Source of the DNA: Escherichia phage UPWr_E2 | DNA: 64,000 nt | Reading direction: 5' to 3' (one strand) | Sequence record: PP418986.1 | Shown here: in pieces, positions 1 to 64,000 of the stretch | Numbering within the stretch: the first letter of the stretch is position 1 | How the letters are laid out: every line of letters starts with the position of its first letter | The notes under the pieces: generated by a model | The model's input: only the letters and a program-made list of their open reading frames with translations | The model's database searches: none | What the model was told of the DNA's origin: nothing | Position numbers and translations under genes: made by a program

Positions 1-735
1 AAGATCGACGGCAGTTACAAACCCTTGATTGGTGATTACACTTCTTCCTTTGAGAATCGGATAATAACAATCCTGTGAAACATAACCATGATCGACGAAT
101 ATTGGTGCTTCTACTCGCCATTGGTTGCCCCAATCACCCGGTTGTCTAGCAATCCATCCAGAACCGTTAATGTGTACACGATCGCGGTTAACGTTAACCA
201 TTGCGATATTTTGTGGATTTAGCGAAATCTCACCATTGTTTGTGATATGTACTGCCGCCTGAGTAGCATAGCTATAAAATGCTAGCGAATTATCAGCACC
301 ACCCTTACCAATATACCAGTTACCACTCCCGTCTACGTCACCACGAATATGCAAAGCATTACCAGCAGTTGTTGATAATACAATAGAATCACCCGGACGT
401 TTAATAATCAATCTACCTTCGGATTCAATTTCACCAAAAAATTTAGTCTTAATTGCACCAGTCGCTAAAGTACGTTCAGTGGAAAAATGAACGCCTTTGC
501 TGTCTTCTAACTGAATAATGTTATCGCGCGCATTATTACTATCACCCCAATGATTAAACCGGAAATAATCACGTGATTGCTTACCACCCGCTTCAAACGT
601 CAGCGTACCTTTACTTAAATTAACATCACCGCTAAAGGTAGCAGCAAGAGAATCACGTTCTAATTTTAAAACGTTAGCACCACTAGTACCACCTAAAGTA
701 ACATCACCAGTTCTCAATTCATAACGGAAAGGTCT
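1..735 (-). CDS. 37: long tail fibre distal subunit gp37, C-terminal coding portion (partial; runs off window start; out of frame with the upstream gp37 ORF because of the 349-bp duplication)
   Basis: minus-strand frame open 735->1 with no stop; re-reads the repeat unit then ...RPGDSIVLSTTAGNALHIRGDVDGSGNWYIGKG...; no ATG inside the repeat unit. Confidence 0.5.
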
Positions 736-1084
736 AATCACCCGGACGTTTAATAATCAATCTACCTTCGGATTCAATTTCACCAAAAAATTTAGTCTTA
801 ATTGCACCAGTCGCTAAAGTACGTTCAGTGGAAAAATGAACGCCTTTGCTGTCTTCTAACTGAATAATGTTATCGCGCGCATTATTACTATCACCCCAAT
901 GATTAAACCGGAAATAATCACGTGATTGCTTACCACCCGCTTCAAACGTCAGCGTACCTTTACTTAAATTAACATCACCGCTAAAGGTAGCAGCAAGAGA
1001 ATCACGTTCTAATTTTAAAACGTTAGCACCACTAGTACCACCTAAAGTAACATCACCAGTTCTCAATTCATAACGGAAAGGTCT
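387..1084. repeat. perfect tandem direct duplication, 2 x 349 bp (387-735 and 736-1084)
   Basis: units identical at every position compared; flanking bases differ (386 vs 735; 737 vs 1086). Confidence 0.95.
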
Positions 1085-2833
1085 ATTTGTATTATAGTTT
1101 CCATTTTGATCATCTTCGTTGGTGGAAAGAATATAAAGATTCTCTCCATAAGTACGGAAAATTGTACCAAAATTTCCGGCATACATACGGAATGCATTAG
1201 ATGAGCGAAATTTAACTTCTGTTTTAAAAGTGGTAGTGTTATTAAGGTTAACAGTAGAGTTAAAATTGGTAGGAGCACCGAAGTTAACAGCACCATTAAA
1301 ATCTTGTTGAGCTGTCCATGTGTGGCAACCATCTTCAAGAACAACACGGCGGACTGTGCAAGTTCTATTTCCAGAATTACCGAACACACTAACGACAAAA
1401 TAACGGTAGTTTGTCTGGGATACAGTACCACGCCAAACCTGAACAGTACGTCCTGTGCTAGTGTGCTCGCTAGGACCAACAGAAAACATAATTAAGTTTC
1501 CGTCAATCGTACCCCAATCCATATTAGCTGGCATGTTCTTTATTTTGTTCAAAGGAACGCTAAACATACTACCAGGAACAAAATCAAATGTTTGCCAGTC
1601 TAACTCTGCTAAGTTAGATTTAATACCACCCATACCCAAAGTAATTGGAAGAGAGTAAGATGTATATACTTCGTTCCATGTACCCCAAACACCGCCGGTA
1701 TATGCACGCTCAAAAATACGATCGCGGGTAGTTGCACCTGTTCCGGCAGTAGTAAATTTTTGGAAAATAGCACCACCAGAAGCACGCTGTTTAACTTCCA
1801 GCAAACCAACAATAACGGTTGGTAAACCTTCACCTGTAGGACAGTTAATAACGGCATCAGTGCCTAAAATGTTATATAACCCAGGAGCTTTAAAATCATT
1901 CAGGTCTCCGTCATAGAAAGTCGCCGGTGTGACATTACCGACTTGTTGCCACGGTCCCCATTTAGGCGCAGATGCATCCCATGCAGCAGCAAGACAGCGA
2001 GTATAAACAACACCAAATCTGGTCGTATATCTCTGTGTGCGAGAATAGTTTCCACCTTCATATACTTCTAAAAGTCCTTGAGCTGACAATCCTTCTTCTG
2101 GGAAATTTCTGTCAAAGGTAGCAATGGAATTTGAACCATTTCGCCACAAACCAAGGTGTTCAGCGCCTCCTAGATCATTAAGATCAATCGTTGTTGACAG
2201 TGGACGAGTACCAGATTGAATATTTCGCCACGCACTCCACGGACCGTTTACTCCGTTCCATGTAGCAGTCAAGGAACGAATATAAACATTTCCGTATCTA
2301 GTTGTATATCTCTGAGTACCAGCAAATTGACCGGCCACAAATACTTCTAGAACACCTACAGCATTTTCTTCTGGAAATTTATTTGCTGGTTGAGCGTTGG
2401 TTGAAGTTGTTTTCGACCAAACTCCAAGATATTCTTCAACAGGCCCATACTCATCTAAATTAGCATCAACAGGTAATTCGCCGTTATTTTTTATAAACGT
2501 TGTGCTATTGACATTTATGTCAGATGGAGTTAGCGTGATATCTTTTGACCCATCAAAGGATATACCATTAATTTTTCGTGCTGTTTTTAATTTCGTTGCA
2601 GTTGCAGCGTTACCTGTTAAATTTCCAATTATGTTTCCATTAACAGTTAAAGAACCATCAATTGTTCCTCCATATTTTAAACCTAATTCTATAACACTAC
2701 CTGAGTCATCTTTTGTGAAAATTGTTTTATCTTTTAAGTTTATAGCCAATTCACCTTCGGCTAATACTGAAGCAGCAGGACGTTGACCTGCAGTTTTGCT
2801 TCTTTTAAATTGTATTTGTTTTAAAGTAGCCAT
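734..2833 (-). CDS. 37: long tail fibre distal subunit gp37, N-terminal ORF (699 aa, ends at a TAG formed at the duplication junction)
   Basis: N-terminus [13 protein letters not shown] typical of T-even gp37; directly downstream of gene 36; body differs from my memory of T4 gp37. Confidence 0.85.
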
Positions 2834-2841
2834 AAGTCCTC

Positions 2842-3492
2842 TTAATAATAGCCGAAATCTTGAACAGAATCCTTAATTACGATTTGGTCAAATCGTGGAA
2901 CGTGTGAAGGTTGAGATGCAGGATTCTGTGAAAAAAGGTTTGGCGCAGTTAAATTTCCTGTCATAGTGTCTCCAGAGCGTAATACCCTAGAGTTTGCATT
3001 TGCTGTAACAGTATTTATTGCTCCATCAACATAATCTTTACGAGTAACATCAGATGCTGCGGAAGGAGTAGATGTAACAGTTACAGATGGAGCCGTTACA
3101 GCTTTGGTAAATGTTGTCAAACCTTCTGGCGTAATCGTAATTTGTCCAGTAGTGATTTCACTACCTGCTGGTCTAAAACTAATACCGCCAGAAGAGCCAC
3201 CAACTACAAGAGTATTACCAGTGCCGCCACCAGAACGAATTCGGATGGGGGTTTCATTATTACTTAATTGAAGATAACTATTTACCCCGTAATTAATAGT
3301 AATTGGACCGGTGTAAGTACCACCATTAGCTTTAGAAACGAAATCGTTATCAGCTGCCTGCGGTTTATTATATTCTGAATATATTTTAAATGATTTGTAG
3401 AGTACATCGTCACCGGCTGAATTCAATGGAAAATTTCCTTGATGCCAAATGACAGATCCACCCACAGTTGAACCTACTTTTAAATCAGCCAT
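2842..3492 (-). CDS. 36: long tail fibre distal connector gp36
   Basis: 216 aa; N- and C-terminal thirds match my memory of T4 gp36 (MADLKVGST..., ...[17 protein letters not shown]); synteny. Confidence 0.9.
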
Positions 3493-3515
3493 TATATGCC
3501 CCTTTATTTTAATAT

Positions 3516-3523
3516 TATTTATA
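3516..3523 (-). promoter_or_regulatory. late promoter box TATAAATA (minus strand) for gene 36
   Basis: plus-strand tatttata 24 nt upstream of gene 36 start codon. Confidence 0.6.
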
Positions 3524-3552
3524 AAGAAAAAGGGAACCCGAAGGCTCCCTCA
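3524..3552 (-). terminator. stem-loop plus U-run after gene 35
   Basis: minus-strand agggagcc-ttcg-ggttccct followed by tttttcttt; stem pairs fully only as minus-strand RNA (G-U). Confidence 0.55.
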
Positions 3553-3554
3553 GT

Positions 3555-4670
3555 TTAAACTTCTCTAAATTCCTGTCCAAACACTTTGCCAGTTTTAGAA
3601 GAGGCTTGTGTAGGAAGTACCATTATATCTGGAGGTGAAGCCGATTCACAGACATAATTAACGCGAATACCGTTGACGCCAAATTCGGCAGGTTTTGAAA
3701 TGCCGCCATTTCTTGATACTTCAGAAAAACTTAAATTTCTCATGCCGCCTTGACCTGCTTGAGCAGTTCTTTGTGCATATATCGTAAATCCTACTGCATT
3801 TTCAGGAACAACTACATAATCTTCTTTTAATTCCCAAGACCCAGCTTGCCCAGTAAACTCAGCTTGGGTCGAGGAAATATATCCATTTGATGCATCATAA
3901 AAACGAATAGATATATTTGTAGTTCCAAGATCAAGTAAATCAGCATCAGCATATAGTTGTGCTTTAAGATAAAGAACATCACCAGGAATTAAATTGTAGT
4001 CAGAAAGTTTACTTATAGCAGCTGAAGTTGGCAATCGCGCAATTTCATTATTAGTTCCTCCAACCGCAGACATAAATTGCTCAACGCTTTCGTATGTTCT
4101 TTTAGGAAATCCTGTAGCTCCGACGTCTTCTAAACTATCAAATACAACATCTAAAATAGTTTGATAATCATCTGTGCTTTTTCTATTACTTAGTTTAACA
4201 TGCTCTAATGCAATAACTCTTTTAGAAGAAGTATAAAAAGCAGCATATGACACGTCAAATCTTGACAATACTGAATCTGATGGAAAAACTGAAGTTCCTG
4301 CTCCCCTTAACCAAGATACCACTTCAGGAGGAAAATTAACCTTTCCGCTAGTTAATATAGCAACAAGTCTATTGTTTGACAAAGAATTCATGAAACTGAC
4401 AAAAGCGGCAGATGTTGTATCGTTTGAAGCAGAAAAAGCATATGACTTGCTATCAACTAATGCTCCCGTAGAAGGGTCAAAAACTCTTAAATGAAGACCT
4501 GCACTAAATGTTTGATTTCCAACGGGATTATCCTGAAATTTAACATATGGCCCCGCAGTAGAAAGCGGGCAAGAACCCGCTATGCTTATTTTATATCTTA
4601 CTGAATTGCTTTCCGATAAAAATGGCGTTTGGACATATCCTTGTCCAAACTCTGCCATAAATTTTTCCAT
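3555..4670 (-). CDS. 35: long tail fibre hinge connector gp35
   Basis: 371 aa; MEKFMAEFGQGYVQTPFLSESNSVRYKISIAG... matches T4 gp35 from memory. Confidence 0.9.
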   Translation of the reverse strand: MEKFMAEFGQGYVQTPFLSESNSVRYKISIAGSCPLSTAGPYVKFQDNPVGNQTFSAGLHLRVFDPSTGALVDSKSYAFSASNDTTSAAFVSFMNSLSNNRLVAILTSGKVNFPPEVVSWLRGAGTSVFPSDSVLSRFDVSYAAFYTSSKRVIALEHVKLSNRKSTDDYQTILDVVFDSLEDVGATGFPKRTYESVEQFMSAVGGTNNEIARLPTSAAISKLSDYNLIPGDVLYLKAQLYADADLLDLGTTNISIRFYDASNGYISSTQAEFTGQAGSWELKEDYVVVPENAVGFTIYAQRTAQAGQGGMRNLSFSEVSRNGGISKPAEFGVNGIRVNYVCESASPPDIMVLPTQASSKTGKVFGQEFREV

Positions 4671-4678
4671 AATACCTC

Positions 4679-7600
4679 TTATTCAATCCACTCAAATTTA
4701 ACAGTTTTATTCACTGGGTCAGGAATAATGCGAACATTACCAATTCGCAAGAAATCGCGAATAGTAAGATTACCTATTATTCCATTATCAGATGGGATCG
4801 CTCCTATATCTGAAGGTTGAGGAGGGTTACCTCCGTCAAATACCTGAACAAAACTTGACCAAGAGTTTTTGGTTTTCTGCCATGTACGTGTCCAGCGAGT
4901 GGTACGTGCTTCTGGGGTCGTTGGATAAGTAATCCAATCTTGGTAAAGTGAATCAAGTGTGTTACCAAACTGAGTCAATGTACCAGGAGATTTAACTTCT
5001 TCACCACGTTCTAAGTATGGAAGTCCAGTCACTTCATTAGTTTTTTCAACCATTTTAAAATAACCCGGGAACTGGTTATAAGTGGCTGAATCATTAATAT
5101 CGATTGACCAGAATCCTACTGTATCAGATGTTGGCGCACGGGTATATAAATCAGAGGTTTTAGTACCCTGAGAACGAATTCTCGAGTTAACAGTCAAACC
5201 ACCCGAACTTATAGTAGCACCTTTTGCAATGATTAAGCTTTCACCAATCGTTACTTGGCCAGATGCATTATTAATAGCTAAAGGACGCAATCCATTAAAT
5301 CCGCCAGTTTGATCACCCGATGCAGTAAGCATAAAATTCGTTACTGACCCGTCATTGCGAACAATGAAACCATAATTTCCGCTAATAGCACGGAAAGCAT
5401 TTGCGCTTCGAGAAATAATTTCACCAGTTGCAGTGACTGAATTACCAAATGTTGCTACACCATTTGCATTCAATGTTCCTGAAGCATTAACATTTATCGG
5501 TGTTACTGTACCGTTGATATTAAATGTTATATTTCCAGCTTTATTACGCTGAGAATAAAAATGACTAGACGTTTCATCACTAACTTCAAATACGGTAGAA
5601 CGTGTTGTGTCTGATTCCCCACTAAACTGATTTCCCCACACTCTGACTGTCATCGTTTGAGCTGGGTTTGTTCCAGTTTGAGGTCCTTTCTCAAAAATCA
5701 GACGAGTTGCCGTTCCAGTATTAGAAATAGTTAATGTACTATTTGCTGAAACTGATCCACCGAATGTAGCAGTACTAGATGATACAAGAGGGGCACTCAG
5801 ATTCGTTTGTTGGGTTAAGGTTAGTGAACCATTAACTGTTTGTGCAATGTCCCTACGAATGAACTGGAGCGAATCTAGACCATCTAATAAATTACTATCT
5901 ACAGCTTTTGCTTTTAATGGCAAATAATTTGCTAATACGCGATTTAATTCATATGGTGATACTGCATAACCATTTTTCTCATATGATTCTAATGGCTGTG
6001 TTGAACCTACCGTATCATTACCAACAAACGTTAATGAACCAGAAGAAGTTTTAACAAACCCTCTTATCAGAGTAGTTGCTGCCCAAGTTGGTTCACTCTG
6101 CACAATCCATTTTAAATTTTTTGGAGATACAGCAGTATTTGCTGACGTTCCAGTCACAGTTTCAGACTGAGTTGCAACTTTAATAACACCTTCTTGCGAT
6201 TCGGTAGATTTAGTACCTAAAAGCTTTTTAGGAGTTATTAAAACATTATCTAATGTTCCTGCAGCAGCTTCAACTTGTGTAGCTACACGAAGTGTACCAC
6301 GCTGTGTCTCATTTGCTTCAAGAATATTAAGGGTATAATGGTCCCAGAGAGTTCCTGATTCAACTAATCCAGATAGAGCAACAACAGAAGTACGATCAGT
6401 ACTATTAAATCTGGTTTTAATTTTTAATGGTGTAGAGATACGAGTATCGTCGACGCCTGCGTCGAATTCAACCTGTGTAGCAATTTCAGCTATACCACTT
6501 AAACTTTCAGTTGCTCTACGGTCATTTAAAGTTTTAGGAGTGACTGCACGAGTATAGTCAGTTCCTGTATTAACTTCACTTTGCGTAGCAATTTCAATTA
6601 AACCAATTCTTCCATCAGTTGATGTCTTTTTATGTAACGTTTCTGGCGTTACAACCGCATTTGCCCATCCTTCTTGGCTTTGTCCAGCAATTACTTCACT
6701 TTCAACTGCTAAAATTACTGCGCCTTGTTGCGTTGGAGTAGCTTTATACTGATCCAAAGCTTTAGGTGAAACAACTAAATTATTAGTGTTTTTATTATAA
6801 ACATTCGTACCATTTAATTCACGACTAGAAGCTGGAGTAGCTCCTGCGGTAGATACAAAAGTTACAATACCCGATAATGTTTCAGAACCTTGACGAGCTT
6901 GAAGCTTTTTAGGAGTGATGATTGTAGTATCATCAGTACCTGTATTAGTTTCCTGCTGCGTAGCAATTTCAGCGACACCTCTGCGAGTTTCTGTAGCAGT
7001 TCTTTCATTCAGCTTTTTAGGAGTGATGATAAGGTCATCTGCAAAAGAGAATGTGGTGTTCTGATTCACTTGAGCAGTAGTTGCTATTCTTGCAATACCT
7101 CTGCGAGTTTCTGTAGCAGTACGATTAGCTAACGTTTCTGGAGTAATTGCCAATTCTTTTTGCGGAGAATTTTCTAAATCAGCATTTGCTTGAGCTTGTG
7201 TAGCTAAAGCAATTACGCCTAATCTTGCTCTAGTAGAATTATTTAAAGAATCGACTCTTTCAACTGTTGGAACGTTTTGCTGTACAACCCAGTATTTTCC
7301 ATCAGAATCTTCTATATAAGCAAGTTGCAAAACTGGTACATAATTAGTTTCACCATTAAAAACTAATTCTTGAACTGTTACCCATTCAGCTTCAGGCGGA
7401 TATTCTGAACGTTTTGGGAATTGCAGCAATTGAACTGAAGAAGCAATTTTATCTTCACCGGCAGCTTTGATTTTAACTGTTTGTCCTTTTCTCATGTAAT
7501 TCATGGAAATTTTAACAGTATCACCAACAGAAATATCAGTCGGAAGCTGAAGTTCAATTGTTTGGGTTGTTCCATTATTCGCGCCAAATACCATGACTTC

Positions 7601-8548
7601 TTCATTTGGACGAATATTTGAATTAGTTGTTATAATGCGTAAACGTGCTTTACTATCCCCGTCAAACAATCTCCACAATTTCTCATTATCGTCAAACATC
7701 AAGAAACCGTCAATCGATGTACGGCCTTCAATGGAATGAGTTCCAACTTCTTGTACTGAAGTCGTTTCATCGTATGTAGTAACAATTGTATGATAAAGTG
7801 GATTCAGTTTATCTAAATCAACGAAATTAATAATATCGCCATGATTAGCAAATCTCGGAAGTTTAACATTAATTGGTGCAGCAGAAGTAAATCTACGTAC
7901 GATAAAATCATTAGATTGTGCTTGATATGCAGTCGATGGAGTAACAATCGCAGCTTCTCTGCTATAATCAGCAATATACATTTGCCACAAACGATTATTA
8001 AAAATGAATACCATCTGTGACTTTGGATGAGTCATTAAAACTGAACGTACCTGTTCACCTCTAAAATTGACAATACTCTGATTTGAAGAATTTATTTTAA
8101 CCTGATTTATGCCAGGTTTTCCACCGATATCTTGAATTATTACGGTTTCTCCATCAAGCGGAGAAGGTGGTAAAGTAAACTCAATGTCATTGCCAACTGA
8201 TGTATCTACTGAAATTGCTTCTCCGGATTTTAATTGATATGGTCCAGATGATACGGTTGTATATACGGCATCAGTACGTAATGCTTTCCAACGAATTCTA
8301 TTAAAATTTCCAGCAGGTTTTGGAATATTATCCGTTGCTGCCCAAAAACGATTATTATAAATGATTACAAAATCTTTTAAATATCCACGAGTTGGGTCAT
8401 ATTGCTGAACTGTGTTTTCTTGAATTAAGTAATCAACGTTAACACCGTCAGTTCCTACGGTACGATCAGCTAAAGCTACGTTGATTATTTTATCGCCACC
8501 TGCGTCCAGACCATCTTCTGCTCTGAACTTTCTTTTAATCTCGGCCAT
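4679..8548 (-). CDS. 34: long tail fibre proximal subunit gp34
   Basis: 1289 aa, same length as T4 gp34; synteny upstream of 35-36-37. Confidence 0.92.
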   Translation of the reverse strand: MAEIKRKFRAEDGLDAGGDKIINVALADRTVGTDGVNVDYLIQENTVQQYDPTRGYLKDFVIIYNNRFWAATDNIPKPAGNFNRIRWKALRTDAVYTTVSSGPYQLKSGEAISVDTSVGNDIEFTLPPSPLDGETVIIQDIGGKPGINQVKINSSNQSIVNFRGEQVRSVLMTHPKSQMVFIFNNRLWQMYIADYSREAAIVTPSTAYQAQSNDFIVRRFTSAAPINVKLPRFANHGDIINFVDLDKLNPLYHTIVTTYDETTSVQEVGTHSIEGRTSIDGFLMFDDNEKLWRLFDGDSKARLRIITTNSNIRPNEEVMVFGANNGTTQTIELQLPTDISVGDTVKISMNYMRKGQTVKIKAAGEDKIASSVQLLQFPKRSEYPPEAEWVTVQELVFNGETNYVPVLQLAYIEDSDGKYWVVQQNVPTVERVDSLNNSTRARLGVIALATQAQANADLENSPQKELAITPETLANRTATETRRGIARIATTAQVNQNTTFSFADDLIITPKKLNERTATETRRGVAEIATQQETNTGTDDTTIITPKKLQARQGSETLSGIVTFVSTAGATPASSRELNGTNVYNKNTNNLVVSPKALDQYKATPTQQGAVILAVESEVIAGQSQEGWANAVVTPETLHKKTSTDGRIGLIEIATQSEVNTGTDYTRAVTPKTLNDRRATESLSGIAEIATQVEFDAGVDDTRISTPLKIKTRFNSTDRTSVVALSGLVESGTLWDHYTLNILEANETQRGTLRVATQVEAAAGTLDNVLITPKKLLGTKSTESQEGVIKVATQSETVTGTSANTAVSPKNLKWIVQSEPTWAATTLIRGFVKTSSGSLTFVGNDTVGSTQPLESYEKNGYAVSPYELNRVLANYLPLKAKAVDSNLLDGLDSLQFIRRDIAQTVNGSLTLTQQTNLSAPLVSSSTATFGGSVSANSTLTISNTGTATRLIFEKGPQTGTNPAQTMTVRVWGNQFSGESDTTRSTVFEVSDETSSHFYSQRNKAGNITFNINGTVTPINVNASGTLNANGVATFGNSVTATGEIISRSANAFRAISGNYGFIVRNDGSVTNFMLTASGDQTGGFNGLRPLAINNASGQVTIGESLIIAKGATISSGGLTVNSRIRSQGTKTSDLYTRAPTSDTVGFWSIDINDSATYNQFPGYFKMVEKTNEVTGLPYLERGEEVKSPGTLTQFGNTLDSLYQDWITYPTTPEARTTRWTRTWQKTKNSWSSFVQVFDGGNPPQPSDIGAIPSDNGIIGNLTIRDFLRIGNVRIIPDPVNKTVKFEWIE

Positions 8549-8582
8549 TCTCCCGGGCTCCTATTGTGTTTTCAATAATAAG

Positions 8583-8590
8583 TATTTATA
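8583..8590 (-). promoter_or_regulatory. late promoter box TATAAATA (minus strand) for gene 34
   Basis: plus-strand tatttata 35 nt upstream of gene 34 ATG. Confidence 0.6.
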
Positions 8591-8593
8591 CCT

Positions 8594-8623
8594 GTTTACT
8601 TTAAGATTTAGATAGTATATAAT
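8594..8623 (+). promoter_or_regulatory. sigma70-type early promoter for rnh
   Basis: -35 gtttac (8594-8599), 18-nt spacer, -10 tataat (8618-8623). Confidence 0.5.
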
Positions 8624-8652
8624 AGAAATCTCACTAATTGAACGAGGTTCAT

Positions 8653-9570
8653 ATGGATTTAGAAATGATGCTGGATGAAGATTACAAAGAAGGAATTTGC
8701 TTTATTGACTTTAGTCAAATTGCTCTTTCAACTGCTCTGGTAAACTTCCCAGATAAAGAAAAAATTAATTTATCAATGGTTCGTCATTTGATATTGAACT
8801 CAATTAAGTTTAATGTCAAAAAAGCAAAAACGCTTGGATACACTAAAATTGTGCTGTGTATTGATAACGCGAAATCTGGATACTGGCGTCGTGATTTTGC
8901 TTATTATTATAAGAAAAACCGTGGAAAAGCACGAGAAGAATCTACTTGGGACTGGGAAGGTTATTTTGAATCCAGCCATAAAGTTATAGATGAATTGAAA
9001 GCTTATATGCCATACATTGTTATGGATATTGATAAGTATGAAGCAGATGACCATATTGCTGTTCTTGTTAAAAAGTTCTCTTTAGAAGGACACAAGATTT
9101 TAATCATTTCGTCGGATGGTGACTTTACACAGCTTCACAAATATCCAAATGTTAAGCAATGGTCACCGATGCATAAGAAATGGGTTAAAATTAAAAGCGG
9201 TTCTGCTGAAATTGACTGTATGACTAAAATCCTTAAAGGCGACAAAAAGGATAACGTTGCTTCAGTTAAAGTACGATCTGACTTTTGGTTTACCAGAGTT
9301 GAAGGTGAACGAACTCCTTCAATGAAAACTTCAATCGTTGAAGCTATTGCTAATGACCGTGAGCAAGCTAAGGTGCTTCTCTCAGAATCTGAGTATAATC
9401 GTTATAAAGAAAATTTAGTTCTAATTGATTTTGATTATATTCCTGATAATATTGCTTCAAACATTGTGAATTACTATAATTCATATAAATTACCACCGCG
9501 TGGCAAAATTTATTCATATTTTGTAAAAGCGGGTCTTTCTAAATTAACTAATAGCATTAATGAATTTTGA
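8653..9570 (+). CDS. rnh: RNase H (5'-3' exonuclease/flap endonuclease)
   Basis: 305 aa from ATG 8653 (SD gagg 7 nt upstream); MDLEMMLDEDYKEG... matches T4 RNase H; the 8638 start in the ORF track is TTG. Confidence 0.9.
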   Translation: MDLEMMLDEDYKEGICFIDFSQIALSTALVNFPDKEKINLSMVRHLILNSIKFNVKKAKTLGYTKIVLCIDNAKSGYWRRDFAYYYKKNRGKAREESTWDWEGYFESSHKVIDELKAYMPYIVMDIDKYEADDHIAVLVKKFSLEGHKILIISSDGDFTQLHKYPNVKQWSPMHKKWVKIKSGSAEIDCMTKILKGDKKDNVASVKVRSDFWFTRVEGERTPSMKTSIVEAIANDREQAKVLLSESEYNRYKENLVLIDFDYIPDNIASNIVNYYNSYKLPPRGKIYSYFVKAGLSKLTNSINEF

Positions 9571-9578
9571 GGTGAATA

Positions 9579-9848
9579 ATGGCTAAAAAAGAAATGGTTG
9601 AATTTGATGAAGCTATCCATGGCGAAGACTTGGCTAAATTTATTAAAGAAGCATCTGATCATAAACTGAAAATTTCCGGTTATAATGAATTGATTAAAGA
9701 TATTCGAATTCGTGCCAAAGATGAACTTGGCGTTGATGGTAAGATGTTTAATCGTCTATTAGCTTTGTATCATAAAGATAACCGTGATGTGTTTGAAGCT
9801 GAAACTGAAGAGGTAGTTGAACTTTATGACACAGTTTTCTCTAAATGA
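9579..9848 (+). CDS. dsbA: dsDNA-binding protein DsbA (late transcription accessory)
   Basis: 89 aa, position between rnh and 33 as in T4. Confidence 0.85.
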   Translation: MAKKEMVEFDEAIHGEDLAKFIKEASDHKLKISGYNELIKDIRIRAKDELGVDGKMFNRLLALYHKDNRDVFEAETEEVVELYDTVFSK

Positions 9849-10164
9849 CATTCGTCCGGTCGATGAGACCGGTCTTTCAGAAAAAGAACTTTCAATCAAG
9901 AAAGAAAAGGATGAAATAGCAAAGCTTCTTGATCGTCAAGAAAATGGATTTATTATTGAAAAAATGGTAGAAGAGTTTGGAATGAGTTATCTTGAAGCTA
10001 CAACAGCATTCTTAGAAGAAAACTCTATTCCTGAAACTCAATTTGCTAAATTTATTCCTTCGGGTATAATTGAAAAAATTCAGTCAGAAGCCATTGACGA
10101 AAATCTTTTACGTCCTTCTGTTGTTCGTTGTGAAAAAACTAATACATTAGATTTTCTGCTATGA
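9826..10164 (+). CDS. 33: late transcription co-activator gp33
   Basis: 112 aa from ATG 9826 (MTQFSLNDIRP...), SD gagg upstream; overlaps dsbA 3' end. Confidence 0.85.
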   Translation: MTQFSLNDIRPVDETGLSEKELSIKKEKDEIAKLLDRQENGFIIEKMVEEFGMSYLEATTAFLEENSIPETQFAKFIPSGIIEKIQSEAIDENLLRPSVVRCEKTNTLDFLL

Positions 10165-10814
10165 TTAAACTCCGCATGCCTGCTGGTGGTGAAAGATACA
10201 TTGATGGTAAATCAGTTTATAAATTATACTTAATGATAAAACAACATATGAATGGAAAGTATGATGTTATTAAGTATAATTGGTGCATGCGGGTGTCTGA
10301 TGCCGCTTATCAAAAGCGAAGGGATAAGTATTTTTTCCAGAAGTTATCAGAAAAATATAAATTAAAGGAACTTGCTTTAATCTTTATAAGCAATCTTGTT
10401 GCTAACCAGGATGCTTGGATTGGCGACATCTCTGACGCTGATGCACTTGTGTTTTATCGTGAATATATCGGACGCTTAAAGCAAATTAAATTTAAGTTTG
10501 AAGAAGATATTCGCAACATTTATTATTTTAGTAAGAAAGTTGAAGTTTCTGCTTTTAAAGAAATCTTTGAGTATAATCCAAAAGTTCAATCAAGTTATAT
10601 TTTTAAACTACTTCAATCGAATATAATTTCGTTTGAAACGTTTATCTTGCTTGATTCGTTTTTAAATATAATTGATAAACACGATGAACAGACTGATAAT
10701 TTAGTCTGGAATAATTATTCTATAAAGTTAAAGGCTTATAGAAAAATTTTAAATATTGATTCACAGAAAGCTAAAAATGTTTTCATTGAAACTGTGAAAT
10801 CTTGCAAGTATTGA
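10161..10814 (+). CDS. 59: helicase loader gp59
   Basis: 217 aa, T4 gp59 length and position. Confidence 0.88.
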   Translation: MIKLRMPAGGERYIDGKSVYKLYLMIKQHMNGKYDVIKYNWCMRVSDAAYQKRRDKYFFQKLSEKYKLKELALIFISNLVANQDAWIGDISDADALVFYREYIGRLKQIKFKFEEDIRNIYYFSKKVEVSAFKEIFEYNPKVQSSYIFKLLQSNIISFETFILLDSFLNIIDKHDEQTDNLVWNNYSIKLKAYRKILNIDSQKAKNVFIETVKSCKY

Positions 10815-10815
10815 T

Positions 10816-11448
10816 ATGAATATAGTATATTGGTTTACATTTGAAGACCGTGTCAAAAATAAGACTCCGCCATACTATTATATCGGTAGTAAATTAAATT
10901 GCTCATTTGAGAACGGAATAATATATGACTCTTCCGGAAAGGAATACTGGAGCTCATGTAAACAAAAAAGATTTTTGAATGCGCTAATGCTTCAAAAACC
11001 GAGCGTTAAAATAATTCAAATTGATGATGACTTGGATGTTATTGAAGCAGAACGAAAATACCAACTTGAAGTAAATGCCAGAGATAATCCAGACTATTTT
11101 AATCTGGTATATGCTGGTGGTGGATTTGGTGTGAGTGGTGAAACTCATCCAGCCAAAGACCCGGAAGTTAGAGAGCATATGAGATTGGCTAATTATATGA
11201 ACCGTGACGATTTTAGACCTTGGAAAACATCACGAGCTAATATAGAGTCTTGGAAATTATCTCATATTGCTTACGAGAATTATGTGTTATTATTATCCTC
11301 TAATCTGTACGGTAAAACTCCTGGATGGCGAAGAGTTAAAGGTAATATAAATATAACTGATACAACTGCTAAATCGATGGTAAAGTATTTCAACTCAGGT
11401 TGGATACCTCTCGAAGACCCAGAGTATTGCGAATTATGCCAGCTATGA
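10816..11448 (+). CDS. segG: free-standing GIY-YIG homing endonuclease, SegG-like
   Basis: 210 aa; N-terminal IVYWFTF...YYYIGSK GIY-YIG motif; sits between 59 and 32 where T4 segG lies. Confidence 0.75.
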   Translation: MNIVYWFTFEDRVKNKTPPYYYIGSKLNCSFENGIIYDSSGKEYWSSCKQKRFLNALMLQKPSVKIIQIDDDLDVIEAERKYQLEVNARDNPDYFNLVYAGGGFGVSGETHPAKDPEVREHMRLANYMNRDDFRPWKTSRANIESWKLSHIAYENYVLLLSSNLYGKTPGWRRVKGNINITDTTAKSMVKYFNSGWIPLEDPEYCELCQL

Positions 11449-11507
11449 GGTAAAGTGTCATAGCACCAACTGTTAATTAAATTAAATTAAATTAAAAAGG
11501 AAATAAA
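11442..11507 (+). promoter_or_regulatory. gene 32 translational operator: hairpin/pseudoknot stem plus unstructured UUAAA repeats
   Basis: gctatga...tcatagc hairpin then ttaattaaattaaattaaattaaaaaggaaataaaATG, the gp32 autoregulatory site in T4. Confidence 0.7.
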
Positions 11508-12413
11508 ATGTTTAAACGTAAATCTACTGCTGAACTTGCTGCACAAATGGCTAAACTGAATGGCAATAAAGGTTTTTCTTCTGAAGATAAAGGCGAGTGG
11601 AAACTGAAACTCGATAATGCGGGTAACGGTCAAGCAGTAATTCGTTTTCTTCCGTCTAAAAATGATGAACAAGCACCATTCGCAATTCTTGTAAATCACG
11701 GTTTCAAGAAAAATGGTAAATGGTATATTGAAACATGTTCATCTACCCATGGTGATTACGATTCTTGCCCAGTATGTCAGTACATCAGTAAAAATGATCT
11801 GTACAACACTGGCAATAAAGAGTACAGTCTTGTTAAACGTAAAACTTCTTACTGGGCTAATATTCTTGTTGTAAAAGACCCAGCTGCTCCAGAAAATGAA
11901 GGTAAAGTATTTAAATATCGTTTCGGTAAGAAAATCTGGGATAAAATCAACGCGATGATTGCGGTTGATGTTGAAATGGGTGAAACTCCGGTTGATGTAA
12001 CTTGTCCGTGGGAAGGTGCTAACTTTGTACTGAAAGTTAAACAAGTTTCCGGATTTAGTAACTACGACGAATCTAAATTCCTGAATCAATCTGCGATTCC
12101 AAACATTGATGATGAATCTTTCCAGAAAGAACTGTTCGAACAAATGGTTGACCTTTCTGAAATGACTTCTAAAGATAAATTCAAATCATTTGAAGAACTG
12201 AATACTAAATTCGGTCAAGTTATGGGAACTGCTGTGATGGGCGGTGCCGCTGCAACTGCTGCTAAGAAAGCTGATAAAGTTGCTGATGATTTGGATGCAT
12301 TCAATGTTGATGACTTCAATACAAAAACTGAAGATGATTTTATGAGCTCAAGCTCTGGCAGTTCATCTAGTGCTGATGACACGGACCTGGATGACCTTTT
12401 GAATGACCTTTAA
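11508..12413 (+). CDS. 32: ssDNA-binding protein gp32
   Basis: 301 aa, sequence matches T4 gp32 from memory including the acidic Ser/Asp-rich C-terminus. Confidence 0.97.
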
Positions 12414-12435
12414 TAGATTATATTACTAATTAATT

Positions 12436-12464
12436 GGGGACCTCTAGGGTCCCCTTTTTTATTT
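12436..12464 (+). terminator. rho-independent terminator after gene 32
   Basis: ggggacc-tcta-ggtcccc followed by ttttttattt. Confidence 0.8.
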
Positions 12465-12484
12465 CAAAATTTTTTCACAAAACT

Positions 12485-12514
12485 GTTTACATCCTTGTCC
12501 TTCTATGGTACTAT
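12485..12514 (+). promoter_or_regulatory. early promoter
   Basis: -35 gtttac, 18-nt spacer, -10 tactat preceded by tgg. Confidence 0.5.
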
Positions 12515-12557
12515 ACAACTATTGGCAATACTGCTGATGATTAAAGAGGAAAATAAT

Positions 12558-12785
12558 ATGGCTAAAGTTGATATTGACATCGTTGATTTTGAATATATTG
12601 AAGAGATTATTCGTAATCGTTATCCTGAACTTAGTATCACAAGCGTGCAAGATTCTAAGTTTTGGAGTATTCAAATCGTTATTGAAGGTCCTCTTGAAGA
12701 CCTCACCCGCTTTATGGCTAATGAATATTGTGATGGTATGGATGCTGAAGACACAGAATTTTACATGGGAATGATTGAACAATAA
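12558..12785 (+). CDS. hypothetical protein (75 aa)
   Basis: ATG 12558 with SD aagagga; the track start 12495 is an upstream extension. Confidence 0.6.
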
Positions 12786-12830
12786 TTATCAAGGGGCTAT
12801 TAAGCCCCTATTAAAATGAGGAAAATCAAA

Positions 12831-13217
12831 ATGGAAATCGGCAAAAAATACGAGTTAAATCCACACCGTATTAAATCTTTCATTGATATTAGTTCATCAA
12901 ATGCTAATATGGTCGGCATCATTCAAGAAAATGGTGGTTGGTTTGAAGTTAAATCAATATCAAGTTTAGATGGCTTTGATTATGTAACCGAAATCATTTG
13001 TGCTAATGGTGAAATCTATAATGATGATGGTATGGGTGATGATTATTTTGAACTTAGTGAAGAAGAGTTTTATTGTTTCCGCGAATATAAAGAACCGACT
13101 TCTGAAGAAGATGAAGTCAAAGACAAGGTTTCTGGCGTAACAAAAATTCACTGCATTGTTGACGAAAACAATGTAGATGAAATCATTGAACTTTTGCGAA
13201 AAACTTTCAAAAAGTAG
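12831..13217 (+). CDS. hypothetical acidic protein (128 aa)
   Basis: SD gagga 8 nt upstream of ATG 12831; ATG 12816 lies inside the SD. Confidence 0.6.
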   Translation: MEIGKKYELNPHRIKSFIDISSSNANMVGIIQENGGWFEVKSISSLDGFDYVTEIICANGEIYNDDGMGDDYFELSEEEFYCFREYKEPTSEEDEVKDKVSGVTKIHCIVDENNVDEIIELLRKTFKK

Positions 13218-13246
13218 TTTACAGAAGGGTAGTAGTGTGATACTAT
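13217..13246 (+). promoter_or_regulatory. early promoter overlapping a hairpin
   Basis: -35 gtttac, 18-nt spacer, -10 tactat; gggtagta...tattaccc inverted repeat around the -10. Confidence 0.45.
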
Positions 13247-13276
13247 TACCCTATCAAAATTAATGGAGAAAAGAAA

Positions 13277-13345
13277 ATGTTCGCACCTTATATTATGGCA
13301 GCAGTTATGTTGGTCTGTTTATATCTTTTGATTAAAGCTTGCTAA
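13277..13345 (+). CDS. possible 22-aa hydrophobic peptide (MFAPYIMAAVMLVCLYLLIKAC)
   Basis: SD ggaga 8 nt upstream of ATG; single predicted TM-like segment; below the ORF-track size cut-off. Confidence 0.3.
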   Translation: MFAPYIMAAVMLVCLYLLIKAC

Positions 13346-13355
13346 GGAGAATAAA

Positions 13356-13598
13356 ATGAGATTACAACGCCAGAGCATCAAAGATTCAGAAGTTAGAGGT
13401 AAATGGTATTTTAATATCATCGGTAAAGATTCTGAACTTGTTGAAAAAGCTGAACATCTTTTACGTGGCATGGGATGGGAAGATGAATGTGATGGATGCC
13501 CTCTTTATGAGGATGGAGAAAGCGCAGGATTTTGGATTTACCATTCTGACGTCGAGCAGTTTAAAGCTGATTGGAAAATTGTGAAAAAGTCTGTTTAA
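13356..13598 (+). CDS. hypothetical protein (80 aa)
   Basis: SD aaggag upstream of ATG. Confidence 0.6.
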   Translation: MRLQRQSIKDSEVRGKWYFNIIGKDSELVEKAEHLLRGMGWEDECDGCPLYEDGESAGFWIYHSDVEQFKADWKIVKKSV

Positions 13599-13608
13599 GG
13601 AAAATAAT

Positions 13609-14637
<1,029 letters not shown>

Positions 14638-14638
<1 letters not shown>

Positions 14639-15186
14639 TGAAACAATACCAATTTTTAATTAAAGATATCCTGGAAAATGGCTACGAAACCGATGACCGA
14701 ACAGGCACAGGAACAATTGCTTTGTTCGGTACTAAATTACGCTGGGATTTAACTAAAGGTTTTCCTGCAGTAACAACTAAGAAGCTCGCCTGGAAAGCTT
14801 GCATTGCTGAGCTGCTTTGGTTTTTATCGGGAAGCACAAATGTCAATGATTTGCGATTAATTCAACATGATTCGTTAATCCAAGGCAAAACAGTTTGGGA
14901 TGAAAATTACGAAAATCAAGCAAAAGATTTAGGATACCATAGCGGTGAACTTGGTCCAATTTATGGAAAACAGTGGCGTGATTTTGGTGGCGTAGACCAA
15001 ATTATAGAAGTTATTGATCGTATTAAAAAATTGCCAAATGATAGGCGTCAAATTGTTTCAGCATGGAATCCAGCTGAACTCAAGCAGATGGCATTACCGC
15101 CTTGTCATATGTTCTATCAGTTTAATGTGCGTAATGGCTATTTGGATTTGCAGTGGTATCAACGATCAGTAGATGTTTTCTTGGGT
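14638..15186 (+). CDS. td: thymidylate synthase, exon 1
   Basis: MKQYQFLIKDILENGYETDDRTGTGT...VDVFLG then in-frame TAA at intron start; 183 codons. Confidence 0.92.
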
Positions 15187-15506
15187 TAATTGAGGCCTGA
15201 GTATAAGGTGACTTATACTTGTAATCTATCTAAACGGGGAACCTCTCTAGTAGACAATCCCGTGCTAAATTGTAGGACTACCCTTTAATAATTTCATCAG
15301 GATTAGTTACTTATCGTGTAAAATCTGATAAATGGAATTGGTTCTACATAAATGCCTAACGACTATCCCTTTGGGGAGTAGGGTCAAGTGACTCGAAACG
15401 ATAGACAACTTGCTTTAACAAGTTGGAGATATAGTCTGATCTGCATGGTGACATGCAGCTGGATATAATTCCGGGGTAAGATTAACGACCTTATCTGAAC
15501 ATAATG
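15187..15506 (+). other. group I self-splicing intron in td, without the I-TevI ORF (320 nt)
   Basis: 5' junction ttgggt|taattgaggcctgagtataagg and 3' junction ...ttatctgaacataatg|ct match the T4 td intron core; only the last ~22 codons of I-TevI remain. Confidence 0.88.
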
Positions 15507-15818
15507 CTTCCATTTAATATTGCATCATATGCTACGTTAGTTCATATTGTAGCTAAGATGTGTAATCTTATTCCGGGAGATTTGATATTTTCCGGTGGTA
15601 ATACTCATATCTATATGAATCACGTAGAACAATGTAAAGAAATTTTGCGTCGTGAACCTAAAGAGCTTTGTGAACTGGTAATAGGCGGATTGCCTTATAA
15701 ATTCCGCTATCTTTCTACTAAAGAACAATTGGAATACATTCTTAAACTCAGGCCTAAAGATTTCGTTCTCAAAGATTATCAGTCCCACGGCGTCTTGAAA
15801 GGAAAAATGGCGGTGTAA
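15507..15818 (+). CDS. td: thymidylate synthase, exon 2
   Basis: continues LPFNIASYATLVHIVAKM...; exon 1 + exon 2 = 286 aa, T4 Td length. Confidence 0.92.
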   Translation, partial: LPFNIASYATLVHIVAKMCNLIPGDLIFSGGNTHIYMNHVEQCKEILRREPKELCELVIGGLPYKFRYLSTKEQLEYILKLRPKDFVLKDYQSHGVLKGKMAV

Positions 15819-15841
15819 TTTTAATTTAATTGTGAGGATTT

Positions 15842-16105
15842 ATGATTTTACGATTTAAAGATACTTCTGGTGTAGTTCTTTTTACACTTCCTAACCCAAG
15901 TGAGTTAGAAGTTCCAGGACCAAATCAGCCTATTATCATTTATGGCAAAAAATATTATACTCATAAAATGACTCGTGAGTATTTTGATAATAAAATTTCC
16001 ACAGTTAAAACTTCTTCTGACTGTTACTACGATATTACTGTTTTAACGGAAAAACAATATGCCGAATTATCACCGCGCGGGCCGTCTATGTCGGGTAGTG
16101 AATAA
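15842..16105 (+). CDS. hypothetical protein (87 aa)
   Basis: SD gagga upstream of ATG. Confidence 0.55.
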
Positions 16106-16385
16106 ATACAAATCCGACTTTGATGTTAATATTCACCGTGGTACATTTTGGGGAAATTACGTCGGTAAAGATGCTGGCAGCCGGGAGGCTGCCATTGAAT
16201 TATTCAAAAAAGATTTTATACGTCGAATTAAATCCGGAGAAATAACTAAAGCACATTTAGAGCCTTTACGTGGAATGAGGCTAGGATGCACATGTAAACC
16301 AAAGCCGTGTCATGGTGATATAATAGCTCATATAGTTAACCGACTGTTTAAAGACGATTTTCAAGTTGAGGACTTATGCAATTAA
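16059..16385 (+). CDS. hypothetical protein with [11 protein letters not shown] motif (108 aa; start uncertain)
   Basis: conserved-looking Cys/His motif; overlaps previous ORF by 47 nt. Confidence 0.5.
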
Positions 16386-18640
16386 TTAATGTTATCAAAA
16401 GTAGTGGTGTTTCTCAGAGCTTTGACCCGCAAAAAATTATTAAAGTTTTATCTTGGGCATCTGAGGGAACATCAGTAGATCCTTATGAATTATATGAAAA
16501 TATTAAATCATATCTCCGTGATGGAATGACAACTGATGACATTCAGACTATTGTCATTAAGGCTGCTGCGAATTCTATTTCGGTTGAAGAGCCTGATTAT
16601 CAATATGTAGCTGCACGCTGTTTAATGTTCGCTCTTCGTAAGCATGTTTATGGGCAGTATGAACCACGTTCATTTATTGACCATATTTCTTACTGTGTAA
16701 ATGAAGGTAAATATGACCCTGAATTATTGTCAAAATATTCAGCAGAAGAAATTACATTTTTAGAATCAAAAATTAAGCACGAGCGGGATATGGAATTTAC
16801 TTATTCCGGGGCGATGCAATTAAAAGAAAAATATCTAGTTAAAGATAAAACCACTGGTCAAATTTATGAAACTCCGCAGTTTGCATTTATGACTATTGGA
16901 ATGGCATTGCATCAAGATGAACCTGTTGATAGATTAAAACATGTTATTCGTTTTTATGAAGCAGTATCTACTCGACAGATTTCATTACCAACTCCTATTA
17001 TGGCTGGTTGCCGTACTCCAACTCGGCAGTTTAGTTCATGCGTTGTTATTGAGGCAGGCGATTCACTGAAGTCTATCAATAAGGCTTCTGCTTCAATTGT
17101 TGAATATATCTCTAAACGCGCTGGAATTGGTATTAACGTTGGTATGATTCGTGCTGAAGGTTCTAAGATTGGCATGGGTGAAGTGCGTCATACTGGTGTT
17201 ATTCCTTTTTGGAAACATTTTCAGACTGCTGTTAAATCATGCTCACAGGGTGGAATTCGTGGCGGCGCTGCTACTGCTTATTATCCTATTTGGCATTTGG
17301 AAGTTGAAAATCTTCTCGTTTTGAAAAATAACAAAGGCGTAGAAGAAAACCGCATTCGTCATATGGATTATGGTGTTCAGCTGAATGATTTGATGATGGA
17401 ACGATTCGGAAAGAACGATTACATTACTTTGTTCAGTCCGCATGAAATGGGTGGCGAGCTTTATTATTCTTATTTTAAAGACCAAAACCGTTTCCGTGAA
17501 TTATACGAAGCAGCAGAAAAAGACCCTAATATTCGTAAAAAGCGTATTAAAGCCCGTGAACTATTTGAATTGCTCATGACTGAACGTTCAGGAACCGCAA
17601 GGATTTATGTGCAGTTCATTGATAATACGAATAACTATACTCCGTTTATTCGTGAAAAGGCGCCTATTCGTCAGAGTAACTTGTGTTGTGAAATTGCTAT
17701 TCCAACAAATGATGTGAATAGTCCTGATGCTGAAATTGGATTGTGTACTCTCTCTGCATTCGTACTAGATAATTTTGACTGGCAAGACCAAGATAAAATT
17801 AATGAATTGGCAGAAGTTCAAGTTCGTGCTCTTGATAATCTGTTGGATTACCAAGGATATCCAGTTCCTGAAGCAGAAAAAGCTAAAAAGCGTCGTAACC
17901 TCGGTGTAGGTGTTACCAACTATGCAGCTTGGCTGGCAAGTAACTTTGCTTCTTATGAAGATGCTAATGATTTAACACATGAACTATTTGAGAGATTACA
18001 GTATGGACTCATTAAAGCATCCATTAAGCTCGCCAAAGAAAAAGGACCTTGCGAATATTATTCAGACACTCGTTGGTCTCGAGGCGAATTACCTATCGAC
18101 TGGTACAATAAAAAGATTGACCAAATCGCAGCTCCAAAATACGTTTGTGACTGGTCGGCGCTGCGGGAAGACCTTAAGCTCTTTGGCATCCGTAATAGCA
18201 CATTATCAGCACTTATGCCATGTGAGTCATCTTCCCAAGTTTCTAACAGTACAAACGGTATCGAGCCTCCACGTGGACCAGTCTCTGTTAAAGAATCAAA
18301 AGAGGGTTCCTTTAATCAAGTCGTGCCCAATATTGAACATAACATAGACCTATATGATTATACATGGAAATTAGCTAAGAAAGGTAATAAACCTTATCTT
18401 ACGCAGGTAGCTATTATGCTGAAATGGGTATGTCAATCAGCTTCAGCGAATACATATTATGACCCGCAGATTTTTCCAAAAGGAAAGGTTCCAATGTCAA
18501 TAATGATTGATGACATGCTATACGGATGGTATTATGGCATTAAAAACTTCTATTATCATAATACTCGTGATGGTTCCGGTACTGATGATTATGAAATAGA
18601 AACTCCAAAAGCCGATGATTGCGCAGCGTGTAAATTGTAA
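16376..18640 (+). CDS. nrdA: ribonucleotide reductase large subunit
   Basis: 754 aa, matches T4 NrdA from memory. Confidence 0.95.
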   Translation: MQLINVIKSSGVSQSFDPQKIIKVLSWASEGTSVDPYELYENIKSYLRDGMTTDDIQTIVIKAAANSISVEEPDYQYVAARCLMFALRKHVYGQYEPRSFIDHISYCVNEGKYDPELLSKYSAEEITFLESKIKHERDMEFTYSGAMQLKEKYLVKDKTTGQIYETPQFAFMTIGMALHQDEPVDRLKHVIRFYEAVSTRQISLPTPIMAGCRTPTRQFSSCVVIEAGDSLKSINKASASIVEYISKRAGIGINVGMIRAEGSKIGMGEVRHTGVIPFWKHFQTAVKSCSQGGIRGGAATAYYPIWHLEVENLLVLKNNKGVEENRIRHMDYGVQLNDLMMERFGKNDYITLFSPHEMGGELYYSYFKDQNRFRELYEAAEKDPNIRKKRIKARELFELLMTERSGTARIYVQFIDNTNNYTPFIREKAPIRQSNLCCEIAIPTNDVNSPDAEIGLCTLSAFVLDNFDWQDQDKINELAEVQVRALDNLLDYQGYPVPEAEKAKKRRNLGVGVTNYAAWLASNFASYEDANDLTHELFERLQYGLIKASIKLAKEKGPCEYYSDTRWSRGELPIDWYNKKIDQIAAPKYVCDWSALREDLKLFGIRNSTLSALMPCESSSQVSNSTNGIEPPRGPVSVKESKEGSFNQVVPNIEHNIDLYDYTWKLAKKGNKPYLTQVAIMLKWVCQSASANTYYDPQIFPKGKVPMSIMIDDMLYGWYYGIKNFYYHNTRDGSGTDDYEIETPKADDCAACKL

Positions 18641-19371
18641 TGAATTATCAAAAAATCTATAACGACCTAATTTCCCGAGCTCAGGCTCGGGAATCTTTAC
18701 TAGAATATAAAGAGACACATCATATAATCCCTAAATGTATGGGAGGTTCTGATGATAAGGAAAATTTAGTTGAATTAACAGCCAGAGAACATTTTATAGC
18801 TCATCTATTACTATGTAAGATAAATGAAGGCCATTTTGGTCTTGCCTCTGCGTTAACGTTGATGGCAACAGATAAAGCTGGCAATAGAATTAATAACAGA
18901 TTGTACAGCTTACACAGAAAATTATTTGCTAAAGCTAATTCTGAGTTCTTTAAGAAATATTGGAAAAATAATCCTCATCCTAAAGGGATGCTAGGCAAGC
19001 ATCATAAAAACGAAACTAAACAGCATGTATCTAACGTGAATAGATATGCGTGCCCATCTGTAGAAATACATAAATTCTCATTAGATGGGGATTTCATAGA
19101 AACCTTTCACTCTATTGCGGCAGCGTCCCGGTCAGTTAATGGAAACGGGTCAAATATCAAATATTGTGCCGAGGGTAAATTTCAATATGCTTATGGATTT
19201 AGATGGTCATATCAACTTGATGCAAAGTTTGACAAAATAAAACCAAGAGATTATAAAGGAATCCGCGGTAAGAAATGGATTAATAATGGAAGTGAATGCA
19301 CGCTTATAGGTAAAGATGATATTATACCGCCAGGTTGGAAACGCGGCAGAATTTTAAAGAGGAAAAATTAA
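18640..19371 (+). CDS. mobE: free-standing HNH homing endonuclease, MobE-like
   Basis: 243 aa; HHIIPKCMGGSDDKENLVELTAREH HNH motif; between nrdA and nrdB; TAATG overlaps at both ends. Confidence 0.8.
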   Translation: MNYQKIYNDLISRAQARESLLEYKETHHIIPKCMGGSDDKENLVELTAREHFIAHLLLCKINEGHFGLASALTLMATDKAGNRINNRLYSLHRKLFAKANSEFFKKYWKNNPHPKGMLGKHHKNETKQHVSNVNRYACPSVEIHKFSLDGDFIETFHSIAAASRSVNGNGSNIKYCAEGKFQYAYGFRWSYQLDAKFDKIKPRDYKGIRGKKWINNGSECTLIGKDDIIPPGWKRGRILKRKN

Positions 19372-20549
19372 TGTCTACAGTTTTTAATACAAATCCAGTT
19401 GATGTTTTAAAAGAACCTATGTTTTTTGGTTCAGGTCTTGGTATTGCGCGTTATGATATTCAACGTCATAAAGTTTTTGAAGATTTAACCGAAAAGCAGT
19501 TGTCATTTTTCTGGCGTCCTGAAGAAGTAAACTTAATGATGGATGCTGCACAGTTTAATAAGCTTCCTCAGTACCAGCAAAATATTTTTACTAACAACCT
19601 GAAGTATCAATCACTTTTAGATAGCATTCAGGGTCGTGCGCCGTCTGCTGTACTTATGTCATTAATTTCAGACCCAAGTCTTGATACATGGGTTGCTACA
19701 TGGACTTTTAGTGAAACTATTCACAGTCGTTCATATACTCATATCATGCGAAATCTTTATACTGATCCATCGAAGGTATTTGATGAGATTGTATTAGATG
19801 AAGCTATTATGAAACGTGCTGAATCCATTGGACGTTATTATGATGATGTTCTGATTAAAACTCGTTATTGGGAAAACGCTAAAGCTGATATCGAATACCA
19901 AAAAGAAATTAATGCAGACGAAGACGTTATTGAAGATGCTATTGAGCATGAGACATATTGGAAGCGTGAGCTAATGAAATCTCTTTACCTCTGTTTGCAT
20001 GTAATCAACGCATTGGAAGCTATTCGTTTTTATGTATCTTTTGCATGTACCTTTAACTTCCATAAGAACATGGAAATCATGGAAGGTAATGCCAAGATTA
20101 TGAAGTTCATTGCACGCGATGAACAGCTTCACCTTAAAGGCACCCAATATATTATTCGTCAACTTCAACTTGGCACTGACGGCGATGAATGGGTTAAAAT
20201 TGCTCAAGAGTGCGAGCAAGAAGCAGTTGATATTTTCATGGAAGTTAACCGCCAAGAAAAAGATTGGGCAGTTCATTTATTTAAAGATGGCGATGTTCCT
20301 GGATTAAATACAAATAGCATGTGGAGCTTTATTGATTACTTAACTGTATCTCGTATGAAACAGTGTGGTCTTCCATGCCCGATTACCGATGCTCCGGTTA
20401 AACATCCATATCCTTGGATTCGTGAATACCTTAATTCTGATAATGTTCAATCCGCGCCGCAAGAAGTAGAACTGTCATCTTATCTTGTTGCACAGATTGA
20501 TAATGATGTTGATGATAAAGTTATGATGAGTTTTAAAAAATACTTTTAA
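19371..20549 (+). CDS. nrdB: ribonucleotide reductase small subunit (uninterrupted)
   Basis: continuous 392-aa ORF from MSTVFNTNPV...; track ORF starts 12 codons earlier at a non-ATG codon. Confidence 0.92.
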   Translation: MSTVFNTNPVDVLKEPMFFGSGLGIARYDIQRHKVFEDLTEKQLSFFWRPEEVNLMMDAAQFNKLPQYQQNIFTNNLKYQSLLDSIQGRAPSAVLMSLISDPSLDTWVATWTFSETIHSRSYTHIMRNLYTDPSKVFDEIVLDEAIMKRAESIGRYYDDVLIKTRYWENAKADIEYQKEINADEDVIEDAIEHETYWKRELMKSLYLCLHVINALEAIRFYVSFACTFNFHKNMEIMEGNAKIMKFIARDEQLHLKGTQYIIRQLQLGTDGDEWVKIAQECEQEAVDIFMEVNRQEKDWAVHLFKDGDVPGLNTNSMWSFIDYLTVSRMKQCGLPCPITDAPVKHPYPWIREYLNSDNVQSAPQEVELSSYLVAQIDNDVDDKVMMSFKKYF

Positions 20550-20553
20550 GGAG

Positions 20554-20576
20554 TGGGCCGCAAGGCCCATTTTATT
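20554..20576 (+). terminator. hairpin with GCAA tetraloop plus U-run after nrdB
   Basis: tgggcc-gcaa-ggccca then ttttatt. Confidence 0.65.
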
Positions 20577-22164
<1,588 letters not shown>

Positions 22165-22167
22165 GCT

Positions 22168-22221
22168 GTTTACAAGTCCCTCGTGTTGTGTTATAGTAGT
22201 CTTACTGACATAACATGAGGA
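22168..22221 (+). promoter_or_regulatory. early promoter/leader cassette, copy 1 of an identical 54-bp repeat
   Basis: gtttac -35, tatagt -10, SD gagga; identical to 38098-38151. Confidence 0.55.
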
Positions 22222-22228
22222 CTTTATG

Positions 22229-22732
22229 ATGGATTTGCAGCTTATTACTACTGAAATGGTCGTTGAAGCATACGGTGATACTACAGATGGGATTTCTGTA
22301 TTTAAAGGAAATCGTCGAGTTGGATATATCACCGATCTTAAGAAAGATTTAGCTAAGCAAGTCAAGCGGAAAACGACCATTAAAGAATATCGAAATCGTC
22401 GTCTTGAGCAAGCCCGTGATATGCTTCCTGATGCGGTTGAGGAGATGAAAGTCTTTTTAGAAAATCAGCTTGCGAAATATGATTGCGATGTGTTCATTAA
22501 TCAGACTCAACCTAATGTTCATATTAACAACTGTAAATGCTATATCATCGTTAATCCTTTAACGGGAAAACATCGTCTTGGAATTAGTAATCCAAATCGT
22601 AGCGCATCGGATATGGCAGAAGATGTTGAGGCATGCTTTAAAATTTCTAAATCTCCGGCTGAACATCATATTTTAATTAACGGTCTTTCTCAAGACGATA
22701 TTATAGAGGTTATTAAAACTTTATGCAATTAA
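22229..22732 (+). CDS. alc: Alc-like protein (shuts off transcription of cytosine-containing DNA)
   Basis: 167 aa from second ATG; position between rnlA and spanins/pseT as in T4. Confidence 0.7.
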   Translation: MDLQLITTEMVVEAYGDTTDGISVFKGNRRVGYITDLKKDLAKQVKRKTTIKEYRNRRLEQARDMLPDAVEEMKVFLENQLAKYDCDVFINQTQPNVHINNCKCYIIVNPLTGKHRLGISNPNRSASDMAEDVEACFKISKSPAEHHILINGLSQDDIIEVIKTLCN

Positions 22733-23076
22733 GTAATACGACAGCAGGTTTGCTATTAATTGTAATTGCATTAGGCGGAACTTCTTTAATTTTAAAAAAT
22801 AAAATTGAAAGATTAGAAACGTCTGTTGTAGAAATTACAAAAACGGCCAATGAAAACGCCTTAGCATTAAATAATTTGCGAATTCAGTATAATTATATTG
22901 ATGCGATGAATAATAAAAATCGTGAGGCGATTGCTGCTATTGAGCGTGAAAATGAAAAACTGCGCAAAGATGCAAAGAAGGCGGATGTGGTGGCTCGTAA
23001 GCCAGGATTGGTTGAAAAACAAATCAACAACTCCTTCAACAAGTTCGCAGAAGACATCCAGGACCTTTCTAAATGA
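22723..23076 (+). CDS. pseT.3: inner-membrane spanin (Rz-like)
   Basis: 117 aa; N-terminal TM segment then coiled-coil; paired with downstream lipoprotein. Confidence 0.7.
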   Translation: MQLSNTTAGLLLIVIALGGTSLILKNKIERLETSVVEITKTANENALALNNLRIQYNYIDAMNNKNREAIAAIERENEKLRKDAKKADVVARKPGLVEKQINNSFNKFAEDIQDLSK

Positions 23077-23372
23077 TTAGACTATCAGCAGTAATATTAT
23101 CTATCGGTCTTCTAGCTGGTTGTTCGACAAAGCCTCTAGAAGTAAAGAAAGAAACAGTTCATCCTAATTGGCCTGTACAGATAAAGTCATATGATGAAGC
23201 TAAACTATCTTGGCAAGTTAAAGTTATTGATGGTAAAGCTTGGGTCGGTATGCCATTTGAAGATTCCCAGGAATTTCGTATTTGGCTTAATGATGTAAAA
23301 CGATATGTACATGACCAAAAAACTATGATATGTTATTATCGTCAAGAGTTAAAAGAGGATAAATGTAAATGA
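23073..23372 (+). CDS. pseT.2: outer-membrane lipoprotein spanin (Rz1-like)
   Basis: 99 aa; signal peptide with lipobox LLAGC; overlaps upstream ORF. Confidence 0.75.
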   Translation: MIRLSAVILSIGLLAGCSTKPLEVKKETVHPNWPVQIKSYDEAKLSWQVKVIDGKAWVGMPFEDSQEFRIWLNDVKRYVHDQKTMICYYRQELKEDKCK

Positions 23373-23595
23373 TTTCATGGCATCAATTTGAACATCTCAA
23401 AGGATTGATTTATGAATCCGAGATGGCTGCAATGATTTATGGACGCCAGATTCAGCGGTTAGAATCTTTACCTCCAACTAATGATGTTTTATTAGCTCAA
23501 TCCCGTGCTAATCTCAAAAATGAATATCAAAATAAGTGGGGTAAAGCATCTAAAGACCTGCATGATTATATTCAATCATTAGTTGAGAAAAATAA

Positions 23596-23599
<4 letters not shown>
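23369..23599 (+). CDS. hypothetical protein (76 aa)
   Basis: translationally coupled (ATGA overlap). Confidence 0.55.
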
Positions 23600-24817
<1,218 letters not shown>

Positions 24818-24818
<1 letters not shown>

Positions 24819-25015
24819 TGGCTTGGCACCATGAAACTTGGGCTATTGTTATTGTAAATAGCGGTTTAGTTGGTACTAGTAATGGGCAATTTTGTGTATT
24901 TACTAGTGAAAATAGAGCATGGGAGGAATGCCTTAAATTAAGAGAAAAGAATCCTGATGTTGAACTAGTAGTAAAGAAAACTAAACTGCCTTTACCATGG
25001 AAAACGTATGAATAA
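24818..25015 (+). CDS. hypothetical protein (65 aa)
   Basis: ATG overlaps pseT stop (TAATG). Confidence 0.5.
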
Positions 25016-25208
25016 CCTAGAAAAGATTTATCGTCTTTGTGATAAAATTGAAAAAGAAAAGAAATATCTATTTTGTCTATGGCCTATTGTTGACGGAAGA
25101 GTAGGCCTAGATGTTCTTGATTATGAAACAGAAGACAAAGTAGATGGCGCAACTTTTGATAACGCTTTGGATGTTATTGATTGGCTTGAAGAAAATTATG
25201 TGAGGTAA
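25008..25208 (+). CDS. hypothetical acidic protein (66 aa)
   Basis: ORF in same-strand array. Confidence 0.5.
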   Translation: MNNLEKIYRLCDKIEKEKKYLFCLWPIVDGRVGLDVLDYETEDKVDGATFDNALDVIDWLEENYVR

Positions 25209-25210
25209 AT

Positions 25211-25486
25211 ATGTTTCCGACTTACTCTAAAATCGTAGAAGTAGTGTTTAGCCAAATTATCGCTAATAATATGTTTGAAAAACTTGATAACGCAGCTGAG
25301 CTTCGAATCCATGCTCAAGTGACTCATGTATTGAACACTTTGCTTCCAGACCAGGTGGATTCTGTTGCCATCACGTTGTATCCAGGTTCCGCGCATATCA
25401 TTGTCGTATTCGGTCTTGATGCTGAGCTAGTCATCAAAGGCGATATTCGCTTTGAATCACAGACATCAGAATTCAAAGCAATTTAA
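25211..25486 (+). CDS. hypothetical protein (91 aa)
   Basis: SD gaggt upstream. Confidence 0.55.
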   Translation: MFPTYSKIVEVVFSQIIANNMFEKLDNAAELRIHAQVTHVLNTLLPDQVDSVAITLYPGSAHIIVVFGLDAELVIKGDIRFESQTSEFKAI

Positions 25487-25487
25487 A

Positions 25488-25526
25488 GTTTACTTTACGG
25501 TAGAGTTGTGATATTATAGCTCTACC
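25488..25526 (+). promoter_or_regulatory. early promoter with -10 inside a hairpin loop
   Basis: gtttac -35, tattat -10; ggtagag/ctctacc stem flanks the -10. Confidence 0.45.
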
Positions 25527-25547
25527 AAAACAAACGAGGAAATTGAA

Positions 25548-26075
25548 ATGAGCGAATGGTTTGAAGAAGATAAGGTTTATCGCTTTAAAACTGGGTATAA
25601 AGATATTTTTAATGAAACTTGCGGGGCTAATAAACGAATTGCCCAGTTTATTGGGGAAAATTCATTTAAAGTAAAAATAGATCCTGCGAAAAATGTTATT
25701 AGCATTAAACGCGAAATTGATGACTGCTGGTATAAAGCTGTTGATGTAATGGGCGAATCCTATAAAGTTAGCCCGTTATTTTCAATTGCTTATATGTTAG
25801 AATATTCTTTTTTCGAAGAAGTTCAAAAAGATGATTCTGCCAGTAAATTTGAAATTAAAACTGATAAAGAAATTAAGTGGAAAGTAGTAGGTATTACTGG
25901 TTGTATGTTTTATATCTATGCTCAAACTGATACGAAGGAAGAAGCTAAAAATAAAGCTCTAGAATATCTTGAAGAGTATGAAGAAGGTCCGGTAATGATT
26001 ACTCAAGATGCTGAATTAGTTTCTGTCAAATTAGTTAAAAACGTTGAAAGTAAGGAGCTGGGATCAACATGCTAA
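25548..26075 (+). CDS. hypothetical protein (175 aa)
   Basis: SD gagga upstream. Confidence 0.6.
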   Translation: MSEWFEEDKVYRFKTGYKDIFNETCGANKRIAQFIGENSFKVKIDPAKNVISIKREIDDCWYKAVDVMGESYKVSPLFSIAYMLEYSFFEEVQKDDSASKFEIKTDKEIKWKVVGITGCMFYIYAQTDTKEEAKNKALEYLEEYEEGPVMITQDAELVSVKLVKNVESKELGSTC

Positions 26076-26305
26076 GTGAAAAACCAATTACTGTTAAAGA
26101 ATTCCAAGAAAAAGTTAAACTATTTGCACAGGAATTAGTAAATAAGGTTTCTGAACGATTTCCTGAAACGTCGGTTCGTGTTATTACCGAAACTCCTCGT
26201 TCAGTATTAGTAATTGTGAATCCAGGTGATGGCGATCAAATATCGCATCTTAAACTGGATTTTGATGGATTAGTTGAAGCACAAAGGGTGTATGGCGTAC
26301 TATGA
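26069..26305 (+). CDS. hypothetical protein (78 aa)
   Basis: SD aaggag upstream. Confidence 0.5.
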   Translation: MLSEKPITVKEFQEKVKLFAQELVNKVSERFPETSVRVITETPRSVLVIVNPGDGDQISHLKLDFDGLVEAQRVYGVL

Positions 26306-26640
26306 TGAATTTAACTGATATAATTGATAATTGTCTTGAAAATGATACTGGCGATCATAGAGCGCTTGACTCTGAAACAGCACAGTTCATTAGAATAACT
26401 TTAATGAATGACACTCTAGTGAATAGTATTCATCCTTCTGTGTATGATGCTATTATTGTGACGAAGTATCCAGTTGAGCTTCACAAAAAGATGGTTGGCG
26501 CAATTTTTATTGATAAGAAAAACCGCTTTAAAGATGGGCAGAATATAATTAGTTCTGTTATTAAAAGTATAACTAAACTTCGTCACGAAATTTATCGTGT
26601 TGAAACTGCTAAATCTGCTTATCTGGTGATTATGAAATGA
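26302..26640 (+). CDS. hypothetical protein (112 aa)
   Basis: translationally coupled. Confidence 0.55.
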   Translation: MMNLTDIIDNCLENDTGDHRALDSETAQFIRITLMNDTLVNSIHPSVYDAIIVTKYPVELHKKMVGAIFIDKKNRFKDGQNIISSVIKSITKLRHEIYRVETAKSAYLVIMK

Positions 26641-27218
26641 AAGCGAGTACAGTACTTCAAATTGCATATTTAGTATCACAAGAATCAAAATGTTGCTCCT
26701 GGAAGGTAGGAGCAGTAATTGAAAAGAATGGACGTATTATTTCTACTGGGTATAATGGTTCACCCGCAGGGGGTGTGAACTGTTGTGATTATGCTGCTGA
26801 GCAAGGTTGGTTATTGAATAAGCCTAAACATACTATCATTCAAGGTCATAAGCCTGAATGCGTATCATTTGGTTCAACTGATCGTTTTGTCTTGGCGAAA
26901 GAACATCGTAGTGCTCACTCGGAATGGTCATCTAAAAATGAAATTCATGCTGAACTAAATGCGATTTTGTTTGCTGCACGAAATGGCTCTTCTATTGAAG
27001 GTGCTACTATGTATGTAACACTTTCTCCTTGTCCAGATTGTGCAAAAGCGATAGCTCAATCTGGTATTAAAAAGCTGGTTTATTGCGAAACATATGATAA
27101 AAATAAACCTGGCTGGGATGATATTCTGCGAAATGCAGGTATTGAAGTGTTTAATGTTCCTAAGAAAAACTTGAATAAGTTAAACTGGGAAAATATCAAC
27201 GAATTCTGTGGTGAATAA
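26637..27218 (+). CDS. cd: dCMP deaminase
   Basis: 193 aa; HAELNAI and PCPDCAKAI zinc-binding deaminase motifs. Confidence 0.92.
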   Translation: MKASTVLQIAYLVSQESKCCSWKVGAVIEKNGRIISTGYNGSPAGGVNCCDYAAEQGWLLNKPKHTIIQGHKPECVSFGSTDRFVLAKEHRSAHSEWSSKNEIHAELNAILFAARNGSSIEGATMYVTLSPCPDCAKAIAQSGIKKLVYCETYDKNKPGWDDILRNAGIEVFNVPKKNLNKLNWENINEFCGE

Positions 27219-27454
27219 TGAAATTTCGTTTGGTACAACTCACAGCAATTAGTTCTTATTCCAACGAGAACATTTCATTTGCTGTAGAGTATAAGAAATA
27301 TTTTTTCTCTAAATGGAAGCAGTATTATAAGTCAGAATGGGTTTGTATTGATAGACCATATAGTTGGAAATCTGATTTAGAAAAATGCCAAAAATTACTT
27401 TCCACCCTTAAAGAACGTGGAACAACTCATATTAAAACTGTAATAGGTAAATAA
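27218..27454 (+). CDS. hypothetical protein (78 aa)
   Basis: translationally coupled to cd. Confidence 0.5.
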   Translation: MKFRLVQLTAISSYSNENISFAVEYKKYFFSKWKQYYKSEWVCIDRPYSWKSDLEKCQKLLSTLKERGTTHIKTVIGK

Positions 27455-27763
27455 ATGAAACTGACAACTGAGCAGAAAGTAGCAATTCGTGAAATTTTGA
27501 AAACTAAATTGTCCATGGGTGTTTCAAACGTAGTTTTTGAAAAGTCTGACGGTACTATTCGTGTTATGAAAGGTACTCGCGATGCTGACTTTATGCCAAC
27601 CATGCAAACTGGTAAATTGACTGAATCTACTCGGAAAGAATCTACTGATATGATTCCAGTATTTGATGTTGAACTTGGTGCATGGCGAGGTTTTTCTATT
27701 GACAAATTGATTTCCGTTAATGGTATGAAAGTTGAGCATTTGCTCCAATTTATTGGTAAATAA
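27455..27763 (+). CDS. hypothetical protein (102 aa)
   Basis: ORF in same-strand array. Confidence 0.55.
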   Translation: MKLTTEQKVAIREILKTKLSMGVSNVVFEKSDGTIRVMKGTRDADFMPTMQTGKLTESTRKESTDMIPVFDVELGAWRGFSIDKLISVNGMKVEHLLQFIGK

Positions 27764-27819
27764 ATGCTTTAAGAATTATTTGTTATTATTAATTCATCTG
27801 TTAACAAAAAGGAAAAACG

Positions 27820-28155
27820 ATGTCTGAAGTACAACAGCTACCAATTCGTGCTGTCGGTGAATATGTTATTTTAGTTTCTGAACCTGCACAAGCCGGTGAT
27901 GAAGAAGTTACAGAATCAGGACTTATTATCGGTAAACGTGTTCAAGGTGAAGTTCCTGAACTGTGTGTAGTTCACTCTGTCGGTCCTGATGTTCCTGAAG
28001 GTTTCTGTGAAGTTGGTGATTTGACTTCTCTTCCAGTTGGTCAAATTCGAAATGTTCCGCATCCTTTTGTAGCTCTGGGTCTTAAGCAGCCAAAAGAAAT
28101 TAAACAAAAATTCGTTACTTGTCACTATAAAGCTATTCCGTGTCTTTATAAGTGA
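27820..28155 (+). CDS. 31: co-chaperonin gp31 (GroES analogue for capsid folding)
   Basis: 111 aa; [29 protein letters not shown]... matches T4 gp31. Confidence 0.92.
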
Positions 28156-28163
28156 TATAAATA
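28156..28163 (+). promoter_or_regulatory. late promoter box TATAAATA
   Basis: exact tataaata immediately after gp31 stop, 140 nt upstream of rIII. Confidence 0.4.
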
Positions 28164-28302
28164 ATAATATGAATTGGGTGTCGGAATAATAAGTTAACCG
28201 AACAATTCTATGTGGTAGTCTACAACTGAGAGATCTGTCGAAAGAAGATGAAATTCAGAAGAACGTGACTACCGAGTTTTAATCTCTAACGAGAATTTTT
28301 AA

Positions 28303-28551
28303 ATGATTAAACAATTACAACACGCTCTTGAACTGCAACGAAACGCATGGAATAATGGTCACGAAAACTATGGCGCATCTATTGATGTTGAAGCCGAAGC
28401 TCTTGAAATCCTGCGTTATTTCAAACATCTGAATCCTGCTCAAACTGCATTAGCTGCTGAGCTTCAGGAAAAAGATGAACTTAAATATGCTAAGCCTCTG
28501 GCTTCTGCTGCACGAAAAGCAGTTCGTCACTTTGTGGTAACACTGAAGTAA
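28303..28551 (+). CDS. rIII: lysis inhibition accessory protein rIII
   Basis: 82 aa; MIKQLQHALELQRNAWNNGHENYG... Confidence 0.85.
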   Translation: MIKQLQHALELQRNAWNNGHENYGASIDVEAEALEILRYFKHLNPAQTALAAELQEKDELKYAKPLASAARKAVRHFVVTLK

Positions 28552-28949
28552 TTTATTGGAGAGTCACTGCCTTAGTGTGAAGTTAAAACGAGGAGCCGTC
28601 GAACTGTCTGATTAATGATTTGCGAATCATTATAGTTTTAAGACCCCGGCAGTTTTACGGTGTACCTCTTGAATGTTATTCTTATAGCGGCAAGTGCATG
28701 CTACCCCGAGGTGATGGCCAATCGGGAGTACGCCTCAAGGCCTATATATCCATCAGTATATATCTTATCCTCGAGAAATCGAACCCGGAACCTTTAAGCT
28801 AACGGTGTGCAACAGATAAGAGCTATAAGGTATGATGACGGGTTTATAGTTATCCTGGTCGTTAAATATCCAAAAACTTATGTTCCCCTTGAGGGCTTGC
28901 GCAGGCAATGCCAATAAGTCCTGCATTTTCATTTAAAAGAGAATTTATA

Positions 28950-29126
28950 ATGGCAAAACAAGCTAAAGCAAAGAAAGCAGTTGAAAAGAAAGTTGGTGAT
29001 TCTAAACGCGCTGGCTACAAGCGTGGGTCGAACTCTCGTATCAATCAAACTGTTGAGAAGATCATGCGCCGAGCACGTGCGGTTCTTCGAGATGATGCTT
29101 CTCGTTTTGGTAAGCAGAAAGCATAA
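28950..29126 (+). CDS. hypothetical small basic protein (58 aa)
   Basis: MAKQAKAKKAVEKK..., Lys/Arg-rich; followed by strong terminator. Confidence 0.5.
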   Translation: MAKQAKAKKAVEKKVGDSKRAGYKRGSNSRINQTVEKIMRRARAVLRDDASRFGKQKA

Positions 29127-29130
29127 GTTG

Positions 29131-29160
29131 AGGACTCCTTCGGGAGTCCTTTTTTATTTT
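29131..29160 (+). terminator. rho-independent terminator
   Basis: aggactcc-ttcg-ggagtcct then tttttatttt. Confidence 0.8.
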
Positions 29161-29179
29161 CCAAAGATTGCATAAAGTT

Positions 29180-29209
29180 GTTTACAGTATGGTTCCTTTG
29201 TGATAGTAT
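29180..29209 (+). promoter_or_regulatory. early promoter
   Basis: -35 gtttac, 18-nt spacer, -10 tagtat preceded by tga. Confidence 0.5.
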
Positions 29210-29236
29210 TATCTTACACAAACAAAGGAGAATAAA

Positions 29237-29560
29237 ATGAAAACGATTAATCTGAACGCTGCAGTTAAAACTAAATGCTTCAATGGTAAATATGATGAAA
29301 CTATGTGGTTCTTAATGGCAGTTGAAGGTGATATTATTGAAGTAGAAACAACAGAAGGTATGGGAACAGATTTCACCTTTACAATTCAAGTTCATAATTT
29401 CTTTACTGGTTGGATTTATGAATTGAATACAGTAATCGTTGGAAAAATTGAACAAAATGAATTAGGTGAATGGTATTATGTTACAGCTCGCCAACGTGCC
29501 GAACGCTTAATTGAGAAGATGAAAAAGTTGGTAAACTTGACATGCAGCATTGGAAAGTAG
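29237..29560 (+). CDS. hypothetical protein (107 aa)
   Basis: SD aaggag upstream. Confidence 0.55.
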   Translation: MKTINLNAAVKTKCFNGKYDETMWFLMAVEGDIIEVETTEGMGTDFTFTIQVHNFFTGWIYELNTVIVGKIEQNELGEWYYVTARQRAERLIEKMKKLVNLTCSIGK

Positions 29561-29570
29561 TAAAATAATT

Positions 29571-29610
29571 GTTTACTTTGGTACAGGATATGATATTATA
29601 TACCTGTACC
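29571..29610 (+). promoter_or_regulatory. early promoter with -10 inside a hairpin loop
   Basis: gtttac -35, 17-nt spacer, tattat -10; 8-bp stem ggtacagg/cctgtacc flanks the -10. Confidence 0.45.
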
Positions 29611-29635
29611 GCAATTAAACATCTTGGAGAATAAA

Positions 29636-30001
29636 ATGAACTACATCAACTTTGAACGTAAATATGTTTCTAATGGTATTGCAGGTTCTATTGATACTAT
29701 TTGCCTTTGGAAACATCAAAATGGATCAGTATGCGAAATTGAGCAGTATATGACTCCTAATTACGTTTATATGCGATTTGAAAACGGTATCACGGTTTCA
29801 ATCACGATGGAAGGTTCCAACTTTAAAATCGCTCTGGATGATGATTTCCGTGAACGCGATTTAGGGACTCATCCTTGCTGGAATGGCGTTAATCGCAAGC
29901 TTTTGGTTAAAACTTGGATTCGTCATATTCTGAGTAACAGAGCTAAACCTGAGCATCTTGAAGCAATCTTTGATGTAGTTCTTAACGAATTTGATATTTA
30001 A
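29636..30001 (+). CDS. hypothetical protein (121 aa)
   Basis: SD ggaga upstream of ATG 29636; track start 29624 is TTG. Confidence 0.55.
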   Translation: MNYINFERKYVSNGIAGSIDTICLWKHQNGSVCEIEQYMTPNYVYMRFENGITVSITMEGSNFKIALDDDFRERDLGTHPCWNGVNRKLLVKTWIRHILSNRAKPEHLEAIFDVVLNEFDI

Positions 30002-30041
30002 AATAAATGAGGGGCTTTGGCCCCTTACTGAGGAAAATGTT

Positions 30042-30329
30042 ATGTTTATGACTACTTATTTTGATACCCGTAAAAACTTCTGCGAAGTAGTTTTCTCAAA
30101 GGCGCCTAAAGACCTTCCTGCACATTTGCAACCTACCAGTGAATCGATTAAAAACTACGTTAATGTAGTCTGCCCTTTAGAGTTCCGTACTGTAAATGGG
30201 CGCGATACTTTAGCTATCACTAAACTCAATCGTGAAATTGACATTGACCCTTCAATTGCGCGCGAAATTAATATTTCTGATATTGGTGGAGGTAATGTTA
30301 AATCGCATGGTTTTCAGATGAGGTTCTAA
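30042..30329 (+). CDS. hypothetical protein (95 aa)
   Basis: SD gagga upstream of ATG 30042, preceded by hairpin aggggc-tttg-gcccct. Confidence 0.5.
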   Translation: MFMTTYFDTRKNFCEVVFSKAPKDLPAHLQPTSESIKNYVNVVCPLEFRTVNGRDTLAITKLNREIDIDPSIAREINISDIGGGNVKSHGFQMRF

Positions 30330-30526
30330 TGAAATTCTTTTTAGATCAAACCGTTGAATTAAAGGGAGTTGGTATACCTGGATTAATTTCTAAGGTTTTA
30401 CCTGCATTTAAATTGGGAGATGTTCAAGTAAAAGAGGCTTATATTGTTTCTTGGGTAGATGGAAATGAAGACCTTCGTATGGGTGATGAATTATCTCCTA
30501 TCTACGGATTAAAGGAATTAGTATGA
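30329..30526 (+). CDS. hypothetical protein (65 aa)
   Basis: SD gaggt upstream. Confidence 0.45.
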   Translation: MKFFLDQTVELKGVGIPGLISKVLPAFKLGDVQVKEAYIVSWVDGNEDLRMGDELSPIYGLKELV

Positions 30527-30729
30527 ATATAATTAATAAGATTTTTGGAATTCAGTACATTAAGGTCACATATAAAGTAACAGATAAAAATCCATATACC
30601 GATGAACATGAAGAACCACAAATTGAGTCTATTATATTAGAAAAAGGCAGTGACTGGCCAGTTGAATTTCGTCTACCAAACTATGGTCATTGGGCTGATG
30701 TTGAAATTATAAGCATTGAAAATGTCTGA
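30523..30729 (+). CDS. hypothetical protein (68 aa)
   Basis: SD aagga upstream. Confidence 0.45.
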   Translation: MNIINKIFGIQYIKVTYKVTDKNPYTDEHEEPQIESIILEKGSDWPVEFRLPNYGHWADVEIISIENV

Positions 30730-31180
30730 GTTAGAGATTAGAAGTAATTTTAGGTGGCCATCATGTGCATTAAGTAATTTCGCCCATTGGCCTTTCGTTA
30801 TGGATGGTATTCAATTTGGAGGTCTTGAAGGATTCCTCCAAGGATGCAAGGTGAAAAACGTTGAACAACAACGTCGTATATTTGGGTTATCCGGGCTTGC
30901 CGCTCAACAAGCTGGAAGGTCTTATGCTAGAGCTCAGGACCGTGGGACCCTCTTCTGGCTTGGAGTTCCATTTTCAAGATACTCCCCGGCGTGGAAAGAA
31001 TTATGCACAAATGCATATTTTGAAGCAGCGATTCAAAACAAGGGCTTTCGTGATGCATTACAAGCCTCGAAAGGAAAAGTTTTGAAGCACAGCATGGCTA
31101 GTGGTCTAACAAAAGATGATACAATACTAACCGAAGCTGAATTTATTGATGTGTTAAACCTATTAAGAGACTCTCTATGA
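30722..31180 (+). CDS. NADAR/YbiA-like protein (putative ADP-ribose or N-glycoside processing)
   Basis: 152 aa from ATG 30722; SNFAHWPFVMDGIQFGGLEGFLQ resembles the YbiA/NADAR N-terminal motif (from memory). Confidence 0.55.
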   Translation: MSELEIRSNFRWPSCALSNFAHWPFVMDGIQFGGLEGFLQGCKVKNVEQQRRIFGLSGLAAQQAGRSYARAQDRGTLFWLGVPFSRYSPAWKELCTNAYFEAAIQNKGFRDALQASKGKVLKHSMASGLTKDDTILTEAEFIDVLNLLRDSL

Positions 31181-32016
31181 AGCCTACTATTTTAACTGAT
31201 ATTGATGGAGTATGTTTAAGCTGGCAATCAGGTCTTCCTTATTTTGCTCAGAAATATAATCTTCCGTTAGAACATATTTTAAAAATGATCCAGGATGAGA
31301 AATTTATTTCTCCAGGTAAACTCTTTAATTGTGACGAAGAACTTGGCGTCAAGCTAATTGAAAAATACAATCGTTCAGATTTTATTCGTTACTTGTCTCC
31401 ATATAAAGATGCTCTGTGTGTAATTAACAAATTAAAAGAAGATTATAATTTTGTAGCTGTTACAGCATTGGGTGATTCTATTGACGCTCTGCTGAATCGT
31501 CAATTTAATTTGAACGCTCTTTTTCCTGGTGCCTTCTCAGAAGTACTGATGTGTGGTCATGATTCTTCAAAAGAAGAGTTGTTTAAAAAGGCAAAAGAGA
31601 AATATAACGTGATTTGTTATATTGACGATCTCGCTCACCATTGCGATCATGCGAGTGAAATATTAAATGTTCCTGTTTATTGGATGGCTCGAGGAGAGCG
31701 TGACAATATTCCAAAAACTGCTCAGCGAGTTTATACATGGAATGATGTAGAAAATAAGCTTTTTCCATCGAAGGAAAATAAAGAAAGTTTTGATAGTGAA
31801 AAATCTATAAAAGATGTAATTGAAAAGATGATTAAAAACGATTCTTTTCCTTGGAACACTACCTGGAGAACTCCTGGATTTAATCCTTATAATCATCTAT
31901 ATCATCCATATCAGACGCATCCGTTTCAGACATGGAACTATATTAAACCCGGTGGCATAGAGTATTTGTATAATAGACCTACTGGTGCTAATAATATTTT
32001 CCAAGGAGCATTCTAA
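31177..32016 (+). CDS. HAD-superfamily hydrolase-like protein
   Basis: 279 aa; N-terminal TDIDGV motif (DxDx[TV]). Confidence 0.55.
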   Translation: MKPTILTDIDGVCLSWQSGLPYFAQKYNLPLEHILKMIQDEKFISPGKLFNCDEELGVKLIEKYNRSDFIRYLSPYKDALCVINKLKEDYNFVAVTALGDSIDALLNRQFNLNALFPGAFSEVLMCGHDSSKEELFKKAKEKYNVICYIDDLAHHCDHASEILNVPVYWMARGERDNIPKTAQRVYTWNDVENKLFPSKENKESFDSEKSIKDVIEKMIKNDSFPWNTTWRTPGFNPYNHLYHPYQTHPFQTWNYIKPGGIEYLYNRPTGANNIFQGAF

Positions 32017-32285
32017 TGTTTGTTGTTCACACTATTTATGAAAATGAAGGTAATACTACACGTGATTACGGTCACGTAAATCAATTTTTTAGATGCAATC
32101 CAGAATTCCGAGCTCAAAAAGACGAACGAATTTTTAAAAAATGCGTAGAGCAAGGTTTCATTTACGTCAAGCACTGGATGCAAGGAAATAAAGTTAGAAC
32201 CACGTACCACAGGTCTTTGGCTGAGCTTAATGATGAATTGATTTATAATAGAGCTGTAAACCAAACTCTAAAGGATGAACAATGA
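32016..32285 (+). CDS. hypothetical protein (89 aa)
   Basis: SD aaggag upstream. Confidence 0.5.
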   Translation: MFVVHTIYENEGNTTRDYGHVNQFFRCNPEFRAQKDERIFKKCVEQGFIYVKHWMQGNKVRTTYHRSLAELNDELIYNRAVNQTLKDEQ

Positions 32286-33745
32286 TTCTTAAAATTCTGA
32301 ACGAAATAGCATCTATTGGTTCAACTAAGCAGAAGCAAGCAATTCTTGAAAAGAATAAAGATAATGAATTGCTTAAACGAGTATATCGTCTGACTTATTC
32401 TCGTGGGTTACAGTATTATATCAAGAAATGGCCTAAACCTGGTATTGCTACCCAGAGTTTTGGAATGCTGACTATTACTGATATGCTTGACTTCATTGAA
32501 TTTACATTAGCTACTCGAAAATTGACCGGAAATGCGGCAATTGAGGAATTAGTAGGTTATATTACTGACGGTAAAAAAGATGATGTTGAAGTTTTGCGTC
32601 GAGTGATGATGCGAGACCTTGAATGTGGTGCTTCAGTATCTATTGCAAACAAAGTTTGGCCAGGTTTAATTCCTGAACAACCTCAAATGCTCGCAAGTTC
32701 TTATGATGAAAAAGGCATTAATAAGAATATCAAATTTCCAGCCTTTGCCCAGTTAAAAGCTGATGGAGCTCGGTGTTTTGCTGAAGTTAGAGGTGATGAA
32801 TTAGATGATGTTCGTCTTTTATCACGAGCTGGTAATGAATATCTAGGATTAGATCTTCTTAAGGAAGAATTAATCAAAATGACCGCTGAAGCCCGCCAGA
32901 TTCATCCAGAAGGCGTGTTAATTGATGGCGAATTGGTATACCATGAGCAAGTTAAAAAGGAGCCAGAAGGCCTAGATTTTCTTTTTGATGCTTATCCTGA
33001 AATTAGTAAAGCTAAAGAATTCGCCGAAGTAGCTGAATCACGTACTGCATCTAATGGCATCGCCAATAAATCTTTAAAGGGAACCATTTCTGAAAAAGAA
33101 GCTCAATGCATGAAGTTTCAGGTCTGGGATTATGTCCCGTTGGTAGAAATATACGGTCTTCCTGCATTTCGTTTGAAATATGATGTACGTTTTTCTAAAC
33201 TAGAACAAATGACATCAGGTTATGATAAAGTAATTTTAATTGAAAACCAGGTAGTAAATAACCTAGATGAAGCTAAGGTAATTTATAAAAAGTATATTGA
33301 TCAAGGTCTTGAAGGTATTATTCTCAAAAATACCGATGGATTATGGGAAAATGCTCGTTCAAAAAATCTCTATAAATTTAAAGAAGTAATTGATGTTGAT
33401 TTAAAAATTGTAGGAATTTATCCTCACCGTAAAGACCCTACTAAAGCAGGTGGATTTATTCTTGAGTCAGAGTGTGGAAAAATTAAGGTAAATGCTGGTT
33501 CAGGCTTAAAAGACAAAGCCGGCGTAAAATCACATGAACTTGACCGTACTCGTATTATGGAAAACCAAAATTATTATATTGGAAAAATTCTAGAGTGCGA
33601 ATGCAACGGTTGGTTAAAATCTGATGGCCGCACTGATTACGTTAAATTATTTCTTCCGATTGCGATTCGTTTACGTGAAGATAAAACTAAAGCTAATACA
33701 TTCGAGGATGTATTTGGTGATTTTCATGAGGTAACTGGTTTATGA
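32282..33745 (+). CDS. 30: ATP-dependent DNA ligase
   Basis: 487 aa; MILKILNEIASIGSTKQKQAILEKNKDNELLKRVYRL... matches T4 DNA ligase. Confidence 0.95.
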   Translation: MILKILNEIASIGSTKQKQAILEKNKDNELLKRVYRLTYSRGLQYYIKKWPKPGIATQSFGMLTITDMLDFIEFTLATRKLTGNAAIEELVGYITDGKKDDVEVLRRVMMRDLECGASVSIANKVWPGLIPEQPQMLASSYDEKGINKNIKFPAFAQLKADGARCFAEVRGDELDDVRLLSRAGNEYLGLDLLKEELIKMTAEARQIHPEGVLIDGELVYHEQVKKEPEGLDFLFDAYPEISKAKEFAEVAESRTASNGIANKSLKGTISEKEAQCMKFQVWDYVPLVEIYGLPAFRLKYDVRFSKLEQMTSGYDKVILIENQVVNNLDEAKVIYKKYIDQGLEGIILKNTDGLWENARSKNLYKFKEVIDVDLKIVGIYPHRKDPTKAGGFILESECGKIKVNAGSGLKDKAGVKSHELDRTRIMENQNYYIGKILECECNGWLKSDGRTDYVKLFLPIAIRLREDKTKANTFEDVFGDFHEVTGL

Positions 33746-33930
33746 AAGCTTACTTAGAAACAATTGTCATTGCTCAAAAAGAAGGTGGAGATGTTTCTAC
33801 TTCTGTATCACAAGTCATTCTCGAATTTGTAGATGCATACGCTTATAATAAATTTACAGAAACATTTGATGCCTATGAAAAAGGACCAAAGTTTGAAATA
33901 TATCGTACTCTCTTACCACTAGATTACTAA
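33742..33930 (+). CDS. hypothetical protein (62 aa)
   Basis: SD gaggt upstream. Confidence 0.5.
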   Translation: MKAYLETIVIAQKEGGDVSTSVSQVILEFVDAYAYNKFTETFDAYEKGPKFEIYRTLLPLDY

Positions 33931-33955
33931 AGGCCTTCGGGCCTTTAATTTTATA
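33931..33955 (+). terminator. hairpin plus U-rich tract
   Basis: aggcc-ttcg-ggcct then ttaatttta. Confidence 0.55.
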
Positions 33956-33959
33956 AATA
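33952..33959 (+). promoter_or_regulatory. late promoter box TATAAATA upstream of the Alt-like genes
   Basis: exact tataaata 21 nt upstream of ATG 33980. Confidence 0.5.
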
Positions 33960-33979
33960 GAATAAACACTAGAGAGGCT

Positions 33980-36037
33980 ATGATGGAACTTATTACAGAA
34001 TTATTTGACGAAGATACTACTCTTCCGATTACAAACTTAAATCCAAAGAAGAAAATACCGCAAATTTTTTCAGTTCATGTTGATGATGCAATTGAACAAC
34101 CAGGCTTTCGTTTATGTACCTATACATCTGGAGGTGATACTAATCGCGATTTAAAAATGGGCGATAAAATGATGCATATTGTTCCTTTTACATTAACTGC
34201 TAAAGGTTCAATTGCTAAATTAAAAGGTCTTGGTCCAAGCCCAATTAATTATATCAATTCAGTTTTTACTGTTGCAATGCAAACAATGCGTCAGTATAAA
34301 ATTGATGCTTGTATGCTTCGTATTCTTAAGTCTAAAACCGCTGGTCAAGCTCGACAAATTCAAGTTATTGCTGATAGACTTATCCGTAGTCGTTCAGGTG
34401 GCAGATACGTCCTTCTTAAGGAACTCTGGGATTACGATAAAAAGTATGCATATATTCTTATACATCGCAAAAATGTATCACTAGAAGACATTCCGGGAGT
34501 TCCGGAAATTAGTACTGAGCTCTTTACTAAAGTTGAATCGAAGGTCGGTGATGTTTATATCAATAAAGATACTGGAGCTCAAGTAACTAAAAATGAGGCA
34601 ATTGCAGCATCTATTGCGCAAGAAAATGATAAACGTTCTGACCAAGCTGTAATCGTTAAAGTTAAAATTTCCCGTAGAGCAATTGCGCAAAGTCAATCAT
34701 TGGAATCTTCTAGATTTGAAACGCCGATGTTTCAAAAATTTGAGGCTTCAGCAGCAGAATTAAATAAACCTGCTGACGCTCCTTTAATTTCTGACGCTAA
34801 TGAATTAACTGTTATTTCTACTTCAGGATTTGCATTAGAGAATGCTCTTAGTAGTGTTACAGCTGGAATGGCATTCAGAGAAGCTTCTATAATTCCTGAA
34901 GATAAAGAATCTGATGTTAATGCAGAAATAAAAAATAAAGCTTTAGAAAGATTACGAAAAGAATCTATTACTTCAATAAAAACTTTAGAAACTATTGCTT
35001 CTATAGTTGATGATACTTTAGAAAAATATAAAGGTGCTTGGTTAGAAAGAAACATTAACAAGCATTCGCATTTAAATCAAGATGCTGCGAATGAGTTAGT
35101 ACAAAATTCTTGGAATGCAATAAAAACAAAGATTATTCGAAGAGAATTGCGTGGATATGCTCTTACCGCTGGATGGTCACTACATCCTATAGTCGAAAAT
35201 AAAGATTCATCTAAATACACACCGGCACAAAAACGCGGAATTCGTGAATACGTAAGTTCAGGATATGTAGACATAAATAACGCTCTTTTGGGATTATATA
35301 ATCCAGATGAGCGTACAAGTATTTTGACAGCATCTGATATAGAAAAAGCTATTGATAATTTAGATTCTGCCTTTAAAAATGGTGAACGATTACCAAAAGG
35401 TATTACTTTGTATCGTTCACAACGAATGTTACCTTCAATATATGAAGCACTGGTAAAAAATCGAGTTTTTTATTTTAGAAATTTTGTGTCAACATCATTA
35501 TATCCAAATATTTTTGGTACCTGGATGACTGATTCATCTGTGGGTGTTTTACCAGACGAAAAGCGTTTAAGTGTTTCTATTGATAAAACTGATGAAGGAC
35601 TAGTAAATTCTAGCGATAATTTAGTTGGAATTGGATGGGTTATTACTGGGGCTGATAAAGTCAATGTTGTTTTACCAGGTGGAAGTTTAGCACCTTCAAA
35701 TGAAATGGAAGTCATTTTGCCACGTGGATTAATGGTCAAAGTTAATAAAATAACCGATGCATCTTACAATGATGGAACAGTTAAAACTAACAACAAGCTT
35801 ATTCAAGCTGAAGTTATGACCACAGAAGAACTCACCGAATCGGTAATTTATGACGGTGACCGTCTAATGGAAACCGGCGAAGTAGTTACAATGACAGGTG
35901 ATATTGAAATAGAAGACAGAGTTGATTTTGCATCATTTGTTTCATCAAATGTTAAACAGAAAGTAGAATCATCTCTTGGAATTATTGCGTCTTGTATAGA
36001 TATTGCAAACATGCCTTACAAGTTCGTTCAAGGATAA
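33980..36037 (+). CDS. alt: Alt-like mono-ADP-ribosyltransferase, paralog A
   Basis: 685 aa; Arg (TLYRSQR), STS (FVSTSL) and ExE (EMEVILPRG) ART motifs; N-terminus MELITELFD. Confidence 0.8.
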   Translation: MMELITELFDEDTTLPITNLNPKKKIPQIFSVHVDDAIEQPGFRLCTYTSGGDTNRDLKMGDKMMHIVPFTLTAKGSIAKLKGLGPSPINYINSVFTVAMQTMRQYKIDACMLRILKSKTAGQARQIQVIADRLIRSRSGGRYVLLKELWDYDKKYAYILIHRKNVSLEDIPGVPEISTELFTKVESKVGDVYINKDTGAQVTKNEAIAASIAQENDKRSDQAVIVKVKISRRAIAQSQSLESSRFETPMFQKFEASAAELNKPADAPLISDANELTVISTSGFALENALSSVTAGMAFREASIIPEDKESDVNAEIKNKALERLRKESITSIKTLETIASIVDDTLEKYKGAWLERNINKHSHLNQDAANELVQNSWNAIKTKIIRRELRGYALTAGWSLHPIVENKDSSKYTPAQKRGIREYVSSGYVDINNALLGLYNPDERTSILTASDIEKAIDNLDSAFKNGERLPKGITLYRSQRMLPSIYEALVKNRVFYFRNFVSTSLYPNIFGTWMTDSSVGVLPDEKRLSVSIDKTDEGLVNSSDNLVGIGWVITGADKVNVVLPGGSLAPSNEMEVILPRGLMVKVNKITDASYNDGTVKTNNKLIQAEVMTTEELTESVIYDGDRLMETGEVVTMTGDIEIEDRVDFASFVSSNVKQKVESSLGIIASCIDIANMPYKFVQG

Positions 36038-36040
36038 ATC

Positions 36041-38098
36041 ATGGAACTTATTACAGAATTATTTGACGGCGCTTCGGCGCCGGTTGTTAACTTAAATCCT
36101 AAGCATAAAATACCACAAATTTTTGCTATTCAAGCCGGCGAAGAAAGCGTGCTTCCTGGATTTAGATTTTGTACATACACCTCTGGTGGTGATACGAATA
36201 AAAACGTTAAGCCAGGCGATAAAATGATGCATATCGTAATGATAGGTGTTAATGAGAAACTATCATTAGTTAAGCTTAAAAACTTGGGTGGAAATCCAAT
36301 TGGTGTCATTAATGCCGTTTTTGATACTGCTCTTCAAACAATGAAACAGTATAAAATCGACGCATGCCTATTCCGCGTACTAAAAAGTAAAACAAATGGC
36401 GCTGCTCGTCAAATGCAAGTTATTGCTGACCGTTTAGTACGTACTAAAGGAGCAGGTCGATATGTTCTTTTAAAGGAAATCTGGGACTATGATAAAAAGT
36501 ATGCATATATTATGGTTTACCGTAAAAATGCCAATTTAGAAGACATTCCAGGTGTACCTCCTATTTCAACCGAGTTATTCACAAAAGTTGAATCGAAGGT
36601 CGGTGATGTTTATGTAGATGTTAAAACAGGTAATGCTGTTCCTAAAGCTGTCGCTGTTGCTGCTTCTATTGCTTTAGAAAATGATAAGCGCACGGATCAA
36701 GCGGTTATTCAAAAAACTAAAATTAGTCGTCGATTAGCAGCACAAGCTCAATATTCTACTGTTGATGCTTCACTTCAGGGTGATAGCTTCGCTGCTAAGA
36801 AATATCAAGAGTTTGAATCTAAAGTTCCGGTGTATAAAGCAGAAGGACCAATGAACTCTGGCGTTATTCAAATTGGTTCAAACTTCAGCAAAGGAGCTAT
36901 AGGCGGTATGAGAAGCGCTTCTCGTTTTAAATCTAGTGATTATGAACTCGAAAGCTTCCGAAATCATATTGCATTAGCCCATGCACGTTTACGTGATCCA
37001 TCTATCAAGTTACAGAGCGATATAACATATCAAGGTTCTCAAGAATATTTAAAGAATAAAGAATTCTTTGATTATAAGACTGATAAAATTTTAAGCGATC
37101 TTGCTGATATTAATATTTCTAATAGCTTTGATGTTATTAAGAAAATTATCAATGATTTGGTTAAAGGTTCTAAAGCTACGCCAGATGAAAAGACAGCTAT
37201 TATTCAATTTGTCATGAATGGCATTTATAAATTGATTAATGAATCTGCTGCTCAGGCATATGAATACGCAAGCACTGAAGTAACTCCAAAAGGATTAACT
37301 CAAGCTGAATCTGATGTAATTGAAGATTATTGTGCAGATTCATATGTTGAAATGAACTCGTTCCTTTTGGGTAAACCAGATTCTACCCGTGAAGAATATA
37401 TGGAACGAGCTATTAAACATATTGAGACGCTTGATTCTGCATTCGCTAAAGGTTCAGTTCTTCCTCCAGGAACTACACTTTACCGTGGACAAGAAGTTAC
37501 CTTTAAAACTTTGCGTCATAACATTGAAAATAAAATGTTCTATTTCAAGAACTTCGTATCCACATCGCTTAAACCAAATATCTTCGGTGAGCATGGTAAA
37601 AACTATATGGCTCTAGATGATTCCGGCGCAGTATTTTCTGGTGAAGGAGAAGGTTCCGTTGATGCAGAAGATTTGATGCATATGGGTAGTCATTCTACAT
37701 ATGCTAATGAAGATGCTGAAACTAGCGTGGGTATGGTAATTAAAGGAGCTGAGCGAATCAAAGTTATCGTTCCGGGTCATTTATCAGGATTTCCGTCAGA
37801 AGCTGAAGTTATTCTACCACGTGGAATTTTACTGAAGATTAATAAAGTAAGTACTTACTTTATGAAAGAAACTGCTTATAACAAGTATCTAATCGAAGGT
37901 ACAATCGTTCCTCCTTCTGAACAATTAGAAGAATCAGTATATGATGGCGACCATCTAATGGAAACTGGTGAAGTTCGTCCAATGGCTGGATTTAATCAAT
38001 TCCTTGTAGAAGAATCAAAAGAAGAGGAAAGCGAAGTTTCTCAAATCTTAGCTTCTTTGGTTAACATCAACGGAATGTCTAAAAAGTTCAAAATGTAG
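36041..38098 (+). CDS. Alt-like mono-ADP-ribosyltransferase, paralog B
   Basis: 685 aa; TLYRGQE, FVSTSL, EAEVILPRG motifs; N-terminal ~230 aa similar to paralog A, centre divergent. Confidence 0.8.
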   Translation: MELITELFDGASAPVVNLNPKHKIPQIFAIQAGEESVLPGFRFCTYTSGGDTNKNVKPGDKMMHIVMIGVNEKLSLVKLKNLGGNPIGVINAVFDTALQTMKQYKIDACLFRVLKSKTNGAARQMQVIADRLVRTKGAGRYVLLKEIWDYDKKYAYIMVYRKNANLEDIPGVPPISTELFTKVESKVGDVYVDVKTGNAVPKAVAVAASIALENDKRTDQAVIQKTKISRRLAAQAQYSTVDASLQGDSFAAKKYQEFESKVPVYKAEGPMNSGVIQIGSNFSKGAIGGMRSASRFKSSDYELESFRNHIALAHARLRDPSIKLQSDITYQGSQEYLKNKEFFDYKTDKILSDLADINISNSFDVIKKIINDLVKGSKATPDEKTAIIQFVMNGIYKLINESAAQAYEYASTEVTPKGLTQAESDVIEDYCADSYVEMNSFLLGKPDSTREEYMERAIKHIETLDSAFAKGSVLPPGTTLYRGQEVTFKTLRHNIENKMFYFKNFVSTSLKPNIFGEHGKNYMALDDSGAVFSGEGEGSVDAEDLMHMGSHSTYANEDAETSVGMVIKGAERIKVIVPGHLSGFPSEAEVILPRGILLKINKVSTYFMKETAYNKYLIEGTIVPPSEQLEESVYDGDHLMETGEVRPMAGFNQFLVEESKEEESEVSQILASLVNINGMSKKFKM

Positions 38099-38151
38099 TT
38101 TACAAGTCCCTCGTGTTGTGTTATAGTAGTCTTACTGACATAACATGAGGA
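38098..38151 (+). promoter_or_regulatory. early promoter/leader cassette, copy 2 of the identical 54-bp repeat
   Basis: identical to 22168-22221. Confidence 0.55.
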
Positions 38152-38158
38152 ACACAAA

Positions 38159-38449
38159 ATGAAATCTTCTTTGCGCTTTTTAGGTCAAGAACTTGTAGTT
38201 GAAGGAGTTATTCCTGCTGATAATGCTTTTAATGAAGCAGTTTACGATGAATTTATCAAAATTTTTGGAACAGATAAAAAGTTCGGAATTTTTCCTTCTG
38301 AAAATTTTTCAAAGCCAGAACAGACTGAAAGTATTTTCCAAGGTGTAGTAACAGGTAAATTTGAGTCAGAAGCTCCGGTAAAAATTGAAGTTTATATTGA
38401 AGACAGTTTAGTTGCTTCAGTTTCTGCTTTCATTTCATTCCGTAAATAA
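38159..38449 (+). CDS. hypothetical protein (96 aa)
   Basis: SD gagga upstream. Confidence 0.55.
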   Translation: MKSSLRFLGQELVVEGVIPADNAFNEAVYDEFIKIFGTDKKFGIFPSENFSKPEQTESIFQGVVTGKFESEAPVKIEVYIEDSLVASVSAFISFRK

Positions 38450-38454
38450 AAATA

Positions 38455-38474
38455 TGGGGACCGAAAGGTCCCCA
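38455..38474. terminator. bidirectional hairpin between convergent genes
   Basis: tggggacc-gaaa-ggtcccca with T-rich flanks on both strands. Confidence 0.6.
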
Positions 38475-38477
38475 TTG

Positions 38478-39443
38478 TTATATTGCTCCTAATATTTTAC
38501 TCTGCGAATTGACAATTCCTGTCATAGTATTAATATTTGAAATGCTTCCTGCAGTTCCCCCTAATCTACTAAGTCGTGAAAGCGAATTAGATAGTCCAGT
38601 AACACCTCCACTATTTCCGAGAACGCTTTGAATACCATTTATAGTAGCAGATTCAAGCCATTCAATGGCAGCTTGTCTATCAACTGCTCCAGCCTGCATC
38701 ACTCTATACGCAAAAGTAACATCAAATGTAGTTATTTGGTTATCTCCATCATATGATAACTCAGGAGCGCTTACGGACACTGGAATGCATCCAGTGAACA
38801 TCACCGCAGTATGTGGTAATCCATTGCGAGAATGAAGATTAACCTGAATATCTGCCTCGACATCTTGCGGCAAAGCACGCAATCCAGTTACTGGGTCTTG
38901 AACAGCGTTAACCCAGTCTTGCATTGCACGATAGTTACAAGCTTCTGAATCCATTCTGAATGAAATAACCAAAGGGTCTAATTCTCTCCCAGTTATACGA
39001 ATATTAGGAGAATTATAGTTCCAGTCAGTTTCATAGGATAATCTATTCTCTGGCATTTTTACAGAGTATATCATCAATCCAGATGAGTTATATGCCATGT
39101 TAAAGAAGTCAATTAAATATGTACCAACTGTAAATGAGCCTAATAAACTTTGAACTGTACGTTGACTCATGGCACCAATAAGATATTTACTAACCCCTGA
39201 TTTTCTTATCAGTTTTTGTGTGCCAGCTGTAATTAGCGTAGTAATTCCCTGATTAATATCGCCTTGAGTTAATCCTAACCAATCTGAATTTAGGCCCAAG
39301 TTATTATAAGAAAAGTTGCTAATTGAACTTATCAACGAAGAGCTTTTAGTTGATGGAGTTGTAGCAAAAACACAGCTGAACATATTATTACGTTGGAAAT
39401 CTGCGTTTATTGCTTGATTATTAAATTCCTCTAAAGAATACAT
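38478..39443 (-). CDS. 54: baseplate tail tube initiator gp54
   Basis: 321 aa; MYSLEEFNNQAINADFQRNNMFSCVFATTP... matches T4 gp54. Confidence 0.92.
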   Translation of the reverse strand: MYSLEEFNNQAINADFQRNNMFSCVFATTPSTKSSSLISSISNFSYNNLGLNSDWLGLTQGDINQGITTLITAGTQKLIRKSGVSKYLIGAMSQRTVQSLLGSFTVGTYLIDFFNMAYNSSGLMIYSVKMPENRLSYETDWNYNSPNIRITGRELDPLVISFRMDSEACNYRAMQDWVNAVQDPVTGLRALPQDVEADIQVNLHSRNGLPHTAVMFTGCIPVSVSAPELSYDGDNQITTFDVTFAYRVMQAGAVDRQAAIEWLESATINGIQSVLGNSGGVTGLSNSLSRLSRLGGTAGSISNINTMTGIVNSQSKILGAI

Positions 39444-40537
39444 TAAAAAGTCCCCGCATATAAAGAAGCACGGTTTAACGTGATAATTTCTCTCATAGTA
39501 ATCTCGAGAGTAAATGTACTAGGGAGATTTGGAGCAATAGCTAATCCGTTAAAGTTACCATTAGGTGTTTTATCAAATCTGATACTCTGGATTTGACATG
39601 GACCGAATATTTCCGTTTTTCCATCAAACTTAGATGTTGCACCAAAGTTTTTCACCATCCAAATTGTCGGGTTTGAAACTACAAGAACGTTAGTTAAACT
39701 CGATGTCATTTTCTCAAATAACGTCTTATTTTTAACTGCATCTTCTGGAGTTAACGGCTCAATAAAAGTAGAACGGTACCACTCATCTAGATATCCTTTT
39801 ATTTCAGCAGCATATTGAGATTTACCAGTTTCACCGTAAGAAAAATAGTTAAAATACTGATAGATATTAATAATAGCCATTAAATCTTCTGTTGAGCGCG
39901 GAGTCAAATCCCAAGTGAACACTTTAGTTCTATTTTCAGCACCGCCGTACATGCTTCTGGCTGTCGTATAAATCTGTTCATTATTATCAGCCATTATACC
40001 TTGTGTTATACTTTCCAGCGCTCCAAATACTGCGGTTGAAGCCATATTGCTTAGCACACCAGTAGCAGTACCTCCACCTTTTGTAATAAGACTATCTTGA
40101 ACATCATTAAATCTATGTGATGACGTATCGACGTCAGATTTAGATCTAGGTAAAAGAATATTTGCAACAGGAACTTTACTTATTGTTCCTGAATTATTAT
40201 CTGATATTAGTCCATTTGATAGTTTTGATACTGTATTACTGATAGTGTTTCTGGCTGTACGTAAAATACTCGAAGATGAAGAAGAGTAGTTAGATCTCAT
40301 CGTTCTAAGACTTCCAGAATCCCTAGATGACATATTGTATGCAGTAAATAATAATCCATTCTTATATAGATCTGTTACCTGGAAGTCCCCTGTAGTGTCA
40401 TTACCACTAGCACGCCCAGTTGGAAACTGGGCTGTGTATGTTTTAGTTCCTACTTCTGATTTAGTACTCTGTCCGGCTGAAATTTTCTCACCGGACTTTT
40501 TAATTAAATCAGCAGTTATTTCTTTAACAATTGCCAT
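39443..40537 (-). CDS. 48: baseplate tail tube cap gp48
   Basis: 364 aa; MAIVKEITADLIKKSGEKISAG... matches T4 gp48. Confidence 0.92.
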   Translation of the reverse strand: MAIVKEITADLIKKSGEKISAGQSTKSEVGTKTYTAQFPTGRASGNDTTGDFQVTDLYKNGLLFTAYNMSSRDSGSLRTMRSNYSSSSSSILRTARNTISNTVSKLSNGLISDNNSGTISKVPVANILLPRSKSDVDTSSHRFNDVQDSLITKGGGTATGVLSNMASTAVFGALESITQGIMADNNEQIYTTARSMYGGAENRTKVFTWDLTPRSTEDLMAIINIYQYFNYFSYGETGKSQYAAEIKGYLDEWYRSTFIEPLTPEDAVKNKTLFEKMTSSLTNVLVVSNPTIWMVKNFGATSKFDGKTEIFGPCQIQSIRFDKTPNGNFNGLAIAPNLPSTFTLEITMREIITLNRASLYAGTF

Positions 40538-40545
40538 ATTATTCC

Positions 40546-42318
40546 TTAATTAACTCCCGTCGCACCAAATACACCAGGAGCAGTTGTGCTTGTGACAGGT
40601 GTCATATTATGAACGACAGTATTTTTCTTAATAACATTATTAGTATTATTGATTGAAGGAGATGCTTGTTGAACAGGAGCTTGTTGTGCTTTGTTCTTTT
40701 CAATCACCTGGACCTGTTTTGCTTCTGGTGATTTAGCAGAAGTTTCAGGTTTTGCTTCAGGTTGATTTTTCTTGAGCTCTTGATAAGTGGCATCAATTTT
40801 AGCAAATCTAGAAGCAAGTTCTTTTTTAACTGCTGGTGAATTATTTAAATCCGGATCATTCATTCGTTTTTTAAGGTCTTCATGAGCAGCTTCAATTGAT
40901 TTAACTGTCGAGTCTTTGCTCATATCAGCTGAATCAGCATATTTTTCAAAACGAATCATCGCAGCACGAGCTTCATTAGCTTTCATTAAAGCATTTTTTC
41001 TTTCTTCCGGTGAAAGTTGTTTTAATTTTTCTTCTTCTGCTGCACGTTCTTCGTCAGTAGTCAATGCTTCTTTATTATCTACACCACGAATCCAGTTAGA
41101 TGCACGAGTTTTCCAGTTCGCAATTTTGTCTAATCCTTTTGCTATTGGGCCAAGATCATCATTCATTCGTTTATCTTGATAATTTGCTACTTTTTCTTGG
41201 TCTTCTTTATTAAGAGATGCTCCAGTAGAATTTTGGAAATTTTCTAATGCTCTTCCTTCTACTTCATCAGCAGTATCCTTCATGCCAGGAATGACTCGAA
41301 GAATTGCTGCAGATAATTTAGCCATACCTAATTGAATAAGCTCTCCTAAATTATAAAGAACACTTCCAAGCCCTTCAACAATAGCTACTGTTAATCCGCC
41401 CCAATCTCCAGCTTCCCAGAACTTTTTAATTTCATCAATAGATTCAAAGATGCTTTGTAATAAAGGGCCCCAAGTTCCTGTTTCGCTTGAGAAAGTTTTA
41501 AAATCAGTGCTAAATAAATCCCAGGCTTTTGAAAATTTATCTGACCAGTATTTAAAATGAACCATCAGCAGGTCTATTCCAATAACAACAGCCATTATCA
41601 ATGCAACCATTTTAGCAGCTTCAATAGCAGCACTGACGGTATACTTAAATAGCATGCTAGATATTTTATCAGTAATTGAAATAGATTTCTTAAATCCGAA
41701 ATCAACTGTCTTTGTTAATTTATCTAAAGCTTGAGATAATTTTAAGTTAAATGCGTCTCTTTTTTGCTTCTCTTCTGGAGACTCTTGTTTTGGTTCAATT
41801 GGCTGAGGAGTAGGGAAAAAATCAGCATCAGGATCATTATTAACTGCTTCAGGAGCCGGTAATAAAGGACCCACAGATTCAGCTGTATCATCCTCGACGA
41901 CTTTAACAGGAATAGCATTTTCGACTACTGCTAAACTCGTTCCAGTCTGTTGAATTCCAGCTGTTTGAATTTTTTGTTCTAATAAACTCGTTAATTTATC
42001 TAATTTGCTTCCGAGTGATTCGCCTATTTCTTTATTGATATTATTGCCAATTTCAACAGTCTCGGCAATTAACTCAGAACCGGCAGTAGTATCACTCACT
42101 GCGCTTTCAACGTTATCAATTGCTCCAACTATTTCATTTGATTTTTCTTCAACAGTCTGAGCTATTAATTCAGAGGCAGCTTGAGCATCATCTAATTTTG
42201 TAGAAATGTCATTAAGACCAGATAAAGTATTAGAAGCGGATTTAGCCGCTTCCTGTGTTGGTTTATTATCTGAAATAACTTTTCTACGCATCGTTTGCAT
42301 TTCTTGTGGCTTTTTCAT
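40546..42318 (-). CDS. 29: baseplate hub subunit / tail length determinator gp29
   Basis: 590 aa, T4 gp29 length and position. Confidence 0.9.
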   Translation of the reverse strand: MKKPQEMQTMRRKVISDNKPTQEAAKSASNTLSGLNDISTKLDDAQAASELIAQTVEEKSNEIVGAIDNVESAVSDTTAGSELIAETVEIGNNINKEIGESLGSKLDKLTSLLEQKIQTAGIQQTGTSLAVVENAIPVKVVEDDTAESVGPLLPAPEAVNNDPDADFFPTPQPIEPKQESPEEKQKRDAFNLKLSQALDKLTKTVDFGFKKSISITDKISSMLFKYTVSAAIEAAKMVALIMAVVIGIDLLMVHFKYWSDKFSKAWDLFSTDFKTFSSETGTWGPLLQSIFESIDEIKKFWEAGDWGGLTVAIVEGLGSVLYNLGELIQLGMAKLSAAILRVIPGMKDTADEVEGRALENFQNSTGASLNKEDQEKVANYQDKRMNDDLGPIAKGLDKIANWKTRASNWIRGVDNKEALTTDEERAAEEEKLKQLSPEERKNALMKANEARAAMIRFEKYADSADMSKDSTVKSIEAAHEDLKKRMNDPDLNNSPAVKKELASRFAKIDATYQELKKNQPEAKPETSAKSPEAKQVQVIEKNKAQQAPVQQASPSINNTNNVIKKNTVVHNMTPVTSTTAPGVFGATGVN

Positions 42319-42848
42319 TCAAATAATCCAATAATATTGCCAATTCCGGTTATTGGACCATTAGGGCCAGGAATTGCTAAAGTTGTAGAAATATCATTTG
42401 CCCATTTTAAAACAAATGCTGGCATCTCAAGAAAATTAATTTCTTTAACTTCATCATTGACCTTAAGCAAGCATTTGGATAACATATCGCTTACAGTTAA
42501 AAATTGTTCAAATTTTCCAGGAGGTCTAAAATAAAATGTATTTCCTTGGTATTGAAATTCCAATCTTTGACATACATAAACGTCATTAATATCATAAGTA
42601 TAACCATCTATTTCTTTACGAGATTTAATCTTTCCATTAAATTCCAATAAATGAATAGAAACGAAATCAACTTCTGCCGGTGATAAATTCGGACAAATAG
42701 AATCAATAAGAAGTTTTAAATTTTCATCAGGACCTTTAACATCTTTTAAAATGTTATAATGTTTAAGACCCATCTTAGGAATAGAAACTTCTTTATTACT
42801 TATTGGAAGAACTACTTTCTTCAGTGGTAGTATCAGATTTAAATTCAT
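42315..42848 (-). CDS. 28: baseplate hub distal subunit gp28
   Basis: 177 aa, synteny. Confidence 0.85.
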
Positions 42849-43968
42849 TTTTAACCTTAACTGGGTCTATTGTTTCCAGTTTCGTCGCATTAGTGAACAT
42901 ATATAGATGAGTTACTGAATTATTATTTGATAATTCATGGATAACTTCATCAACGTAAAATTCTGTTTTAAATTGGTTTTTACTATCATTAAAAATAATT
43001 TTAACACCAGGAGTCAAGTTAAAATTACCGACAGTAGAACATTTAGCATAGCCATCATATTGCGCCATAGTTTGAAGACGAATAGCTTCTTCATAGCCAT
43101 TTCTATAAGTCATTTCAGAATAAGCACCTGACCTTGACACTACAATAGAGTTTTCACCCTTTCCTGTAGTAATCATTGGCAGTGAAGAATCTAAAAACGA
43201 ATGAGCATAGATAGTAGCATTTTTCATTGGATCACGTTTATGCGGGTTTGATTTAGTCAACCAAACAAAATCATATGCTAATGGATATTTCAATTCTTGG
43301 ACGAATTGACCTATTAAAGTTGGCTCACCTACAATCATTGGATATGGTTCTTGATTTATCATCATATCATAGTCCATCATGTTAACTCCCATGATGTCTT
43401 GCCATACAAATACGAACTTATCGCTTCCTACCGCTAGAGCAACTTCTCTTACATAGGACAAATAATTTTCAAATGTACTAGTCCATGGAATATCAGGAAC
43501 ATAAGCATTTATAGCATTTATTGCTGGAGTTAATAATGTGCGGTCTTGATAAATGACACCAAGCATTTCTTTTATAGATTCACCTGCATCAGGGAAAAAT
43601 GGTCTACCAAATTTAAGATTTTCTATAGAATGAATAGTTCCCAATTCAATAGCAATGATGTTATCGCCTTTTGAATCTACTGACACGGAAAAATGTTTGC
43701 ATCCATAAATTCGTGTTTTAACATTATTAATATCGTTTGCATTAGCTACAGAAATTTGAATTATTTCATTTCCATCCATTTTTGTATGAATGTTTTTAGA
43801 ATCATAAAATTGTAGCATTCCTTCATTTCGACCATAAAGAGAGTCACGCATAGTTAATGTGGTAATAGTAGCAGCTAATTCAACAAATCTATTATTACTC
43901 CAAGCGTCATAACTCTCAAATAATTTAACGCTGAGATTTGGATATCCAGGACGTTGTAACATACTCAT
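42796..43968 (-). CDS. 27: baseplate hub subunit gp27
   Basis: 390 aa, synteny. Confidence 0.9.
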
Positions 43969-44717
43969 TGATGTTTATCCTTCTCAATCAGTTTTAATAC
44001 GAATCCGCGTTCGGCAGGAATCATTTTCATTATTGAATTTAAGCTATAATTACTTTTTACAAGCGTGTGATTAATTTGATAAAAAGTAAATATCTCATCT
44101 GGATTAACTAATAGCTTAAACACATCTACTATATCAGTGTATTTTTTAATGTACTTATCACAACACGACATGTGCAATGTTAAATTAATAGGATTCATTG
44201 CATCGAGAATTTTTTCTAATGTTTCTATCTCGATGGCGTCAACTAGTTCTATTTGACTGGACTCGCTAATTTCCTTCCAATCATACCATATTTCATCTAC
44301 TTGAACAGAATGAATATTTTCAGTAATCATCTTTGCTTTATTTTCATAAAACTCAGAAGGAAACTTTAATTTAATTTTAACATTAGCTACATCAAAAACA
44401 GGTTCCTTTAATTCTTTTTGATATATTTCAAATGGAACTGTCTTTTCTTTTTTACATTTTGGACATACAAATGTGACCGGTACTTTAGTTTTACCTATTG
44501 AACCTACAAATACCTGCAAAAATATAAATGGTTGCCAAGTCTTTGGATAGTCTCCAAAATAATCAGCAATTAAATCAGCAATTACTTCTTTTTGTTCTTG
44601 TGGTGACCGATGTTCTATATCGTTTCGAACTAACAAAAAATCTCGATAATCTTCTACCGTAAATGGTTTAAAACGATGAACACCATCTGGTAATTTACAA
44701 CGAATAATGTTTGCCAT
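43965..44717 (-). CDS. 51: baseplate hub assembly catalyst gp51
   Basis: 250 aa, synteny. Confidence 0.85.
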
Positions 44718-44734
44718 AGATGCTCCTTTTATTC

Positions 44735-44742
44735 TATTTATA
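44735..44742 (-). promoter_or_regulatory. late promoter box TATAAATA (minus strand) for gene 51
   Basis: part of self-complementary tatttataaata, 18 nt upstream of gene 51 ATG. Confidence 0.6.
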
Positions 44743-44746
44743 AATA
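44739..44746 (+). promoter_or_regulatory. late promoter box TATAAATA (plus strand) for gene 26
   Basis: same palindrome, 21 nt upstream of gene 26 ATG. Confidence 0.6.
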
Positions 44747-44767
44747 TGATAAATAAAGGAGCTAAAT

Positions 44768-45394
44768 ATGTATGAATACAAATTTGATGTGAGAGTTGGT
44801 TCTAAAATAATCAACTGTCGCGCATTTACTCTTAAAGAATATCTAGAACTTATTACTGCTAAAAAGAATGGTTCAGTAGAAGAGATTGTTAAAAAGCTAA
44901 TCAAAGACTGTACAAATGCAAAAGATTTAAACCGCCAAGAATCAGAACTATTACTGATTCATTTATGGGCGCATTCTCTTGGAGAAGTTAATCACGAAAA
45001 CTCCTGGAAGTGCACCTGTGGAACTGAAATACCAACCCATATAAATCTATTACATACACAAATAGATGCACCAGAAGACCTCTGGTATACACTGGGTGAC
45101 ATTAAAATTAAATTCCATTACCCTAAAATTTTTGATGATAAAAATATAGCCCACATGATAGTATCATGTATAGAAACGATTCATGCTAACGGTGAAAGCA
45201 TTCCAGTTGAAGACTTAAATGAAAAAGAACTGGAAGATTTATATTCTATCATCACAGAGTCAGATATTGTAGCTATAAAAGATATGCTTTTAAAGCCTAC
45301 TGTTTATTTGGCTGTTCCAATTAAATGTCCAGAGTGTGGAAAAACTCACGCTCATGTAATAAGAGGACTCAAAGAATTCTTTGAGCTATTGTAA
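44768..45394 (+). CDS. 26: baseplate hub subunit gp26
   Basis: 208 aa, synteny. Confidence 0.88.
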
Positions 45395-45792
45395 TGGCAA
45401 ATATTAATAAGCTTTATTCTGATATTGACCCAGAGATGAAAATGGATTGGAACAAAGACGTTTCAAGATCACTTGGATTAAGGTCAATTAAAAATAGTCT
45501 TTTAGGAATTATTACAACAAGAAAAGGTTCAAGACCGTTTGACACTGAATTTGGATGCGATTTATCTGACCAACTTTTTGAGAATATGACTCCTCTTACT
45601 GCTGACACGGTTGAGCGTAATATCGAAAGCGCAGTAAGAAACTATGAGCCACGTATTGATAAATTAGCAGTTAATGTAATACCGGTTTATGATGATTATA
45701 CTTTGATAGTAGAAATACGCTTTTCAGTCATCGATAACCCTGATGATATTGAGCAGATAAAACTACAACTGGCTTCCAGTAATAGAGTATAA
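45394..45792 (+). CDS. 25: baseplate wedge subunit gp25
   Basis: 132 aa; [29 protein letters not shown]... matches T4 gp25. Confidence 0.9.
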   Translation: MANINKLYSDIDPEMKMDWNKDVSRSLGLRSIKNSLLGIITTRKGSRPFDTEFGCDLSDQLFENMTPLTADTVERNIESAVRNYEPRIDKLAVNVIPVYDDYTLIVEIRFSVIDNPDDIEQIKLQLASSNRV

Positions 45793-45818
45793 TGCTTCAC
45801 GTATAAACGTGGTATAAT
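45792..45818 (+). promoter_or_regulatory. MotA-dependent middle promoter for uvsY
   Basis: MotA box aTGCTTcA about 30 nt upstream of inferred start; -10 tataat (45813-45818). Confidence 0.5.
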
Positions 45819-45858
45819 GAATCTAAGTCCATCCAATAACAATTGAATAGAGAACAAT

Positions 45859-46272
45859 ATGAGATTAGAAGATCTTCAAGAAGAATTGAAGAAAGATGTG
45901 TTTATAGATTCGACTAAATTACAGTATGAAGCAGCTAATAATGTGATGTTATATAGTAAATGGCTTAATAAGCATTCAAGTATTAAAAAGGAAATGCTTA
46001 GAATTGATGCACAGAAAAAAGTTGCTCTTAAAGCTAAATTAGACTACTACTCGGGACGAGGAGATGGTGATGAATTTAGTATGGATCGTTACGAGAAATC
46101 AGAAATGAAGACAGTTCTATCAGCTGATAAGGATGTTTTAAAGGTTGATACCTCGTTGCAGTATTGGGGGATTTTATTAGATTTCTGTAGCGGAGCTCTT
46201 GATGCTATTAAATCACGTGGATTTGCTATTAAGCATATTCAAGACATGCGGGCATTTGAGGCTGGAAAATAA
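45859..46272 (+). CDS. uvsY: recombination mediator UvsY
   Basis: 137 aa; MRLEDLQEELKKDVFIDSTKLQYEAANNVM... matches T4 UvsY. Confidence 0.92.
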   Translation: MRLEDLQEELKKDVFIDSTKLQYEAANNVMLYSKWLNKHSSIKKEMLRIDAQKKVALKAKLDYYSGRGDGDEFSMDRYEKSEMKTVLSADKDVLKVDTSLQYWGILLDFCSGALDAIKSRGFAIKHIQDMRAFEAGK

Positions 46273-46496
46273 TGAGATATAGCATTGATGATGCTTTTAA
46301 TTATGAAGAAGAATTTGAAACGGAAATTCAATTCTTAATGAAAAAGTATAATCTCAAGCGTCAGGATATTCGTATCCTGGCCGATCACCCGTGTGGTGAA
46401 GATGTCCTTTATATTAAAGGAAAATTTGCCGGATATCTTGATGAATATTTTTATTCTAAAGATATGGGCATTGATATGCATATGAGAGTTGTATAA
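46272..46496 (+). CDS. hypothetical protein (74 aa)
   Basis: ATGA overlap with uvsY; SD gagg upstream. Confidence 0.55.
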   Translation: MRYSIDDAFNYEEEFETEIQFLMKKYNLKRQDIRILADHPCGEDVLYIKGKFAGYLDEYFYSKDMGIDMHMRVV

Positions 46497-46499
46497 ATA
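46492..46499 (+). promoter_or_regulatory. late promoter box TATAAATA
   Basis: exact tataaata 25 nt upstream of ATG 46525. Confidence 0.45.
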
Positions 46500-46524
46500 G
46501 ATATATAATTCAGAGGAGACAATC

Positions 46525-46692
46525 ATGTCAGATAAGATTTGTGTTGTCTGTAAAACTCCAATCGATTCTGCATTGGTTGTTGAAACAGACAAAGGTCCTG
46601 TACATCCTGGGCCTTGCTATAATTACATTAAAGAACTACCAGTTTCAGAAAGTTCGGAAGAACAATTAAATGAAACGCAACTTTTGCTATAG
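46525..46692 (+). CDS. small putative zinc-ribbon protein (55 aa)
   Basis: SD gaggag upstream; CVVC...H-x3-C arrangement; below track size cut-off. Confidence 0.45.
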   Translation: MSDKICVVCKTPIDSALVVETDKGPVHPGPCYNYIKELPVSESSEEQLNETQLLL

Positions 46693-46715
46693 TGTGACCT
46701 TTAGTCTATAGTTTT

Positions 46716-46746
46716 GGCCCTTCCTTTTTGGTTGGGCCTTTTTTAA
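46716..46746 (+). terminator. hairpin plus U-run
   Basis: ggccc...gggcc stem then tttttt. Confidence 0.5.
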
Positions 46747-46747
46747 T

Positions 46748-46990
46748 TTAAAAGCTTTCTTCTACTTCATCGTCTGAATCTTCTAATTCAGCTCTTTTTC
46801 CTGCCAAAGCATCTCTGACTGAGATGTCATCAGTATCTTTTAATTCAGTTTCTTTAACTCTTTTCTTATAATAAGCTTCAAGTTCTTCTAAACCTTCTAA
46901 TGTTTGACAAGAGGCAATTTTACCCATAAATTCATCAATAGAAGCTTCATAAAGAAATTGTTTAAATTCTAGTAACATCTTTTTCTCCAA
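46748..46990 (-). CDS. UvsW.1-like small acidic protein
   Basis: 80 aa immediately downstream of uvsW on the same strand. Confidence 0.6.
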   Translation of the reverse strand: MEKKMLLEFKQFLYEASIDEFMGKIASCQTLEGLEELEAYYKKRVKETELKDTDDISVRDALAGKRAELEDSDDEVEESF

Positions 46991-47003
46991 AGGGCCGAAG
47001 CCC

Positions 47004-48515
47004 TTATAAATTAACTGTTTTCATTACGTAATTAAATTTTTCATCTGCGTAGCGCTGAATACGATCAATGCCGTGTTTTAAAAGATAGTTCAAGTGAACA
47101 TATTTCTTTTTAGTATTAGCAGATTTTGGCTTGACACCACAGTCATCTATGAGGTCCCAGACTGTTGCGATTGTTTTAGAACCATGTTTACGTAATACGC
47201 GACCTATTGTTTGTAATACAATGATTTTTGATTTAACACCGTGCGCTAAAACAACGTGATGCAGATTTTTAACTGAAATACCAGTAGAAAATACACCATA
47301 ACTAGCTACTATAATTATTCCTTTACCATTTTCAGCTAAGGTTTTCATTATATTGCGGGTTTCGGTATCAACTTCCCCTGATACGTAATAAACTTTATCG
47401 TATTCATTTTTAATTAAATCGAAAATAGCTTTACCATGCGATACATGTTTAAACATGACAAAAGCGTTTTCATCTTTTTGCGCAAGCTTAATAGCTAATT
47501 TAGCGATCCATTTATTTCTTTTACTAAGCCCAGTAATAATTTTTATTTCTTCTTGATAAGTTTTTCCCTTTAATTTAGTAGTGAACTCATCGGGATAGCG
47601 AAGAAAAATACTATTAATTTTTAACTCAGTTACTTGTCCATCTTCCATTAATTTAGAGGTCGTTACTGGCTTAAATATTTCACCGAACATTCCAACATAC
47701 TGCATGATATTGGCTTTGCCATCACGTAATGAACCAGACAAACCGAATTTGAACATGCAGTTATTTAAACCTGATATGATAGATGAAATACTTTTTCCTG
47801 TAGCAAGATGACATTCATCATTCATCATCATTCCAAACTGTGAGAACCATTCTTTCGGTTGTTTTACTACAGTTTGCCATGTACCAACAACGACCGGTGC
47901 ATCATTTTTATATTTATCATCTTTTGATGCTCCACCACCGATTTTCTTTATCATTGCATGACTGAATAAACGATAGTCAACAAAGTCATCAGCCATCTGA
48001 GTTGTCAGAGCAGTTGTTGGAACAATGATAAGAATTTTACCTTCATAATTTTCCAAATAATATCGCGCAAGCAAAGCTTGAATTAACGATTTACCAGCGG
48101 ATGTTGGAAGATTAAGAATTCTACGACGATTAACTAATCCTTCGAACACTGCATCTTTTTGATACCAGTGTGGTTCAATTCTTTTATTTCCTGAATAGAT
48201 TTCTAATTTAGAAAGCCATTCATCAAAATCTTTTCTTGATAATTCTTCTTTTTCGTTAATTTGTGGGTCAATCCAGGCTTTATAGCCAAAGTTATCACAG
48301 AACTTTTTAATTTGCCCGACTAAGCCGAATGGAAGAAGACGATTATAATCTAACAGACGGATTCGTCCATCCCAGTGGCCATATCTGTACTTCGGATTAA
48401 AACGATACCCATCAGCTTCAAAGCTAAAGAAATCACGGAGTTCATGAAATGTACTTTCTTCACAATCAATTCTCACGTGACTAAAATCATAAAAATGTAC
48501 TTTAATGTCAGTCAT
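47004..48515 (-). CDS. uvsW: UvsW RNA-DNA/DNA-DNA helicase
   Basis: 503 aa; SF2 helicase motifs (PTSAGKS Walker A, DECH). Confidence 0.92.
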   Translation of the reverse strand: MTDIKVHFYDFSHVRIDCEESTFHELRDFFSFEADGYRFNPKYRYGHWDGRIRLLDYNRLLPFGLVGQIKKFCDNFGYKAWIDPQINEKEELSRKDFDEWLSKLEIYSGNKRIEPHWYQKDAVFEGLVNRRRILNLPTSAGKSLIQALLARYYLENYEGKILIIVPTTALTTQMADDFVDYRLFSHAMIKKIGGGASKDDKYKNDAPVVVGTWQTVVKQPKEWFSQFGMMMNDECHLATGKSISSIISGLNNCMFKFGLSGSLRDGKANIMQYVGMFGEIFKPVTTSKLMEDGQVTELKINSIFLRYPDEFTTKLKGKTYQEEIKIITGLSKRNKWIAKLAIKLAQKDENAFVMFKHVSHGKAIFDLIKNEYDKVYYVSGEVDTETRNIMKTLAENGKGIIIVASYGVFSTGISVKNLHHVVLAHGVKSKIIVLQTIGRVLRKHGSKTIATVWDLIDDCGVKPKSANTKKKYVHLNYLLKHGIDRIQRYADEKFNYVMKTVNL

Positions 48516-48544
48516 GTCTAAATACCATGTAATAAATATATCTA

Positions 48545-48552
48545 TATTTATA
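48545..48552 (-). promoter_or_regulatory. late promoter box TATAAATA (minus strand) for uvsW
   Basis: plus-strand tatttata 30 nt upstream of uvsW ATG. Confidence 0.5.
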
Positions 48553-48565
48553 CTGAGGAAATATT

Positions 48566-49246
48566 ATGATAGATAAAGATTATATTGCAGAGCTGAAGGC
48601 TCTTGATGATAACAAAGAAGCTAAAGCTAAATTAGCTGAATATGCTGAACAGTTTGGTATAAAGGTCAAAAAGAATAAATCTTTTGATAATATCGTTGTT
48701 GATATTGAAGAAGCCCTCCAGAAGCTCGCTAGTGAACCTATGCCGGAGACTGATGGGTTATCTATTAAAGACTTAATTGATGCTGCTGATGCTGCAGAGG
48801 GGTTAAAATATGACGATGAAGAAGTCAATCCAGAAGCAGCACTTTTGATTGATTCTCCGGTTAAATCTGACATTAAAATTGAAGTAGTAGAAACAGATAA
48901 AATTCCTGAAAATACCACTGTTTTAATTGAAGATACTCCTTTTGTTGAAGAAAAATTCGAACAGGCTGTAGCTGAGATTATTGAATCTGAAAAGCCGTCT
49001 GTATTTACTCTTCCGGAAAACTTTAGCCCGAATCTTCAGTTGATTGGAAAAAATCCAGGATTCTGTACTGTTCCTTGGTGGATTTATCAATGGATTGCTG
49101 AAACTCCTGATTGGAAATCTCACCCAACTAGTTTTGAACATGCGTCAGCACACCAAACTTTATTTAGCTTAATTTATTACATTAACCGTGACGGATCAGT
49201 TTTAATTCGTGAAACACGCAACTCTTCTTTCGTAACATTAAAATAA
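48566..49246 (+). CDS. inh: Inh-like inhibitor of prohead protease
   Basis: 226 aa; position upstream of hoc as in T4. Confidence 0.8.
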   Translation: MIDKDYIAELKALDDNKEAKAKLAEYAEQFGIKVKKNKSFDNIVVDIEEALQKLASEPMPETDGLSIKDLIDAADAAEGLKYDDEEVNPEAALLIDSPVKSDIKIEVVETDKIPENTTVLIEDTPFVEEKFEQAVAEIIESEKPSVFTLPENFSPNLQLIGKNPGFCTVPWWIYQWIAETPDWKSHPTSFEHASAHQTLFSLIYYINRDGSVLIRETRNSSFVTLK

Positions 49247-49255
49247 GGATAACTT

Positions 49256-50673
49256 ATGGCTTTTACAGTTGATATAACTCCTAAAACACCGACAGGGGTT
49301 ATTGATGAAACTAAGCAGTTTACTGCTACACCCAGTGGTGAAACTGGAGGCGGAACTATTACATATGCTTGGACTGTAGATGATGCTCCACAAGATGGAG
49401 CTGAAGCAACTTTTGATTATGTATTAAAAGGACCTGCTGGACAAAAGACTATTAAAGTAGTTGCAACAAATACAGTTCCAGATACTGATGCTGAAACAGC
49501 AGAAGCTACTACAACTATCACAGTTCAAAATAAGACACAAACGACCACCTTAGCTGTAACTCCTAATAGCCCTGACGCTGGAGTAATTGGAACAGCTGTT
49601 CAATTTACTGCTGCCTTAGATTCGCAGCCACCAGGCGCATCGGCTACGTATCAATGGTACGTTGACGGTTCTCCTGCGGGCGAAGCAACTTCTGCTACAT
49701 TCAATTACACTCCTGACACAAGCGGAGTTAAAAAATCAAGTGTGTAGCTCAAGTAACCGCGACAGATTATGATACAAAGGAAGTTACTTCGAATGAAGTA
49801 TCACTGACTGTTAATAAAAAGGAGCAGACAACTACTTTGGCAGTAACTCCTGATAGTCCTCCAGCGGGAGTAATCGGAACCCCAGTTCAATTTACTGCTG
49901 CCTTAGCTTCTCAACCTGATGGAGCGTCTGCTACGTATCAGTGGTATGTAGATGATTCACAAGTTGGTGGAGAAACTAACTCTACATTTAGCTATACTCC
50001 AACTACAAGTGGAGTAAAAAGAATTAAATGCGTAGCCCAAGTAACTGCTGAAAATTACAATGAAAAGGAAGTTACTTCTAATGAAGTATCATTGACAGTT
50101 AATAAGAAGACAATGAATCCACAGGTTACATTGACTCCTCCTTCTATTAATGTTCAGCAAGATGCTTCGGCTACATTTACGGCTAATGTTACGGGTGCTC
50201 CAGAAGAAGCACAAATTACTTACTCATGGAAGAAAGATTCTTCTCCTGTAGAAGGGTCAACTAACGTATATACTGTCGATACCTCATCTGTTGGAAGTCA
50301 AACTATTGAAGTTACTGCTGTCGTTACTGCAACTGATTACGATAGCAAAACTATTACAGCAGAAGGTCAAGTTCAGGTAACTGATAAAGTTGCTCCAGAA
50401 CCAGAAGGTGAACTACCTTATGTTCATCCTCTTCCACATCGTACTTCAGCTTATATCTGGTGCGGTTGGTGGGTTATGGATGAAATCCAAAAAATGACCG
50501 AAGAAGGTAAAGATTGGAAAACTGACGACCCAGATAGTAAATATTACCTACATCGTTACACTCTTCAGAAGATGATGAAAGACTATCCAGAAGTTGATGT
50601 TCAAGAATCGCGTAATGGATACATCATTCATAAAACTGCTTTAGAAACTGGTATCATCTATACCTATCCATAA
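49256..50673 (+). CDS. hoc: Hoc outer capsid decoration protein, interrupted by a -1 frameshift in an A6 run (49730-49735); four Ig-like domains
   Basis: ORF 49256-49747 and ORF 49837-50673 together read as Hoc if one A is added to the run; C-terminal ...YVHPLPHRTSAYIWCGWWVMDEIQK... matches T4 Hoc. Confidence 0.8.
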
Positions 50674-50684
50674 TCATAATCATA

Positions 50685-50712
50685 AGGGGCTTCGGCCCCT
50701 TTCTTCATTTTG
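50685..50712 (+). terminator. rho-independent terminator after hoc
   Basis: aggggc-ttcg-gcccct then ttcttcatttt. Confidence 0.75.
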
Positions 50713-50768
50713 AAAGCACACAAAACATACTCAGAAAATGATGTATATAATGGCATCAACTCGATAAC

Positions 50769-50984
50769 ATGAGATTGATTATGAGAACTGAGGTTGTGGT
50801 GTTTACTCTTCATGAGTCTGGAAAGTCATTCATTGAAATTGCTCGTGAATTAAACTTACAGGCAAAAGAAGTGGCTGTATTATGGGCTCGAGCTATGACT
50901 GCTAAGAATAAATTTGAAACTCGAGAAAAAGTCGTCTATAGAAAAAGACATATCAATAAAAAGGTGAAAAATGGAACAGTATGA
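50769..50984 (+). CDS. hypothetical small protein, possible helix-turn-helix
   Basis: 71 aa; SGKSFIEIARELNLQAKEVAVLWARA resembles an HTH. Confidence 0.45.
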   Translation: MRLIMRTEVVVFTLHESGKSFIEIARELNLQAKEVAVLWARAMTAKNKFETREKVVYRKRHINKKVKNGTV

Positions 50985-51249
50985 TCTTTATGAAAATGAA
51001 TCTTTTGCTAATCGATTACGCGAAAAAGCACTTAAAAGTAAACAGTTTAAGCTAGAGTGTTTTATTAAAGATTTTTCGGAACTTGCTAATAAAGCAGCTG
51101 AACAAGGTAAAACATATTTTAGTTATTATTGTACTGCTCGCGATAAATTGATTACTGAAGAAATTGGTGATTGGCTGAGAAAAGAAGGATTTAGCTTTAA
51201 AGTCAATAGTGATCAGCGTGATGGTGATTGGTTAGAAATTACATTTTGA
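50971..51249 (+). CDS. hypothetical protein (92 aa)
   Basis: SD aaggtga upstream. Confidence 0.5.
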   Translation: MEQYDLYENESFANRLREKALKSKQFKLECFIKDFSELANKAAEQGKTYFSYYCTARDKLITEEIGDWLRKEGFSFKVNSDQRDGDWLEITF

Positions 51250-51258
51250 GGATTAATT

Positions 51259-52263
51259 ATGTTTAAAAAGTATAGCAGTCTTGAAAATCATTACAACTCT
51301 AAATTTATTGAAAAACTTTATAGCTTGGGATTGACTGGTGGGGAGTGGGTAGCTCGTGAAAAGATTCACGGCACAAATTTCTCATTGATTATTGAGCGTG
51401 ATAAAGTAACTTGCGCTAAACGCACTGGTCCTATTCTTCCTGCTGAAGATTTCTTTGGGTATGAAATTATTTTGAAGAATTACTCTGATTCCATTAAAGC
51501 AGTACAAGATATTATGGAAACTTCAGCGGTTGTATCTTATCAAGTTTTTGGCGAATTCGCTGGACCTGGCATTCAGAAGAATGTCGATTATGGCGATAAA
51601 GATTTTTATGTATTTGACATTATTGTTACTACAGAAAGTGGTGATGTGACTTATGTCGATGATTATATGATGGAATCATTCTGCAATACATTTAAATTTA
51701 AAATGGCTCCACTTTTGGGTCGCGGTAAATTTGAAGAACTTATTAAATTGCCAAATGATTTAGATTCTGTCGTCCAGGATTATAATTTTACGGTAGACCA
51801 TGCTGGATTAGTTGATGCAAATAAATGCGTTTGGAATGCTGAAGTAAAAGGCGAAGTATTTACCGCTGAAGGATATGTATTGAAACCTTGTTATCCTTCT
51901 TGGATGCCTAATGGCAATCGCGTAGCTATCAAATGCAAGAACTCTAAATTTAGTGAAAAGAAAAAGTCTGATAAGCCTATTAAAGCTAAAGTTGAACTGT
52001 CAGAAGCTGATAACAAATTGGTTGGAATTTTAGCTTGTTACGTTACACTGAACCGAGTAAATAACGTTATTTCTAAAATTGGTGAAATTGGTCCAAAAGA
52101 TTTTGGAAAGGTGATGGGGCTAACTGTTCAAGATATTTTGGAAGAAACTTCTCGTGAAGGTATTACTCTAACTCAAGCGGATAATCCTTCTTTGATTAAG
52201 AAGGAATTAGTTAAAATGGTACAAGATGTACTTCGTCCGGCTTGGATTGAATTGGTAAGTTAA
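51259..52263 (+). CDS. rnlB: RNA ligase 2
   Basis: 334 aa; [42 protein letters not shown] (ligase KxHG motif) matches T4 Rnl2. Confidence 0.92.
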
Positions 52264-52269
52264 ATAAAA

Positions 52270-52297
52270 AGGGACCTTTCGGTCCCTTTGTTTTATT
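52270..52297. terminator. bidirectional terminator between rnlB and gene 24
   Basis: agggacc-tttc-ggtccct flanked by A-run upstream and T-run downstream. Confidence 0.7.
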
Positions 52298-53576
52298 CAT
52301 CAATGATAATTTTTGGTAGCTTAACACCTAATAAAACAGACAAATCTGAACGACCCGCCATTTTATCCATATCTCCACCATCAATTACTCTTGCTTCTTT
52401 TTCATCTTTTGCTACAGTGTAAGGATTTGCAGATAAAGCATATCTAACTAATAAACCGATAGATGGCTGCAAACTTTCTGGATCAACTACAACTTTAAAT
52501 GCACCTACATGTTCAGGGTCATCTAAGTCAAGACCTTCTGTATACGGAGCATAGAAAATTGATCCAACAATTTCTTTTTCACCAATATTTTCTACTACGC
52601 CAACGATTACATAATCTAATGGACTGTTGGTATCGCAATAAAGCGGTAAACCATTAGCTAAGAACCCGTAGGCATTTTGTGAAAGATATTTGTCATCTTC
52701 TGGTTTATGTTTTAACCAACCTGATGCAGCAAGAATCGCAGCGGCACGAGCTGAAGCAACACAGAACGTTGCTGTATAAGTTGATTCTTTCTGGATATGT
52801 GAAACCATTTCACACACCATTCGGTATAATGAACGACCAGCTTCAGGTGCAGATGCATAACTCAAATCAATGAATCCAGTATCAGTAATTCCTGTAACTT
52901 TATAGCGTTTTGACACTGTAATCAAAGACTGCAGAATATCTTTATTGATTTCATCTGCCATTTCAGTTGCAAGCAAATCTTCCAAGAAATTAGGAGCATC
53001 GAATCCATTTGCTTCTAAATCTTGTGCTAATTCAACTGTGATACCAGTTTTAAGTTTACGAGATTTAACTGCGGTTTGCCATTTATTAATCTGAAATCTA
53101 GCATCCGCAATTTCACTATCAGAGCTTTCAAATTTGCTTGTTGACGCTGCGTCAGAAAATAGACGAACCTTTAAAAGAACGATTGCAATCTGAAGAGCTA
53201 ATTCTAAATCGCTTTCTTCAATATCAGCAAATGGTGTATCTTCTAATACTTTATAAACGATATTATTATATTTGAATAAATCGCCTTTATTGAGAGTTAA
53301 TTTAGACTCTTCTGTTAATTCTGTGATTTGTTCTCGGTCTACATACCCAGCTTCGCCAGCGTAAGTAGCACCAGTTTTAAATGTAAATTCGTTATCCGGG
53401 TTAAGGTATTTGATACCATAAAAAGCAGCAACAGGTTGATTAGTTCTTTGCGTTGCTACAATGTCAGAATATATTAATTTAGTGGTAGCGCGAGTCAAAG
53501 CAACGAGATTTGGGCGACCGATTGAGTTGCTATTCGTTGTGGTTGATTCGCGCAGAAGTTCGTTGATTTTAGCCAT
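52293..53576 (-). CDS. 24: head vertex protein gp24
   Basis: 427 aa, synteny, gp23-like fold. Confidence 0.92.
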   Translation of the reverse strand: MAKINELLRESTTTNSNSIGRPNLVALTRATTKLIYSDIVATQRTNQPVAAFYGIKYLNPDNEFTFKTGATYAGEAGYVDREQITELTEESKLTLNKGDLFKYNNIVYKVLEDTPFADIEESDLELALQIAIVLLKVRLFSDAASTSKFESSDSEIADARFQINKWQTAVKSRKLKTGITVELAQDLEANGFDAPNFLEDLLATEMADEINKDILQSLITVSKRYKVTGITDTGFIDLSYASAPEAGRSLYRMVCEMVSHIQKESTYTATFCVASARAAAILAASGWLKHKPEDDKYLSQNAYGFLANGLPLYCDTNSPLDYVIVGVVENIGEKEIVGSIFYAPYTEGLDLDDPEHVGAFKVVVDPESLQPSIGLLVRYALSANPYTVAKDEKEARVIDGGDMDKMAGRSDLSVLLGVKLPKIIIDE

Positions 53577-53603
53577 TGCGCTTTCCTTTCAGTTTATATG
53601 ATT

Positions 53604-53611
53604 TATTTATA
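53604..53611 (-). promoter_or_regulatory. late promoter box TATAAATA (minus strand) for gene 24
   Basis: plus-strand tatttata 28 nt upstream of gene 24 ATG. Confidence 0.6.
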
Positions 53612-53644
53612 CCATAAAAACAACTAAAGGGACCCGAAGGTCCC
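53612..53644 (-). terminator. hairpin plus U-run after gene 23
   Basis: minus-strand gggacc-ttcg-ggtccc then T-rich tract. Confidence 0.6.
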
Positions 53645-53659
53645 TTAAATCGTCAAAGA

Positions 53660-55225
53660 TTAGATACCTTTAACATATACACGGCGGAAGTAAGCGTTTT
53701 TACCAAGGCTATTCAGAATAGAAGGCATACCGCTCTGGATGCGAGAAGCCGGAGCCTGAGCAGCGGATTCTGCAAATGGGTTGATACCGATACCGTAACG
53801 AGTTTTGAATCCCATTACCGGTTGGAAGTTCTTCGGATCGGAACCACGCAGCGGAGTCAGAGCTACATATGGAGCATAGTAAATACCAGCATCCATTTCG
53901 TTCGGACCTTTATAACCTACGGTGAAATAATCCTGTTTAGCATACTGGTCGATATATACACGGTATTTACCACCCAGAACACCAGCAAATACTGACTTGG
54001 TAGTATCAGTGTTAAAGCCAGTAGCCAGACCTTGTGCAGCATAAGAAATGCCGGTATCAACTGAAGCCAGAACGTTAACTACGTTACGGGAAGCGATAAT
54101 GAAGTTACCTTCGCCGCGACCAGTCTGACGAGCAATTTCAACTGCTTCTTTGTCAATCTGGAACAACAGAGCTTTAAAGGATTCACCTGCCCAGCGAGCA
54201 CCACGAATATCGATTGGGTCCTGGAAGTCAAATACACCAGCTTTAGAACCCGGAGTCAGGGTCATACCAGATTTACCAACCTGAGCGGAGTAGTTAATCC
54301 AATCAACAACTTCGCGGTTGATTTCCAGCATAATTTCGGTAGCCAGAATACCAGACAGTTCAGCATCAGCATCCATACCGTGAACAGCGCGAAGGTCTTG
54401 TGCTAATTCAATAGAGTAAGCAGCTTTCAGCTGACGAGATTTAGCTTCGATAACTTGCTTATCGATACGGAAGCCCATTTCATTCCATGGGTTATCGGTA
54501 GAACCGTTAAAACCTTCCTGAAGTTCAGCGATAGAAGTAGCCATACCTTCAGCGATTTCTACCAGTACACCAGCTTCCATTTGTTTCTTAATTTCAGCAT
54601 CTAATTTGTCTGCGTCAGATGCGCCTGAATCAATTTGTTTAACTTCTGTAGCTTGCAGATATACTGTACCAGTTTCCTGGAAGAAGTGAGTGTAAATAGT
54701 TCCGACTTCAAGAGTATCACTTGCTTTCAAAGCAGCGAATTTCTTAGCAGCACCCTGACCAGAGAACATTGCATCTGGACCATACATTGGGTGGAATGCT
54801 TCTTTAGCACCGGAAGCGATTGGGTCTTTACCATATACTGCGCGCAGTGCGAATACTTGGCCAGTCGGGCTGTTCATTGGCTGAACACCACAAATATCGA
54901 AAGCAATCAGGTTAGGAATAGCACGACGTACCATACCCATAACAGCTGGGCCAATCTGAGTTACTGCTCCAGAAGTCTGACCTGCAGCGATGTTGGTAGC
55001 ATTGTAACCGTGGTCACCACCGATTTCAGCTTCTGTTAAGAAAGAACCGAATGCCTGAGCAATTTTTTCGTCTTTATATTCCGGAGCTGTCTGGAAATCT
55101 TTTTCCTGGTTTTCAAAGATTTTAGCGATAATCGCTTGTTTGCTATTAGCAATTTCCGGTAAACCTTCACCTTCCAGTAATGGCTTCCATTTGTTCAAAA
55201 GTTCAGCTTTAGTTTTGATAGTCAT
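53660..55225 (-). CDS. 23: major capsid protein gp23
   Basis: 521 aa, matches T4 gp23 from memory. Confidence 0.97.
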   Translation of the reverse strand: MTIKTKAELLNKWKPLLEGEGLPEIANSKQAIIAKIFENQEKDFQTAPEYKDEKIAQAFGSFLTEAEIGGDHGYNATNIAAGQTSGAVTQIGPAVMGMVRRAIPNLIAFDICGVQPMNSPTGQVFALRAVYGKDPIASGAKEAFHPMYGPDAMFSGQGAAKKFAALKASDTLEVGTIYTHFFQETGTVYLQATEVKQIDSGASDADKLDAEIKKQMEAGVLVEIAEGMATSIAELQEGFNGSTDNPWNEMGFRIDKQVIEAKSRQLKAAYSIELAQDLRAVHGMDADAELSGILATEIMLEINREVVDWINYSAQVGKSGMTLTPGSKAGVFDFQDPIDIRGARWAGESFKALLFQIDKEAVEIARQTGRGEGNFIIASRNVVNVLASVDTGISYAAQGLATGFNTDTTKSVFAGVLGGKYRVYIDQYAKQDYFTVGYKGPNEMDAGIYYAPYVALTPLRGSDPKNFQPVMGFKTRYGIGINPFAESAAQAPASRIQSGMPSILNSLGKNAYFRRVYVKGI

Positions 55226-55243
55226 TTGTGTTAACCTTTAAAA

Positions 55244-56053
55244 TTAGAAACGAGATGCGACTTTCGCATATACACTTACAATATCTTCTGCACCTTGTGC
55301 AGATTTATCTTCTACAGCTTCAGTGACGAAATTCAGTCCGGCTGCTTCAGTATCAGGAGTATTTATACTCTCAGTAATAGTGCTTTCATCTTTATTAGAT
55401 TTCTTCACCATTTCTACGATTGCACTCAATTTACTTGAGAATGCATCTGAATAATCCATACCTTCGACCAGAGCAGAGACTTTTTCTTTTTGAGACTCAG
55501 TCAGATCTTTAGTACTTTCGCTCAATGCCACTTCACGCTGCACATAATTGATATATGCGTCACGCTTATTGAGTTCTTCGAACAGACGAGCTGATTCTTC
55601 TTTATGTTCTTGCAGTTCTTCTTCCATTTCAGCTACAACATCAACTGATTCTTCTGGAACAACAACGTTGTGTTCAACGAAGAGCTCTTTCAATCCACCA
55701 AGCATGGATTCAAACAGTTCGGCTTTGATACCTTTATCTACTGCTAATTTATTTTCAGTGAGCCATTCTTTTGCAAGATGGTCAAGGAATTTAGAAGCTT
55801 GCTCAGCGATTTTCTTCTCAGCTTTTTCTTCTGCTTCTTCTTTATTTTTTTCTACTTCTTCTTCTGCTTTTTCAGCAATTTTAGCGATATGAGATTCAGC
55901 TAATTTAACGGCGTGCTGCTTGACGGTAGCTTCGAATACAGTGCCGAAAGTTTCTTTTGCTTCCGGAGAAATATTAACTGATTCGAAAATACTATCAAGA
56001 GCAACGGAAGCATCAATTTTTTGCGCTTCAGCAATCAGTTGTTCTTTAAGCAT
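55244..56053 (-). CDS. 22: prohead core scaffold protein gp22
   Basis: 269 aa, Glu/Lys-rich coiled-coil. Confidence 0.9.
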   Translation of the reverse strand: MLKEQLIAEAQKIDASVALDSIFESVNISPEAKETFGTVFEATVKQHAVKLAESHIAKIAEKAEEEVEKNKEEAEEKAEKKIAEQASKFLDHLAKEWLTENKLAVDKGIKAELFESMLGGLKELFVEHNVVVPEESVDVVAEMEEELQEHKEESARLFEELNKRDAYINYVQREVALSESTKDLTESQKEKVSALVEGMDYSDAFSSKLSAIVEMVKKSNKDESTITESINTPDTEAAGLNFVTEAVEDKSAQGAEDIVSVYAKVASRF

Positions 56054-56080
56054 TTTGTAGTCCTGTTGTTTAGATAATAA

Positions 56081-56088
56081 TATTTATA
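56081..56088 (-). promoter_or_regulatory. late promoter box TATAAATA (minus strand) for gene 22
   Basis: plus-strand tatttata 28 nt upstream of gene 22 ATG, inside gene 21 3' end. Confidence 0.55.
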
Positions 56089-56722
56089 ACGCTTTTTTCA
56101 TGGCCTCTGCGAGAGCCATATAGGCGTCATCGGCACTTGTATCGGCTTCCGCCGTCTGTGATTCGGTAATTTCCTTAGGAGTTACCCATGCATCTGGAGC
56201 ACTTGGACCCCATACTGCATCAACACCTACAGTTAATTTGAATCCTTCGTTTACGATACGATAACCTTTATTTGTGTCAGTCAATGAACCTAATCCACGA
56301 GAAGAAACTCCTGGAATCCATCCGGCACGAATATTAGCTGCTAATTTATCTCCAGGACCGTGGTCACCTTCAATAACACGAGCTCGTCCGTATACGTCAT
56401 TTCCTTTCCACCACATATCTTCTATAATGATAGCGGCTTGCATCGGGTCAACATTAGCGCGTGGAGGATGATTTAATTCTCCGAGAGCTTGTTTAGTTAA
56501 AACTTGCTCATTAATATAGTCTTTTACCGCTTTTTCTAATATACGTTTTGGATAAAGACGTTTATTTCTATTGACGACTTCCGCTTGCATGAATATTCCT
56601 TCGATGTATAAACCCGGTTTTAAACCTAAGTCTTTTCCATCATGAGATTCAAGCATTGGTACGCCATCAATAATTTCGCCAGGTTGACCCCAAGTTTCAA
56701 TTAGTAATTGGGGTTCATTCAT
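56084..56722 (-). CDS. 21: prohead core protease gp21
   Basis: 212 aa; [20 protein letters not shown]... matches T4 gp21. Confidence 0.92.
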   Translation of the reverse strand: MNEPQLLIETWGQPGEIIDGVPMLESHDGKDLGLKPGLYIEGIFMQAEVVNRNKRLYPKRILEKAVKDYINEQVLTKQALGELNHPPRANVDPMQAAIIIEDMWWKGNDVYGRARVIEGDHGPGDKLAANIRAGWIPGVSSRGLGSLTDTNKGYRIVNEGFKLTVGVDAVWGPSAPDAWVTPKEITESQTAEADTSADDAYMALAEAMKKAL

Positions 56723-57147
56723 TAGCTTAATCCTAATGCTTTACGGCGTTTAAGAGCTTTTTTACGCTTACGCTGAGCACGAGATTGACCTGCTGGATTG
56801 GCAATCTTCGTTTTGGTAGCTTTACGAGCAATTTGTCTACGTTTTGCTTTAGACAACCCGGTAGTTTGAAATGCATTACGTTCGCGGGTTTTGCGATCTT
56901 TAGTGCGAGTAATTTCACCACGGGCAGAAACATGTTTAACGATAAATTCATTTAACGGCATATTTTCATTAATAGAAGCTAATGCAACCGCTAAATCAGT
57001 TTCATCATCAAGCATATTCTCGACAATTGTATTTATATCGTCTTTATTTAAAGCAGAAGACAATTCGTCAAAGCGACCCTGTGCTTCAGGAATAAGTGCT
57101 TCGACATTCTCGAGAACTAATTCATGAGTTTCAGGGATCAGAAGCAT
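56722..57147 (-). CDS. 68: prohead core protein gp68
   Basis: 141 aa, synteny. Confidence 0.8.
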
Positions 57148-57385
57148 TATTCATCATCCTCGTCTTCGTCAGAGTCTTTGTCTTTTTTGTCGTCTTTATC
57201 ATCACTATCTTCGTCTTCGTCATCATCCTCGTCATCAGGTTCTTCACCTTCGATTAAGAAATTACGAGCGATAGCGATTTTTTCTTCTTTAATTAAATCA
57301 ATCGTTCTTGCAGCCATGGCTTCAGCAAATAATTTACGAGCGGCTACGAGGTCGTTTGATTTAATAGCTTCAATTAAACCTTCCA

Positions 57386-57386
<1 letters not shown>
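57147..57386 (-). CDS. 67: prohead core protein gp67
   Basis: 79 aa with poly-Asp/Glu tail. Confidence 0.8.
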
Positions 57387-59011
<1,625 letters not shown>

Positions 59012-59043
59012 TTAAGCAGGATGGGGATTTCTCCCCATTCATT

Positions 59044-59535
59044 TTATTCCCAATAATCGAGAGCAAGAGTTACTTCAAAGGTTTGGATTTCATTGTTTGA
59101 ATCCCAATCTAATTGAAGTTCACCCACGTTAGTAGGCCACAGACCTTTAATTTCAATTTCTTTTGTTACTGTTTTAGCATCACGAGCATATTGACGAACA
59201 ATAGCGCTCTTTTTATACTCTGCAGGTTTTCCACCAGTAATTTCGTTTCCTTGACCAGCAGCAATGCTTTGCCAATCAACAAACTTCTGGCGAGCATCAT
59301 GAGCTTCATCGTTCATTACTGTAACAGTCCAGTCATCGAATGTACGATCGCCTGCTACGTTAATTTTACGGTTCATAAATCCGACTGGAATTTTTTCTAC
59401 AATACCAGCTGGTAAAGCAGTGGCTTTACATTGGAATGTAAAATTTTGTCCAAGATAAGAAATTTCTACTTGGAATAAGTTAGGTCGAGCAAAATCACCA
59501 GATTCAAACGCTCGTGTTACATCATCTACAAACAT
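59044..59535 (-). CDS. 19: tail tube protein gp19
   Basis: 163 aa, synteny. Confidence 0.92.
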   Translation of the reverse strand: MFVDDVTRAFESGDFARPNLFQVEISYLGQNFTFQCKATALPAGIVEKIPVGFMNRKINVAGDRTFDDWTVTVMNDEAHDARQKFVDWQSIAAGQGNEITGGKPAEYKKSAIVRQYARDAKTVTKEIEIKGLWPTNVGELQLDWDSNNEIQTFEVTLALDYWE

Positions 59536-59549
59536 ATTAGCCTCTGTAG

Positions 59550-59557
59550 TATTTATA
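59550..59557 (-). promoter_or_regulatory. late promoter box TATAAATA (minus strand) for gene 19
   Basis: plus-strand tatttata 15 nt upstream of gene 19 ATG. Confidence 0.6.
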
Positions 59558-59608
59558 TCCCTATGTTTAACCTAGGGCATATAGAATTAAAGAATTAAGG
59601 ATATAGTG

Positions 59609-59616
59609 TATTTATA
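59609..59616 (-). promoter_or_regulatory. second late promoter box TATAAATA (minus strand)
   Basis: plus-strand tatttata directly downstream of the gene 18 stem-loop. Confidence 0.45.
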
Positions 59617-59617
59617 T

Positions 59618-59635
59618 GGCCTGCCGAAACAGGCC
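59618..59635 (-). terminator. stem-loop after gene 18
   Basis: ggcctg-ccgaaa-caggcc; no clear U-run. Confidence 0.4.
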
Positions 59636-59651
59636 TTTAGAATGCACCGTA

Positions 59652-61631
59652 TTAACCAGCAAGACCAGTTAACTCATCGAAATCTGCACCAGTAGCAGTT
59701 GCTACGAAGTTCAAGGTAATGTAGTTAATGCTTCTAGCCGGTTGAATGTAGAATGTTGCAACAAACTCATTTCTATCAATTACTGACGGAGTGTTATTTG
59801 TTGTATCGCAAACTACACGATATTCATAAATTCCACCGAGAGCTTTAATTCCCTGTAAGTATTGGGCAGTTTCTGTGCGGAATGATGAACGAGTAAACGC
59901 GTTGTTTAATTCGAACAAACGATATTTTGAACTACGTCCGATATTCGTTTTCAACATATTAAACAGACGACGAACGTTAATACGATCAAATGGAGAAGGA
60001 ACAGAAGTAGCTGTTTTATCACCATACAATACGTAACCATCACCACCTGTACCAGTTACTGGGTTGATAGCTTCTTGATATAAACGGTCGCGCTGAGCTT
60101 GGCGAGTTTCAATAGCAAGTTTAATAACGTTAAGAATCTGACCACGATTATAACCAGCTGGAGACATCCAAGTCTGAGAAACGTTATCAGTTCTCGCGCA
60201 TAAACCAGCAATGTCAGCTGCTAATGGAACCCAACGATTTACATCATTATATTTGTCATACTGATATTTGTAGTTACCATCAATTGCTGCGTAGGTTGAA
60301 CTAATATTAAAGTTATTATCAGTATATGAACCTGCCGCAGTTCTCCAGTTAACTAAATTATCTACTGCACGAGTTACAGGAATTCCAACAACAGTTTCAC
60401 GCGGTGGTGAGCACAATACTAAGCAATCTTGGCGAGCATCTCCAATTGAAACGACGTGTTTTTGGACAGTAGATGCTGTTTCTAAAGATTCACCGGCACA
60501 AGAACCCGCAATAAACAACTGAACGTCAACAGATTCGCGGTCAGCAAAGAAGTCCCAAGCTTCCATCAAATCTCCTGCTGTTACTTCAGCATTTGATGAT
60601 AATCCACCAGACAGAGTTAAAATTCCAGAGAAGCCTTCTGGCCAGTTTTGCGCAGTTGCGAAAATATATTCTGAACCACCTTTTGCGAAAAAGTCATCAA
60701 TATAGATGTTACTATCGTAAATATCTTTTTCACCACGCTTAGTTGAAAGAACAACGCTTTGAACAATAGCATCATTTCGACGAACTATAATAGCGTACTG
60801 TGAGTCAGTCTGCGGCCCATATCCAAATACTGCCTTGGCAGTAGATGCACGAGTACCACCACCTGGATAAATTGGCAGTAATGCAGAAGCGCCTTTCGCA
60901 TAGTCAGCTTTAGATACGATTTCAATTTCAATTTTATCGCCTAATTCGCCTGGATAGAGAGCTACTACTCCTGGAATTCCATATTTTTCAAGATTTGCCT
61001 GAAAATCAACTGCTGTCATAGCAGTTTCAGCGCTCTCGATTTCAGCTAATAAAATACCGGAATCAGTAATAATTTTTCCAAGAGTTATTACTGCAGCTAA
61101 ACCGGAAGAAGATGAAGAAATTTCTGCAGTCCAGTTAGAACCTAATGTTGGGTATTCGCCAACTTCTTTAGCTTTAGCAATAATTTTTGCAGTAGGAATA
61201 TTAATTTTCTTAATTTTTCCATCAGCATCTACTTCGGTAATTTTACCTTCTGTTTCAACATCTTCTGAAACATATTTGACCGTGATTTTATCTCCAACCG
61301 CGTAGTTACTACCTGGGGTAGAAATTGTGTATTCAATATTACCAGCAATCGGAGATGAGTTTTTAGCGGTATCTCTATCGACAGCGCGCACAACTCGCAA
61401 ATCATTTCCATATTGTAAGAAATTCATTACAGACATAAAATAGTCAGCAGTTTCAGCTGTAGGTTGACCAAAAGTATTAACTAAATCTACTTCGTTTGTA
61501 ACCTGTTTAATCTGAAAAGCAGGACCCCACTGGAATTTACCGGCCAAAGCTGCTGTACCAGTAGAGTTATTAACCACGGTGCTTTGAACCGTAGTTTCTT
61601 TGAGCTCAATGCCCGGAGATAATAAAGTCAT
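59652..61631 (-). CDS. 18: tail sheath protein gp18
   Basis: 659 aa, T4 gp18 length. Confidence 0.95.
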   Translation of the reverse strand: MTLLSPGIELKETTVQSTVVNNSTGTAALAGKFQWGPAFQIKQVTNEVDLVNTFGQPTAETADYFMSVMNFLQYGNDLRVVRAVDRDTAKNSSPIAGNIEYTISTPGSNYAVGDKITVKYVSEDVETEGKITEVDADGKIKKINIPTAKIIAKAKEVGEYPTLGSNWTAEISSSSSGLAAVITLGKIITDSGILLAEIESAETAMTAVDFQANLEKYGIPGVVALYPGELGDKIEIEIVSKADYAKGASALLPIYPGGGTRASTAKAVFGYGPQTDSQYAIIVRRNDAIVQSVVLSTKRGEKDIYDSNIYIDDFFAKGGSEYIFATAQNWPEGFSGILTLSGGLSSNAEVTAGDLMEAWDFFADRESVDVQLFIAGSCAGESLETASTVQKHVVSIGDARQDCLVLCSPPRETVVGIPVTRAVDNLVNWRTAAGSYTDNNFNISSTYAAIDGNYKYQYDKYNDVNRWVPLAADIAGLCARTDNVSQTWMSPAGYNRGQILNVIKLAIETRQAQRDRLYQEAINPVTGTGGDGYVLYGDKTATSVPSPFDRINVRRLFNMLKTNIGRSSKYRLFELNNAFTRSSFRTETAQYLQGIKALGGIYEYRVVCDTTNNTPSVIDRNEFVATFYIQPARSINYITLNFVATATGADFDELTGLAG

Positions 61632-61660
61632 TTTTAATCCTCTTTAATATGCTTTAATAT

Positions 61661-64000
<2,340 letters not shown>

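Follow-up and report, generated by a model that had tools for sequence, protein, structure and literature searches.

A perfect 349-bp tandem repeat in the long-tail-fibre gene 37 of Escherichia phage UPWr_E2: probably an untrimmed assembly overlap

Introduction

Untrimmed terminal overlaps are a known feature of phage genome assemblies. The published length of the overlap artefact left by the assembler SPAdes is 127 bp, and for one and the same phage the largest contig varies in length by up to about 177 bp from assembly to assembly, a variation that has been attributed to artificial overlaps (PMC5923482). Likewise, the Phage Annotation Guide warns that contigs may exceed 100% of the genome length and that redundancies may end up at internal positions (PMC8785237). 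Here, we describe a tandem repeat of 349 bp in the distal long-tail-fibre gene of Escherichia phage UPWr_E2, within a stretch of 64,000 nucleotides of sequence record PP418986.1 that was analysed as a whole (hereafter the window). Like the untrimmed terminal overlaps of circularly permuted phage contigs, among them the SPAdes artefact (PMC5923482, PMC8785237), this repeat is perfect, occurs exactly twice and is found in one record only; it is also without signs of selection or decay, and it interrupts a gene that all relatives have intact. It differs from such overlaps in its length, 349 bp not being a k-mer value, and in its position, as an internal tandem and not a sequence at two ends.

A second group of comparable cases is formed by duplications in gene 37 of phage T4 which, according to papers citing the original study, extend the host range to Yersinia pseudotuberculosis (Tetart, Repoila, Monod & Krisch 1996, J Mol Biol 258:726, pmid 8637004). 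The repeat in the window resembles these in being tandem, in lying within a T-even gene 37 and in belonging to a lineage that infects Y. pseudotuberculosis. In contrast to them, it is out of frame and located in the shaft (aa 584-699), in a phage of which the adhesin is gp38. The T4 duplications are reportedly in frame, affect the C-terminal receptor-recognition domain and yield viable phage.

Interrupted genes can also be read through by recoding, and translational bypassing was discovered in T4-type phages, in gene 60. In both the gene 60 bypass and the +1 frameshift of the prfB type, the last in-frame codon is followed directly by a stop, and a matching codon is found further downstream, as in the window. 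The slippery codon, the correctly spaced Shine-Dalgarno-like stimulator, the take-off stem-loop and the conservation that mark those systems are absent from the window, and the gap to be crossed would measure 349 nt, as against 50 nt in gene 60.

For the gene itself, Yersinia phage PYps55T provides the reference: its gp37 (QNJ50865.1) is the distal subunit of a long tail fibre of the T2/T6 type, in which gp38 is the adhesin. In PYps55T, gene 37 (995 aa) is followed by the gene for the gp38 adhesin (Pfam GP38, 1.6e-65) and then by the holin gene t. The operon order gp34-35-36-37 is common to both phages, but only the gene in the window is interrupted by a repeat and carries five unique substitutions.

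Organization of the repeat and its effect on gene 37

Direct comparison of positions 387-735 and 736-1084 shows 349 bp arranged head to tail with 0 mismatches (349/349), and Tandem Repeats Finder returns a period of 349, a copy number of 2.0, 100% matches and a score of 1398. There are no other long tandem repeats in the window. A perfect repeat of this size cannot have arisen by chance. The period-349 identity spans 387..1085, one base beyond the unit, so that the junction has a microhomology of 1 nt. The copy-copy junction 735|736 reads ...GGAAAGGTCT|AATCACCCGG..., and both copies are base-for-base identical to the single copy of PYps55T. Two variants of a duplication were considered and set aside: an in-frame event of 348 or 351 bp masked by a homopolymer error is contradicted by this identity of both copies to the PYps55T copy, and a microhomology-mediated event finds only the 1 nt shared at the junction, which is uninformative.

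The repeat unit covers aa 584-699 of the 995 residues of gp37, in the shaft region and upstream of the gp37_trimer and Peptidase_S74 domains. Its length is out of frame: 349 equals 3x116+1, so that translation arrives in the second copy out of phase. The ATG-initiated minus-strand open reading frame (2833..734) ends in ...IIKRPGD* at the TAG 736-734, while the distal part, 735..1, has no stop in the +1 frame over the 245 codons that remain before the edge of the window. The correct continuation, RPFRYEL...RPGDSIVLSTTAG..., is open in this +1 frame from 756 to the window edge. Gene 37 runs off the window at its start, and its last 167 codons as well as gene 38 lie beyond it. The coordinates of these and other features are collected in Table 1.

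A preliminary description of the window, made from the letters and a list of open reading frames, had already reported two identical head-to-tail copies, a frame shift with a stop that ends the reading frame at 699 aa, and a distal coding region that stays open in another frame; comparison of the copies, Tandem Repeats Finder and translation of the reading frames bear out each of these points. It had also stated that the repeat has no methionine at which translation could restart. This holds for the 116-codon unit, which encodes no Met, but it passes over the alternative start codons of the distal frame, namely GTG 741 and TTG 717, 411 and 354, none of which has a ribosome-binding site.

Intact gp37 contains a Gp34_trimer-like domain (aa 522-587), a weak match to gp37_trimer (703-757) and a Peptidase_S74 chaperone domain (883-941). 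The out-of-frame duplication costs the protein its C-terminal 296 residues, and the 699-aa product retains the Gp34_trimer-like domain only, without the gp37_trimer match and Peptidase_S74. Gene 37 amber mutants of T4 give non-infective particles, and loss of the C-terminus of gp37 leaves the phage without a fibre tip. A phage with only the duplicated sequence should therefore be non-infective, since the trimerization match, the chaperone domain and the gp38-bearing tip would all be gone. As the break hits an essential virion protein, most phages of a propagating stock cannot have the duplicated form.

Table 1. Position of the repeat, of the long-tail-fibre genes and of the split hoc-like gene in the window
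Feature	Position	Strand	Remarks
Distal gene 37	1..735	-	second repeat copy (codons 584-699), then codons 700-828; +1 frame; DNA 100% identical to PYps55T
Second-read copy	387..735	-	identical to 736-1084; the gene 37 frame reaches it with a +1 shift; its frame matches only that of distal gene 37
Junction stop TAG	734..736	-	arises across the copy-copy junction (GAT|TAG ACC); ends the reading frame at 699 aa
Truncated gene 37 reading frame	734..2833	-	699 aa; Gp34_trimer-like domain (aa 522-587) kept
First-read copy	736..1084	-	codons 584-699 plus 1 nt, correct frame
gp36	2842-3492	-	long-tail-fibre operon, collinear with PYps55T
gp35	3555-4670	-	long-tail-fibre operon, collinear with PYps55T
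gp34	4679-8548	-	long-tail-fibre operon, collinear with PYps55T
Split hoc reading frames	49253-49744 and 49732-50670	+	one-base deletion at 49729

Comparison with related phages

The window phage belongs to the genus Tequatrovirus and is T4-like, with a fibre of the T2/T6 type. Without one copy of the repeat, the window follows the PYps55T record (MT515756.1) collinearly from position 63626 back to position 1 and is 99.9% identical to it. When the repeat is collapsed, 828 uninterrupted gp37 codons are obtained, as the preliminary description had expected of a single copy, and 823 of the 828 residues (99.4%) equal those of PYps55T gp37. The five differences are A142T, S233G, S249L, R482S and R503C. 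The distal 736 nt of gene 37 are 100% identical to PYps55T and show no decay downstream of the break. On the basis of its position in the operon and this near-identity to an annotated gp37, the interrupted gene is identified as that of the distal long-tail-fibre subunit gp37 of the T2/T6 type.

The duplication has not been found in any other sequence that was searched. With single-copy gp37 as the query, all 60 of the best related records are single-copy for this segment of gene 37, and in 58 of them the match is uninterrupted, the exceptions being MZ234040.1 and PP418987.1. A query of 3000 nt is covered for at least 80% by 124 records; among the matches listed, it maps in two pieces onto about 2650 nt (3000-349). 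A junction-spanning probe was never matched in one piece by phage records, and the 40-mer across the junction gave 0 matches in IMG/VR, 0 in metagenome contigs and 0 in genome contigs. Neither the exact 699-aa product nor the exact gp35 is on record. The exact gp34 occurs on seven contigs, and the four places shown carry an intact gp37 of 994, 995 or 1045 aa. A literature search on gp37 and tandem duplication yielded nothing specific, and the paper on PYps55T makes no mention of such a repeat.

The two exceptions both have a repeat of their own in gene 37. GenBank record MZ234040.1 (vB_EcoM-G3G7) contains a perfect 127-bp tandem repeat (4747-5002 of the retrieved segment L002, about 66463-66718 of the record). 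The repeat divides gene 37, which is annotated as two CDS; when the repeat is collapsed, 995 codons are restored. The siblings G3G6 and G3F8, among others, are without this repeat, and the G3G7 record is exactly 127 bp longer than that of G3G6. G3G7 is a wild-type, plaque-forming phage with a plaquing host range of 49%, the best of its set, and was assembled with SPAdes 3.13/3.14 from MiSeq 600-cycle reads (PMC8614997). Its repeat, which has the published artefact length, very likely reflects an assembly artefact that went uncorrected into a public record. Since G3G7 is viable, SPAdes-assembled and has a repeat of 127 bp, gene 37 has very likely been split in this lineage by an untrimmed overlap that came to lie inside the sequence when it was rotated to a shared starting point. 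UPWr_E4 (PP418987.1) has a perfect repeat of 153 bp (51 codons) in gene 37 (4153-4459 of the retrieved segment L003). This repeat is in frame and annotated as part of a single fibre of 1045 aa, and it could be either a genuine duplication that lengthens the fibre or another overlap artefact.

Other differences and features of the window

The window and PYps55T differ at 58 positions. The majority of these (42 of 58) are clustered at 62095-63920, in the genes for the large and small terminase subunits, and 39 of the 42 are synonymous. The best match over this interval reaches only about 98.9% (vB_EcoM_Shinka). Judged by its sequence, the interval has the marks of an ordinary recombination patch derived from a more distant Tequatrovirus.

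Another 14 differences are isolated substitutions, 12 transitions and 2 transversions. Two are intergenic, and all 12 coding ones are nonsynonymous, distributed over gp37 (five), gp35 (one), rnh (one), pseT (two), gp25 (one) and gp18, the tail sheath (two). They are located at 1327, 1390, 2088, 2137 and 2410 (gp37), 4421 (gp35), 11812, 24417, 24781, 45544, 61130 and 61429. The five gp37 alleles are unique in a panel of six sequences. This pattern looks like recent strong selection, as in a laboratory-adapted or "trained" phage, or else like errors.

Furthermore, two single-base deletions in runs of A were observed, both peculiar to the window among the relatives listed. The one at 49729 (A6 instead of A7) splits a hoc-like head decoration gene that is intact in PYps55T (472 aa); the additional base is present in all 30 relatives listed for a hoc probe. 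Either the sequencing erred in a homopolymer, or the non-essential hoc is genuinely knocked out. The other, at 29521, is located towards the 3' end of a short hypothetical gene, a homologue of PYps55T_042. A 161-nt probe at this position matches 93 records at 99% identity or more, and the 15 listed are all at 99.4%, with one gap and otherwise identical. Taken as a whole, the differences fit a recently laboratory-adapted derivative, an imperfectly polished assembly, or both.

Finally, the window contains a perfect direct repeat of 54 bp, GTTTACAAGTCCCTCGTGTTGTGTTATAGTAGTCTTACTGACATAACATGAGGA, at 22168-22221 and 38098-38151, each copy closely preceding a different ATG start. The repeat resembles a promoter of the T4 early type (GTTTAC ... 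TATAGT) that has been duplicated together with a putative leader and ribosome-binding site.

Origin of the repeat

The 349-bp repeat is probably an untrimmed overlap between contig ends that became internal upon circularization or rotation, and we infer that its cause lies in the assembly and not in the DNA itself. Genomes of T4-type phages are circularly permuted. Assembly of such a genome would give a contig with two overlapping ends, and in the case of the window phage these ends would have fallen by chance inside gene 37. Heterogeneity of gene 37 in the phage stock would account for a contig ending there. If the overlap was left in place when the contig was closed, rotated or joined, 349 bases would come to stand head to tail at an internal position. 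The actual phage would then carry the sequence once and make an intact gp37, about 995 aa long, with the gp38 adhesin at its tip.

What would be expected of such an artefact is indeed seen: the copies are 100% identical and exactly two in number, a single copy restores the frame of the relatives, and the junction is absent from independent sequences. On the other hand, 349 bp is not a common k-mer value of assemblers, which makes the fingerprint weaker than the 127 bp of G3G7, and, because the repeat is internal rather than terminal, this reading also requires that the contig was closed or rotated in a further step. The deletions in the A-runs at 29521 and 49729 hint at imperfect finishing of the sequence, or alternatively are real mutations. 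The signs of recent strong selection in gene 37, in which all five differences are nonsynonymous and unique, speak against an artefact.

These same five unique changes, with 0 synonymous ones beside them, suggest recent pressure on the gene and are also the point at which a real duplication gains in credibility. The duplication would then be the product of a recent illegitimate recombination, carried by a defective sub-population that is complemented by the wild type at high multiplicity and caught in the consensus. Tandem duplications are known to form in T4-type phages, those in gene 37 of T4 that extend the host range to Y. pseudotuberculosis are documented in the papers citing Tetart 1996, and the in-frame perfect 153-bp duplication of UPWr_E4 is possibly genuine. 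An artefact and a very recent event would both leave copies that are perfectly identical. The T4 precedent is not followed in two respects: no lengthened, complete gp37 results, translation stopping at the junction, and the unit lies outside the C-terminal receptor-recognition segment. Being out of frame, a duplication that removes the 296 C-terminal residues of an essential protein could not be selected and could not reach a majority. From the established biology of T4 recombination, a tandem repeat of 349 bp would segregate rapidly to a single copy. The microhomology at the junction is 1 nt only, and the duplication is found nowhere else among phage records, IMG/VR, metagenome contigs and genome contigs. 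A real duplication would be lethal alone and prone to loss by homologous recombination; its only way to persist would be in a minority that is complemented, and we regard this origin as unlikely.

That a viable phage packages DNA with this duplication and expresses gene 37 by recoding at GAU-UAG, or as two overlapping polypeptides that co-assemble into a fibre, is highly improbable. Equally hard to credit is that a real duplication is tolerated by means of a +1 shift or a gene-60-like bypass at GAU-UAG, or by restart at GTG 741 to give a two-piece fibre. The required change of frame is indeed +1, the last in-frame codon is followed at once by the stop, a second GAU stands exactly one unit (349 nt) further downstream, GTG 741 is in the distal frame 5 nt upstream of the stop, and bypassing was first found in this group of phages. 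These coincidences of sequence are nevertheless automatic for any tandem duplication. Re-pairing from GAU to AUU is poor, so that there is no slippery codon; a Shine-Dalgarno sequence is absent upstream of GTG 741 (upstream sequence ATTGATTATTAAACGTCCGG); the RNA at the junction folds no better than shuffled controls (z = +0.89); and the arrangement is conserved in no relative. We know of no precedent for a hop of 349 nt. For want of a slippery codon, a Shine-Dalgarno sequence and an RNA structure, frameshifting, bypass and restart were all rejected as candidates.

The preliminary description had placed an assembly or end-joining artefact first and a true duplication, carried by a defective or mixed population, second, and had considered recoding less likely still. 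The relatives, the junction searches and the case of G3G7 lead to the same order, and nothing at the junction favours recoding.

Implications

The biology behind an untrimmed overlap is ordinary and matters little; for data quality, the finding matters somewhat. The sequence as given probably annotates the main host-range fibre wrongly as truncated and makes the genome look 349 bp longer than it is. Automated analyses of host range, of receptor-binding proteins or of completeness would misread the window phage. The record of G3G7 (MZ234040.1) has a similar defect in gene 37, and both records merit a curation flag. Gene 37 may be a recurrent break point of contigs in T-even phages, possibly as a result of population heterogeneity at this locus, and curators should therefore screen for perfect tandem repeats.

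Follow-up and report, generated by a model that had tools for sequence, protein, structure and literature searches.

A question raised by the distal long-tail-fiber genes of Escherichia phage UPWr_E2 (PP418986.1) is whether genes 36 and 37 have been built from exchanged modules relative to T4, and whether the 699-aa gp37 recorded there is a complete protein. The stretch of DNA analyzed, here called the window, covers 64,000 nucleotides (Table 1). With good confidence, the region can be described as the T6-type genes 36 and 37 of a Tequatrovirus that hardly differs from PYps55T, a Yersinia phage (MT515756; Front Microbiol 2022, PMC8762354), with gene 37 as recorded broken by a duplication.

Table 1. 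Features of the gene 36 and gene 37 region, in window coordinates
Feature	Position	Strand	Basis
T4-type late promoter box TATAAATA	3516..3523	-	23 nt upstream of gene 36 ATG
GC-rich hairpin GGGAGCC-TTCG-GGTTCCC followed by T-run, putative terminator-like element	3533..3549	-	Just after gene 35 stop; read from sequence, function presumed
Gene 36 (gp36, 216 aa), distal connector of long tail fiber, T6 allele	2842..3492	-	ORF, Pfam, phrog, T6 identity
gp36 N-terminal module, codons 1-60, conserved; putative gp35-joining end	3313..3492	-	93-100% identity among T4, T2, T6 and window
gp36 central module, codons 61-148, of T6 type and exchanged with respect to T4 and T2	3049..3312	-	Module identities, DNA identity profile
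gp36 C-terminal module, codons 149-216 and stop, conserved; putative gp37-joining end	2842..3048	-	98-100% identity among T4, T2, T6 and window
Gene 37 ORF as recorded, 699 aa, N-terminal 70% of T6-type gp37	734..2833	-	Ends at artifactual stop (probable)
First ~50 codons of gp37, conserved in T4 and T2 (putative joint with gp36)	2684..2833	-	44/50 residues identical to T4
Three tandem ~95-aa repeats, codons 113-404, T6-type gp37 interior	1622..2497	-	Segments aligned with MAFFT
Gp34_trimer-like domain of gp37, codons 522-587	1073..1270	-	Pfam PF21446 at 1.9e-10
Duplication copy translated first, gp37 codons 584-700	736..1084	-	TRF, repeat search
Second duplication copy, out of frame (+1) relative to upstream ORF	387..735	-	TRF, repeat search
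TAG stop across duplication junction, T from first copy and AG from second	734..736	-	Sequence
True gp37 frame after junction, open to window start	1..732	-	Translation without stops

The minus-strand ORFs follow the order 34-35-36-37, and gene 36 lies between genes 35 and 37. Its product matches the Pfam family Phage_T4_gp36 (PF03903) over residues 140-190, at 29.4 bits against a cutoff of 26, and a profile search matched it to phrog_1425 at 1e-51. By BLASTP, gp36 has an overall identity of 66% to T4 gp36, a value which taken alone would speak for uniform divergence of gp36 and gp37 from T4 with no exchange of modules. Such a history is virtually untenable given how the identity is distributed: residues 1-60 and 149-216 are ~97% identical to T4, and those between them ~26%. 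Counted by alignment columns, the flanks (residues 1-60 and the C-terminal ~64-68) are identical to T4 at 121/124 and the middle (roughly residues 61-150, ~88-92 aa) at 26/99, which sets flanks of 97-99% against a center of 26% (Fisher exact p=2e-32). A similar drop is seen in gp37, where 44/50 of the first residues are identical to T4 and thereafter 205/1129 columns (p=4e-25), corresponding to 88% identity up to residue 50 and ~18% beyond it. BLASTP aligns gp37 residues 1-66 to T4 at 79% and to T2 at 76% identity; past this N-terminal section it finds a single weak patch of likeness to T4 gp37 (27%, residues 454-601) and leaves the T4 tip unmatched.

At the DNA level, identity to T4 in 60-nt windows stays at 0.88-0.97 down to position ~3329, falls to 0.37-0.45 over 3328-3089, is 0.62 over 3088-3029, returns to 0.90-0.98 over 3028-2729 and drops to random level below ~2700. 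These step changes indicate that the module boundaries are sharp and that divergence is not uniform. The segments unlike T4 are instead close to T6, at 99% identity for the gp36 center (26% for T4 and 21% for T2) and 87% for gp37. The original prediction had described gp36 as T4-like at both ends with a differing center, and gp37 as T4-like in its first ~50 aa only; both descriptions are borne out by the column counts, and for gp37 also by the BLASTP alignment of residues 1-66, while the uniform divergence that would speak against mosaicism is found in neither the alignment nor the DNA profile. Recombinational exchange of modules, as proposed there, is likewise supported by the sharp breakpoints and by the near-identity of the replaced segments to T6, and recombination is the presumed cause of the mosaic pattern.

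In comparison to phage T6 (AP018814), identity reaches 99.1% for gp34, 97.6% for gp35 and 98.6% for gp36, and gp37 is colinear with T6 gp37 at 87% over 995 aa when PYps55T gp37 is used as the full-length query. Judged by sequence, genes 36 and 37 are ordinary T6-type alleles of the long tail fiber, mosaic relative to T4. The suggestion that gp37 follows a different lineage thus holds in that it differs from T4, but not in the sense of novelty; as the lineage is the T6 type, there is nothing new in this locus, and mosaic loci of this type have been known for decades. Cassette exchange among T-even tail-fiber genes, and the dichotomy between a gp37 tip in T4 and a gp38 adhesin in T2/T6, are long-established textbook knowledge, and the biological import of a plain T6-type allele is small. 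Gene order and sizes agree with T6 (216 aa for gp36 in both; for gp37, 994 aa in T6 and 995 aa in PYps55T), whereas the window differs from it by lower DNA identity at the second gp37 repeat (~2009-2308, 0.65-0.80) and in patches near 929-988 and 160-279, by five private gp37 substitutions and by the duplication. With T4 (NC_000866), the window has in common the fiber architecture, gp34 (91%), gp35 (96%), both gp36 ends and the first ~50 gp37 residues; the gp36 center differs, and the remainder of gp37 is unrelated save for a weak Gp34_trimer-like patch.

The three tandem repeats in the gp37 interior have the common motif DLN..G.W..FPE..G.LEV..Q.(Y/F)TT..R..W..W, and phrog_4618, annotated as ‘tail collar fiber protein’, spans residues 117-325 at 1.5e-40. 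Pfam at E<=5 returned no match for the repeat region or the gp37 N-terminus, and a single-sequence AlphaFold2 model of residues 105-410 was unusable (mean pLDDT 34, pTM 0.26). The Gp34_trimer-like region also matches gp34 fragments of PDB entries 5nxf/4uxe at 1e-7.

The last ~167 codons of gp37, together with gene 38, fall outside the window, and the end of the fiber is seen in the sibling PYps55T. Over 63,240 nt the two sequences are separated by 56 SNPs and two 1-nt gaps (99.9% identity), and they share the T6-type fiber locus with the order 34-35-36-37-38-t. PYps55T differs in having a single 349-bp segment and an intact 995-aa gp37, as well as in five gp37 residues, 44 SNPs clustered in the terminase genes and the lengths of two A-runs, one of them in hoc. 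Its gp37 has a Peptidase_S74 domain at residues 883-941 (E=4.8e-11), the corresponding region of which lies beyond the window start. Gene 37 is followed in PYps55T by a 269-aa protein with the Pfam domains GP38 (PF05268, 1.6e-65) and Gp38_N (PF21721, 1.5e-19), which matches the solved S16 gp38 adhesin 6f45_D at 3e-49 and has no similarity to the T4 gp38 chaperone by BLASTP; the next gene encodes a holin. By analogy to this sibling, in which alone they are seen, a gp38 adhesin and an S74 domain are predicted for the genome from which the window comes. The earlier guess that specificity may be conferred by a separate adhesin encoded beyond the window start gains support in the same way, through near-identical PYps55T.

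Based on PYps55T, the tip would resemble that of Salmonella phage S16 (PDB 6F45), where a gp37 trimer is capped by a polyglycine-rich adhesin, and C-terminal residues 876-980 of gp37 match 6f45_A at 6e-4; the sequence similarity is, however, distant and the part concerned falls outside the window. In T4, by contrast, gp37 itself carries the receptor-binding tip (structure 2XGF) and gp38 is a chaperone, unrelated to the gp38 adhesin encoded by PYps55T. The PYps55T gp38 is only 68.6% identical to that of T6, and the receptor therefore need not be Tsx.

Taken as a model, the fiber would be built as in T-even phages from gp34, gp35, gp36 and gp37, with the T4-conserved gp36 N-terminus, gp36 C-terminus and first ~50 gp37 residues serving as the likely gp35-gp36 and gp36-gp37 joints. 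The free shaft segments between these joints have probably been exchanged as cassettes, through recombination in the flanks that are conserved. A gp37 of ~995 aa would then run from the N-terminal joint through three ~95-aa repeats and two kinds of shaft domain, Gp34_trimer-like and gp37_trimer-like, to a Peptidase_S74 domain acting as intramolecular chaperone at the C-terminus. The latter would be cleaved off and the tip then capped by the separate glycine-rich gp38 adhesin, which would bind the outer-membrane receptor, in the mode of T2/T6 and not that of T4. Cleavage of gp37 and capping by gp38 in T6 and T2, along with recombination at conserved motifs, have been described by Trojet et al. 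(2011, PMC3157838).

The recorded gene 37 does not fit a protein of this length. Its 699-aa ORF is uninterrupted from ATG to stop and is preceded by a good Shine-Dalgarno sequence, as would be expected of a natural, complete short gp37 with a separate gene downstream, and the original prediction had treated it as complete. It is very unlikely to be so, as positions 387-1085 are a perfect tandem duplication (period 349, 2.0 copies, 100% matches by TRF and a repeat search), the sole tandem repeat of large size across the 64 kb, and the last 116 codons of the ORF recur base for base right after the stop in another frame. Of the 1000 positions in the phrog_1699 profile, moreover, the ORF matches just 1-686, and gene 37 is uninterrupted in 58 of the 60 best relatives, all 58 encoding about 989-995 aa. 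No ATG or Shine-Dalgarno sequence was found for an independent start of the downstream gp37 frame, which leaves a separate gene there with no plausible start.

The alignment to PYps55T shows how the frame was lost. Positions 1-736 are 100% identical to PYps55T 4001-4736, and 736-7600 align to PYps55T 4387-11251; the overlap of these alignments indicates that one 349-nt unit is present twice in the window. As 349 = 3x116+1, the perfect duplication of codons 584-700 shifts the frame by +1 and places a TAG exactly at the junction, which reads GGAAAGGTCT followed directly by AATCACCCGG, leaving the 699-aa ORF. Positions 1-386 are unique sequence that reaches gp37 residue 828, and when one copy is removed, gp37 residues 1-828 are read with no stops at 99.4% identity to PYps55T gp37. 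An uninterrupted gp37 frame of ~990 codons is thus absent here, broken at codon 700 by the duplication, where intact versions in relatives are 994-995 aa; the break is judged to be a defect of the record or assembly and not a property of this family member.

Two routes by which the downstream part might be expressed were rejected. Independent expression of the fragment would have to start at GTG or TTG codons lacking a ribosome-binding site. Programmed +1 frameshifting at GAT-TAG-A was dismissed by inspection, as the P-site codon is not slippery (Asp GAU cannot re-pair on AUU) and nothing resembling a Shine-Dalgarno stimulator lies upstream.

The duplication probably originated as an overlap left untrimmed on joining or rotating a circularly permuted assembly, in which case the real phage would have an intact gene 37. 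It displays the hallmark of an end-overlap artifact in having exactly two copies that are 100% identical and missing from close relatives. Judged by established T4 biology, a truncated distal half-fiber without a gp38-binding tip should be lethal, and this argues for an origin in the assembly, as does the junction microhomology of just 1 nt. A comparable case in the same gene lends further weight: in relative G3G7, gene 37 contains a perfect, frameshifting 127-bp duplication at another place, and G3G7 exceeds its sibling records in length by 125-127 bp. Like the documented artificial 127-bp SPAdes end overlaps (PMC5923482), the present duplication is a perfect two-copy repeat, absent in all relatives, that disrupts an essential gene; unlike them it is 349 bp long, which matches no standard assembler k-mer and runs counter to such an origin. 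The iScience 2024 phage-collection paper, in which comment on G3G7 was sought, does not cover that phage. Of the three gene 37 duplications observed, two are out of frame, which is what an absence of selection would give and likewise supports an artifact. The occurrence of three independent duplications within a single 3-kb gene might also reflect a biological hot spot, an observation that would count against an assembly error. Elsewhere in the window, two A-runs are each 1 nt short; these deletions are unique to the window, one of them breaks hoc, and they hint at imperfect assembly.

Less likely by a wide distance, though worth weighing, is a genuine recent mutation of the phage in a lineage with strong host-range selection on its gp37, either as a defective or minority variant caught by the assembler or as an in-frame 348/351-bp duplication, lengthening the shaft, that was mis-recorded by one base. 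Five private non-synonymous gp37 substitutions (A142T, S233G, S249L, R482S and R503C), unique among 8 relatives and clustered at 20 times the background density (Poisson P=1.5e-5), show real recent change in gp37 of this lineage, making a real structural mutation somewhat less implausible. Favoring it as well are an in-frame, perfect 153-bp gene 37 duplication in relative UPWr_E4, which keeps a 1045-aa ORF, the position of the duplicated codons 584-700 almost exactly between shaft domains 522-587 and 703-757, and the 1-nt homopolymer discrepancies elsewhere in the window. For T4 gene 37, duplications that alter host range are on record (Tetart 1996, as cited in PMC3157838); from that type, which is in frame and flanked by conserved repeat motifs, the duplication here differs in being 349 nt, out of frame and of 1-nt microhomology. 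As recorded, moreover, it truncates an essential protein, the downstream part has no start codon or Shine-Dalgarno sequence for its expression, and a 1-nt microhomology is not what exchange between repeated motifs would leave. Each copy is 100% identical to the other and also to the one present in PYps55T, and an indel error within either is thereby excluded. Megablast of the junction against 50,697 phage records gave no match, nor did scans of IMG/VR, metagenome contigs and genome contigs; the sole IMG/VR contig with the 349-bp repeat unit, 49.5 kb in length, has one copy, and exact look-ups of the 699-aa product and of the truncated Hoc product returned no record. The absence of the junction shows that the junction is unique, and fits an artifact or a private mutation alike. 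That the duplication is real and, with the five private changes, records ongoing tail-fiber remodeling in a T6-type phage is more doubtful still; this could take the form of an unstable duplication intermediate within a mixed population, or of an in-frame shaft extension mis-recorded by one base. If both the duplication and the substitutions were real, host-range selection would have the gp37 shaft of such a gp38-capped fiber as a target, and not gp38 alone, which would be modestly interesting.

With an assembly overlap as the preferred origin, the practical value of the observation lies in quality control, as gene 37 would be annotated here as a truncated 699-aa protein owing to the duplication. 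At least two deposited relatives carry similar perfect duplications in gene 37, and such duplications, if unrecognized, would mislead receptor-binding-protein prediction, host-range modeling and fiber engineering.

Upstream of gene 36, a late promoter is common to T4 and the window; the window contains 17 such boxes where 8.2 would be expected.

The tail fibre locus lies at window positions 1-8548 on the minus strand, where four ORFs represent T4 genes 34, 35, 36 and 37, and ORF calls on this strand showed that the bounds originally given for genes 36 and 37 are those of real ORFs. The gap between genes 35 and 36 holds a GC-rich hairpin with a T-run and a T4 late-promoter box TATAAATA (3516-3523), and 9 nt separate the end of gene 36 from the start of gene 37, which is preceded by a GAGG ribosome-binding site. 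This octamer is found in 17 copies in the whole window against 8.2 expected from shuffles; besides the copy upstream of gene 36, one lies upstream of gene 34 (8583-8590). Residues 58-112 of gp35 match the Pfam family ILEI (interleukin-like EMT inducer) at E=8e-8, which clears the gathering score; a family of this name would not be expected for a protein of the fibre hinge.

Positions of the fibre genes, of the segments in the DNA identity profile against T4, and of domains in gp37 of the sibling Yersinia phage PYps55T
Feature	Position	Strand	Description
Gene 34	4679-8548	minus	1289-aa ORF; gp34 91% identical to T4
Gene 35	3555-4670	minus	371-aa ORF; gp35 96% identical to T4
Gene 36	2842-3492	minus	216-aa ORF; counterpart of T4 gene 36
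Gene 37 ORF as recorded	734-2833	minus	699-aa ORF; counterpart of T4 gene 37
DNA identity to T4	down to ~3329		0.88-0.97
DNA identity to T4	3328-3089		0.37-0.45
DNA identity to T4	3088-3029		0.62
DNA identity to T4	3028-2729		0.90-0.98
DNA identity to T4	below ~2700		random level
Gp34_trimer-like domain	PYps55T gp37 residues 522-587		
gp37_trimer	PYps55T gp37 residues 703-757		weak match
Peptidase_S74 intramolecular chaperone	PYps55T gp37 residues 883-941		C-terminal

The original prediction that genes 36 and 37 are mosaic relative to T4, with conserved ends and a replaced interior, is confirmed. Overall, gp36 is 66% identical to T4 gp36, but strongly unevenly along its length: the flanks (residues 1-60 and the C-terminal ~64-68) are identical in 121/124 alignment columns and the middle (roughly residues 61-150) in 26/99 (Fisher exact p=2e-32). 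Of the first 50 residues of gp37, 44 are identical to T4, against 205/1129 columns afterwards, which is background level (p=4e-25), and BLASTP aligns only residues 1-66 at 79% and one weak 27% patch. When DNA identity was profiled in 60-nt steps, conserved and replaced segments alternated with sharp borders, the conserved ones being the N-terminus of gp36, its C-terminus and the N-terminus of gp37; uniform divergence of the two proteins from T4 is not seen, as identity changes in steps.

Comparison with T2 and T6 settles the lineage that the interior follows as that of T6. Identity to phage T6 (AP018814) is 99.1% for gp34, 97.6% for gp35 and 98.6% for gp36 (216 aa in both), while gp37 is 87% identical and colinear along the whole 994/995 aa; to T2, gp36 is 64% identical and gp37 is similar at the ends only. 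As the central module of gp36 is 99% identical to T6 versus 26% to T4 and 21% to T2, the fibre locus is, judging by sequence, of the T6 type, and this type of gene 37 is present over at least 80% of its length in at least 149 phage records. The mosaic is thus real but already known; both the mosaic structure of genes 36 and 37 and the dichotomy between T4 and T2/T6 adhesins are long established, and the locus is simply the T6 allele of the familiar T-even fibre genes.

The T4 fibre is ordered from proximal to distal as gp34-gp35-gp36-gp37, and from this order the conserved segments would form the gp35-gp36 and gp36-gp37 joints. Such joints would be kept compatible with conserved partners and may also supply the homology at which recombination swaps the shaft cassettes in between; recombination in or near conserved motifs of T2/T6 fibre genes has been described (Trojet et al. 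2011, PMC3157838). In gp37, the replaced interior opens with a GNAATATKL... motif, followed at codons 113-404 by three ~95-aa repeats with a common motif that match phrog_4618 'tail collar fiber protein'; no Pfam match was found for the repeat region, and a single-sequence AlphaFold2 model of it gave a pLDDT of 34. Residues 105-534 (window ~1230-2520) are 55% identical (tblastn) to the tail-fibre protein of VB-YPM-18 (ON146440), a much smaller, non-T4-like Yersinia pestis phage of 31.8 kb whose fibre has the repeat module in common with gp37; the module therefore circulates beyond T4-like phages.

The one point worth recording is a matter of data quality: perfect tandem duplications, probably assembly artefacts, disrupt gene 37 in this sequence and in two or more deposited relatives. 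Window positions 387-1085 hold a tandem repeat of period 349 (2.0 copies, 100% identity), the sole large tandem repeat in the 64 kb, whose unit corresponds to gp37 codons 584-700. As 349 is 3x116+1, the second copy is read in +1 phase, and a TAG at 734-736 spans the junction, with the T from the first copy and the AG from the second. Thereafter the true gp37 frame picks up in another phase and is open to window position 1; removing one copy yields 828 open codons whose product is 99.4% identical to gp37 of PYps55T (MT515756, Tequatrovirus ecombl75), a near-twin from which the window is separated by 56 SNPs and two 1-nt gaps across 63,240 nt. The 699-aa ORF, taken originally as the whole of gp37, is ruled out as a complete gene by the duplication, the junction TAG and the continuing frame, and covers only positions 1-686 of the 1000-position profile phrog_1699. 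No ATG or ribosome-binding site was found for separate expression of the downstream part.

No other sequence was found to share the 349-bp duplication: a single copy is present in PYps55T and in the other close-relative records listed, the junction is absent among the phage-collection matches listed, every one of which splits into two pieces, and no exact junction match was found in IMG/VR, metagenome contigs or genome contigs. Gene 37 is uninterrupted in 58 of the 60 best relatives, the exceptions being vB_EcoM-G3G7 and UPWr_E4. The former (MZ234040, 5747-6002) has a perfect 127-bp duplication elsewhere in gene 37, which is annotated as two CDSs because the duplication is out of frame; the record exceeds those of sibling phages by 125-127 bp, and SPAdes contigs are documented to carry an artificial 127-bp overlap at their ends (PMC5923482). 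In UPWr_E4 (PP418987, 5153-5459), a perfect 153-bp in-frame duplication gives a gp37 of 1045 aa. With its duplication deleted, each of the three genes encodes a clean gp37 of 994/995 aa, microhomology at all three junctions is 1-2 nt only, and two of the three duplications are out of frame, as expected without selection.

Given this uniqueness, the two cases in relatives, an expected lethality and hints of an imperfect consensus, we consider it quite likely that the 349-bp duplication is an untrimmed overlap from joining a circularly permuted assembly or two contigs. In T4 biology, gp37 without its distal 30% and gp38-binding tip should give no infectious T-even particle, so such a lesion at consensus level in a propagated phage is unlikely. 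Two private 1-nt deletions in A-runs relative to PYps55T further hint at an imperfect consensus. At 49729 (ORF 49256-49747, plus strand), A6 versus A7 frameshifts a Hoc-like head-decoration gene, whose product has 163 aa versus 473 aa in PYps55T; the extra base is present in all relatives listed, and the deletion may be real, giving a hoc-null variant, or else a sequencing error in the homopolymer. At 29521, A5 versus A6 alters the C-terminus of a small plus-strand ORF (117 vs 120 codons, stop to stop).

A real structural mutation in gene 37, against which the expected lethality speaks, appears improbable; however, standard k-mer lengths do not include 349, which counts against an artefact, and gp37 carries five private substitutions relative to PYps55T (R503C, R482S, S249L, S233G and A142T at window 1327, 1390, 2088, 2137 and 2410). 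All are non-synonymous and private to the window among eight relatives, T6 included, and four affect positions that are otherwise invariant. The density of the five exceeds the genomic background ~20-fold (Poisson P=1.5e-5); the 5/5 non-synonymous ratio is not significant by itself (P=0.27). This clustering suggests that gene 37 is truly changing in the lineage, leaving room for a real duplication; its cause could be selection for host range acting on the gp37 shaft, or errors in the consensus. That a genuine duplication and the substitutions together mark ongoing remodelling of the shaft is more doubtful still, and would be moderately interesting if true.

The original suggestion that a separate adhesin is encoded past the start of the window is supported, though only through PYps55T, the window cutting gp37 off at residue 828. 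In that phage, gene 37 (995 aa) is followed by a gp38 gene and then a holin gene. Its 269-aa gp38 matches Pfam GP38 (1.6e-65) and Gp38_N, as well as the structures of the S16 adhesin (6f45_D, 3e-49) and 9v85 (4e-71); it shows no similarity to the gp38 chaperone of T4. In the T2/T6 mode, the C-terminus of gp37 is removed proteolytically and a gp38 adhesin caps the tip, the N-terminal subtype of gp38 being paired with the C-terminal subtype of gp37 (Trojet et al. 2011, PMC3157838). By its predicted products, the arrangement in PYps55T is of this mode, with receptor recognition expected in gp38. As this gp38 is only 68.6% identical to that of T6, the receptor may differ from Tsx; Tsx-type adhesins also recognising Yersinia OmpA have been described (Trojet et al. 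2011, PMC3157838), and Y. pseudotuberculosis is a host of the PYps phages (PMC8762354).

The HP3 record (NC_041919) has its origin within gene 38, and the IMG/VR contig IMGVR_UViG_3300010279_000008 ends within gene 37, near window ~276; these are anecdotal hints that assemblies of such phages tend to break at genes 37/38. Elsewhere, 44 of the 56 SNPs relative to PYps55T fall within ~2.8 kb of the terminase genes (gp16/gp17, 61130-63920), the other 60 kb holding 12, and this cluster resembles a patch acquired by recombination from another Tequatrovirus.

Follow-up and report, generated by a model that had tools for sequence, protein, structure and literature searches.

Organization of the td Locus

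The window (the whole stretch of phage DNA that was analyzed, 64 kb in length) was found to be a T4-like (Tequatrovirus) segment with the gene order frd, a 68-codon ORF, td, nrdA.2, nrdA.1, nrdA, an HNH endonuclease gene, and nrdB. Within this segment, the thymidylate synthase gene td is split by a short group I intron, and the locus is organized as follows:

14638..15186, plus strand: td exon 1, 549 nt with its ATG at 14638, coding for Td residues 1-183; length as in T4
15187..15506, plus strand: td group I intron, I-TevI-deleted allele, 320 nt, equal to T4 intron nt 1-106 joined to nt 803-1017
15187..15189, plus strand: in-frame TAA, the first codon of the intron, also present in T4
15506, plus strand: terminal G of the intron, with the 3' splice site between 15506 and 15507
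15507..15818, plus strand: td exon 2, 312 nt including the stop codon; length as in T4

By direct reading of the sequence, exon 1 ends in ...TTCTTGGGT at 15186, and its ORF (14626..15189) is closed by the in-frame TAA of the intron. The intron ends in ...AACATAATG, and exon 2 begins with CTTCCATTTAAT at 15507. An earlier note on this DNA had described td as split at the canonical T4 site, with exon 1 ending in TTGGGT and a 320-nt intron that opens with an in-frame TAA, and the coordinates 15187-15506 were read directly and agree with this description. Joining the two exons yields a 286-aa Td in which the motif DVFLG/LPFNIASY is restored over the junction. This protein is equal in length to T4 Td and differs from it at 14 amino acids. 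Compared with phage fFiEco06, exon 1 differs at 1 of 549 nt and both exons together at 1 of 861 nt. In the GenBank records of PYps55T, HP3, and others, td is entered as a pair of separate 'thymidylate synthase' CDSs and the intron is left unannotated, and recognizing the intron is of value for annotation, as it restores a single 286-aa Td from the two fragments. The Elenatom record annotates three spurious 32-33-codon ORFs within the intron as hypothetical proteins, and the record of Klebsiella phage EI carries the note 'with intron of plasmid pMTL007C-E2'.

Other features of the neighborhood were recorded alongside. The 68-codon ORF between frd and td (14432-14638, plus strand) had no Pfam match; in T4, frd overlaps td directly. 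Phages N2, HP3, and SYGD1 carry a different ORF of ~116-119 codons in this gap, which marks the td 5' flank as a variable slot. A 210-aa ORF (10816-11448, plus strand), labeled 'homing endonuclease' in PYps55T and without a Pfam match at E<=0.01, is flanked by gene 32 (ssb) and gene 59 (helicase loader), where T4 has segG. A free-standing 243-aa endonuclease gene (18640-19371, plus strand) sits between nrdA and nrdB, which is the mobE/hef position in other T-even phages, and its product matched NUMOD1 (1.1e-5) and, weakly, HNH (9.4e-4) in Pfam. The nrdB gene itself is uninterrupted, with no nrdB intron found in the window using Rfam. Finally, the minus-strand distal long tail fibre gene (equivalent of PYps55T_084) contains a perfect 2.0-copy tandem repeat of a 349-nt unit at 387-1085 (100% match). 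The deposited PYps55T has one copy only, and the rest of the first 28 kb differs at 10 positions. This duplication in a receptor-binding tail fibre gene, together with the 10 differences, indicates that the window either is very closely related to PYps55T or represents an alternative assembly of it.

Identity and Predicted Fold of the Intron

The Rfam group I intron model RF00028 matched 15177-15458 far above chance level, scoring 66.9 bits (E 8.5e-15) where the gathering score is 50, and model positions 1-253 of 253 were covered. No second group I match was found with Rfam in the whole 64 kb window, and the td intron is the sole one. Helices were named after what we take to be the published td structure, alongside the Rfam alignment, and were placed as follows:

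15181..15200, plus strand: P1, exon UUGGGU (15181-15186) with internal guide GCCUGA (15195-15200), 6/6 paired
15201-15218, plus strand: P2, fully paired
15225-15230, plus strand: P3 5' strand, fully paired
15234-15239 with 15258-15263, plus strand: P4, fully paired
15244-15246 with 15252-15254, plus strand: P5, fully paired
15264-15265, plus strand: P6 5' strand GC, pairs with 15354-15355
15271-15275, plus strand: P6a 5' strand UGUAG, pairs with 15344-15348
15276..15343, plus strand: residual P6a loop, 68 nt, the former seat of the I-TevI gene
15344-15348, plus strand: P6a 3' strand CUACA, inside the ORF remnant
15354-15355, plus strand: P6 3' strand GC, inside the ORF remnant
15361-15366, plus strand: P7 5' strand, fully paired
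15367-15375, plus strand: P7.1, fully paired
15376-15394, plus strand: P7.2, fully paired
15400-15405, plus strand: P3 3' strand, fully paired
15406-15425, plus strand: P8, fully paired
15431-15436, plus strand: P7 3' strand, fully paired
15441-15458, plus strand: P9 (this and the next two from the Rfam alignment and pairing check)
15461-15472, plus strand: P9.1
15475-15495, plus strand: P9.2

In the pairing check, all 14 of the 14 core helices from P1 to P9.2 were fully paired. The U15186-G15195 wobble in the 6-bp P1 marks the 5' splice site between 15186 and 15187, and the segment 15361..15436 contains the P3/P7 pseudoknot, which is the catalytic core. The group I ribozyme core that the earlier note had recognized was therefore borne out both by the Rfam score and by the P1-P9 fold check, in which every core helix was intact and the P3/P7 core was present. 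P7.1, P7.2, P9.1, and P9.2 are all able to form, which corresponds to the architecture of subgroup IA2. An unconstrained MFE fold recovered P2, P3, P4, P5, P6, P6a, P7.1, P8, and P9.1, with z = -2.4 vs. shuffles.

Outside the P6a loop, the intron shows zero differences from the full-length, I-TevI+ intron of fFiEco06 and a single base different from T4, at 15439 in J7/9, where the same variant is common to many I-TevI+ introns. The retained intron segments overall differ from T4 at 5 positions. Eleven td introns of six length classes were compared, and the region of P2, the P3 5' strand, P4, and P5 (15201..15263) was invariant over all of them. Standard pairs filled 99.4% of the pair cells vs. 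30-43% with partners slid, and the variation always preserved pairing, including the P1 changes in relatives, where pairing was kept in all. One compensatory change (A-U to U-A) was found in P8 of phage N2, and a G-C to C-G change in P8 of Klebsiella phage EI was seen by eye, at a position that the alignment splits. In a covariation test on the 11 introns, 51 of 500 shuffles reached the observed score, a result that is not significant and under-powered, as the sequences are too similar; the case for activity consequently rests mainly on near-identity to the self-splicing intron of T4. From this near-identity and from engineered ORF deletions, we infer that the window intron would self-splice like that of T4. 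The engineered tdΔ1-3 intron self-excises despite the loss of its ORF (PMC6298092), tdΔP6-2 also self-splices without the ORF (PMC1920258), and the td intron tolerates circular permutation in P6a (PMC8554844).

A contrary reading would treat the intron as a dead relic in which splicing is crippled, so that td is effectively a pseudogene and the phage uses the thymidylate synthase of its host. The phage can do without td on thyA+ hosts, which makes selection for splicing less than absolute, and the presence of td as two CDS fragments in GenBank would fit such a loss. Nevertheless, both exons are intact and in frame over 13 lineages that carry this intron form, no core helix is disrupted, and the core does not differ from that of I-TevI+ introns. 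Substitutions within the 320-nt class keep pairing, and decay is confined to the ORF remnant, where it takes the form of a 1-nt deletion in 235Ecol030PP and a Gly-to-Arg change in Elenatom and is visible nowhere else. Given in addition that engineered ORF deletions splice (PMC6298092), we regard a relic of this kind as very improbable.

Deletion Endpoints and the I-TevI Remnant

The td intron of T4 is 1017 nt long in NC_000866.4 and 1016 nt in close relatives. Alignment of the window intron to the T4 intron gave one single gap, in which nt 107-802 (696 nt) are missing, and alignment to the full-length intron of fFiEco06 (1016 nt) gave the same single gap. Two features are defined by this alignment:

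15290..15293, plus strand: deletion joint ...TTTAATAA/TTTCATCAGG, last left base 15291 and first right base 15292
15291..15359, plus strand: I-TevI remnant, codons 224-245 (ISSGLVTYRVKSDKWNWFYINA) and a TAA stop at 15357-15359

Read through, the joint is ...CTACCCTTTAATAATTTCATCAGG..., and the 2-nt AA microhomology at this point makes T4 nt 105-800, 106-801, and 107-802 equivalent descriptions of what was lost. The earlier note had proposed an internal deletion from a T4 intron of 'about 1 kb', with a joint close to this position and only the last ~22 I-TevI codons left without a start codon. All of these points held, with the full intron at 1017 nt, the endpoints at nt 107-802 in both alignments, and the true joint between 15291 and 15292.

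In T4, I-TevI (245 aa) occupies intron nt 133-870 including its stop codon, so the deletion takes the sequence from within TTTAATAA/ATAC through codon 223. Lost with it were the I-TevI late promoter, the RBS, the start codon, and codons 1-223. Frame-0 translation over the remnant reads ...TAG, DYPLI, and ISSGLVTYRVKSDKWNWFYINA followed by the stop codon, the last part being residues 224-245 of T4 I-TevI. No ATG, GTG, or TTG was found between the upstream in-frame TAG (15273-15275) and the remnant, no ORF was listed at the remnant, and no intact, start-bearing homing endonuclease ORF was present there. The residues that remain are part of the I-TevI DNA-binding domain, a helix-turn-helix that Pfam PF20987 places at residues 192-242. 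The last codons of the remnant, ...TTC TAC ATA AAT GCC, serve as the 3' strands of P6a and P6, and a structural role in the core has been stated for the 3' end of the I-TevI ORF (PMC2988022).

The residual P6a loop holds the left part of the I-TevI operator/late-promoter region (CTACCCTTTAATAA) and 53 nt of I-TevI 3' coding sequence. In T4, the ORF is immediately preceded by the late promoter and, overlapping it, the I-TevI operator (PMC2988022), and the first ~16 nt of the region upstream of the ORF remain in the window. The kept half of the operator (CTACCCTTTAATA, 15278-15290) still resembles the start of exon 2, as has been described for the wild-type operator. We also considered whether the deletion and the three substitutions of this class make the operator more like the td homing site. 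This idea was dropped, as the identities were 22 vs. 21 gapped and 15 vs. 17 ungapped.

These contents of the loop bear on whether the 320-nt form could be ancestral, never having carried I-TevI, with the long form derived by HEG invasion. Such an order of events has a general precedent, in that introns without an ORF are considered to predate invasion by an HEG (Bonocora & Shub 2009, as cited in PMC10448857), and in the 254-nt td intron of phage N2, P6a is a short, neat hairpin. The loop of the window intron, however, contains 22 in-frame I-TevI codons and a stop, taken from a helix-turn-helix DNA-binding domain. These codons have a homologous counterpart in the C-terminus of a GIY-YIG endonuclease that is free-standing and not encoded within an intron. 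The loop also contains one half of the I-TevI operator/promoter. The codons and the operator half are leftovers rather than precursors, and an ancestral 320-nt form appears even less probable to us than a dead relic.

Natural Occurrence of the 320-nt Allele

The segment 14600-15900 of the window was 100% identical to Yersinia phage PYps55T (MT515756), the surrounding 25 kb was ~100% identical, and a direct comparison gave 99.96% identity with 10 mismatches in about 27 kb. PYps55T was isolated in 2017 from faeces of a mixed aviary in the Tierpark Berlin (PMC8762354). The joint-bearing intron was found in 16 phage records from ~13 lineages, as a contiguous 320/320 match at 97.8-100% identity. 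The class includes PYps55T, 101112UKE3-1, C2-3, Shinka, MLP2, 235Ecol030PP, Pinarejo, SYGD1, U115, ESh30, HP3 and its derivatives, L14, and Elenatom, and its sources include at least four countries (among them Germany, Poland, China, and the USA). It is a minority form, with 16 records vs. ~161 that have an intact I-TevI 3' region.

The joint is identical base by base in HP3, SYGD1, Elenatom, and 235Ecol030PP, and all four share 15280 G>A, 15296 G>A, and 15299 T>A, within 20 nt of the joint. An identical joint flanked by three common substitutions argues that the 320-nt class descends from one deletion event. Among the ~161 full-length records, no allele with the joint-adjacent TCA TCA pair was found, and the best match (97.4%) differed by exactly those two mismatches. 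As the three substitutions near the joint occur in no full-length allele of the collection, the parental allele is unsampled and the exact deletion event is not reconstructable from it. Neither of the two ORF substitutions near the joint changes the amino acid encoded in I-TevI (TCG/TCT to TCA), a weak hint that the parent of the deletion was an unsampled I-TevI allele that was still functional.

The earlier note had left open whether the deletion was natural or engineered. ORF-deleted td introns are common laboratory tools (PMC6298092, PMC1920258), and one phage record, as mentioned above, notes similarity to a plasmid-borne intron; a laboratory derivative of the tdΔ1-3 kind or an assembly artifact would thus be conceivable. 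Against this, the context is that of a complete wild T4-like genome from zoo-bird faeces (PMC8762354), and the search of related phages recovered the identical joint in 16 independently sequenced records of German, Polish, Chinese, and US origin. The joint bears no scar of a linker or restriction site, no plasmid counterpart of the intron was found (0 of 72,556 plasmids searched), and the class carries natural polymorphism. Of the two options, the natural one is much the better supported, with a wild isolate (PYps55T) and 16 records on its side, and no plasmid match was found for the engineered one. An engineered or artifactual origin is the least probable of the explanations considered here, and the deletion is almost certainly natural. 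An exact 32-mer across the joint had no match in IMG/VR; 21-mer matches on 5 metagenome contigs had flanks unrelated to td and were rejected as chance matches, which leaves the joint absent from the metagenome collection.

Mosaicism and Other Deletions of the td Intron

The 320-nt intron was found beside differing exon backgrounds. HP3, SYGD1, and Elenatom have the same 320-nt intron and an identical exon 2, whereas their exon 1 differs from that of the window at 38-43 of 549 positions (11-43 when 235Ecol030PP is included). The intron of 235Ecol030PP joins a 5' half of the window type to a 3' half of the HP3 type, and the exon 2 tail of this phage is very divergent. The full-length td intron is kept by seven sister phages from the zoo of PYps55T. 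The occurrence of one intron beside differing exons indicates that the HEG-less intron moved between backgrounds by recombination.

This mosaicism could also be read more strongly, with the intron as a non-autonomous mobile element that is copied into intronless td genes through I-TevI supplied in trans by a co-infecting I-TevI+ phage or through long co-conversion set off by the neighboring free-standing HNH endonuclease, and that is perhaps favored as a cheap, I-TevI-resistant allele. The identical intron and exon 2 beside exon 1 sequences with 38-43 differences are in keeping with such copying, as is the recombination within the class seen in 235Ecol030PP. The exons of the window differ at only 1 of 861 nt from an I-TevI+ phage, yet the loop remnant has the class-specific substitutions, which points to import of the intron rather than to a local deletion. 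There is also a documented case in the trans-homing of the defunct nrdB intron of T4 by mobE (PMC2790892), and an HNH/NUMOD1 endonuclease gene (18640-19371) lies 3.1 kb downstream in the window. On the other hand, the homologous recombination that is frequent in T4-like phages suffices for the mosaicism, a distance of 3.1 kb separates the intron from the HNH gene, which has no known cleavage site, and the intron is carried by 16 records vs. ~161 and is absent from IMG/VR and the metagenome collection. We therefore consider active trans-mobilization unlikely, albeit less so than the other alternatives, and ordinary recombination of a natural, endonuclease-deleted td intron is the reading carried forward.

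Relatives showed at least four further independent I-TevI deletions, each with its own microhomology joint:

445 nt class (G28, FL18, F1, FN, 112): two CATTTTAAA repeats, the 'RHFK' codon runs, recombined and left a stub of 55 codons in frame
315 nt class (Klebsiella phage EI): joint at a GGAAT repeat, with the promoter, the ATG, and six codons kept
262 nt class (PD112, CE1, 215Ecol030PP, BYEP01): nearly the whole loop gone at a TTG microhomology
254 nt class (N2, CJY920, 236Ecol005PP, HMD-9, GRNsp7): P6a replaced by a short GTTC-TTTT-GAAC hairpin

Deleted forms were counted in ~35 records vs. ~161 that keep the I-TevI 3' region, so that ~1/6 of td introns are without the endonuclease. The stub of the 445-nt class is annotated as a 55-aa 'homing endonuclease'.

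Phage N2 also encodes a free-standing 243-aa GIY-YIG endonuclease (ON645936, 143353-144084) that aligns to I-TevI over its full length at 46% identity (E 2e-71), with GIY-YIG, NUMOD3, and weak I-TevI DNA-binding domains. This GIY-YIG paralogue, convergent to td and in the nrdA.1 position, was present in 27 records of Escherichia, Shigella, and Klebsiella phages. A specific tie between the paralogue and ORF-less introns was considered and discarded, as it lies beside the ORF-less td intron in N2 but also beside intronless td in Ozark and KP179.

Discussion

The feature at 15187-15506 is best explained as the td group I intron of the phage T4 type, in a natural allele that has lost its homing endonuclease gene, to which we assign a probability of roughly 90%. 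The intron would be transcribed within the td pre-mRNA and would fold into a ribozyme like that of T4. Free guanosine would then attack between 15186 and 15187, the 5' splice site that follows the U-G pair of P1, and exon 1 would be joined to exon 2 after the terminal G15506, giving an mRNA for the 286-aa thymidylate synthase. In unspliced pre-mRNA, the TAA at 15187-15189 would stop translation before ribosomes enter the ribozyme. Loss of the ORF would, in addition, end the conflict between I-TevI translation and ribozyme folding, in which ribosome traffic runs into the core; deregulated translation of I-TevI has been reported to reduce td splicing (PMC2988022).

Without I-TevI, the intron would be unable to home on its own and would be inherited vertically and moved by ordinary phage recombination. 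In plasmid-to-phage assays, tdΔ1-3 homed at 1% and the intact intron at 33% (PMC1865063). As the I-TevI recognition site remains interrupted by the intron, the td allele should resist I-TevI from co-infecting phages. Loss of the ORF may bring a fitness gain. Trans-mobilization is possible but is unneeded to explain the data. One could go further and picture the 320-nt intron as a successful non-autonomous hitch-hiker that spreads among Tequatrovirus td alleles through I-TevI brought in by co-infecting phages or through co-conversion by free-standing endonucleases nearby, and that is kept for its immunity to I-TevI without the cost of HEG translation, with the repeated loss (at least five deletions) reflecting selection and not neutral decay. 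We offer this as a speculative and rather doubtful extension.

The closest known system is the T4 td intron with I-TevI (IA2, NC_000866), which shares the gene, the insertion site after ...TTGGGT, the P1-P9.2 core, the in-frame TAA at the start, and the terminal ...AUAAUG. Nt 107-802 of the T4 intron are absent from the window allele, which for this reason lacks an endonuclease, autonomous homing, and the autorepression circuit. The tdΔ1-3 and tdΔP6-2 introns of the Belfort laboratory, which have been used in retrotransposition reporters and RNA-chaperone assays (PMC6298092, PMC1920258), resemble the window allele by description in that the ORF is gone from the P6a loop. Those introns were made in vitro, whereas the window allele is natural, without a linker scar, and with natural polymorphisms.

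Natural parallels exist as well. The nrdB intron of T4 is likewise a T-even group I intron that has an internally deleted HEG and retains splicing, and its intact version survives in relatives such as RB3 (PMC2993671, PMC1865063, PMC2790892). It differs in its gene (nrdB), in its endonuclease family (HNH), and in the larger ORF relic in T4, and trans-mobilization by an adjacent mobE has been shown for it and not for td. Deletions of HEGs from peripheral loops are also known in derivatives of the lysin intron of S. thermophilus phages and in the nrdE/recA introns of the Bacillus cereus group, although those introns, hosts, and endonucleases are unrelated to those of td; internal HEG deletions that leave ORF remnants and spare secondary structure are general (PMC2504315). 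The td deletion is thus an already understood kind of thing and involves no new principle. A survey of T-even introns by Sandegren and Sjöberg (2004) reportedly found several HEGs with inactivating deletions. HEG loss from nrdB in T-even phages has been documented (Eddy & Gold 1991, as cited in PMC2993671). According to a 2010 review, each of the three T-even introns still encodes its own HEG (PMC2993671), so the td case may never have been singled out.

The degeneration of the HEG is a described stage of the homing-endonuclease cycle (PMC5009752), and the window allele would represent the stage of the birth-and-death cycle at which the HEG has degenerated and the intron still splices. In cultured T4-like phages, the td intron occurs in at least six states, the full-length form and five independent I-TevI deletions, which together provide a clean natural illustration of this cycle and population data of modest value. 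These states could serve to measure the rate of HEG loss and any trans-mobilization of HEG-less introns.

Follow-up and report, generated by a model that had tools for sequence, protein, structure and literature searches.

An RB3-type mobE gene beside an intron-free nrdB in Escherichia phage UPWr_E2

The only MobE characterised experimentally is that of bacteriophage T4, which is genetically mobile and loses its nicking activity when residues 33-62 are deleted (PMC2790892). Both nicking, with a site mapped in nrdB, and preferential inheritance in crosses were reported for this T4 allele, and a hairpin inside T4 mobE terminates about 30% of transcripts (PMC2790892), an internal 5′ terminator hairpin being reported in all mobE carriers. 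The stop codon of nrdA and the start codon of mobE overlap as TAATG in T4, for which translational coupling has been proposed (PMC2988022). T4 itself has been described as an oddity with 15 homing endonucleases, and in T-even phages the free-standing enzymes are more widespread than the intron-encoded ones (PMC2988022). The neighboring nrdB gene of T4 carries, as the initial annotation of the present DNA stated, a group I intron with I-TevIII; the intron measures about 598-600 nt and its I-TevIII is defective. I-TevIII from RB3 has a zinc-finger DNA-binding domain and acts as a dimer, its cuts falling 14 and 16 bp upstream of where the intron inserts (PMC1865063).

Layout of the nrdA-mobE-nrdB locus

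We analyzed a stretch of 64,000 nt from Escherichia phage UPWr_E2 (PP418986.1), hereafter the window, in which the locus has the following features.

16376..18640, + strand: nrdA, large subunit of the aerobic ribonucleotide reductase (754-aa ORF; Pfam ATP-cone, Ribonuc_red_lgN and Ribonuc_red_lgC, E 5.6e-137)
18638..18642, + strand: TAATG of the nrdA stop and mobE start (TAA 18638-18640 overlaps ATG 18640-18642, read off the sequence)
18640..19371, + strand: mobE, assigned as the RB3 allele of a free-standing HNH homing endonuclease gene (243-aa ORF)
19369..19373, + strand: TAATG of the mobE stop and nrdB start (TAA 19369-19371 overlaps ATG 19371-19373, read off the sequence)
19371..20549, + strand: nrdB, small subunit, uninterrupted (392-aa ORF; Ribonuc_red_sm, E 1e-36; no Rfam intron)

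ORF coordinates and sequence agree with the initial annotation in placing an HNH ORF between nrdA and nrdB with TAATG at both ends, and together with Rfam they locate this ORF outside any intron, its start overlapping the nrdA stop. The mobE/nrdB TAATG junction is common to the window and RB3; in RZ, CF1 and Melville the two genes overlap instead by 4 nt, probably ATGA judging from their nrdB starts. Over this stretch the DNA is 100% identical to that of Yersinia phage PYps55T (MT515756.1), whose record lists the ORF as PYps55T_064, ‘homing endonuclease’.

Positions 18640-19371 very probably hold the RB3 allele of mobE as an intact gene for a free-standing HNH homing endonuclease, in its usual Tequatrovirus home between nrdA and nrdB and next to an nrdB that is intron-free like most. 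What the sequence comparisons show is the anatomy, motif conservation, purifying selection, presence or absence among near-identical genomes and the fixed position across genera.

In JB75, a phage of the same species, a 51-nt nrdA-nrdB spacer replaces the 730-nt insert (window 18641-19370), nrdA columns 800-2139 being almost identical and the nrdB stretch 98.3% identical between the two. The gene is likewise missing from T2 and RB14, and such sporadic presence at one fixed site is a signature of homing. In four further T4-like lineages (RZ, CF1, Melville and Vibrio phage PVA8), homologues with 50-73% identity fill this nrdA|nrdB junction beside an uninterrupted nrdB, and the gene is present at the one junction in five genera or lineages.

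The MobE protein and its two halves

Two motifs were located in the predicted protein.

18709..18804, + strand: HNH catalytic motif, residues 24-55 (KETHHIIPKCMGGSDDKENLVELTAREHFIAH; Pfam HNH, PF01844, 19.7 bits, cutoff 21.4)
19078..19170, + strand: NUMOD1 motif, residues 147-177, in the putative DNA-binding half (Pfam 25.9 bits, cutoff 22.8)

The window MobE shares 97% amino acid identity with RB3 MobE over all 243 residues and matches PHROG 655 ‘homing endonuclease’ (E 3.2e-57). Residues H27, H28, P31, G36, N42, E50, H51 and H55 are invariant in an alignment of 46 homologues, and a PDB sequence search aligned the motif, marginally (E 0.092), to the solved HNH domain of a group II intron maturase. 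The AF2 model (pLDDT 90.9) places a strand-strand-helix arrangement at residues 25-61.

Comparison with T4 MobE gave 62% identity over residues 1-105 (BLASTP, E 8e-40) and about 93% over residues 1-55, which include the HNH motif and span most of the segment corresponding to T4 residues 33-62. Only the first 55-60 residues or so match well; identity falls after about residue 57, and BLASTP detected no significant similarity between the two proteins beyond about residue 105. The T4 C-terminus harbors NUMOD3 repeats and a CxxC element, whereas the window protein has NUMOD1 and a different C-terminus. The original designation ‘MobE-like HNH endonuclease’ was right about a free-standing, MobE-related gene, but the allele is that of RB3, and in its C-terminal half it bears no relation to T4 MobE.

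A Pfam HNH score below threshold could be taken as a sign that the ORF is the inactive, decaying relic of a homing endonuclease, all the more as in vitro activity of T4 MobE could not be demonstrated (PMC2790892). This reading is scarcely credible given that none of the three carriers translated (RB3, RZ and CF1) has a truncated ORF, that the allele-specific mobE DNA is covered to at least 80% in 54 of 56 records, and that the model is confidently predicted. Relative to RB3, the sole comparison made, mobE shows 22 synonymous and 8 nonsynonymous differences (dN/dS 0.08), and amino acid conservation extends over the full length in Gaprivervirus RZ and Moonvirus CF1 (66-73%). From this ratio and the invariant HNH residues, the window ORF does not look catalytically dead.

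Intron-free nrdB and the other homing elements

Two further positions bear on the intron content of the phage, the second given for context only.

20046..20047, + strand: empty insertion site of the T4/RB3 nrdB group I intron, within the Cys226 codon (T^GT), placed from BLAST breakpoints and flanks against T4 and RB3
15187..15506, + strand: td group I intron without an I-TevI ORF (320 nt; Rfam RF00028, 66.9 bits)

The initial description of nrdB as one continuous ORF (19371-20549) proved correct: Rfam at gathering thresholds found no group I intron in nrdB, its sole match in the whole 64-kb window lying in td (15177-15458). Alignment to T4 nrdB, which had been suggested as a check, located the empty intron site at T20046/G20047. 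The window coding sequence runs unbroken across 20046|20047, and 111 nt there are identical to intron-less JB75.

The other homing elements were also as initially described. The td intron is without its endonuclease, being 696 nt shorter than the I-TevI-bearing form, and what remains of it can still be aligned with the 3′ end of the I-TevI region. Neither segD nor segE occurs in the identical record of PYps55T, gene 23 adjoining gene 24 and inh adjoining uvsW, and a homing endonuclease gene is kept at the segG position between gene 59 and gene 32.

What had been made of these facts was an ‘unusual combination’, a special state in which a T4-like ancestor selectively lost its intron endonucleases and kept mobE and segG. 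The td intron has clearly lost I-TevI, as the 696-nt deletion and the matching 3′ remnant attest, which favors such a history, but the survey of relatives makes it very improbable. An intron-free nrdB occurs in 42 of 53 phage records with the RB3-type mobE allele (34 distinct phages), the I-TevIII intron in the other 11 (9 phages, including the six near-identical RB3/5/6/7/9/10), and mobE adjoins an intron-free nrdB in T6 as well. The DNA of the T4 nrdB intron is matched by 191 records (118 at ≥80% coverage) versus about 933 matching nrdB. Moreover, at least four sequenced phages share exactly the same set of an ORF-less td intron, an RB3-type mobE and an intron-free nrdB, the empty site and its surroundings match JB75 with no scar, and it is T4, not its relatives, that has been described as the outlier (PMC2988022).

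T4-like nrdB genes are generally intron-free, so the layout of mobE beside an intron-free nrdB is ordinary: it is already sequenced, annotated and usual among relatives, and no special cause has to be sought for the missing nrdB intron. The words ‘retained’ and ‘lost’ imply a T4-like ancestor that is not evident. Since the same-species phage JB75 has neither mobE nor the td intron, gain of these elements by homing is at least as likely as retention and loss. The reference frame is thereby corrected: T4 is an outlier in its load of homing elements, and T4 introns or seg genes missing from a relative are no signal. As a discovery the locus carries little weight, being part of a deposited, annotated phage genome with a common gene arrangement.

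Expression, target site and related systems

Expression and targeting were considered from three further features.

18672..18703, + strand: terminator-like hairpin in the mobE 5′ end (TTCCCGAGC TCAG GCTCGGGAA, then TCTTTACTAG; terminator scan, 9 pairs, 6 G-C)
18613..18640, + strand: last ~28 nt of nrdA in the mobE-linked form (..KADDCAACKL*; ..KAEDCSSCKL* in mobE-less phages)
19492..19496, + strand: equivalent of the T4-MobE nick site (nrdB nt 122-126, codon 42 = AAG), in the T2-like, mobE-less form, identical to JB75 and T2

The mobE hairpin proper (18672-18693) has a stem-loop identical in T4 and RB3. A search for a MotA-box middle promoter within mobE (18640-19371), such as T4 has in the 3′ end of its mobE, found no GCTT(A/T)A core with a -10 match; the MotA pattern is weakly enriched in the window as a whole (16 found versus 10.4 expected). 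The sigma-70 promoter scan of positions 16000-21200 returned 22 matches against 20.8 in shuffles, which is no excess. By eye, a weaker CGCTTAT...TATTAT is visible at about 19301-19325; we did not count it as evidence.

These elements bear on a different reason for the persistence of mobE, namely its wiring into nrd expression instead of homing: the gene would be coupled at both ends, its terminator would set the nrdA:nrdB ratio and its deletion would be harmful. TAATG at both ends and the conserved internal hairpin are what this predicts, and Wilson and Edgell argued that T4 mobE is protected from deletion by selection on the regulatory elements it contains (PMC2790892). We consider it unlikely as the main cause of retention, because it leaves unexplained a dN/dS this low along the whole protein and the invariance of the catalytic residues across the homologues, because JB75, T2 and RB14 express nrd with the 51-nt spacer and no mobE, and because the MotA-box search within the window mobE was negative.

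Under the homing endonuclease reading, which we prefer, we infer nuclease activity, mode of expression and target site. By analogy with the work on T4 mobE, the gene, for which no separate promoter is obvious, probably owes its transcription to read-through from nrdA, its translation is probably coupled at the TAATG overlap, and its transcript level is probably held down by the 5′ hairpin terminator. The protein would combine an N-terminal HNH nuclease module with a C-terminal DNA-binding half containing NUMOD1, in a modular arrangement like that of I-HmuI. In a mixed infection with a relative carrying the 51-nt spacer, MobE would nick or cut near the nrdA-nrdB junction; the recipient would then acquire mobE, along with short flanks, as the damage was repaired by recombination with the mobE+ genome.

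Concerning the site of cleavage, codon 42 of nrdB is CGG, the protective form, in T4 but the T2-like AAG in the window, as in all five RB3-type carriers examined. The phage would therefore nick itself if its MobE had the specificity of T4 MobE. The nrdA tail follows mobE, with DDCAAC in seven mobE+ phages (window, RB3, T4, T6, RZ, CF1 and Melville) and EDCSSC in three mobE- phages (JB75, T2 and RB14). A scan of IMG/VR for discordant pairs of nrdA tail and mobE matched the mobE+ pattern in 0 contigs and the mobE- pattern in 3; Tequatrovirus contigs were few there, and the pattern fixed TGT where the window has TGC. Because the RB3-type enzyme and T4 MobE have unrelated C-terminal halves, the former may have a different target site, and the AAG kept by RB3-type carriers together with an nrdA tail that tracks mobE presence points the same way. 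Hitchhiking is another possible cause of the co-variation of the tail, as is loss of the middle promoter of nrdB, which mobE-less phages keep in the nrdA 3′ stretch (PMC2790892). If the target does differ, ‘mobE’ would denote a set of alleles with swapped DNA-binding modules, united by a common nuclease head and insertion site.

Among solved structures, the best match to the AF2 model is I-HmuI from Bacillus phage SPO1 (PDB 1u3e; Foldseek probability 0.97), with a weak global fold match (TM 0.22-0.29, E 3.7e-3, 12% identity). In both, the HNH domain is N-terminal and an extended DNA-binding region bearing NUMOD-type elements comes after it, but I-HmuI is intron-encoded and the window mobE is free-standing. 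I-TevIII, an HNH enzyme acting on nrdB in the same phage group, is likewise intron-encoded and is absent from the window.

The closest relatives remain the MobE alleles themselves. T4 mobE shares with the window its insertion site, the nrdA 3′ end, the start overlap and the internal terminator hairpin. In T6 (MH550421; AY262134.2) mobE also lies between nrdA and an intron-free nrdB, with an identical nrdA 3′ end and N-terminal HNH module, but its product has 213 aa and a T4-like NUMOD3 C-terminus. RB3 (AY262130.2; KM606994, RB3_226) has the TAATG junctions with both nrdA and nrdB found in the window, and differs in that its nrdB contains a group I intron with an intact I-TevIII. The name MobE thus stands for one shared nuclease head combined with at least two unrelated DNA-binding modules, so that the nick-site result from T4 should not be carried over to the RB3-type allele without a test.

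The nrdA–mobE–nrdB locus

The window has the sequence of a T4-like phage (Tequatrovirus) and runs antiparallel to the T4 map; its genes at the locus follow the order td, nrdA.2, nrdA.1, nrdA, HNH ORF, nrdB, denA, rnlA and alc. The initial annotation had described a MobE-like HNH gene wedged between nrdA and an intron-free nrdB with a TAATG at each end. Direct reading of the TAA and ATG positions at both junctions established that both overlaps are real.

Features of the locus in the window
16376-18640, nrdA
18638-18640 (TAA) and 18640-18642 (ATG), nrdA stop/mobE start overlap (TAATG), read directly from the sequence
18640-19371, HNH ORF (mobE), 243 aa
19369-19371 (TAA) and 19371-19373 (ATG), mobE stop/nrdB start overlap (TAATG), read directly from the sequence
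19371-20549, nrdB, 392 aa, single ORF
Between T20046 and G20047, empty nrdB intron site in the Cys226 codon, from the alignment to T4

The continuity of nrdB was confirmed. With curated thresholds over the whole 64-kb window, Rfam detected no group I intron in nrdB, its sole group I intron lying in td (15177-15458, 66.9 bits). Alignment to T4 nrdB, as the initial annotation had proposed, located the empty site at a clean break where T4 holds about 600 extra bases; this is the I-TevIII intron, whose I-TevIII is defective in T4. Over the 111 nt around the empty site, the window does not differ from JB75, a phage of the same species without mobE, whose nrdB is intron-less.

Several observations concern the flanks of nrdB. 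Its first codons (19371-19379) read ATG TCT ACA in the window and RB3, versus ATG AGT/AGC ACA in seven others compared, and the serine codon varies together with the junction type (TAATG versus the ATGA read for RZ, CF1 and Melville). Between nrdB and denA, a G+C-rich hairpin (TGGGCC GCAA GGCCCA, then TTTTATT; 20550-20580) is missing from the terminator scan list; JB75 has an annotated rho-independent terminator at the equivalent place. The denA product (endonuclease II, 20577-20987) carries a GIY-YIG domain (Pfam E 4.8e-6); its start is either the upstream GTG 20553 of the ORF list or the ATG 20577 of the annotation of Yersinia phage PYps55T.

Distribution of mobE and of the nrdB intron

PYps55T (MT515756.1, species Tequatrovirus ecombl75) contains the whole 1910-nt stretch at 100.0% identity and has the same ORF annotated as 'homing endonuclease'. 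The HNH protein is 97% identical to the annotated mobE of phage RB3 (AY262130.2, KM606994). The feature was correctly described but is ordinary and already deposited.

The combination had been presented as unusual, unless T4-like nrdB genes generally lacked the intron; the latter was found, and the combination is not unusual. A search with the allele-specific part of mobE (18810-19368) gave matches in 56 phage records, and in 54 of these the identity was 95-100%. When this part plus nrdB served as the query, 53 records aligned over the full length: nrdB was contiguous in 42 (34 distinct phages), and the match was split by the ~1.09-kb I-TevIII intron in 11 (9 phages, six of which form the near-identical RB3/5/6/7/9/10 set). 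The T4 nrdB intron DNA matched 191 records (118 at ≥80% coverage) and nrdB about 933, rough counts that include RefSeq/GenBank duplicates and some distant matches. Although rough, their direction is clear, and T4-like nrdB genes are mostly intron-free. In the classical phage T6, mobE likewise adjoins a contiguous nrdB. Four further lineages (Gaprivervirus RZ, Moonvirus CF1, Salmonella phage Melville and Vibrio phage PVA8) carry homologues of 50-73% identity at the same nrdA|nrdB junction, and their nrdB too is uninterrupted. T4 itself, with 15 homing endonucleases, is called 'an oddity' in a review (Edgell and colleagues, PMC2988022).

The remaining elements of the combination were also recovered. 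The td group I intron (15187-15506, 320 nt) lacks the I-TevI ORF and is missing 696 nt relative to the usual form. It is not unique: of the roughly 210-230 phage records that have a td intron, 16 show the same deletion junction, and four of these 16 (PYps55T, 101112UKE3-1, SYGD1 and U115) also have RB3-type mobE and an intron-free nrdB. JB75 lacks the td intron altogether. By the PYps55T annotation, a homing endonuclease gene occupies the segG position between gene 59 (helicase loader) and gene 32 (~10816-11448 in the window, excerpt 177-809), and segD and segE are absent, gene 23 abutting gene 24 and inh abutting uvsW. Both features fit the picture of T4 as an outlier in homing endonucleases.

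Integrity and mobility of mobE

A catalytically dead ORF, the other possibility raised initially, was not upheld. Pfam HNH scored 19.7 bits, just under its threshold of 21.4; NUMOD1 was above threshold and PHROG 655 'homing endonuclease' matched at E 3.2e-57. Twelve residues (M1, Y7, E25, H27, H28, P31, G36, N42, E50, H51, H55 and L57), the catalytic ones included, are invariant in an alignment of 46 homologues reaching down to 34% identity, and comparison with RB3 gave 22 synonymous and 8 nonsynonymous differences (dN/dS 0.08). The AlphaFold model built on this alignment was confident (pLDDT 90.9), and in it residues 25-61 form the strand-strand-helix core of the HNH motif. Its best fold match, I-HmuI of Bacillus phage SPO1 (PDB 1u3e), had a probability of 0.97 but an E of 3.7e-3 and a low TM, in line with what an extended protein of several domains should give. 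The ORF does not look dead. It is an RB3-type mobE that apparently encodes a functional homing endonuclease and occupies the standard site, next to nrdB in its common intron-free form.

JB75 has a 51-nt spacer in place of the 730-nt insert of the window. The two are almost identical over nrdA columns 800-2139 and 98.3% identical over the nrdB stretch, and their differences are concentrated in the final 126 nt of nrdA. Only the last ~28 nt (18613-18640) follow mobE presence across phages: the NrdA redox tail is DDCAACKL in seven carriers from several genera (window, RB3, T4, T6, RZ, CF1 and Melville) and EDCSSCKL in three mobE-less Tequatroviruses (JB75, T2 and RB14). Co-conversion, target-site immunity, hitchhiking or middle-promoter loss could account for this co-variation; in mobE-less phages the nrdB middle promoter lies in the nrdA 3' stretch (PMC2790892). 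A second nonsynonymous cluster in nrdA versus JB75 (18515-18545, MLYGWYYGI versus LLYFWYFGG) is common to RB3, T4 and the mobE-less T2, and is therefore a separate polymorphism without strict linkage to mobE.

In the opposite flank, the window and JB75 have the same nrdB sequence for at least 250 nt, starting at codon 3. The T4 MobE nick site was mapped at nrdB nt 122-126, codon 42 (PMC2790892), a codon that is the T2-like AAG in all five RB3-type carriers and CGG in T4 only. The RB3-type enzyme may have a target differing from that of T4 MobE, which would agree with the difference between their DNA-binding halves, or it may be tolerant of its own site.

Comparison of MobE alleles

The T4 reference record (NC_000866) lists mobE (141 aa) and nrdB.1 (83 aa) as two genes, while resequenced T4 strains encode one 232-aa MobE overlapping nrdB by 4 nt. 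The reference (excerpt 6717-7417) and the resequenced T4T (excerpt 1334-2032) differ by 2 nt, and the split looks like a frameshift artefact.

'MobE-like' holds for the N-terminal part of the characterised T4 enzyme, with ~93% identity over residues 1-55 and weak similarity up to about residue 105, but not for the C-terminal half, where no similarity to T4 MobE was found beyond about residue 105. The C-terminus is NUMOD3-type in T4 and T6; that of the window and RB3 carries NUMOD1, with a different tail. All mobE alleles have in common the nrdA 3' end, the start overlap and an internal hairpin (18672-18693 in the window), which in T4 terminates ~30% of transcripts (PMC2790892).

Follow-up and report, generated by a model that had tools for sequence, protein, structure and literature searches.

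A 54-bp early-promoter cassette repeated ahead of alc and alt.-3 in Tequatrovirus: a predicted promoter-in-hairpin unit that may restrict expression to its own promoter

Two copies of a 54-bp element precede alc and alt.-3

The stretch of Escherichia phage UPWr_E2 DNA analysed here (64 kb, referred to below as the window) is Tequatrovirus sequence and carries two copies of a 54-bp element. Copy 1 (22168 to 22221, + strand) lies in the intergenic region between rnlA (gp63) and alc, the latter encoding the inhibitor of host transcription (22226 to 22732, + strand; the T4 annotation uses the second ATG, at 22229). This gene context is taken from T4 and its relatives. Copy 2 (38098 to 38151, + strand) begins with the G of the TAG stop codon of the second alt paralogue (36041 to 38098) and is located upstream of alt.-3, an ORF of 96 aa (38159 to 38449, + strand), which is non-essential in T4 (PMC11618068). 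The rnlA TAA stop codon is found 4 nt upstream of copy 1, and the TAG of the second alt gene (altB) overlaps the first base of copy 2. The two alt (ADP-ribosyltransferase) paralogues are both full-length (685 aa), are arranged in tandem (33980 to 36037 and 36041 to 38098) with about 41% identity, and share short blocks of conserved DNA, belonging to repeat families D10 and D15, at the 5' end and close to the 3' end.

A first-pass annotation made from the letters of the window had described two identical direct copies about 16 kb apart, followed by alc and by a 96-aa ORF at 38159. The comparison of the two loci confirmed this description: the copies are identical at 54 of 54 bases, in direct orientation and 15,930 bp apart, and the 96-aa ORF is alt.-3. 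The edges of the repeat are sharp, with no further matching base to the left or right of the 54 bp. Eight early promoters of the GTTTAC type are present on the shown strand of the window, and since the other six match the cassette at only 17 to 30 of the 54 positions, the identity of the two copies goes far beyond promoter consensus or chance.

A search for further copies found the 54-mer at 997 places in 499 phage records, T4 included, which amounts to two per genome. In T4 (NC_000866), the alc copy is the same as the window cassette and the alt.-3 copy differs by one base. The same annotation had mentioned an assembly error as a possible source of the repeat; because the 499 records, among them T4, carry two places each, the repeat is genuine and not a misassembly. 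The regions flanking both copies are 100% identical to Yersinia phage PYps55T. On this sequence evidence, the repeat is a genus-wide feature of Tequatrovirus and no assembly artefact.

A further repeat of a different kind is found in gene 37, the long-tail-fibre distal subunit gene (minus-strand ORF, 734 to 2833), where a perfect tandem duplication of 349 bp was detected (387-686 and 736-1035; 300 nt reported, at 100% identity). The closest relatives match a 771-nt stretch of this region at 100% over 422 nt only, and they therefore have one copy of the duplicated segment. A length of 349 bp is not divisible by 3, so gp37 would be truncated by the duplication, which is either genuine and frameshifting or a product of the assembly.

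Early promoter and leader

Both copies contain a predicted early promoter. In copy 1 (22169 to 22197, + strand), the -35 element TTTACA (22169-22174) is followed by a 17-nt spacer, with the TGn motif at 22189-22191 and the -10 element TATAGT at 22192-22197. In copy 2 (38099 to 38127, + strand), the -35 and -10 elements are located at 38099-38104 and 38122-38127, respectively. The sigma-70 scan identified TTTACA-17-TGn-TATAGT in both copies, which agrees with the consensus at 10 of 12 positions, plus the TG. The transcription start, placed by the rule of thumb of 7 nt after the -10, would be A22204 in copy 1 and A38134 in copy 2, corresponding to position 37 of the cassette. The SD sequence GAGGA is found at 22217-22221 (copy 1) and 38147-38151 (copy 2), 4 to 7 nt ahead of the ATG. 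A cleavage site for RegB (GGAG) was also considered in the leader and was rejected, as the Tequatrovirus leader reads GAGGA and contains no GGAG.

The -35, the TG-extended -10 and the SD, all named in the first-pass annotation, are thus present at both copies. Its description of the repeat as a promoter, leader and SD cassette is supported by the sigma-70 match and by the time-resolved omics of T4, in which alc and alt.-3 belong to the early class for both RNA and protein (PMC9697503 supplement). The genes just upstream of copy 2, alt, alt.-1 and alt.-2, give middle RNA in the same data set. An active early promoter at copy 2 would predict just such a change of RNA class in T4 between alt.-2 (middle) and alt.-3 (early). 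The promoter and leader part of the annotation therefore stands; it was incomplete in that the inverted repeat and the RNA hairpin encoded by it had been overlooked.

A predicted RNA hairpin of the cassette includes the SD

The 54-mer is an imperfect inverted repeat, and its sense RNA is predicted to fold into an 18-bp hairpin. The MFE is -24.4 kcal/mol for copy 1 (z -5.4, with 0 of 200 shuffles as good) and -23.0 kcal/mol for copy 2 (z -4.4). In copy 1, the 5' arm (22179 to 22198, + strand; cassette positions 12-31) comprises the promoter spacer and the -10, and the 3' arm (22203 to 22220, + strand; cassette positions 36-53) comprises the 5'-UTR including GAGG of the SD, the loop being at 22199-22202. 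In copy 2, the whole hairpin extends from 38109 to 38150 (+ strand), with the 5' arm at 38109-38128, the loop at 38129-38132 and the 3' arm at 38133-38150. Cassette positions 12-25 pair with 53-40 and, after a bulge at 26-27, positions 28-31 pair with 39-36, leaving a loop of positions 32-35. The -10 (positions 25-30) falls within the 5' arm, and CCUC (positions 12-15) pairs with the SD bases GAGG (positions 50-53). The exact length of the cassette is accounted for by this hairpin, because it pairs the promoter spacer and the -10 with the leader and the SD. The antisense strand folds at -15.4 and -17.2 kcal/mol, which is 6-9 kcal/mol worse than the sense strand because three of the pairs are G-U; this argues for a structure of the sense-strand RNA rather than for a symmetric DNA site. 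A search of the cassette against Rfam returned no family, the sole match being a sub-threshold snoRNA.

The predicted start (position 37) is located inside the hairpin and beyond the entire 5' arm. RNA beginning at this start has no significant structure (z 0.2 and 0.9). For alc, the cost of opening the region from SD to AUG was calculated as 16.5 kcal/mol in read-through RNA versus 4.0 kcal/mol in own-promoter RNA, and for alt.-3 as 13.7 versus 4.6 kcal/mol. Among the six other early promoters in the window, only the one at 29180 shows a difference of more than 1.7 kcal/mol between the two RNA forms.

This latter promoter (29180-29239) precedes a 107-aa ORF (29237-29560, 30.8-like) and has the design of the alc cassette in an unrelated sequence, which makes it the third such early promoter in the window. 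Its spacer sequence TCCTTTG pairs with its own SD, CAAAGGA, and opening of SD to AUG would require 10.3 kcal/mol in read-through RNA versus 0.5 kcal/mol in own-promoter RNA. The early promoters at 13217, 25488 and 29571 also have strong hairpins (z -3.7, -3.9 and -4.8, respectively), in which the spacer pairs with the start-site region and the SD is free. From these folds, promoter-spanning stem-loops appear to be general among the early promoters here, and SD masking appears to be a special case.

Relation to PeSLs

The promoter-stop-start modules of T4-type phages, among which the first-pass annotation had placed the repeat, are described as PeSLs (promoter-early stem-loop cassettes), and the cassette fits this class in its early promoter, its stem-loop and its SD with start codon (Arbiol 2010, PMC2839356; Comeau 2014, PMC4122927). 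The cassette promoter matches the PST/T4 PeSL consensus TTTACW..N17..TAYWAT at 11 of 12 positions. A hairpin of -23 to -24 kcal/mol extends over the spacer, the -10 and the leader, and at both copies a stop codon of the upstream gene is found at the 5' end and an SD with a start codon at the 3' end. PeSLs and the cassette have in common the upstream stop, a sigma-70-like early promoter, a G-T-containing stem-loop over the -10, the SD and the start codon, and both are found in front of small non-essential genes. Five stem-loop subclasses have been published, one of which overlaps the -10 (PMC2839356). Upstream of the -35, where the stem-loop is drawn for the PST PeSLs, only weak structures were found at the two copies (z -1.7 and -0.5).

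The cassette differs from PeSLs in several respects. PeSLs are numerous in a genome and share a consensus only, whereas the cassette consists of two distant copies that are identical or nearly so. The genes that follow the two copies, alc and alt.-3, were neither gained nor lost in the genomes seen; most of altB, just upstream of copy 2, is missing in T4. PeSLs have been proposed to be sites of homologous exchange, and their stem-loop to be a terminator or attenuator (PMC2839356, PMC4122927). Masking of the SD was not proposed in these papers, whereas it is the predicted effect of the cassette hairpin.

The alc leader in other genera

The same layout was found ahead of alc elsewhere, in the order GTTTACA, anti-SD arm in the spacer, -10, start-site loop and SD arm. 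The promoter-in-hairpin design is present upstream of alc in about 11 genus-level lineages; the sequences of the arms vary, and their complementarity and the inclusion of the SD are kept. The comparison across genera consists of folds of each lineage with shuffle controls, as a MAFFT alignment of the alc leaders misplaced the SD arms and was left out of the pair counting. The 5' and 3' arms are TCTCCTCAT and ATGAGGAGA in Dhakavirus (-17.6 kcal/mol, z -3.8), TCCTCATTTTGTTG and CAACAAAATGAGGA in Kagamiyamavirus EcS1 (-19.5 kcal/mol, z -5.6), TCCTCATTTCGTT and AACGAAATGAGGA in Winklervirus CHI14 (-25.4 kcal/mol, z -5.7), and CCCCGTTTGGTTG and CAACCAAACGGAG in Gelderlandvirus CGG4-1 (-18.7 kcal/mol, z -4.5). 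They are TCTCCATTTGGTT and AACCAAATGGAGA in Karamvirus (-24.2 kcal/mol, z -6.4), TCCTCATCAG and CTGATGAGGA in Jiaodavirus (-22.6 kcal/mol, z -5.6), and CCTCATTTGTT and AACAAATGAGG in Klebsiella phage kv_tblp8 (-20.9 kcal/mol, z -5.9). Over these seven lineages, z ranges from -3.7 to -6.4, and read-through RNA costs 8-17 kcal/mol more to open than own-promoter RNA.

In Gualtarvirus and Biquartavirus, the SD of alc is predicted to be masked by the -10 region instead, with opening differences of 12.7 and 11.2 kcal/mol, respectively, and in Mosigvirus the masking is weak. In Lazarusvirus and in one IMG/VR genome (L049), the alc leader contains a hairpin that ends short of the SD, and no masking was found. 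Another arrangement is seen in T4-like genomes of about 171 kb (L009, L011, L047, L048 and L061), in which a partial copy of the N-terminal ~55 codons of alc (~51% identity) precedes the gene and a terminator-like GGGG...CCCC hairpin stands upstream of alc in place of the GTTTAC early promoter.

The main rival to SD masking is that the hairpin is a terminator or attenuator of upstream transcription and insulates alc and alt.-3 at the level of RNA synthesis, a function that would be compatible with masking. One PeSL stem-loop reduced lacZ expression as strongly as rrnB T1 (Arbiol 2010, PMC2839356), the GenBank record of SA20RB annotates a WebGeSTer 'terminator' over copy 2, and the three early promoters of the window with strong promoter-spanning hairpins that do not touch the SD would suit such a role as well. 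Like intrinsic terminators, the cassette has a G+C-containing hairpin in an intergenic region. However, intrinsic terminators have a run of U after the stem, whereas neither cassette hairpin is followed by a U-tract and the SD of the next gene lies inside the structure. The terminator scan was empty at both copies, and near copy 2 it found only a bidirectional terminator at 38454-38475, after alt.-3. A pure terminator also has no need of an SD, yet the 3' arm of the alc hairpin includes it in the ~11 lineages despite their differing arms. We therefore regard termination as a rather unlikely explanation of the hairpin, although it is the one to be taken most seriously beside masking.

Variation of the cassette within Tequatrovirus

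Variation within the genus was followed in a small sample of 21 Tequatrovirus genomes (42 copies), which were picked one by one from GenBank phage records, partly for divergence; IMG/VR, scanned with protein 30.3 and the leader pattern, yielded only about five Tequatrovirus genomes. The two copies differ by 0 to 5 nt within these 21 genomes (0 in this window and in PP01, 1 in T4 and 5 in T6), so that perfect identity, to which the first-pass annotation had given weight, is not a property of the element. Sixteen positions of the cassette are variable and the -35 is invariant. Most variants are either located in the bulge or loop (C27, A32, A33 and T34) or preserve pairing: C15U results in a U-G pair, G16A, G40A and U44C change G-U into Watson-Crick pairs, and C42U is also of this kind. 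One copy has the compensatory pair U15-A50 (T15 and A50 in the DNA). The hairpin (-16.8 to -28.0 kcal/mol) and the predicted masking are retained in 42 of 42 copies.

The natural variants weaken the fold less than the other possible substitutions would: those of the alc copy have a median ddG of 0.01, compared with 2.04 (p=0.003), and those of the alt.-3 copy a median of 0.04, compared with 1.90 (p=0.02). The alt.-3 difference is gone when transitions only are considered (p=0.32), and the test is confounded by the overlap of the stem with the -10 and the SD, both of which are under constraints unrelated to the hairpin. Covariation within the genus was analysed over 22 distinct sequences with little variation, and 98% of the cells were paired, but 66 of 500 shuffles reached the observed value.

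That the covariation test within the genus is not significant, and that the overall divergence of Tequatrovirus is low (95-99%), could also be expected of a plain duplicated promoter in which the inverted repeat is incidental, the identity reflects a recent neutral copy or slow drift, and the unit does nothing other than initiate transcription. Such a promoter would not lead one to expect hairpins with z of -4 to -6 in many independent lineages with different arms, nor a structure that is strand-asymmetric through its G-U pairs, nor the conservation of the hairpin in every sampled copy, and we consider a plain duplication very unlikely.

Origin of the alt.-3 copy and exchange between the loci

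Outside Tequatrovirus, alt.-3 orthologues also carry an early promoter at this position, directly after the conserved ...AAAATGTAG stop. No SD-masking hairpin was found at these orthologues (z -1.4 and -0.1; opening difference of at most 2.4 kcal/mol). Masking ahead of alc in many genera, and ahead of alt.-3 in Tequatrovirus only, points to a copy from alc to alt.-3. The simplest reading is that the module originally belonged to alc and reached alt.-3 as a copy in the Tequatrovirus ancestor; we infer both the mechanism and the direction of this copy, the latter from the presence or absence of the anti-SD arm. Global sequence identity gave no decision on the ancestral outgroup promoter (42 versus 41 matches). 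The ends of the copied tract are sequences already common to both promoters, GTTTACA at the left end and (C)ATGAGGA at the right end. The two loci are syntenic and each has an early promoter in other genera, so that the promoter would have been replaced in place and no gene would have moved, and this argues against the cassette-driven gene shuffling that the first-pass annotation had suggested.

A second exchange was found in Dhakavirus VR5: the last 31 nt of its alc leader (CCTTACACAAACATGAGGAGAACATTATGAA), which run into the start codon, match the alt.-3 leader of this phage exactly, and the sister Dhakaviruses differ. The alc hairpin of VR5 is intact despite this 31-nt transfer (-19.5 kcal/mol, z -4.1). 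Judged from the sequences at hand, the tract is an independent transfer in the opposite direction, from alt.-3 to alc. Several VR5-like records also have two matching places for CCTTACACAAACATGAGGAGAACATTATGAA, which suggests a lineage-wide second case of promoter-leader homogenisation in VR5-like phages.

Shared variants were also observed within Tequatrovirus. The A29 and A32 haplotype is found at alt.-3 in 6 of the 21 sampled genomes and at alc in PP01 and UFV10, the A32 and T34 haplotype is found at alc in SA20RB and at alt.-3 in Shfl2, and the C27 and A16 variants occur at both loci. The distance between copies is slightly smaller within a genome (2.43) than between genomes (2.80; permutation p=0.03, the 21 genomes not being phylogenetically independent). 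It is thus likely, at a modest level of statistical support, that short gene conversion takes place between the alc and alt.-3 loci from time to time. This exchange would resemble the ectopic gene conversion of dispersed repeats in its shared polymorphisms, its occasional re-homogenisation and its tract ends in pre-existing microhomology, and it would differ from usual concerted evolution in that the tract is very short (31-54 bp) and represents a whole regulatory unit. The copies are best understood as kept similar by descent, by selection on structure and by occasional conversion.

Rearrangements between the copies and the altB deletion

The interval between the copies contains alc, pseT, cd, 31, rIII, the 30.x genes, 30, alt.1 and the alt genes. 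Two of them, 30 and 31, are essential in T4, and a deletion between the copies is therefore unlikely to be viable. A duplication of 16 kb would exceed the terminal redundancy of T4. These points, together with the two places per genome in 499 records, do not favour the suggestion of the first-pass annotation that the repeat is a substrate for deletion or duplication of everything between the copies. Both alc and alt.-3 were present in all genomes seen, with no gain or loss.

A deletion close to copy 2 is known from T4, which, compared with this phage, has lost about 1.7 kb of the second alt gene (altB), leaving alt.-1 and alt.-2; several relatives have lost it as well, and the window keeps the intact 685-aa second paralogue. 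The junction of this deletion is a 9-bp direct repeat, CTAAAAAGT, present at 36380-36388 and 38079-38087, and not the cassette. The downstream copy of CTAAAAAGT ends 11 nt before cassette copy 2.

It also seems very improbable that the cassette is an active recombination module, in the mini-circle or shuffling sense of PeSLs, whose main significance would be to drive deletion, duplication or gene exchange between the two loci. The exchanges that were observed are short conversions and involve no rearrangement, gene order is constant with two places per genome in the 499 records, the essential genes 30 and 31 lie inside the 16-kb interval, and the altB deletion of T4 used the other, 9-bp repeat. 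Such a module would nevertheless agree with the exchange of sequence between the loci documented by the shared haplotypes and by VR5, and the copies are of sufficient length for T4 recombination, which can use homology patches of less than 50 bp (Singer 1982, as cited in PMC2839356). In practice, the repeat is no sign of misassembly, and viable deletions through it are unlikely.

Discussion

The explanation that we find reasonably probable, on the basis of the folds and comparisons above, is that the 54-bp repeat is a complete expression cassette of the PeSL composite type that works from its own promoter only, is ancestral to alc and was copied to alt.-3. According to the computational analysis, the cassette would provide a strong T4-type early promoter for the host sigma-70 RNA polymerase, and the same DNA would encode an 18-bp RNA hairpin in which the spacer and the -10 are paired with the 5'-UTR and the SD. 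Judging from geometry and thermodynamics, mRNA from the own promoter would start at about position 37, would lack the 5' arm and would have a free ribosome-binding site. Read-through RNA from rnlA, or from the alt genes, whose products are also made late, would contain both arms, and its SD would be buried. Translation of Alc and Alt.-3 would consequently be confined almost entirely to the time when the early promoter is active. Some coupled translation could still occur if ribosomes that terminate at the upstream stops (4 nt ahead of copy 1, and overlapping copy 2) melt part of the base of the stem.

The promoter-in-hairpin would then be the ancestral control unit of alc across the Straboviridae. 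In the Tequatrovirus ancestor, this unit would have been copied by ectopic gene conversion over the pre-existing early promoter of alt.-3, 13-16 kb away, and the two copies would since have diverged by 0-5 nt, depending on the phage, and been re-homogenised from time to time. Whether Alc synthesis is under an early-only gate throughout the Straboviridae, with translation limited to immediate-early mRNA from the own promoter, and whether the whole 54-bp switch was transplanted onto the unrelated alt.-3 by micro-gene-conversion, is a joint proposition that we judge to be evenly poised.

Masking by a hairpin with an internal promoter is known from the T4 genes e, soc, 49 and I-TevI, in which the SD and/or the AUG are sequestered in upstream transcripts, whereas RNA made from a promoter at the 5' arm can be translated (Uzan & Miller 2010, PMC3014915). 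The cassette is similar to these genes in that its SD is predicted to be paired in read-through RNA and in that RNA from the internal promoter is without the 5' arm. However, e, soc, 49 and I-TevI have late promoters (TATAAATA) and their premature early translation is blocked, whereas the promoter of the cassette is of the early sigma-70 type and the timing logic would be reversed; no late promoter TATAAATA was found in the cassette. The cassette may thus work like the T4 promoter-in-hairpin masking family, as a variant rather than a member of it. There are 0 mentions of alc in the masking review (PMC3014915), and an earlier description of the alc hairpin in older sequence papers is possible.

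Least probable of the readings considered is that the inverted repeat is a DNA-level site, either the operator of a dimeric regulator or a cruciform, for promoter shut-off: its location across the spacer, the -10 and the start site is typical of repressor targets, and the shut-off of T4 early promoters is only partly explained (PMC2988021), but 3 of the 14 lower-stem pairs are G-T mismatches, the antisense fold is 6-9 kcal/mol worse, and the arm sequences vary between genera with complementarity and SD inclusion alone conserved.

The own-promoter-only cassette, if it exists as proposed, would be a combined transcription and translation timing module that can be moved between genes without moving the genes. 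It would also provide a functional reason for the stem-loops overlapping T4-type early promoters (PeSLs), which so far have been seen as terminators or recombination sites. The copy at two loci and the VR5 event indicate that very short regulatory units of 31-54 bp are exchanged between distant loci in these genomes, which has a bearing on how promoter 'repeats' are read and on the engineering of T4-like phages, for which the cassette might represent a compact and insulated early-expression part. T4 serves as the reference for timed gene expression. Should the alc cassette operate as predicted, translation of a protein directed against host transcription would be gated to the early period, the opposite of the textbook cases with late promoters.

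Follow-up and report, generated by a model that had tools for sequence, protein, structure and literature searches.

A structured RNA of about 150 nucleotides between rIII and gene 30.9 of T4-like phages appears to represent a new RNA family

The DNA analysed here, called the window below, is a stretch of 64,000 nt from Escherichia phage UPWr_E2 (PP418986.1). It is a segment of a Tequatrovirus (T4-like) genome, and the locus under study is 99.9% identical to that of Escherichia phage vB_EcoM_JB75 (JB75). The genes for dCMP deaminase, 31.2, 31.1, gp31 and rIII follow one another on the plus strand; after a gap of 398 nt, from the end of rIII at 28551 to the ATG of gene 30.9 at 28950, the order continues with gp30.9 and gp30.8 (PF06019). 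The gp30.9 protein had no match in Pfam or the PDB and is not recognisable as an RNA-binding or ribosomal protein. No promoter-like (sigma-70-like) site was found in 28552-28949 and the next intrinsic terminator lies at 29130-29151, so that the gap would be internal to an rIII-30.9 transcript. From these motifs, the promoter and terminator assignments being consensus matches only, the RNA described below is predicted to be transcribed within the rIII-30.9 mRNA. The motif TATAAATA upstream of rIII is likely one start of this RNA-bearing transcript, a function that follows from the established T4 late-promoter consensus. The features of the locus are collected in Table 1.

Table 1. Features of the rIII-30.9 locus, in coordinates of the window.
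Feature	Position	Strand	Remarks
gp31	27820-28155	+	
T4 late-promoter motif TATAAATA	28156-28163	+	Exact match, upstream of rIII
rIII CDS, lysis-inhibition accessory protein	28303-28551	+	phrog_1457, E 4.7e-44; so annotated in JB75 and T4
Module A, spacer common to T4, T2 and JS98	28552-28677	+	From alignments; outside the structured RNA
Module B, contains the core RNA	28678-28830	+	
Core structured RNA, whole domain of about 150 nt	28681-28829	+	Outermost P1 pair C28681-G28829
P1, 5' strand CUUAUAGC	28681-28688	+	Pairs with 28822-28829 GCUAUAAG; sequence free to vary
J1/2 GGCAAGUGCAU	28689-28699	+	Invariant except for one position
P2 hairpin	28700-28733	+	5' strand 28700-28711, L2 UGAUGG 28712-28717, 3' strand 28718-28733
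P3 hairpin	28743-28762	+	UAUAUAU 28743-28749, L3 CCAUCA 28750-28755, GUAUAUA 28756-28762
P4 domain	28763-28821	+	P4 formed by 28763-28769 with 28815-28821; encloses P5, P6 and invariant GCUAACGGUGUGCAACAGAU
P5 hairpin	28771-28774/28779-28782	+	Loop GAAA/GUAA/UAAA; compensatory changes in 2 of 4 pairs
P6 helix	28783-28787/28803-28808	+	Single compensatory change (A-U to U-A), seen in Erwinia phage Cronus
Modules C-E, constant 5' leader of gene 30.9	28831-28949	+	From alignments; present with or without the RNA
Gene 30.9, 58-aa basic protein	28950-29126	+	phrog_1427, E 2e-31; annotated 30.9 in T4 and T2
Intrinsic terminator closing the rIII-30.9 unit	29130-29151	+	Terminator scan; annotated terminator in JB75

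A preliminary description of this DNA had pointed to the gap as a GC-rich interval without genes. There is indeed no credible gene in the 398 nt, although mechanical ORFs of up to 60 codons can be listed (60, 45 and 36 codons on the plus strand, 55 codons on the minus strand), none of them conserved. The GC content of the gap is modestly higher than that of its surroundings, with 41.7% compared to 36.2% for the window, and only 6.5% of 398-nt segments are as GC-rich. This excess resides chiefly in the central 153 nt (46.4%, within the top 2.1% of segments of that length), the outer parts of the gap having 40.5% and 37.0%. The GC-rich string that had been singled out (ccccgagg...caaggcc) corresponds to helix P2 of the core RNA. 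Three repeats had also been reported and all of them are present: the inverted repeat TAATGATT-TGCG-AATCATTA, which lies one base from where it had been placed, at 28613-28632; two tatatatc repeats (28743-28765); and a GCAGG...CCTGC stem (28901-28905/28920-28924). Only the tatatatc pair belongs to the core RNA, where it makes up both arms of the covariation-supported hairpin P3.

Alignment with related phages showed that the gap is a mosaic of modules, the outer two of which are common to T4, where a 244-bp gap at the same locus is unannotated. Module A contains a GGAG at 28592-28595 and the 8-bp inverted repeat, which forms a hairpin within a longer interrupted stem; it is missing in phage Killian and partly deleted in teqskov, and its single-sequence fold is unremarkable (z-score of only -1.3). 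Modules C-E consist of a stem enclosing CGUUAAAUAUCC (28831-28885), a hairpin CCC-UUGA-GGG plus CUUGCG (28885-28902), the hairpin GCAGG...CCUGC (28901-28924) and an AAGAGA Shine-Dalgarno region near 28937-28942, again with an unremarkable fold (z-score +0.4). The gap had been proposed to be a long 5' leader of the basic protein, and this applies to its 3' third (28831-28949), found in all Tequatrovirus relatives whether or not they carry the RNA, but not to the remainder. Module B is absent from T4, T2, teqskov and Killian, with a different junction in each and an unrelated 44-nt filler in its place in T2; the four phages have four different deletion or replacement states, and the core RNA was lost in them independently. 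It is also the sole part of the gap that is kept, at 91-96% identity, in T4-like phages of Klebsiella and Enterobacter, where it likewise occupies the rIII-to-30.9 interval. In Erwinia phage Cronus the stop codon of rIII is immediately followed by the RNA, and after the RNA comes a module that Klebsiella phages have upstream of it; since the order of the RNA and its neighbouring modules differs between these phages, the modules shuffle.

The plus strand of 28681-28829 almost certainly encodes a self-contained structured RNA of an uncatalogued family. The earlier suggestion of a structured small RNA is thus strongly supported for the central 150 nt or so, and not for the whole 398 nt. In the predicted architecture P1 is a closing helix of variable sequence; the junction that it holds gives rise to P2, P3 and a P4 domain, which contains P5 and P6. 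Double-sided changes were seen in four of the five counted pairs of P1 (UA/AU/CG; AU/GC/UA), in 6 of the 12 pairs of P2, which carries AA, A and C bulges, and in four of seven pairs in both the P3 stem and P4. The GGC of J1/2 is a candidate partner of GCC 28740-28742, but every position of both is invariant and this 3-bp helix is therefore unproven; it is, together with most of P6, one of the two helices without covariation support. About half of the positions are invariant in all members across phage genera. They lie mostly in junctions and internal loops and form clusters in J1/2 (GGCAAGnGCAUG), in J2/3 (GGCCUA) and in the P4 domain (CCCGGA and GCUAACGGUGnGCAACAGAU).

Covariation was assessed in two alignments. 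A MAFFT alignment of 28 distinct sequences gave an RNAalifold structure with 44 nested pairs, in which 98.8% of the cells were paired and 17 pairs had changed on both sides. Column shuffles yielded 6.1 ± 1.4 such pairs, with 0 of 500 reaching the observed value, and controls in which the 3' partner was slid by 1-3 columns yielded 2-5. The second alignment, of 30 distinct sequences, was fitted to a covariance model, R1, of which both the MAFFT result and the pseudoknot are independent. For 49 pairs including the pseudoknot, 99.2% were paired and 24 were compensatory, compared to 8.9 ± 1.7 in shuffles (0 of 500 as high) and 4-6 in slid controls. P1, P2, P3, P4, P5 and the kissing helix each contributed several compensatory pairs. 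R1 found a single copy in the 64-kb window, with a score of 184 bits.

The hexaloops L2 and L3 are perfectly complementary in all 30 distinct sequences and occur in four co-varying versions: UGAUGG/CCAUCA, CGAUGG/CCAUCG, CUAUGG/CCAUAG and CAAUGA/UCAUUG. As the loop-loop helix is not part of R1, this pairing cannot be an artefact of alignment to the model. The complementarity indicates a putative 6-bp kissing interaction, which may be intramolecular or intermolecular. Full 6-bp kissing between neighbouring hexaloops is sterically demanding.

The covariation also bears on whether the element is an RNA at all. That it would instead be a small protein gene, a decayed gene or homing endonuclease, or a site acting at the DNA level (origin, recombination or protein-binding site) is highly improbable. 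Some records annotate "hypothetical proteins" across the core, such as JB75_0063A on the plus strand and BCGALACO_00106 on the minus strand of Klebsiella phage Phi_KR8, and some of the Klebsiella-type sequences have an open frame of 46 codons. However, none of the six frames is conserved among the 30 homologues, each having at least one stop per frame in every homologue; stop positions vary, and indels of +1, -3 and +9 nt occur. These annotations are probably spurious. No homologue contains a longer intact ORF at this place and substitutions track pairing rather than codons, so that the idea of a decayed inserted element or gene, put forward in the preliminary description, had to be abandoned. 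That description had named an intact ORF in homologues, or a lack of conserved structure, as the observations that would speak against its RNA reading; the homologues show neither, which favours an RNA. Double substitutions preserve base pairs even between two loops about 38 nt apart, and G·U pairs are restricted to one strand, which a DNA site does not require. About 57 G·U cells of the alignment would become A·C mismatches on the minus strand, and the RNA is hence the plus strand.

The core is better conserved than its neighbours. It is 96% identical in a Klebsiella phage, 93% in a Karamvirus and 100% in JS98, while the corresponding values for rIII, gp31 and 30.9 are 70-87%. BLAST searches located it in 408 places in 407 GenBank phage records, with one copy per genome, the members including Tequatrovirus, Karamvirus and Roskildevirus. 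Among Klebsiella- and Enterobacter-type Tevenvirinae with a match to the locus it is almost universal; by contrast, only 130 Escherichia-phage records have the core, against 580 that match the gap or its flanks. Since the diversity is limited, covering one phage subfamily and one transfer, some of the invariance may reflect recent spread rather than constraint. In viral contigs, scans with relaxed patterns yielded 80 new loci, to which the covariance model was applied; they added one new member, Erwinia phage Cronus, the other loci being chance matches; a metagenome scan returned T4-like contigs only, plus one chance match (L033). A pattern scan of 185,579 bacterial and archaeal genomes revealed no copy at the stringency used, and we rejected a host or prophage element on this basis. 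Escherichia coli genomes, tested for mimicry of a host RNA, gave no match either.

We compared the core with known RNA families. Searching 28670-28840 on both strands against the 4227 covariance models of Rfam 15 gave no match at E up to 10. A scan of 28000-29300 found nothing in the gap; the only sub-threshold match nearby, Atu_C8 at 29082-29165, is merely the terminator of gene 30.9. The known self-cleaving classes (hammerhead, twister, twister-sister, pistol, hatchet, hairpin, HDV-like, glmS and VS) had no Rfam match, ARAGORN predicted 0 tRNA or tmRNA genes in the whole window, and literature searches by sequence and by topic found no description of the core RNA. A group I intron interrupts a gene and has a P3-P9 core of at least about 200 nt (Intron_gpI); it was rejected, the RNA being intergenic, 150 nt long and unmatched in Rfam. 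Resemblances noted by eye to SAM-I (UCUUAUC...CCCGGnAACC...GAUAAGAG), to RNase P RNA (GUGCAACAGAgAG, CGAUGGCC) and to the hairpin ribozyme were discarded as well: in each case motif order and architecture differ and the Rfam model does not score. The core is probably an unstudied functional RNA.

One copy lies outside the T4-like phages. PKM.Lu.22.1, a 76-kb phage of the Grimontviridae unrelated to T4, carries a single core RNA (140 bits). It is flanked by an unrelated ORF (phrog_6599) on one side and, 45 nt downstream, by an intrinsic terminator, which is followed by a gene for an ECF-type sigma factor. A comparison of the whole PKM.Lu.22.1 genome with the 64-kb window found the core RNA as the only nucleotide or protein similarity. 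In Salmonella phage PKM.Hi.22.6 the flanks are 97.7% identical to those of PKM.Lu.22.1 and the site is empty. From P1 to P1 the cassette measures about 150 nt, and no target-site duplication borders it. The RNA is gained and lost as a unit, exactly at P1, and as judged from these genome comparisons it has moved alone into an unrelated phage family. About 15% of the positions differ between this copy and that of the window, with compensatory changes in P1, P2, P3 and P4; the fold has hence been kept in its new surroundings. A weak 9/12 sigma-70-like site in PKM.Lu.22.1 was considered as an own promoter; its start would fall inside P1 and it was not convincing.

What such an RNA might do can be approached from its surroundings. 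We tentatively favour an autonomous, neighbour-independent accessory non-coding RNA whose invariant junction surface would bind a host or phage factor or a small ligand. Independence from the neighbours is inferred from four observations: the leader, and the PKM-type terminator, are the same whether or not the RNA is present, what comes after P1 varies from genus to genus, the genes that follow are unrelated (30.9 in one case, a sigma factor in the other), and the RNA moved alone between phage families. Its patchy, repeatedly lost and horizontally transferred distribution, as for accessory, host-interaction functions, also argues for this reading. Counting against it, a same-strand gene always follows the RNA, an arrangement seen with cis-regulators. 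A trans-acting RNA would moreover need processing, as there is no own promoter or terminator in the T4-like phages.

That position is what would be expected of a classical riboswitch, in which a metabolite or signal aptamer would control the downstream gene (30.9, or the sigma factor in PKM.Lu.22.1). The core has a conserved, covarying aptamer-like domain (the 24 compensatory pairs of 49), and its multi-helix junction, loop-loop contact, invariant junction nucleotides and short AU-rich P1 match the P1-closed, loop-loop junction architecture of purine and lysine aptamers. In every context it occupies the 5' UTR of a same-strand gene, 84-178 nt upstream of the start codon of 30.9 or of the sigma-factor ORF, and in PKM.Lu.22.1 the succession of RNA, intrinsic terminator and ORF is also suggestive. 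However, no conserved coupled expression platform accompanies it: beyond P1 the genera have unrelated sequences, namely module C, hairpin D or module X, and alternative pairing of the P1 3' strand with downstream sequence was found only as a window-specific AU-rich coincidence that is not conserved in other genera. The leader downstream, and the PKM-type terminator, are unchanged in relatives without the RNA, the genes downstream (gp30.9 or an ECF-type sigma factor) are unrelated and non-metabolic and so suggest no ligand, and no Rfam riboswitch matched. The aptamer alone was transferred between phage families, and an aptamer is useless without its platform, which makes a classical riboswitch unlikely. 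Bare-cassette transfer without an expression platform would be tolerable for a context-independent cis element that would act on any transcript carrying it, such as a new self-cleaving ribozyme or a processing signal parting the cistrons on its two sides, an obstacle to scanning by RNase E, or a processive antiterminator of the put/EAR kind that would carry RNA polymerase past the terminator downstream. The RNA always sits between two same-strand cistrons of an operon, it is followed by a terminator in both settings (at a distance of 45 nt in PKM.Lu.22.1, beyond 30.9 in the window), strongly conserved junction nucleotides are typical of ribozymes, and small ribozymes are common in phage intergenic regions. 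Yet no ribozyme or antitermination family of Rfam matched at E up to 10, and with 150 nt and six helices the RNA exceeds most self-cleavers in size. The same terminator and downstream genes are retained in T4, T2 and others that lack the RNA, which is thus dispensable for read-through. A generic cis module of this kind is less likely than the accessory RNA, though likelier than a riboswitch.

Comparison with known systems, whose traits are given for ROOL/GOLLD, put/EAR, the purine and lysine riboswitches and PeSL from general knowledge, shows both likenesses and differences. ROOL and GOLLD (Rfam) are orphan phage-associated RNAs of 400-800 nt, mainly from phages and prophages of Firmicutes and other bacteria, in which inter-molecular kissing loops build RNA-only assemblies. 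Like them, the core RNA has a complex fold supported by covariation, is carried by phages and has no obligatory protein partner, and by analogy its L2/L3 hexaloops could likewise act between molecules; unlike them, it measures about 150 nt, occurs only in phages of Enterobacterales and matches neither family in Rfam. Species 1 and 2 of T4 (rnaC and rnaD), T-even RNAs of about 120-140 nt cut from a polycistronic transcript, are of similar size. Their genes are part of the tRNA cluster of T4, whereas the core RNA is absent from that phage and R1 gives only noise in the region: with filters off, its best hit over T4 69500-74500 had 5.9 bits (E 0.69) and was not on rnaC or rnaD. Purine and lysine riboswitch aptamers share with the core the P1-closed junction, kissing hairpins (6 bp in the lysine class), an invariant core and a place in the 5' UTR. 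The core differs in showing no sequence or covariance-model similarity to them, no conserved platform or informative gene link, and in having been transferred without a platform. HK022 put consists of two simple stem-loops and Bacillus EAR lies between two genes of an operon. As in these elements, which act on their own transcript or polymerase, the core RNA is structured, intra-operon and upstream of terminators, but there is no homology and relatives without it keep the same terminators. PeSL elements, which combine an early promoter with a terminator-like hairpin in about 50-60 bp, are short non-coding units that shuffle between intergenic positions; Arbiol et al. 2010 are said to have described them as "promoter-early stem-loop" mobile regulatory cassettes in T4-type genomes. 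The gap resembles them in being built from shuffling modules, but the core RNA has no promoter-like site and a far more elaborate covarying fold. A PeSL cassette, in which a T4 early promoter adjoins the stem-loop, was rejected for 28552-28949, where no promoter-like site occurs. A PeSL-like unit is found just downstream, at 29130-29209.

Under the reading that we favour, the accessory RNA would hitch-hike in the polycistronic transcript for its expression and might be excised from the mRNA. Its compact fold would be locked by the L2/L3 kissing loops, through which it may also dimerise or oligomerise. The invariant junction surface would then bind a host or phage factor or a small ligand, and the RNA would in this way serve, for instance, as decoy, sponge or modulator in the infection of Enterobacterales. 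It is possible, if less than probable, that the core is the founding member of a new functional class, either a ribozyme or an RNA-only accessory factor, spreading as a bare 150-nt cassette; such a factor could be aptamer-like and counter a host defence or signalling molecule as a sponge or decoy, or it could be a dimer or oligomer self-assembling through L2/L3.

Five covarying helices, a co-varying 6-bp loop-loop pairing, about 50% invariance and conservation above that of adjacent genes are marks of a sophisticated functional RNA. In some 400 sequenced relatives it has been left unannotated or mis-annotated as a "hypothetical protein", probably because the reference phage T4 lacks it. In genome annotations the spurious ORFs should give way to a non-coding RNA feature, and a new Rfam family could be started from the alignment and model. 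Isogenic-like natural pairs, one phage having the RNA and the other lacking it, are available, namely JB75-type and T4-type phages on the one hand, PKM.Lu.22.1 and PKM.Hi.22.6 on the other, and make its role directly testable. The patchy distribution, repeated loss and solitary transfer resemble those of accessory and counter-defence genes; if it proved true, an RNA with a counter-defence type of job, or a new class of ribozyme or riboswitch, would be notable for both phage and RNA biology.

Two hypothetical-protein coding sequences annotated in GenBank across the structured RNA of the rIII-30.9 gap, one of them on the opposite strand, look like annotation artefacts, as does the name 'glycogen branching enzyme' given to gp30.9 in one T4 clone record (all features are located in the table). 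In phage T2, the exact position occupied by the RNA in other phages holds an unrelated 44-nt sequence, TACTATCATGCGTCAGAAAAGTGTTATCTGTGTAAGTCTTGGTG (T2 locus, ~525-570). In T4-like phages of Klebsiella (L003, ~2455-2485), the RNA is directly preceded on its 5' side by a motif of ~25 nt, GGTGATT(T/C)GCTACC..AGTGC(A/G)GCT. The motif directly adjoins the 3' side of the RNA in the Grimontviridae phage PKM.Lu.22.1 (L124, 1357-1385), and the empty site of the close relative PKM.Hi.22.6 (L130) already has it. The motif could lie there by coincidence, serve as a substrate for recombination or be a functional neighbour.

Features in and around the rIII-30.9 interval (window coordinates unless a locus is named)
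Feature	Position	Strand	Remark
Second structured element, ~62 nt	28213-28275	+	between gp31 and rIII
Conserved GGAG in small loop, module A	28592-28595	+	just 5' of the AU-rich hairpin
AU-rich hairpin, module A	28613-28632	+	followed by UAGUUUU
JB75_0063A, 'hypothetical protein'	28608-28802 (JB75 numbering)	+	across the structured RNA
BCGALACO_00106, 'hypothetical protein'	L003 2578-2721	-	across the structured RNA
Small hairpin and tail, CCC(U/C)UUGAGGG-CUUGCG	28885-28902		30.9 leader; homologous positions in other genera
Terminator hairpin	29130-29151		T4-early-type promoter-like site directly 3' (region 29130-29209)

Other signals flank the RNA on both sides. Module A, downstream of rIII, carries a GGAG, the cleavage motif of the T4 RegB endoribonuclease; together with the AU-rich hairpin, it is also present in T4, T2 and JS98, and with the trailing UAGUUUU these elements might act on rIII as a signal for processing or for weak termination. 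The small hairpin and tail of the 30.9 leader are kept from Tequatrovirus through Klebsiella and Enterobacter phages, with a compensatory change in Erwinia phage Cronus (GCC-UUCG-AGGC), and occur both with and without the structured RNA. Beyond 30.9, the terminator and the adjoining promoter-like site (TTTACA-17-TAGTAT) reproduce the 'promoter-early stem-loop' arrangement known from T4-type genomes, and two further promoter-like sites precede the next ORF (regions 29130-29209 and 29537-29599). A sub-threshold Rfam hit to Atu_C8 at 29082-29165, which scores 31 bits where 50 are required, is nothing but this terminator.

The second structured element is conserved and had no match in Rfam. Its outer stem, GGUAGUC/GACUACC, encloses inner hairpins and an invariant internal loop, CUACAAC / GAAGAACGUG. 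Among the phages compared, covariation was observed in all three stems, with the variants GGGAGC/GCUCCC, GGUGGAC/GUCCACC and GGCGA/UCGCC, and with CUGA/UCAG versus CCGA/UCGG in the inner pairing; the inner hairpin differs in Cronus. The element stands upstream of rIII in Tequatrovirus (including T4), JS98 and VR26; in Cronus and in the phages of Klebsiella and Enterobacter it stands upstream of 30.9 instead. In every case a small hairpin with a Shine-Dalgarno sequence inside comes after it. The element looks like a movable translational-control cassette.
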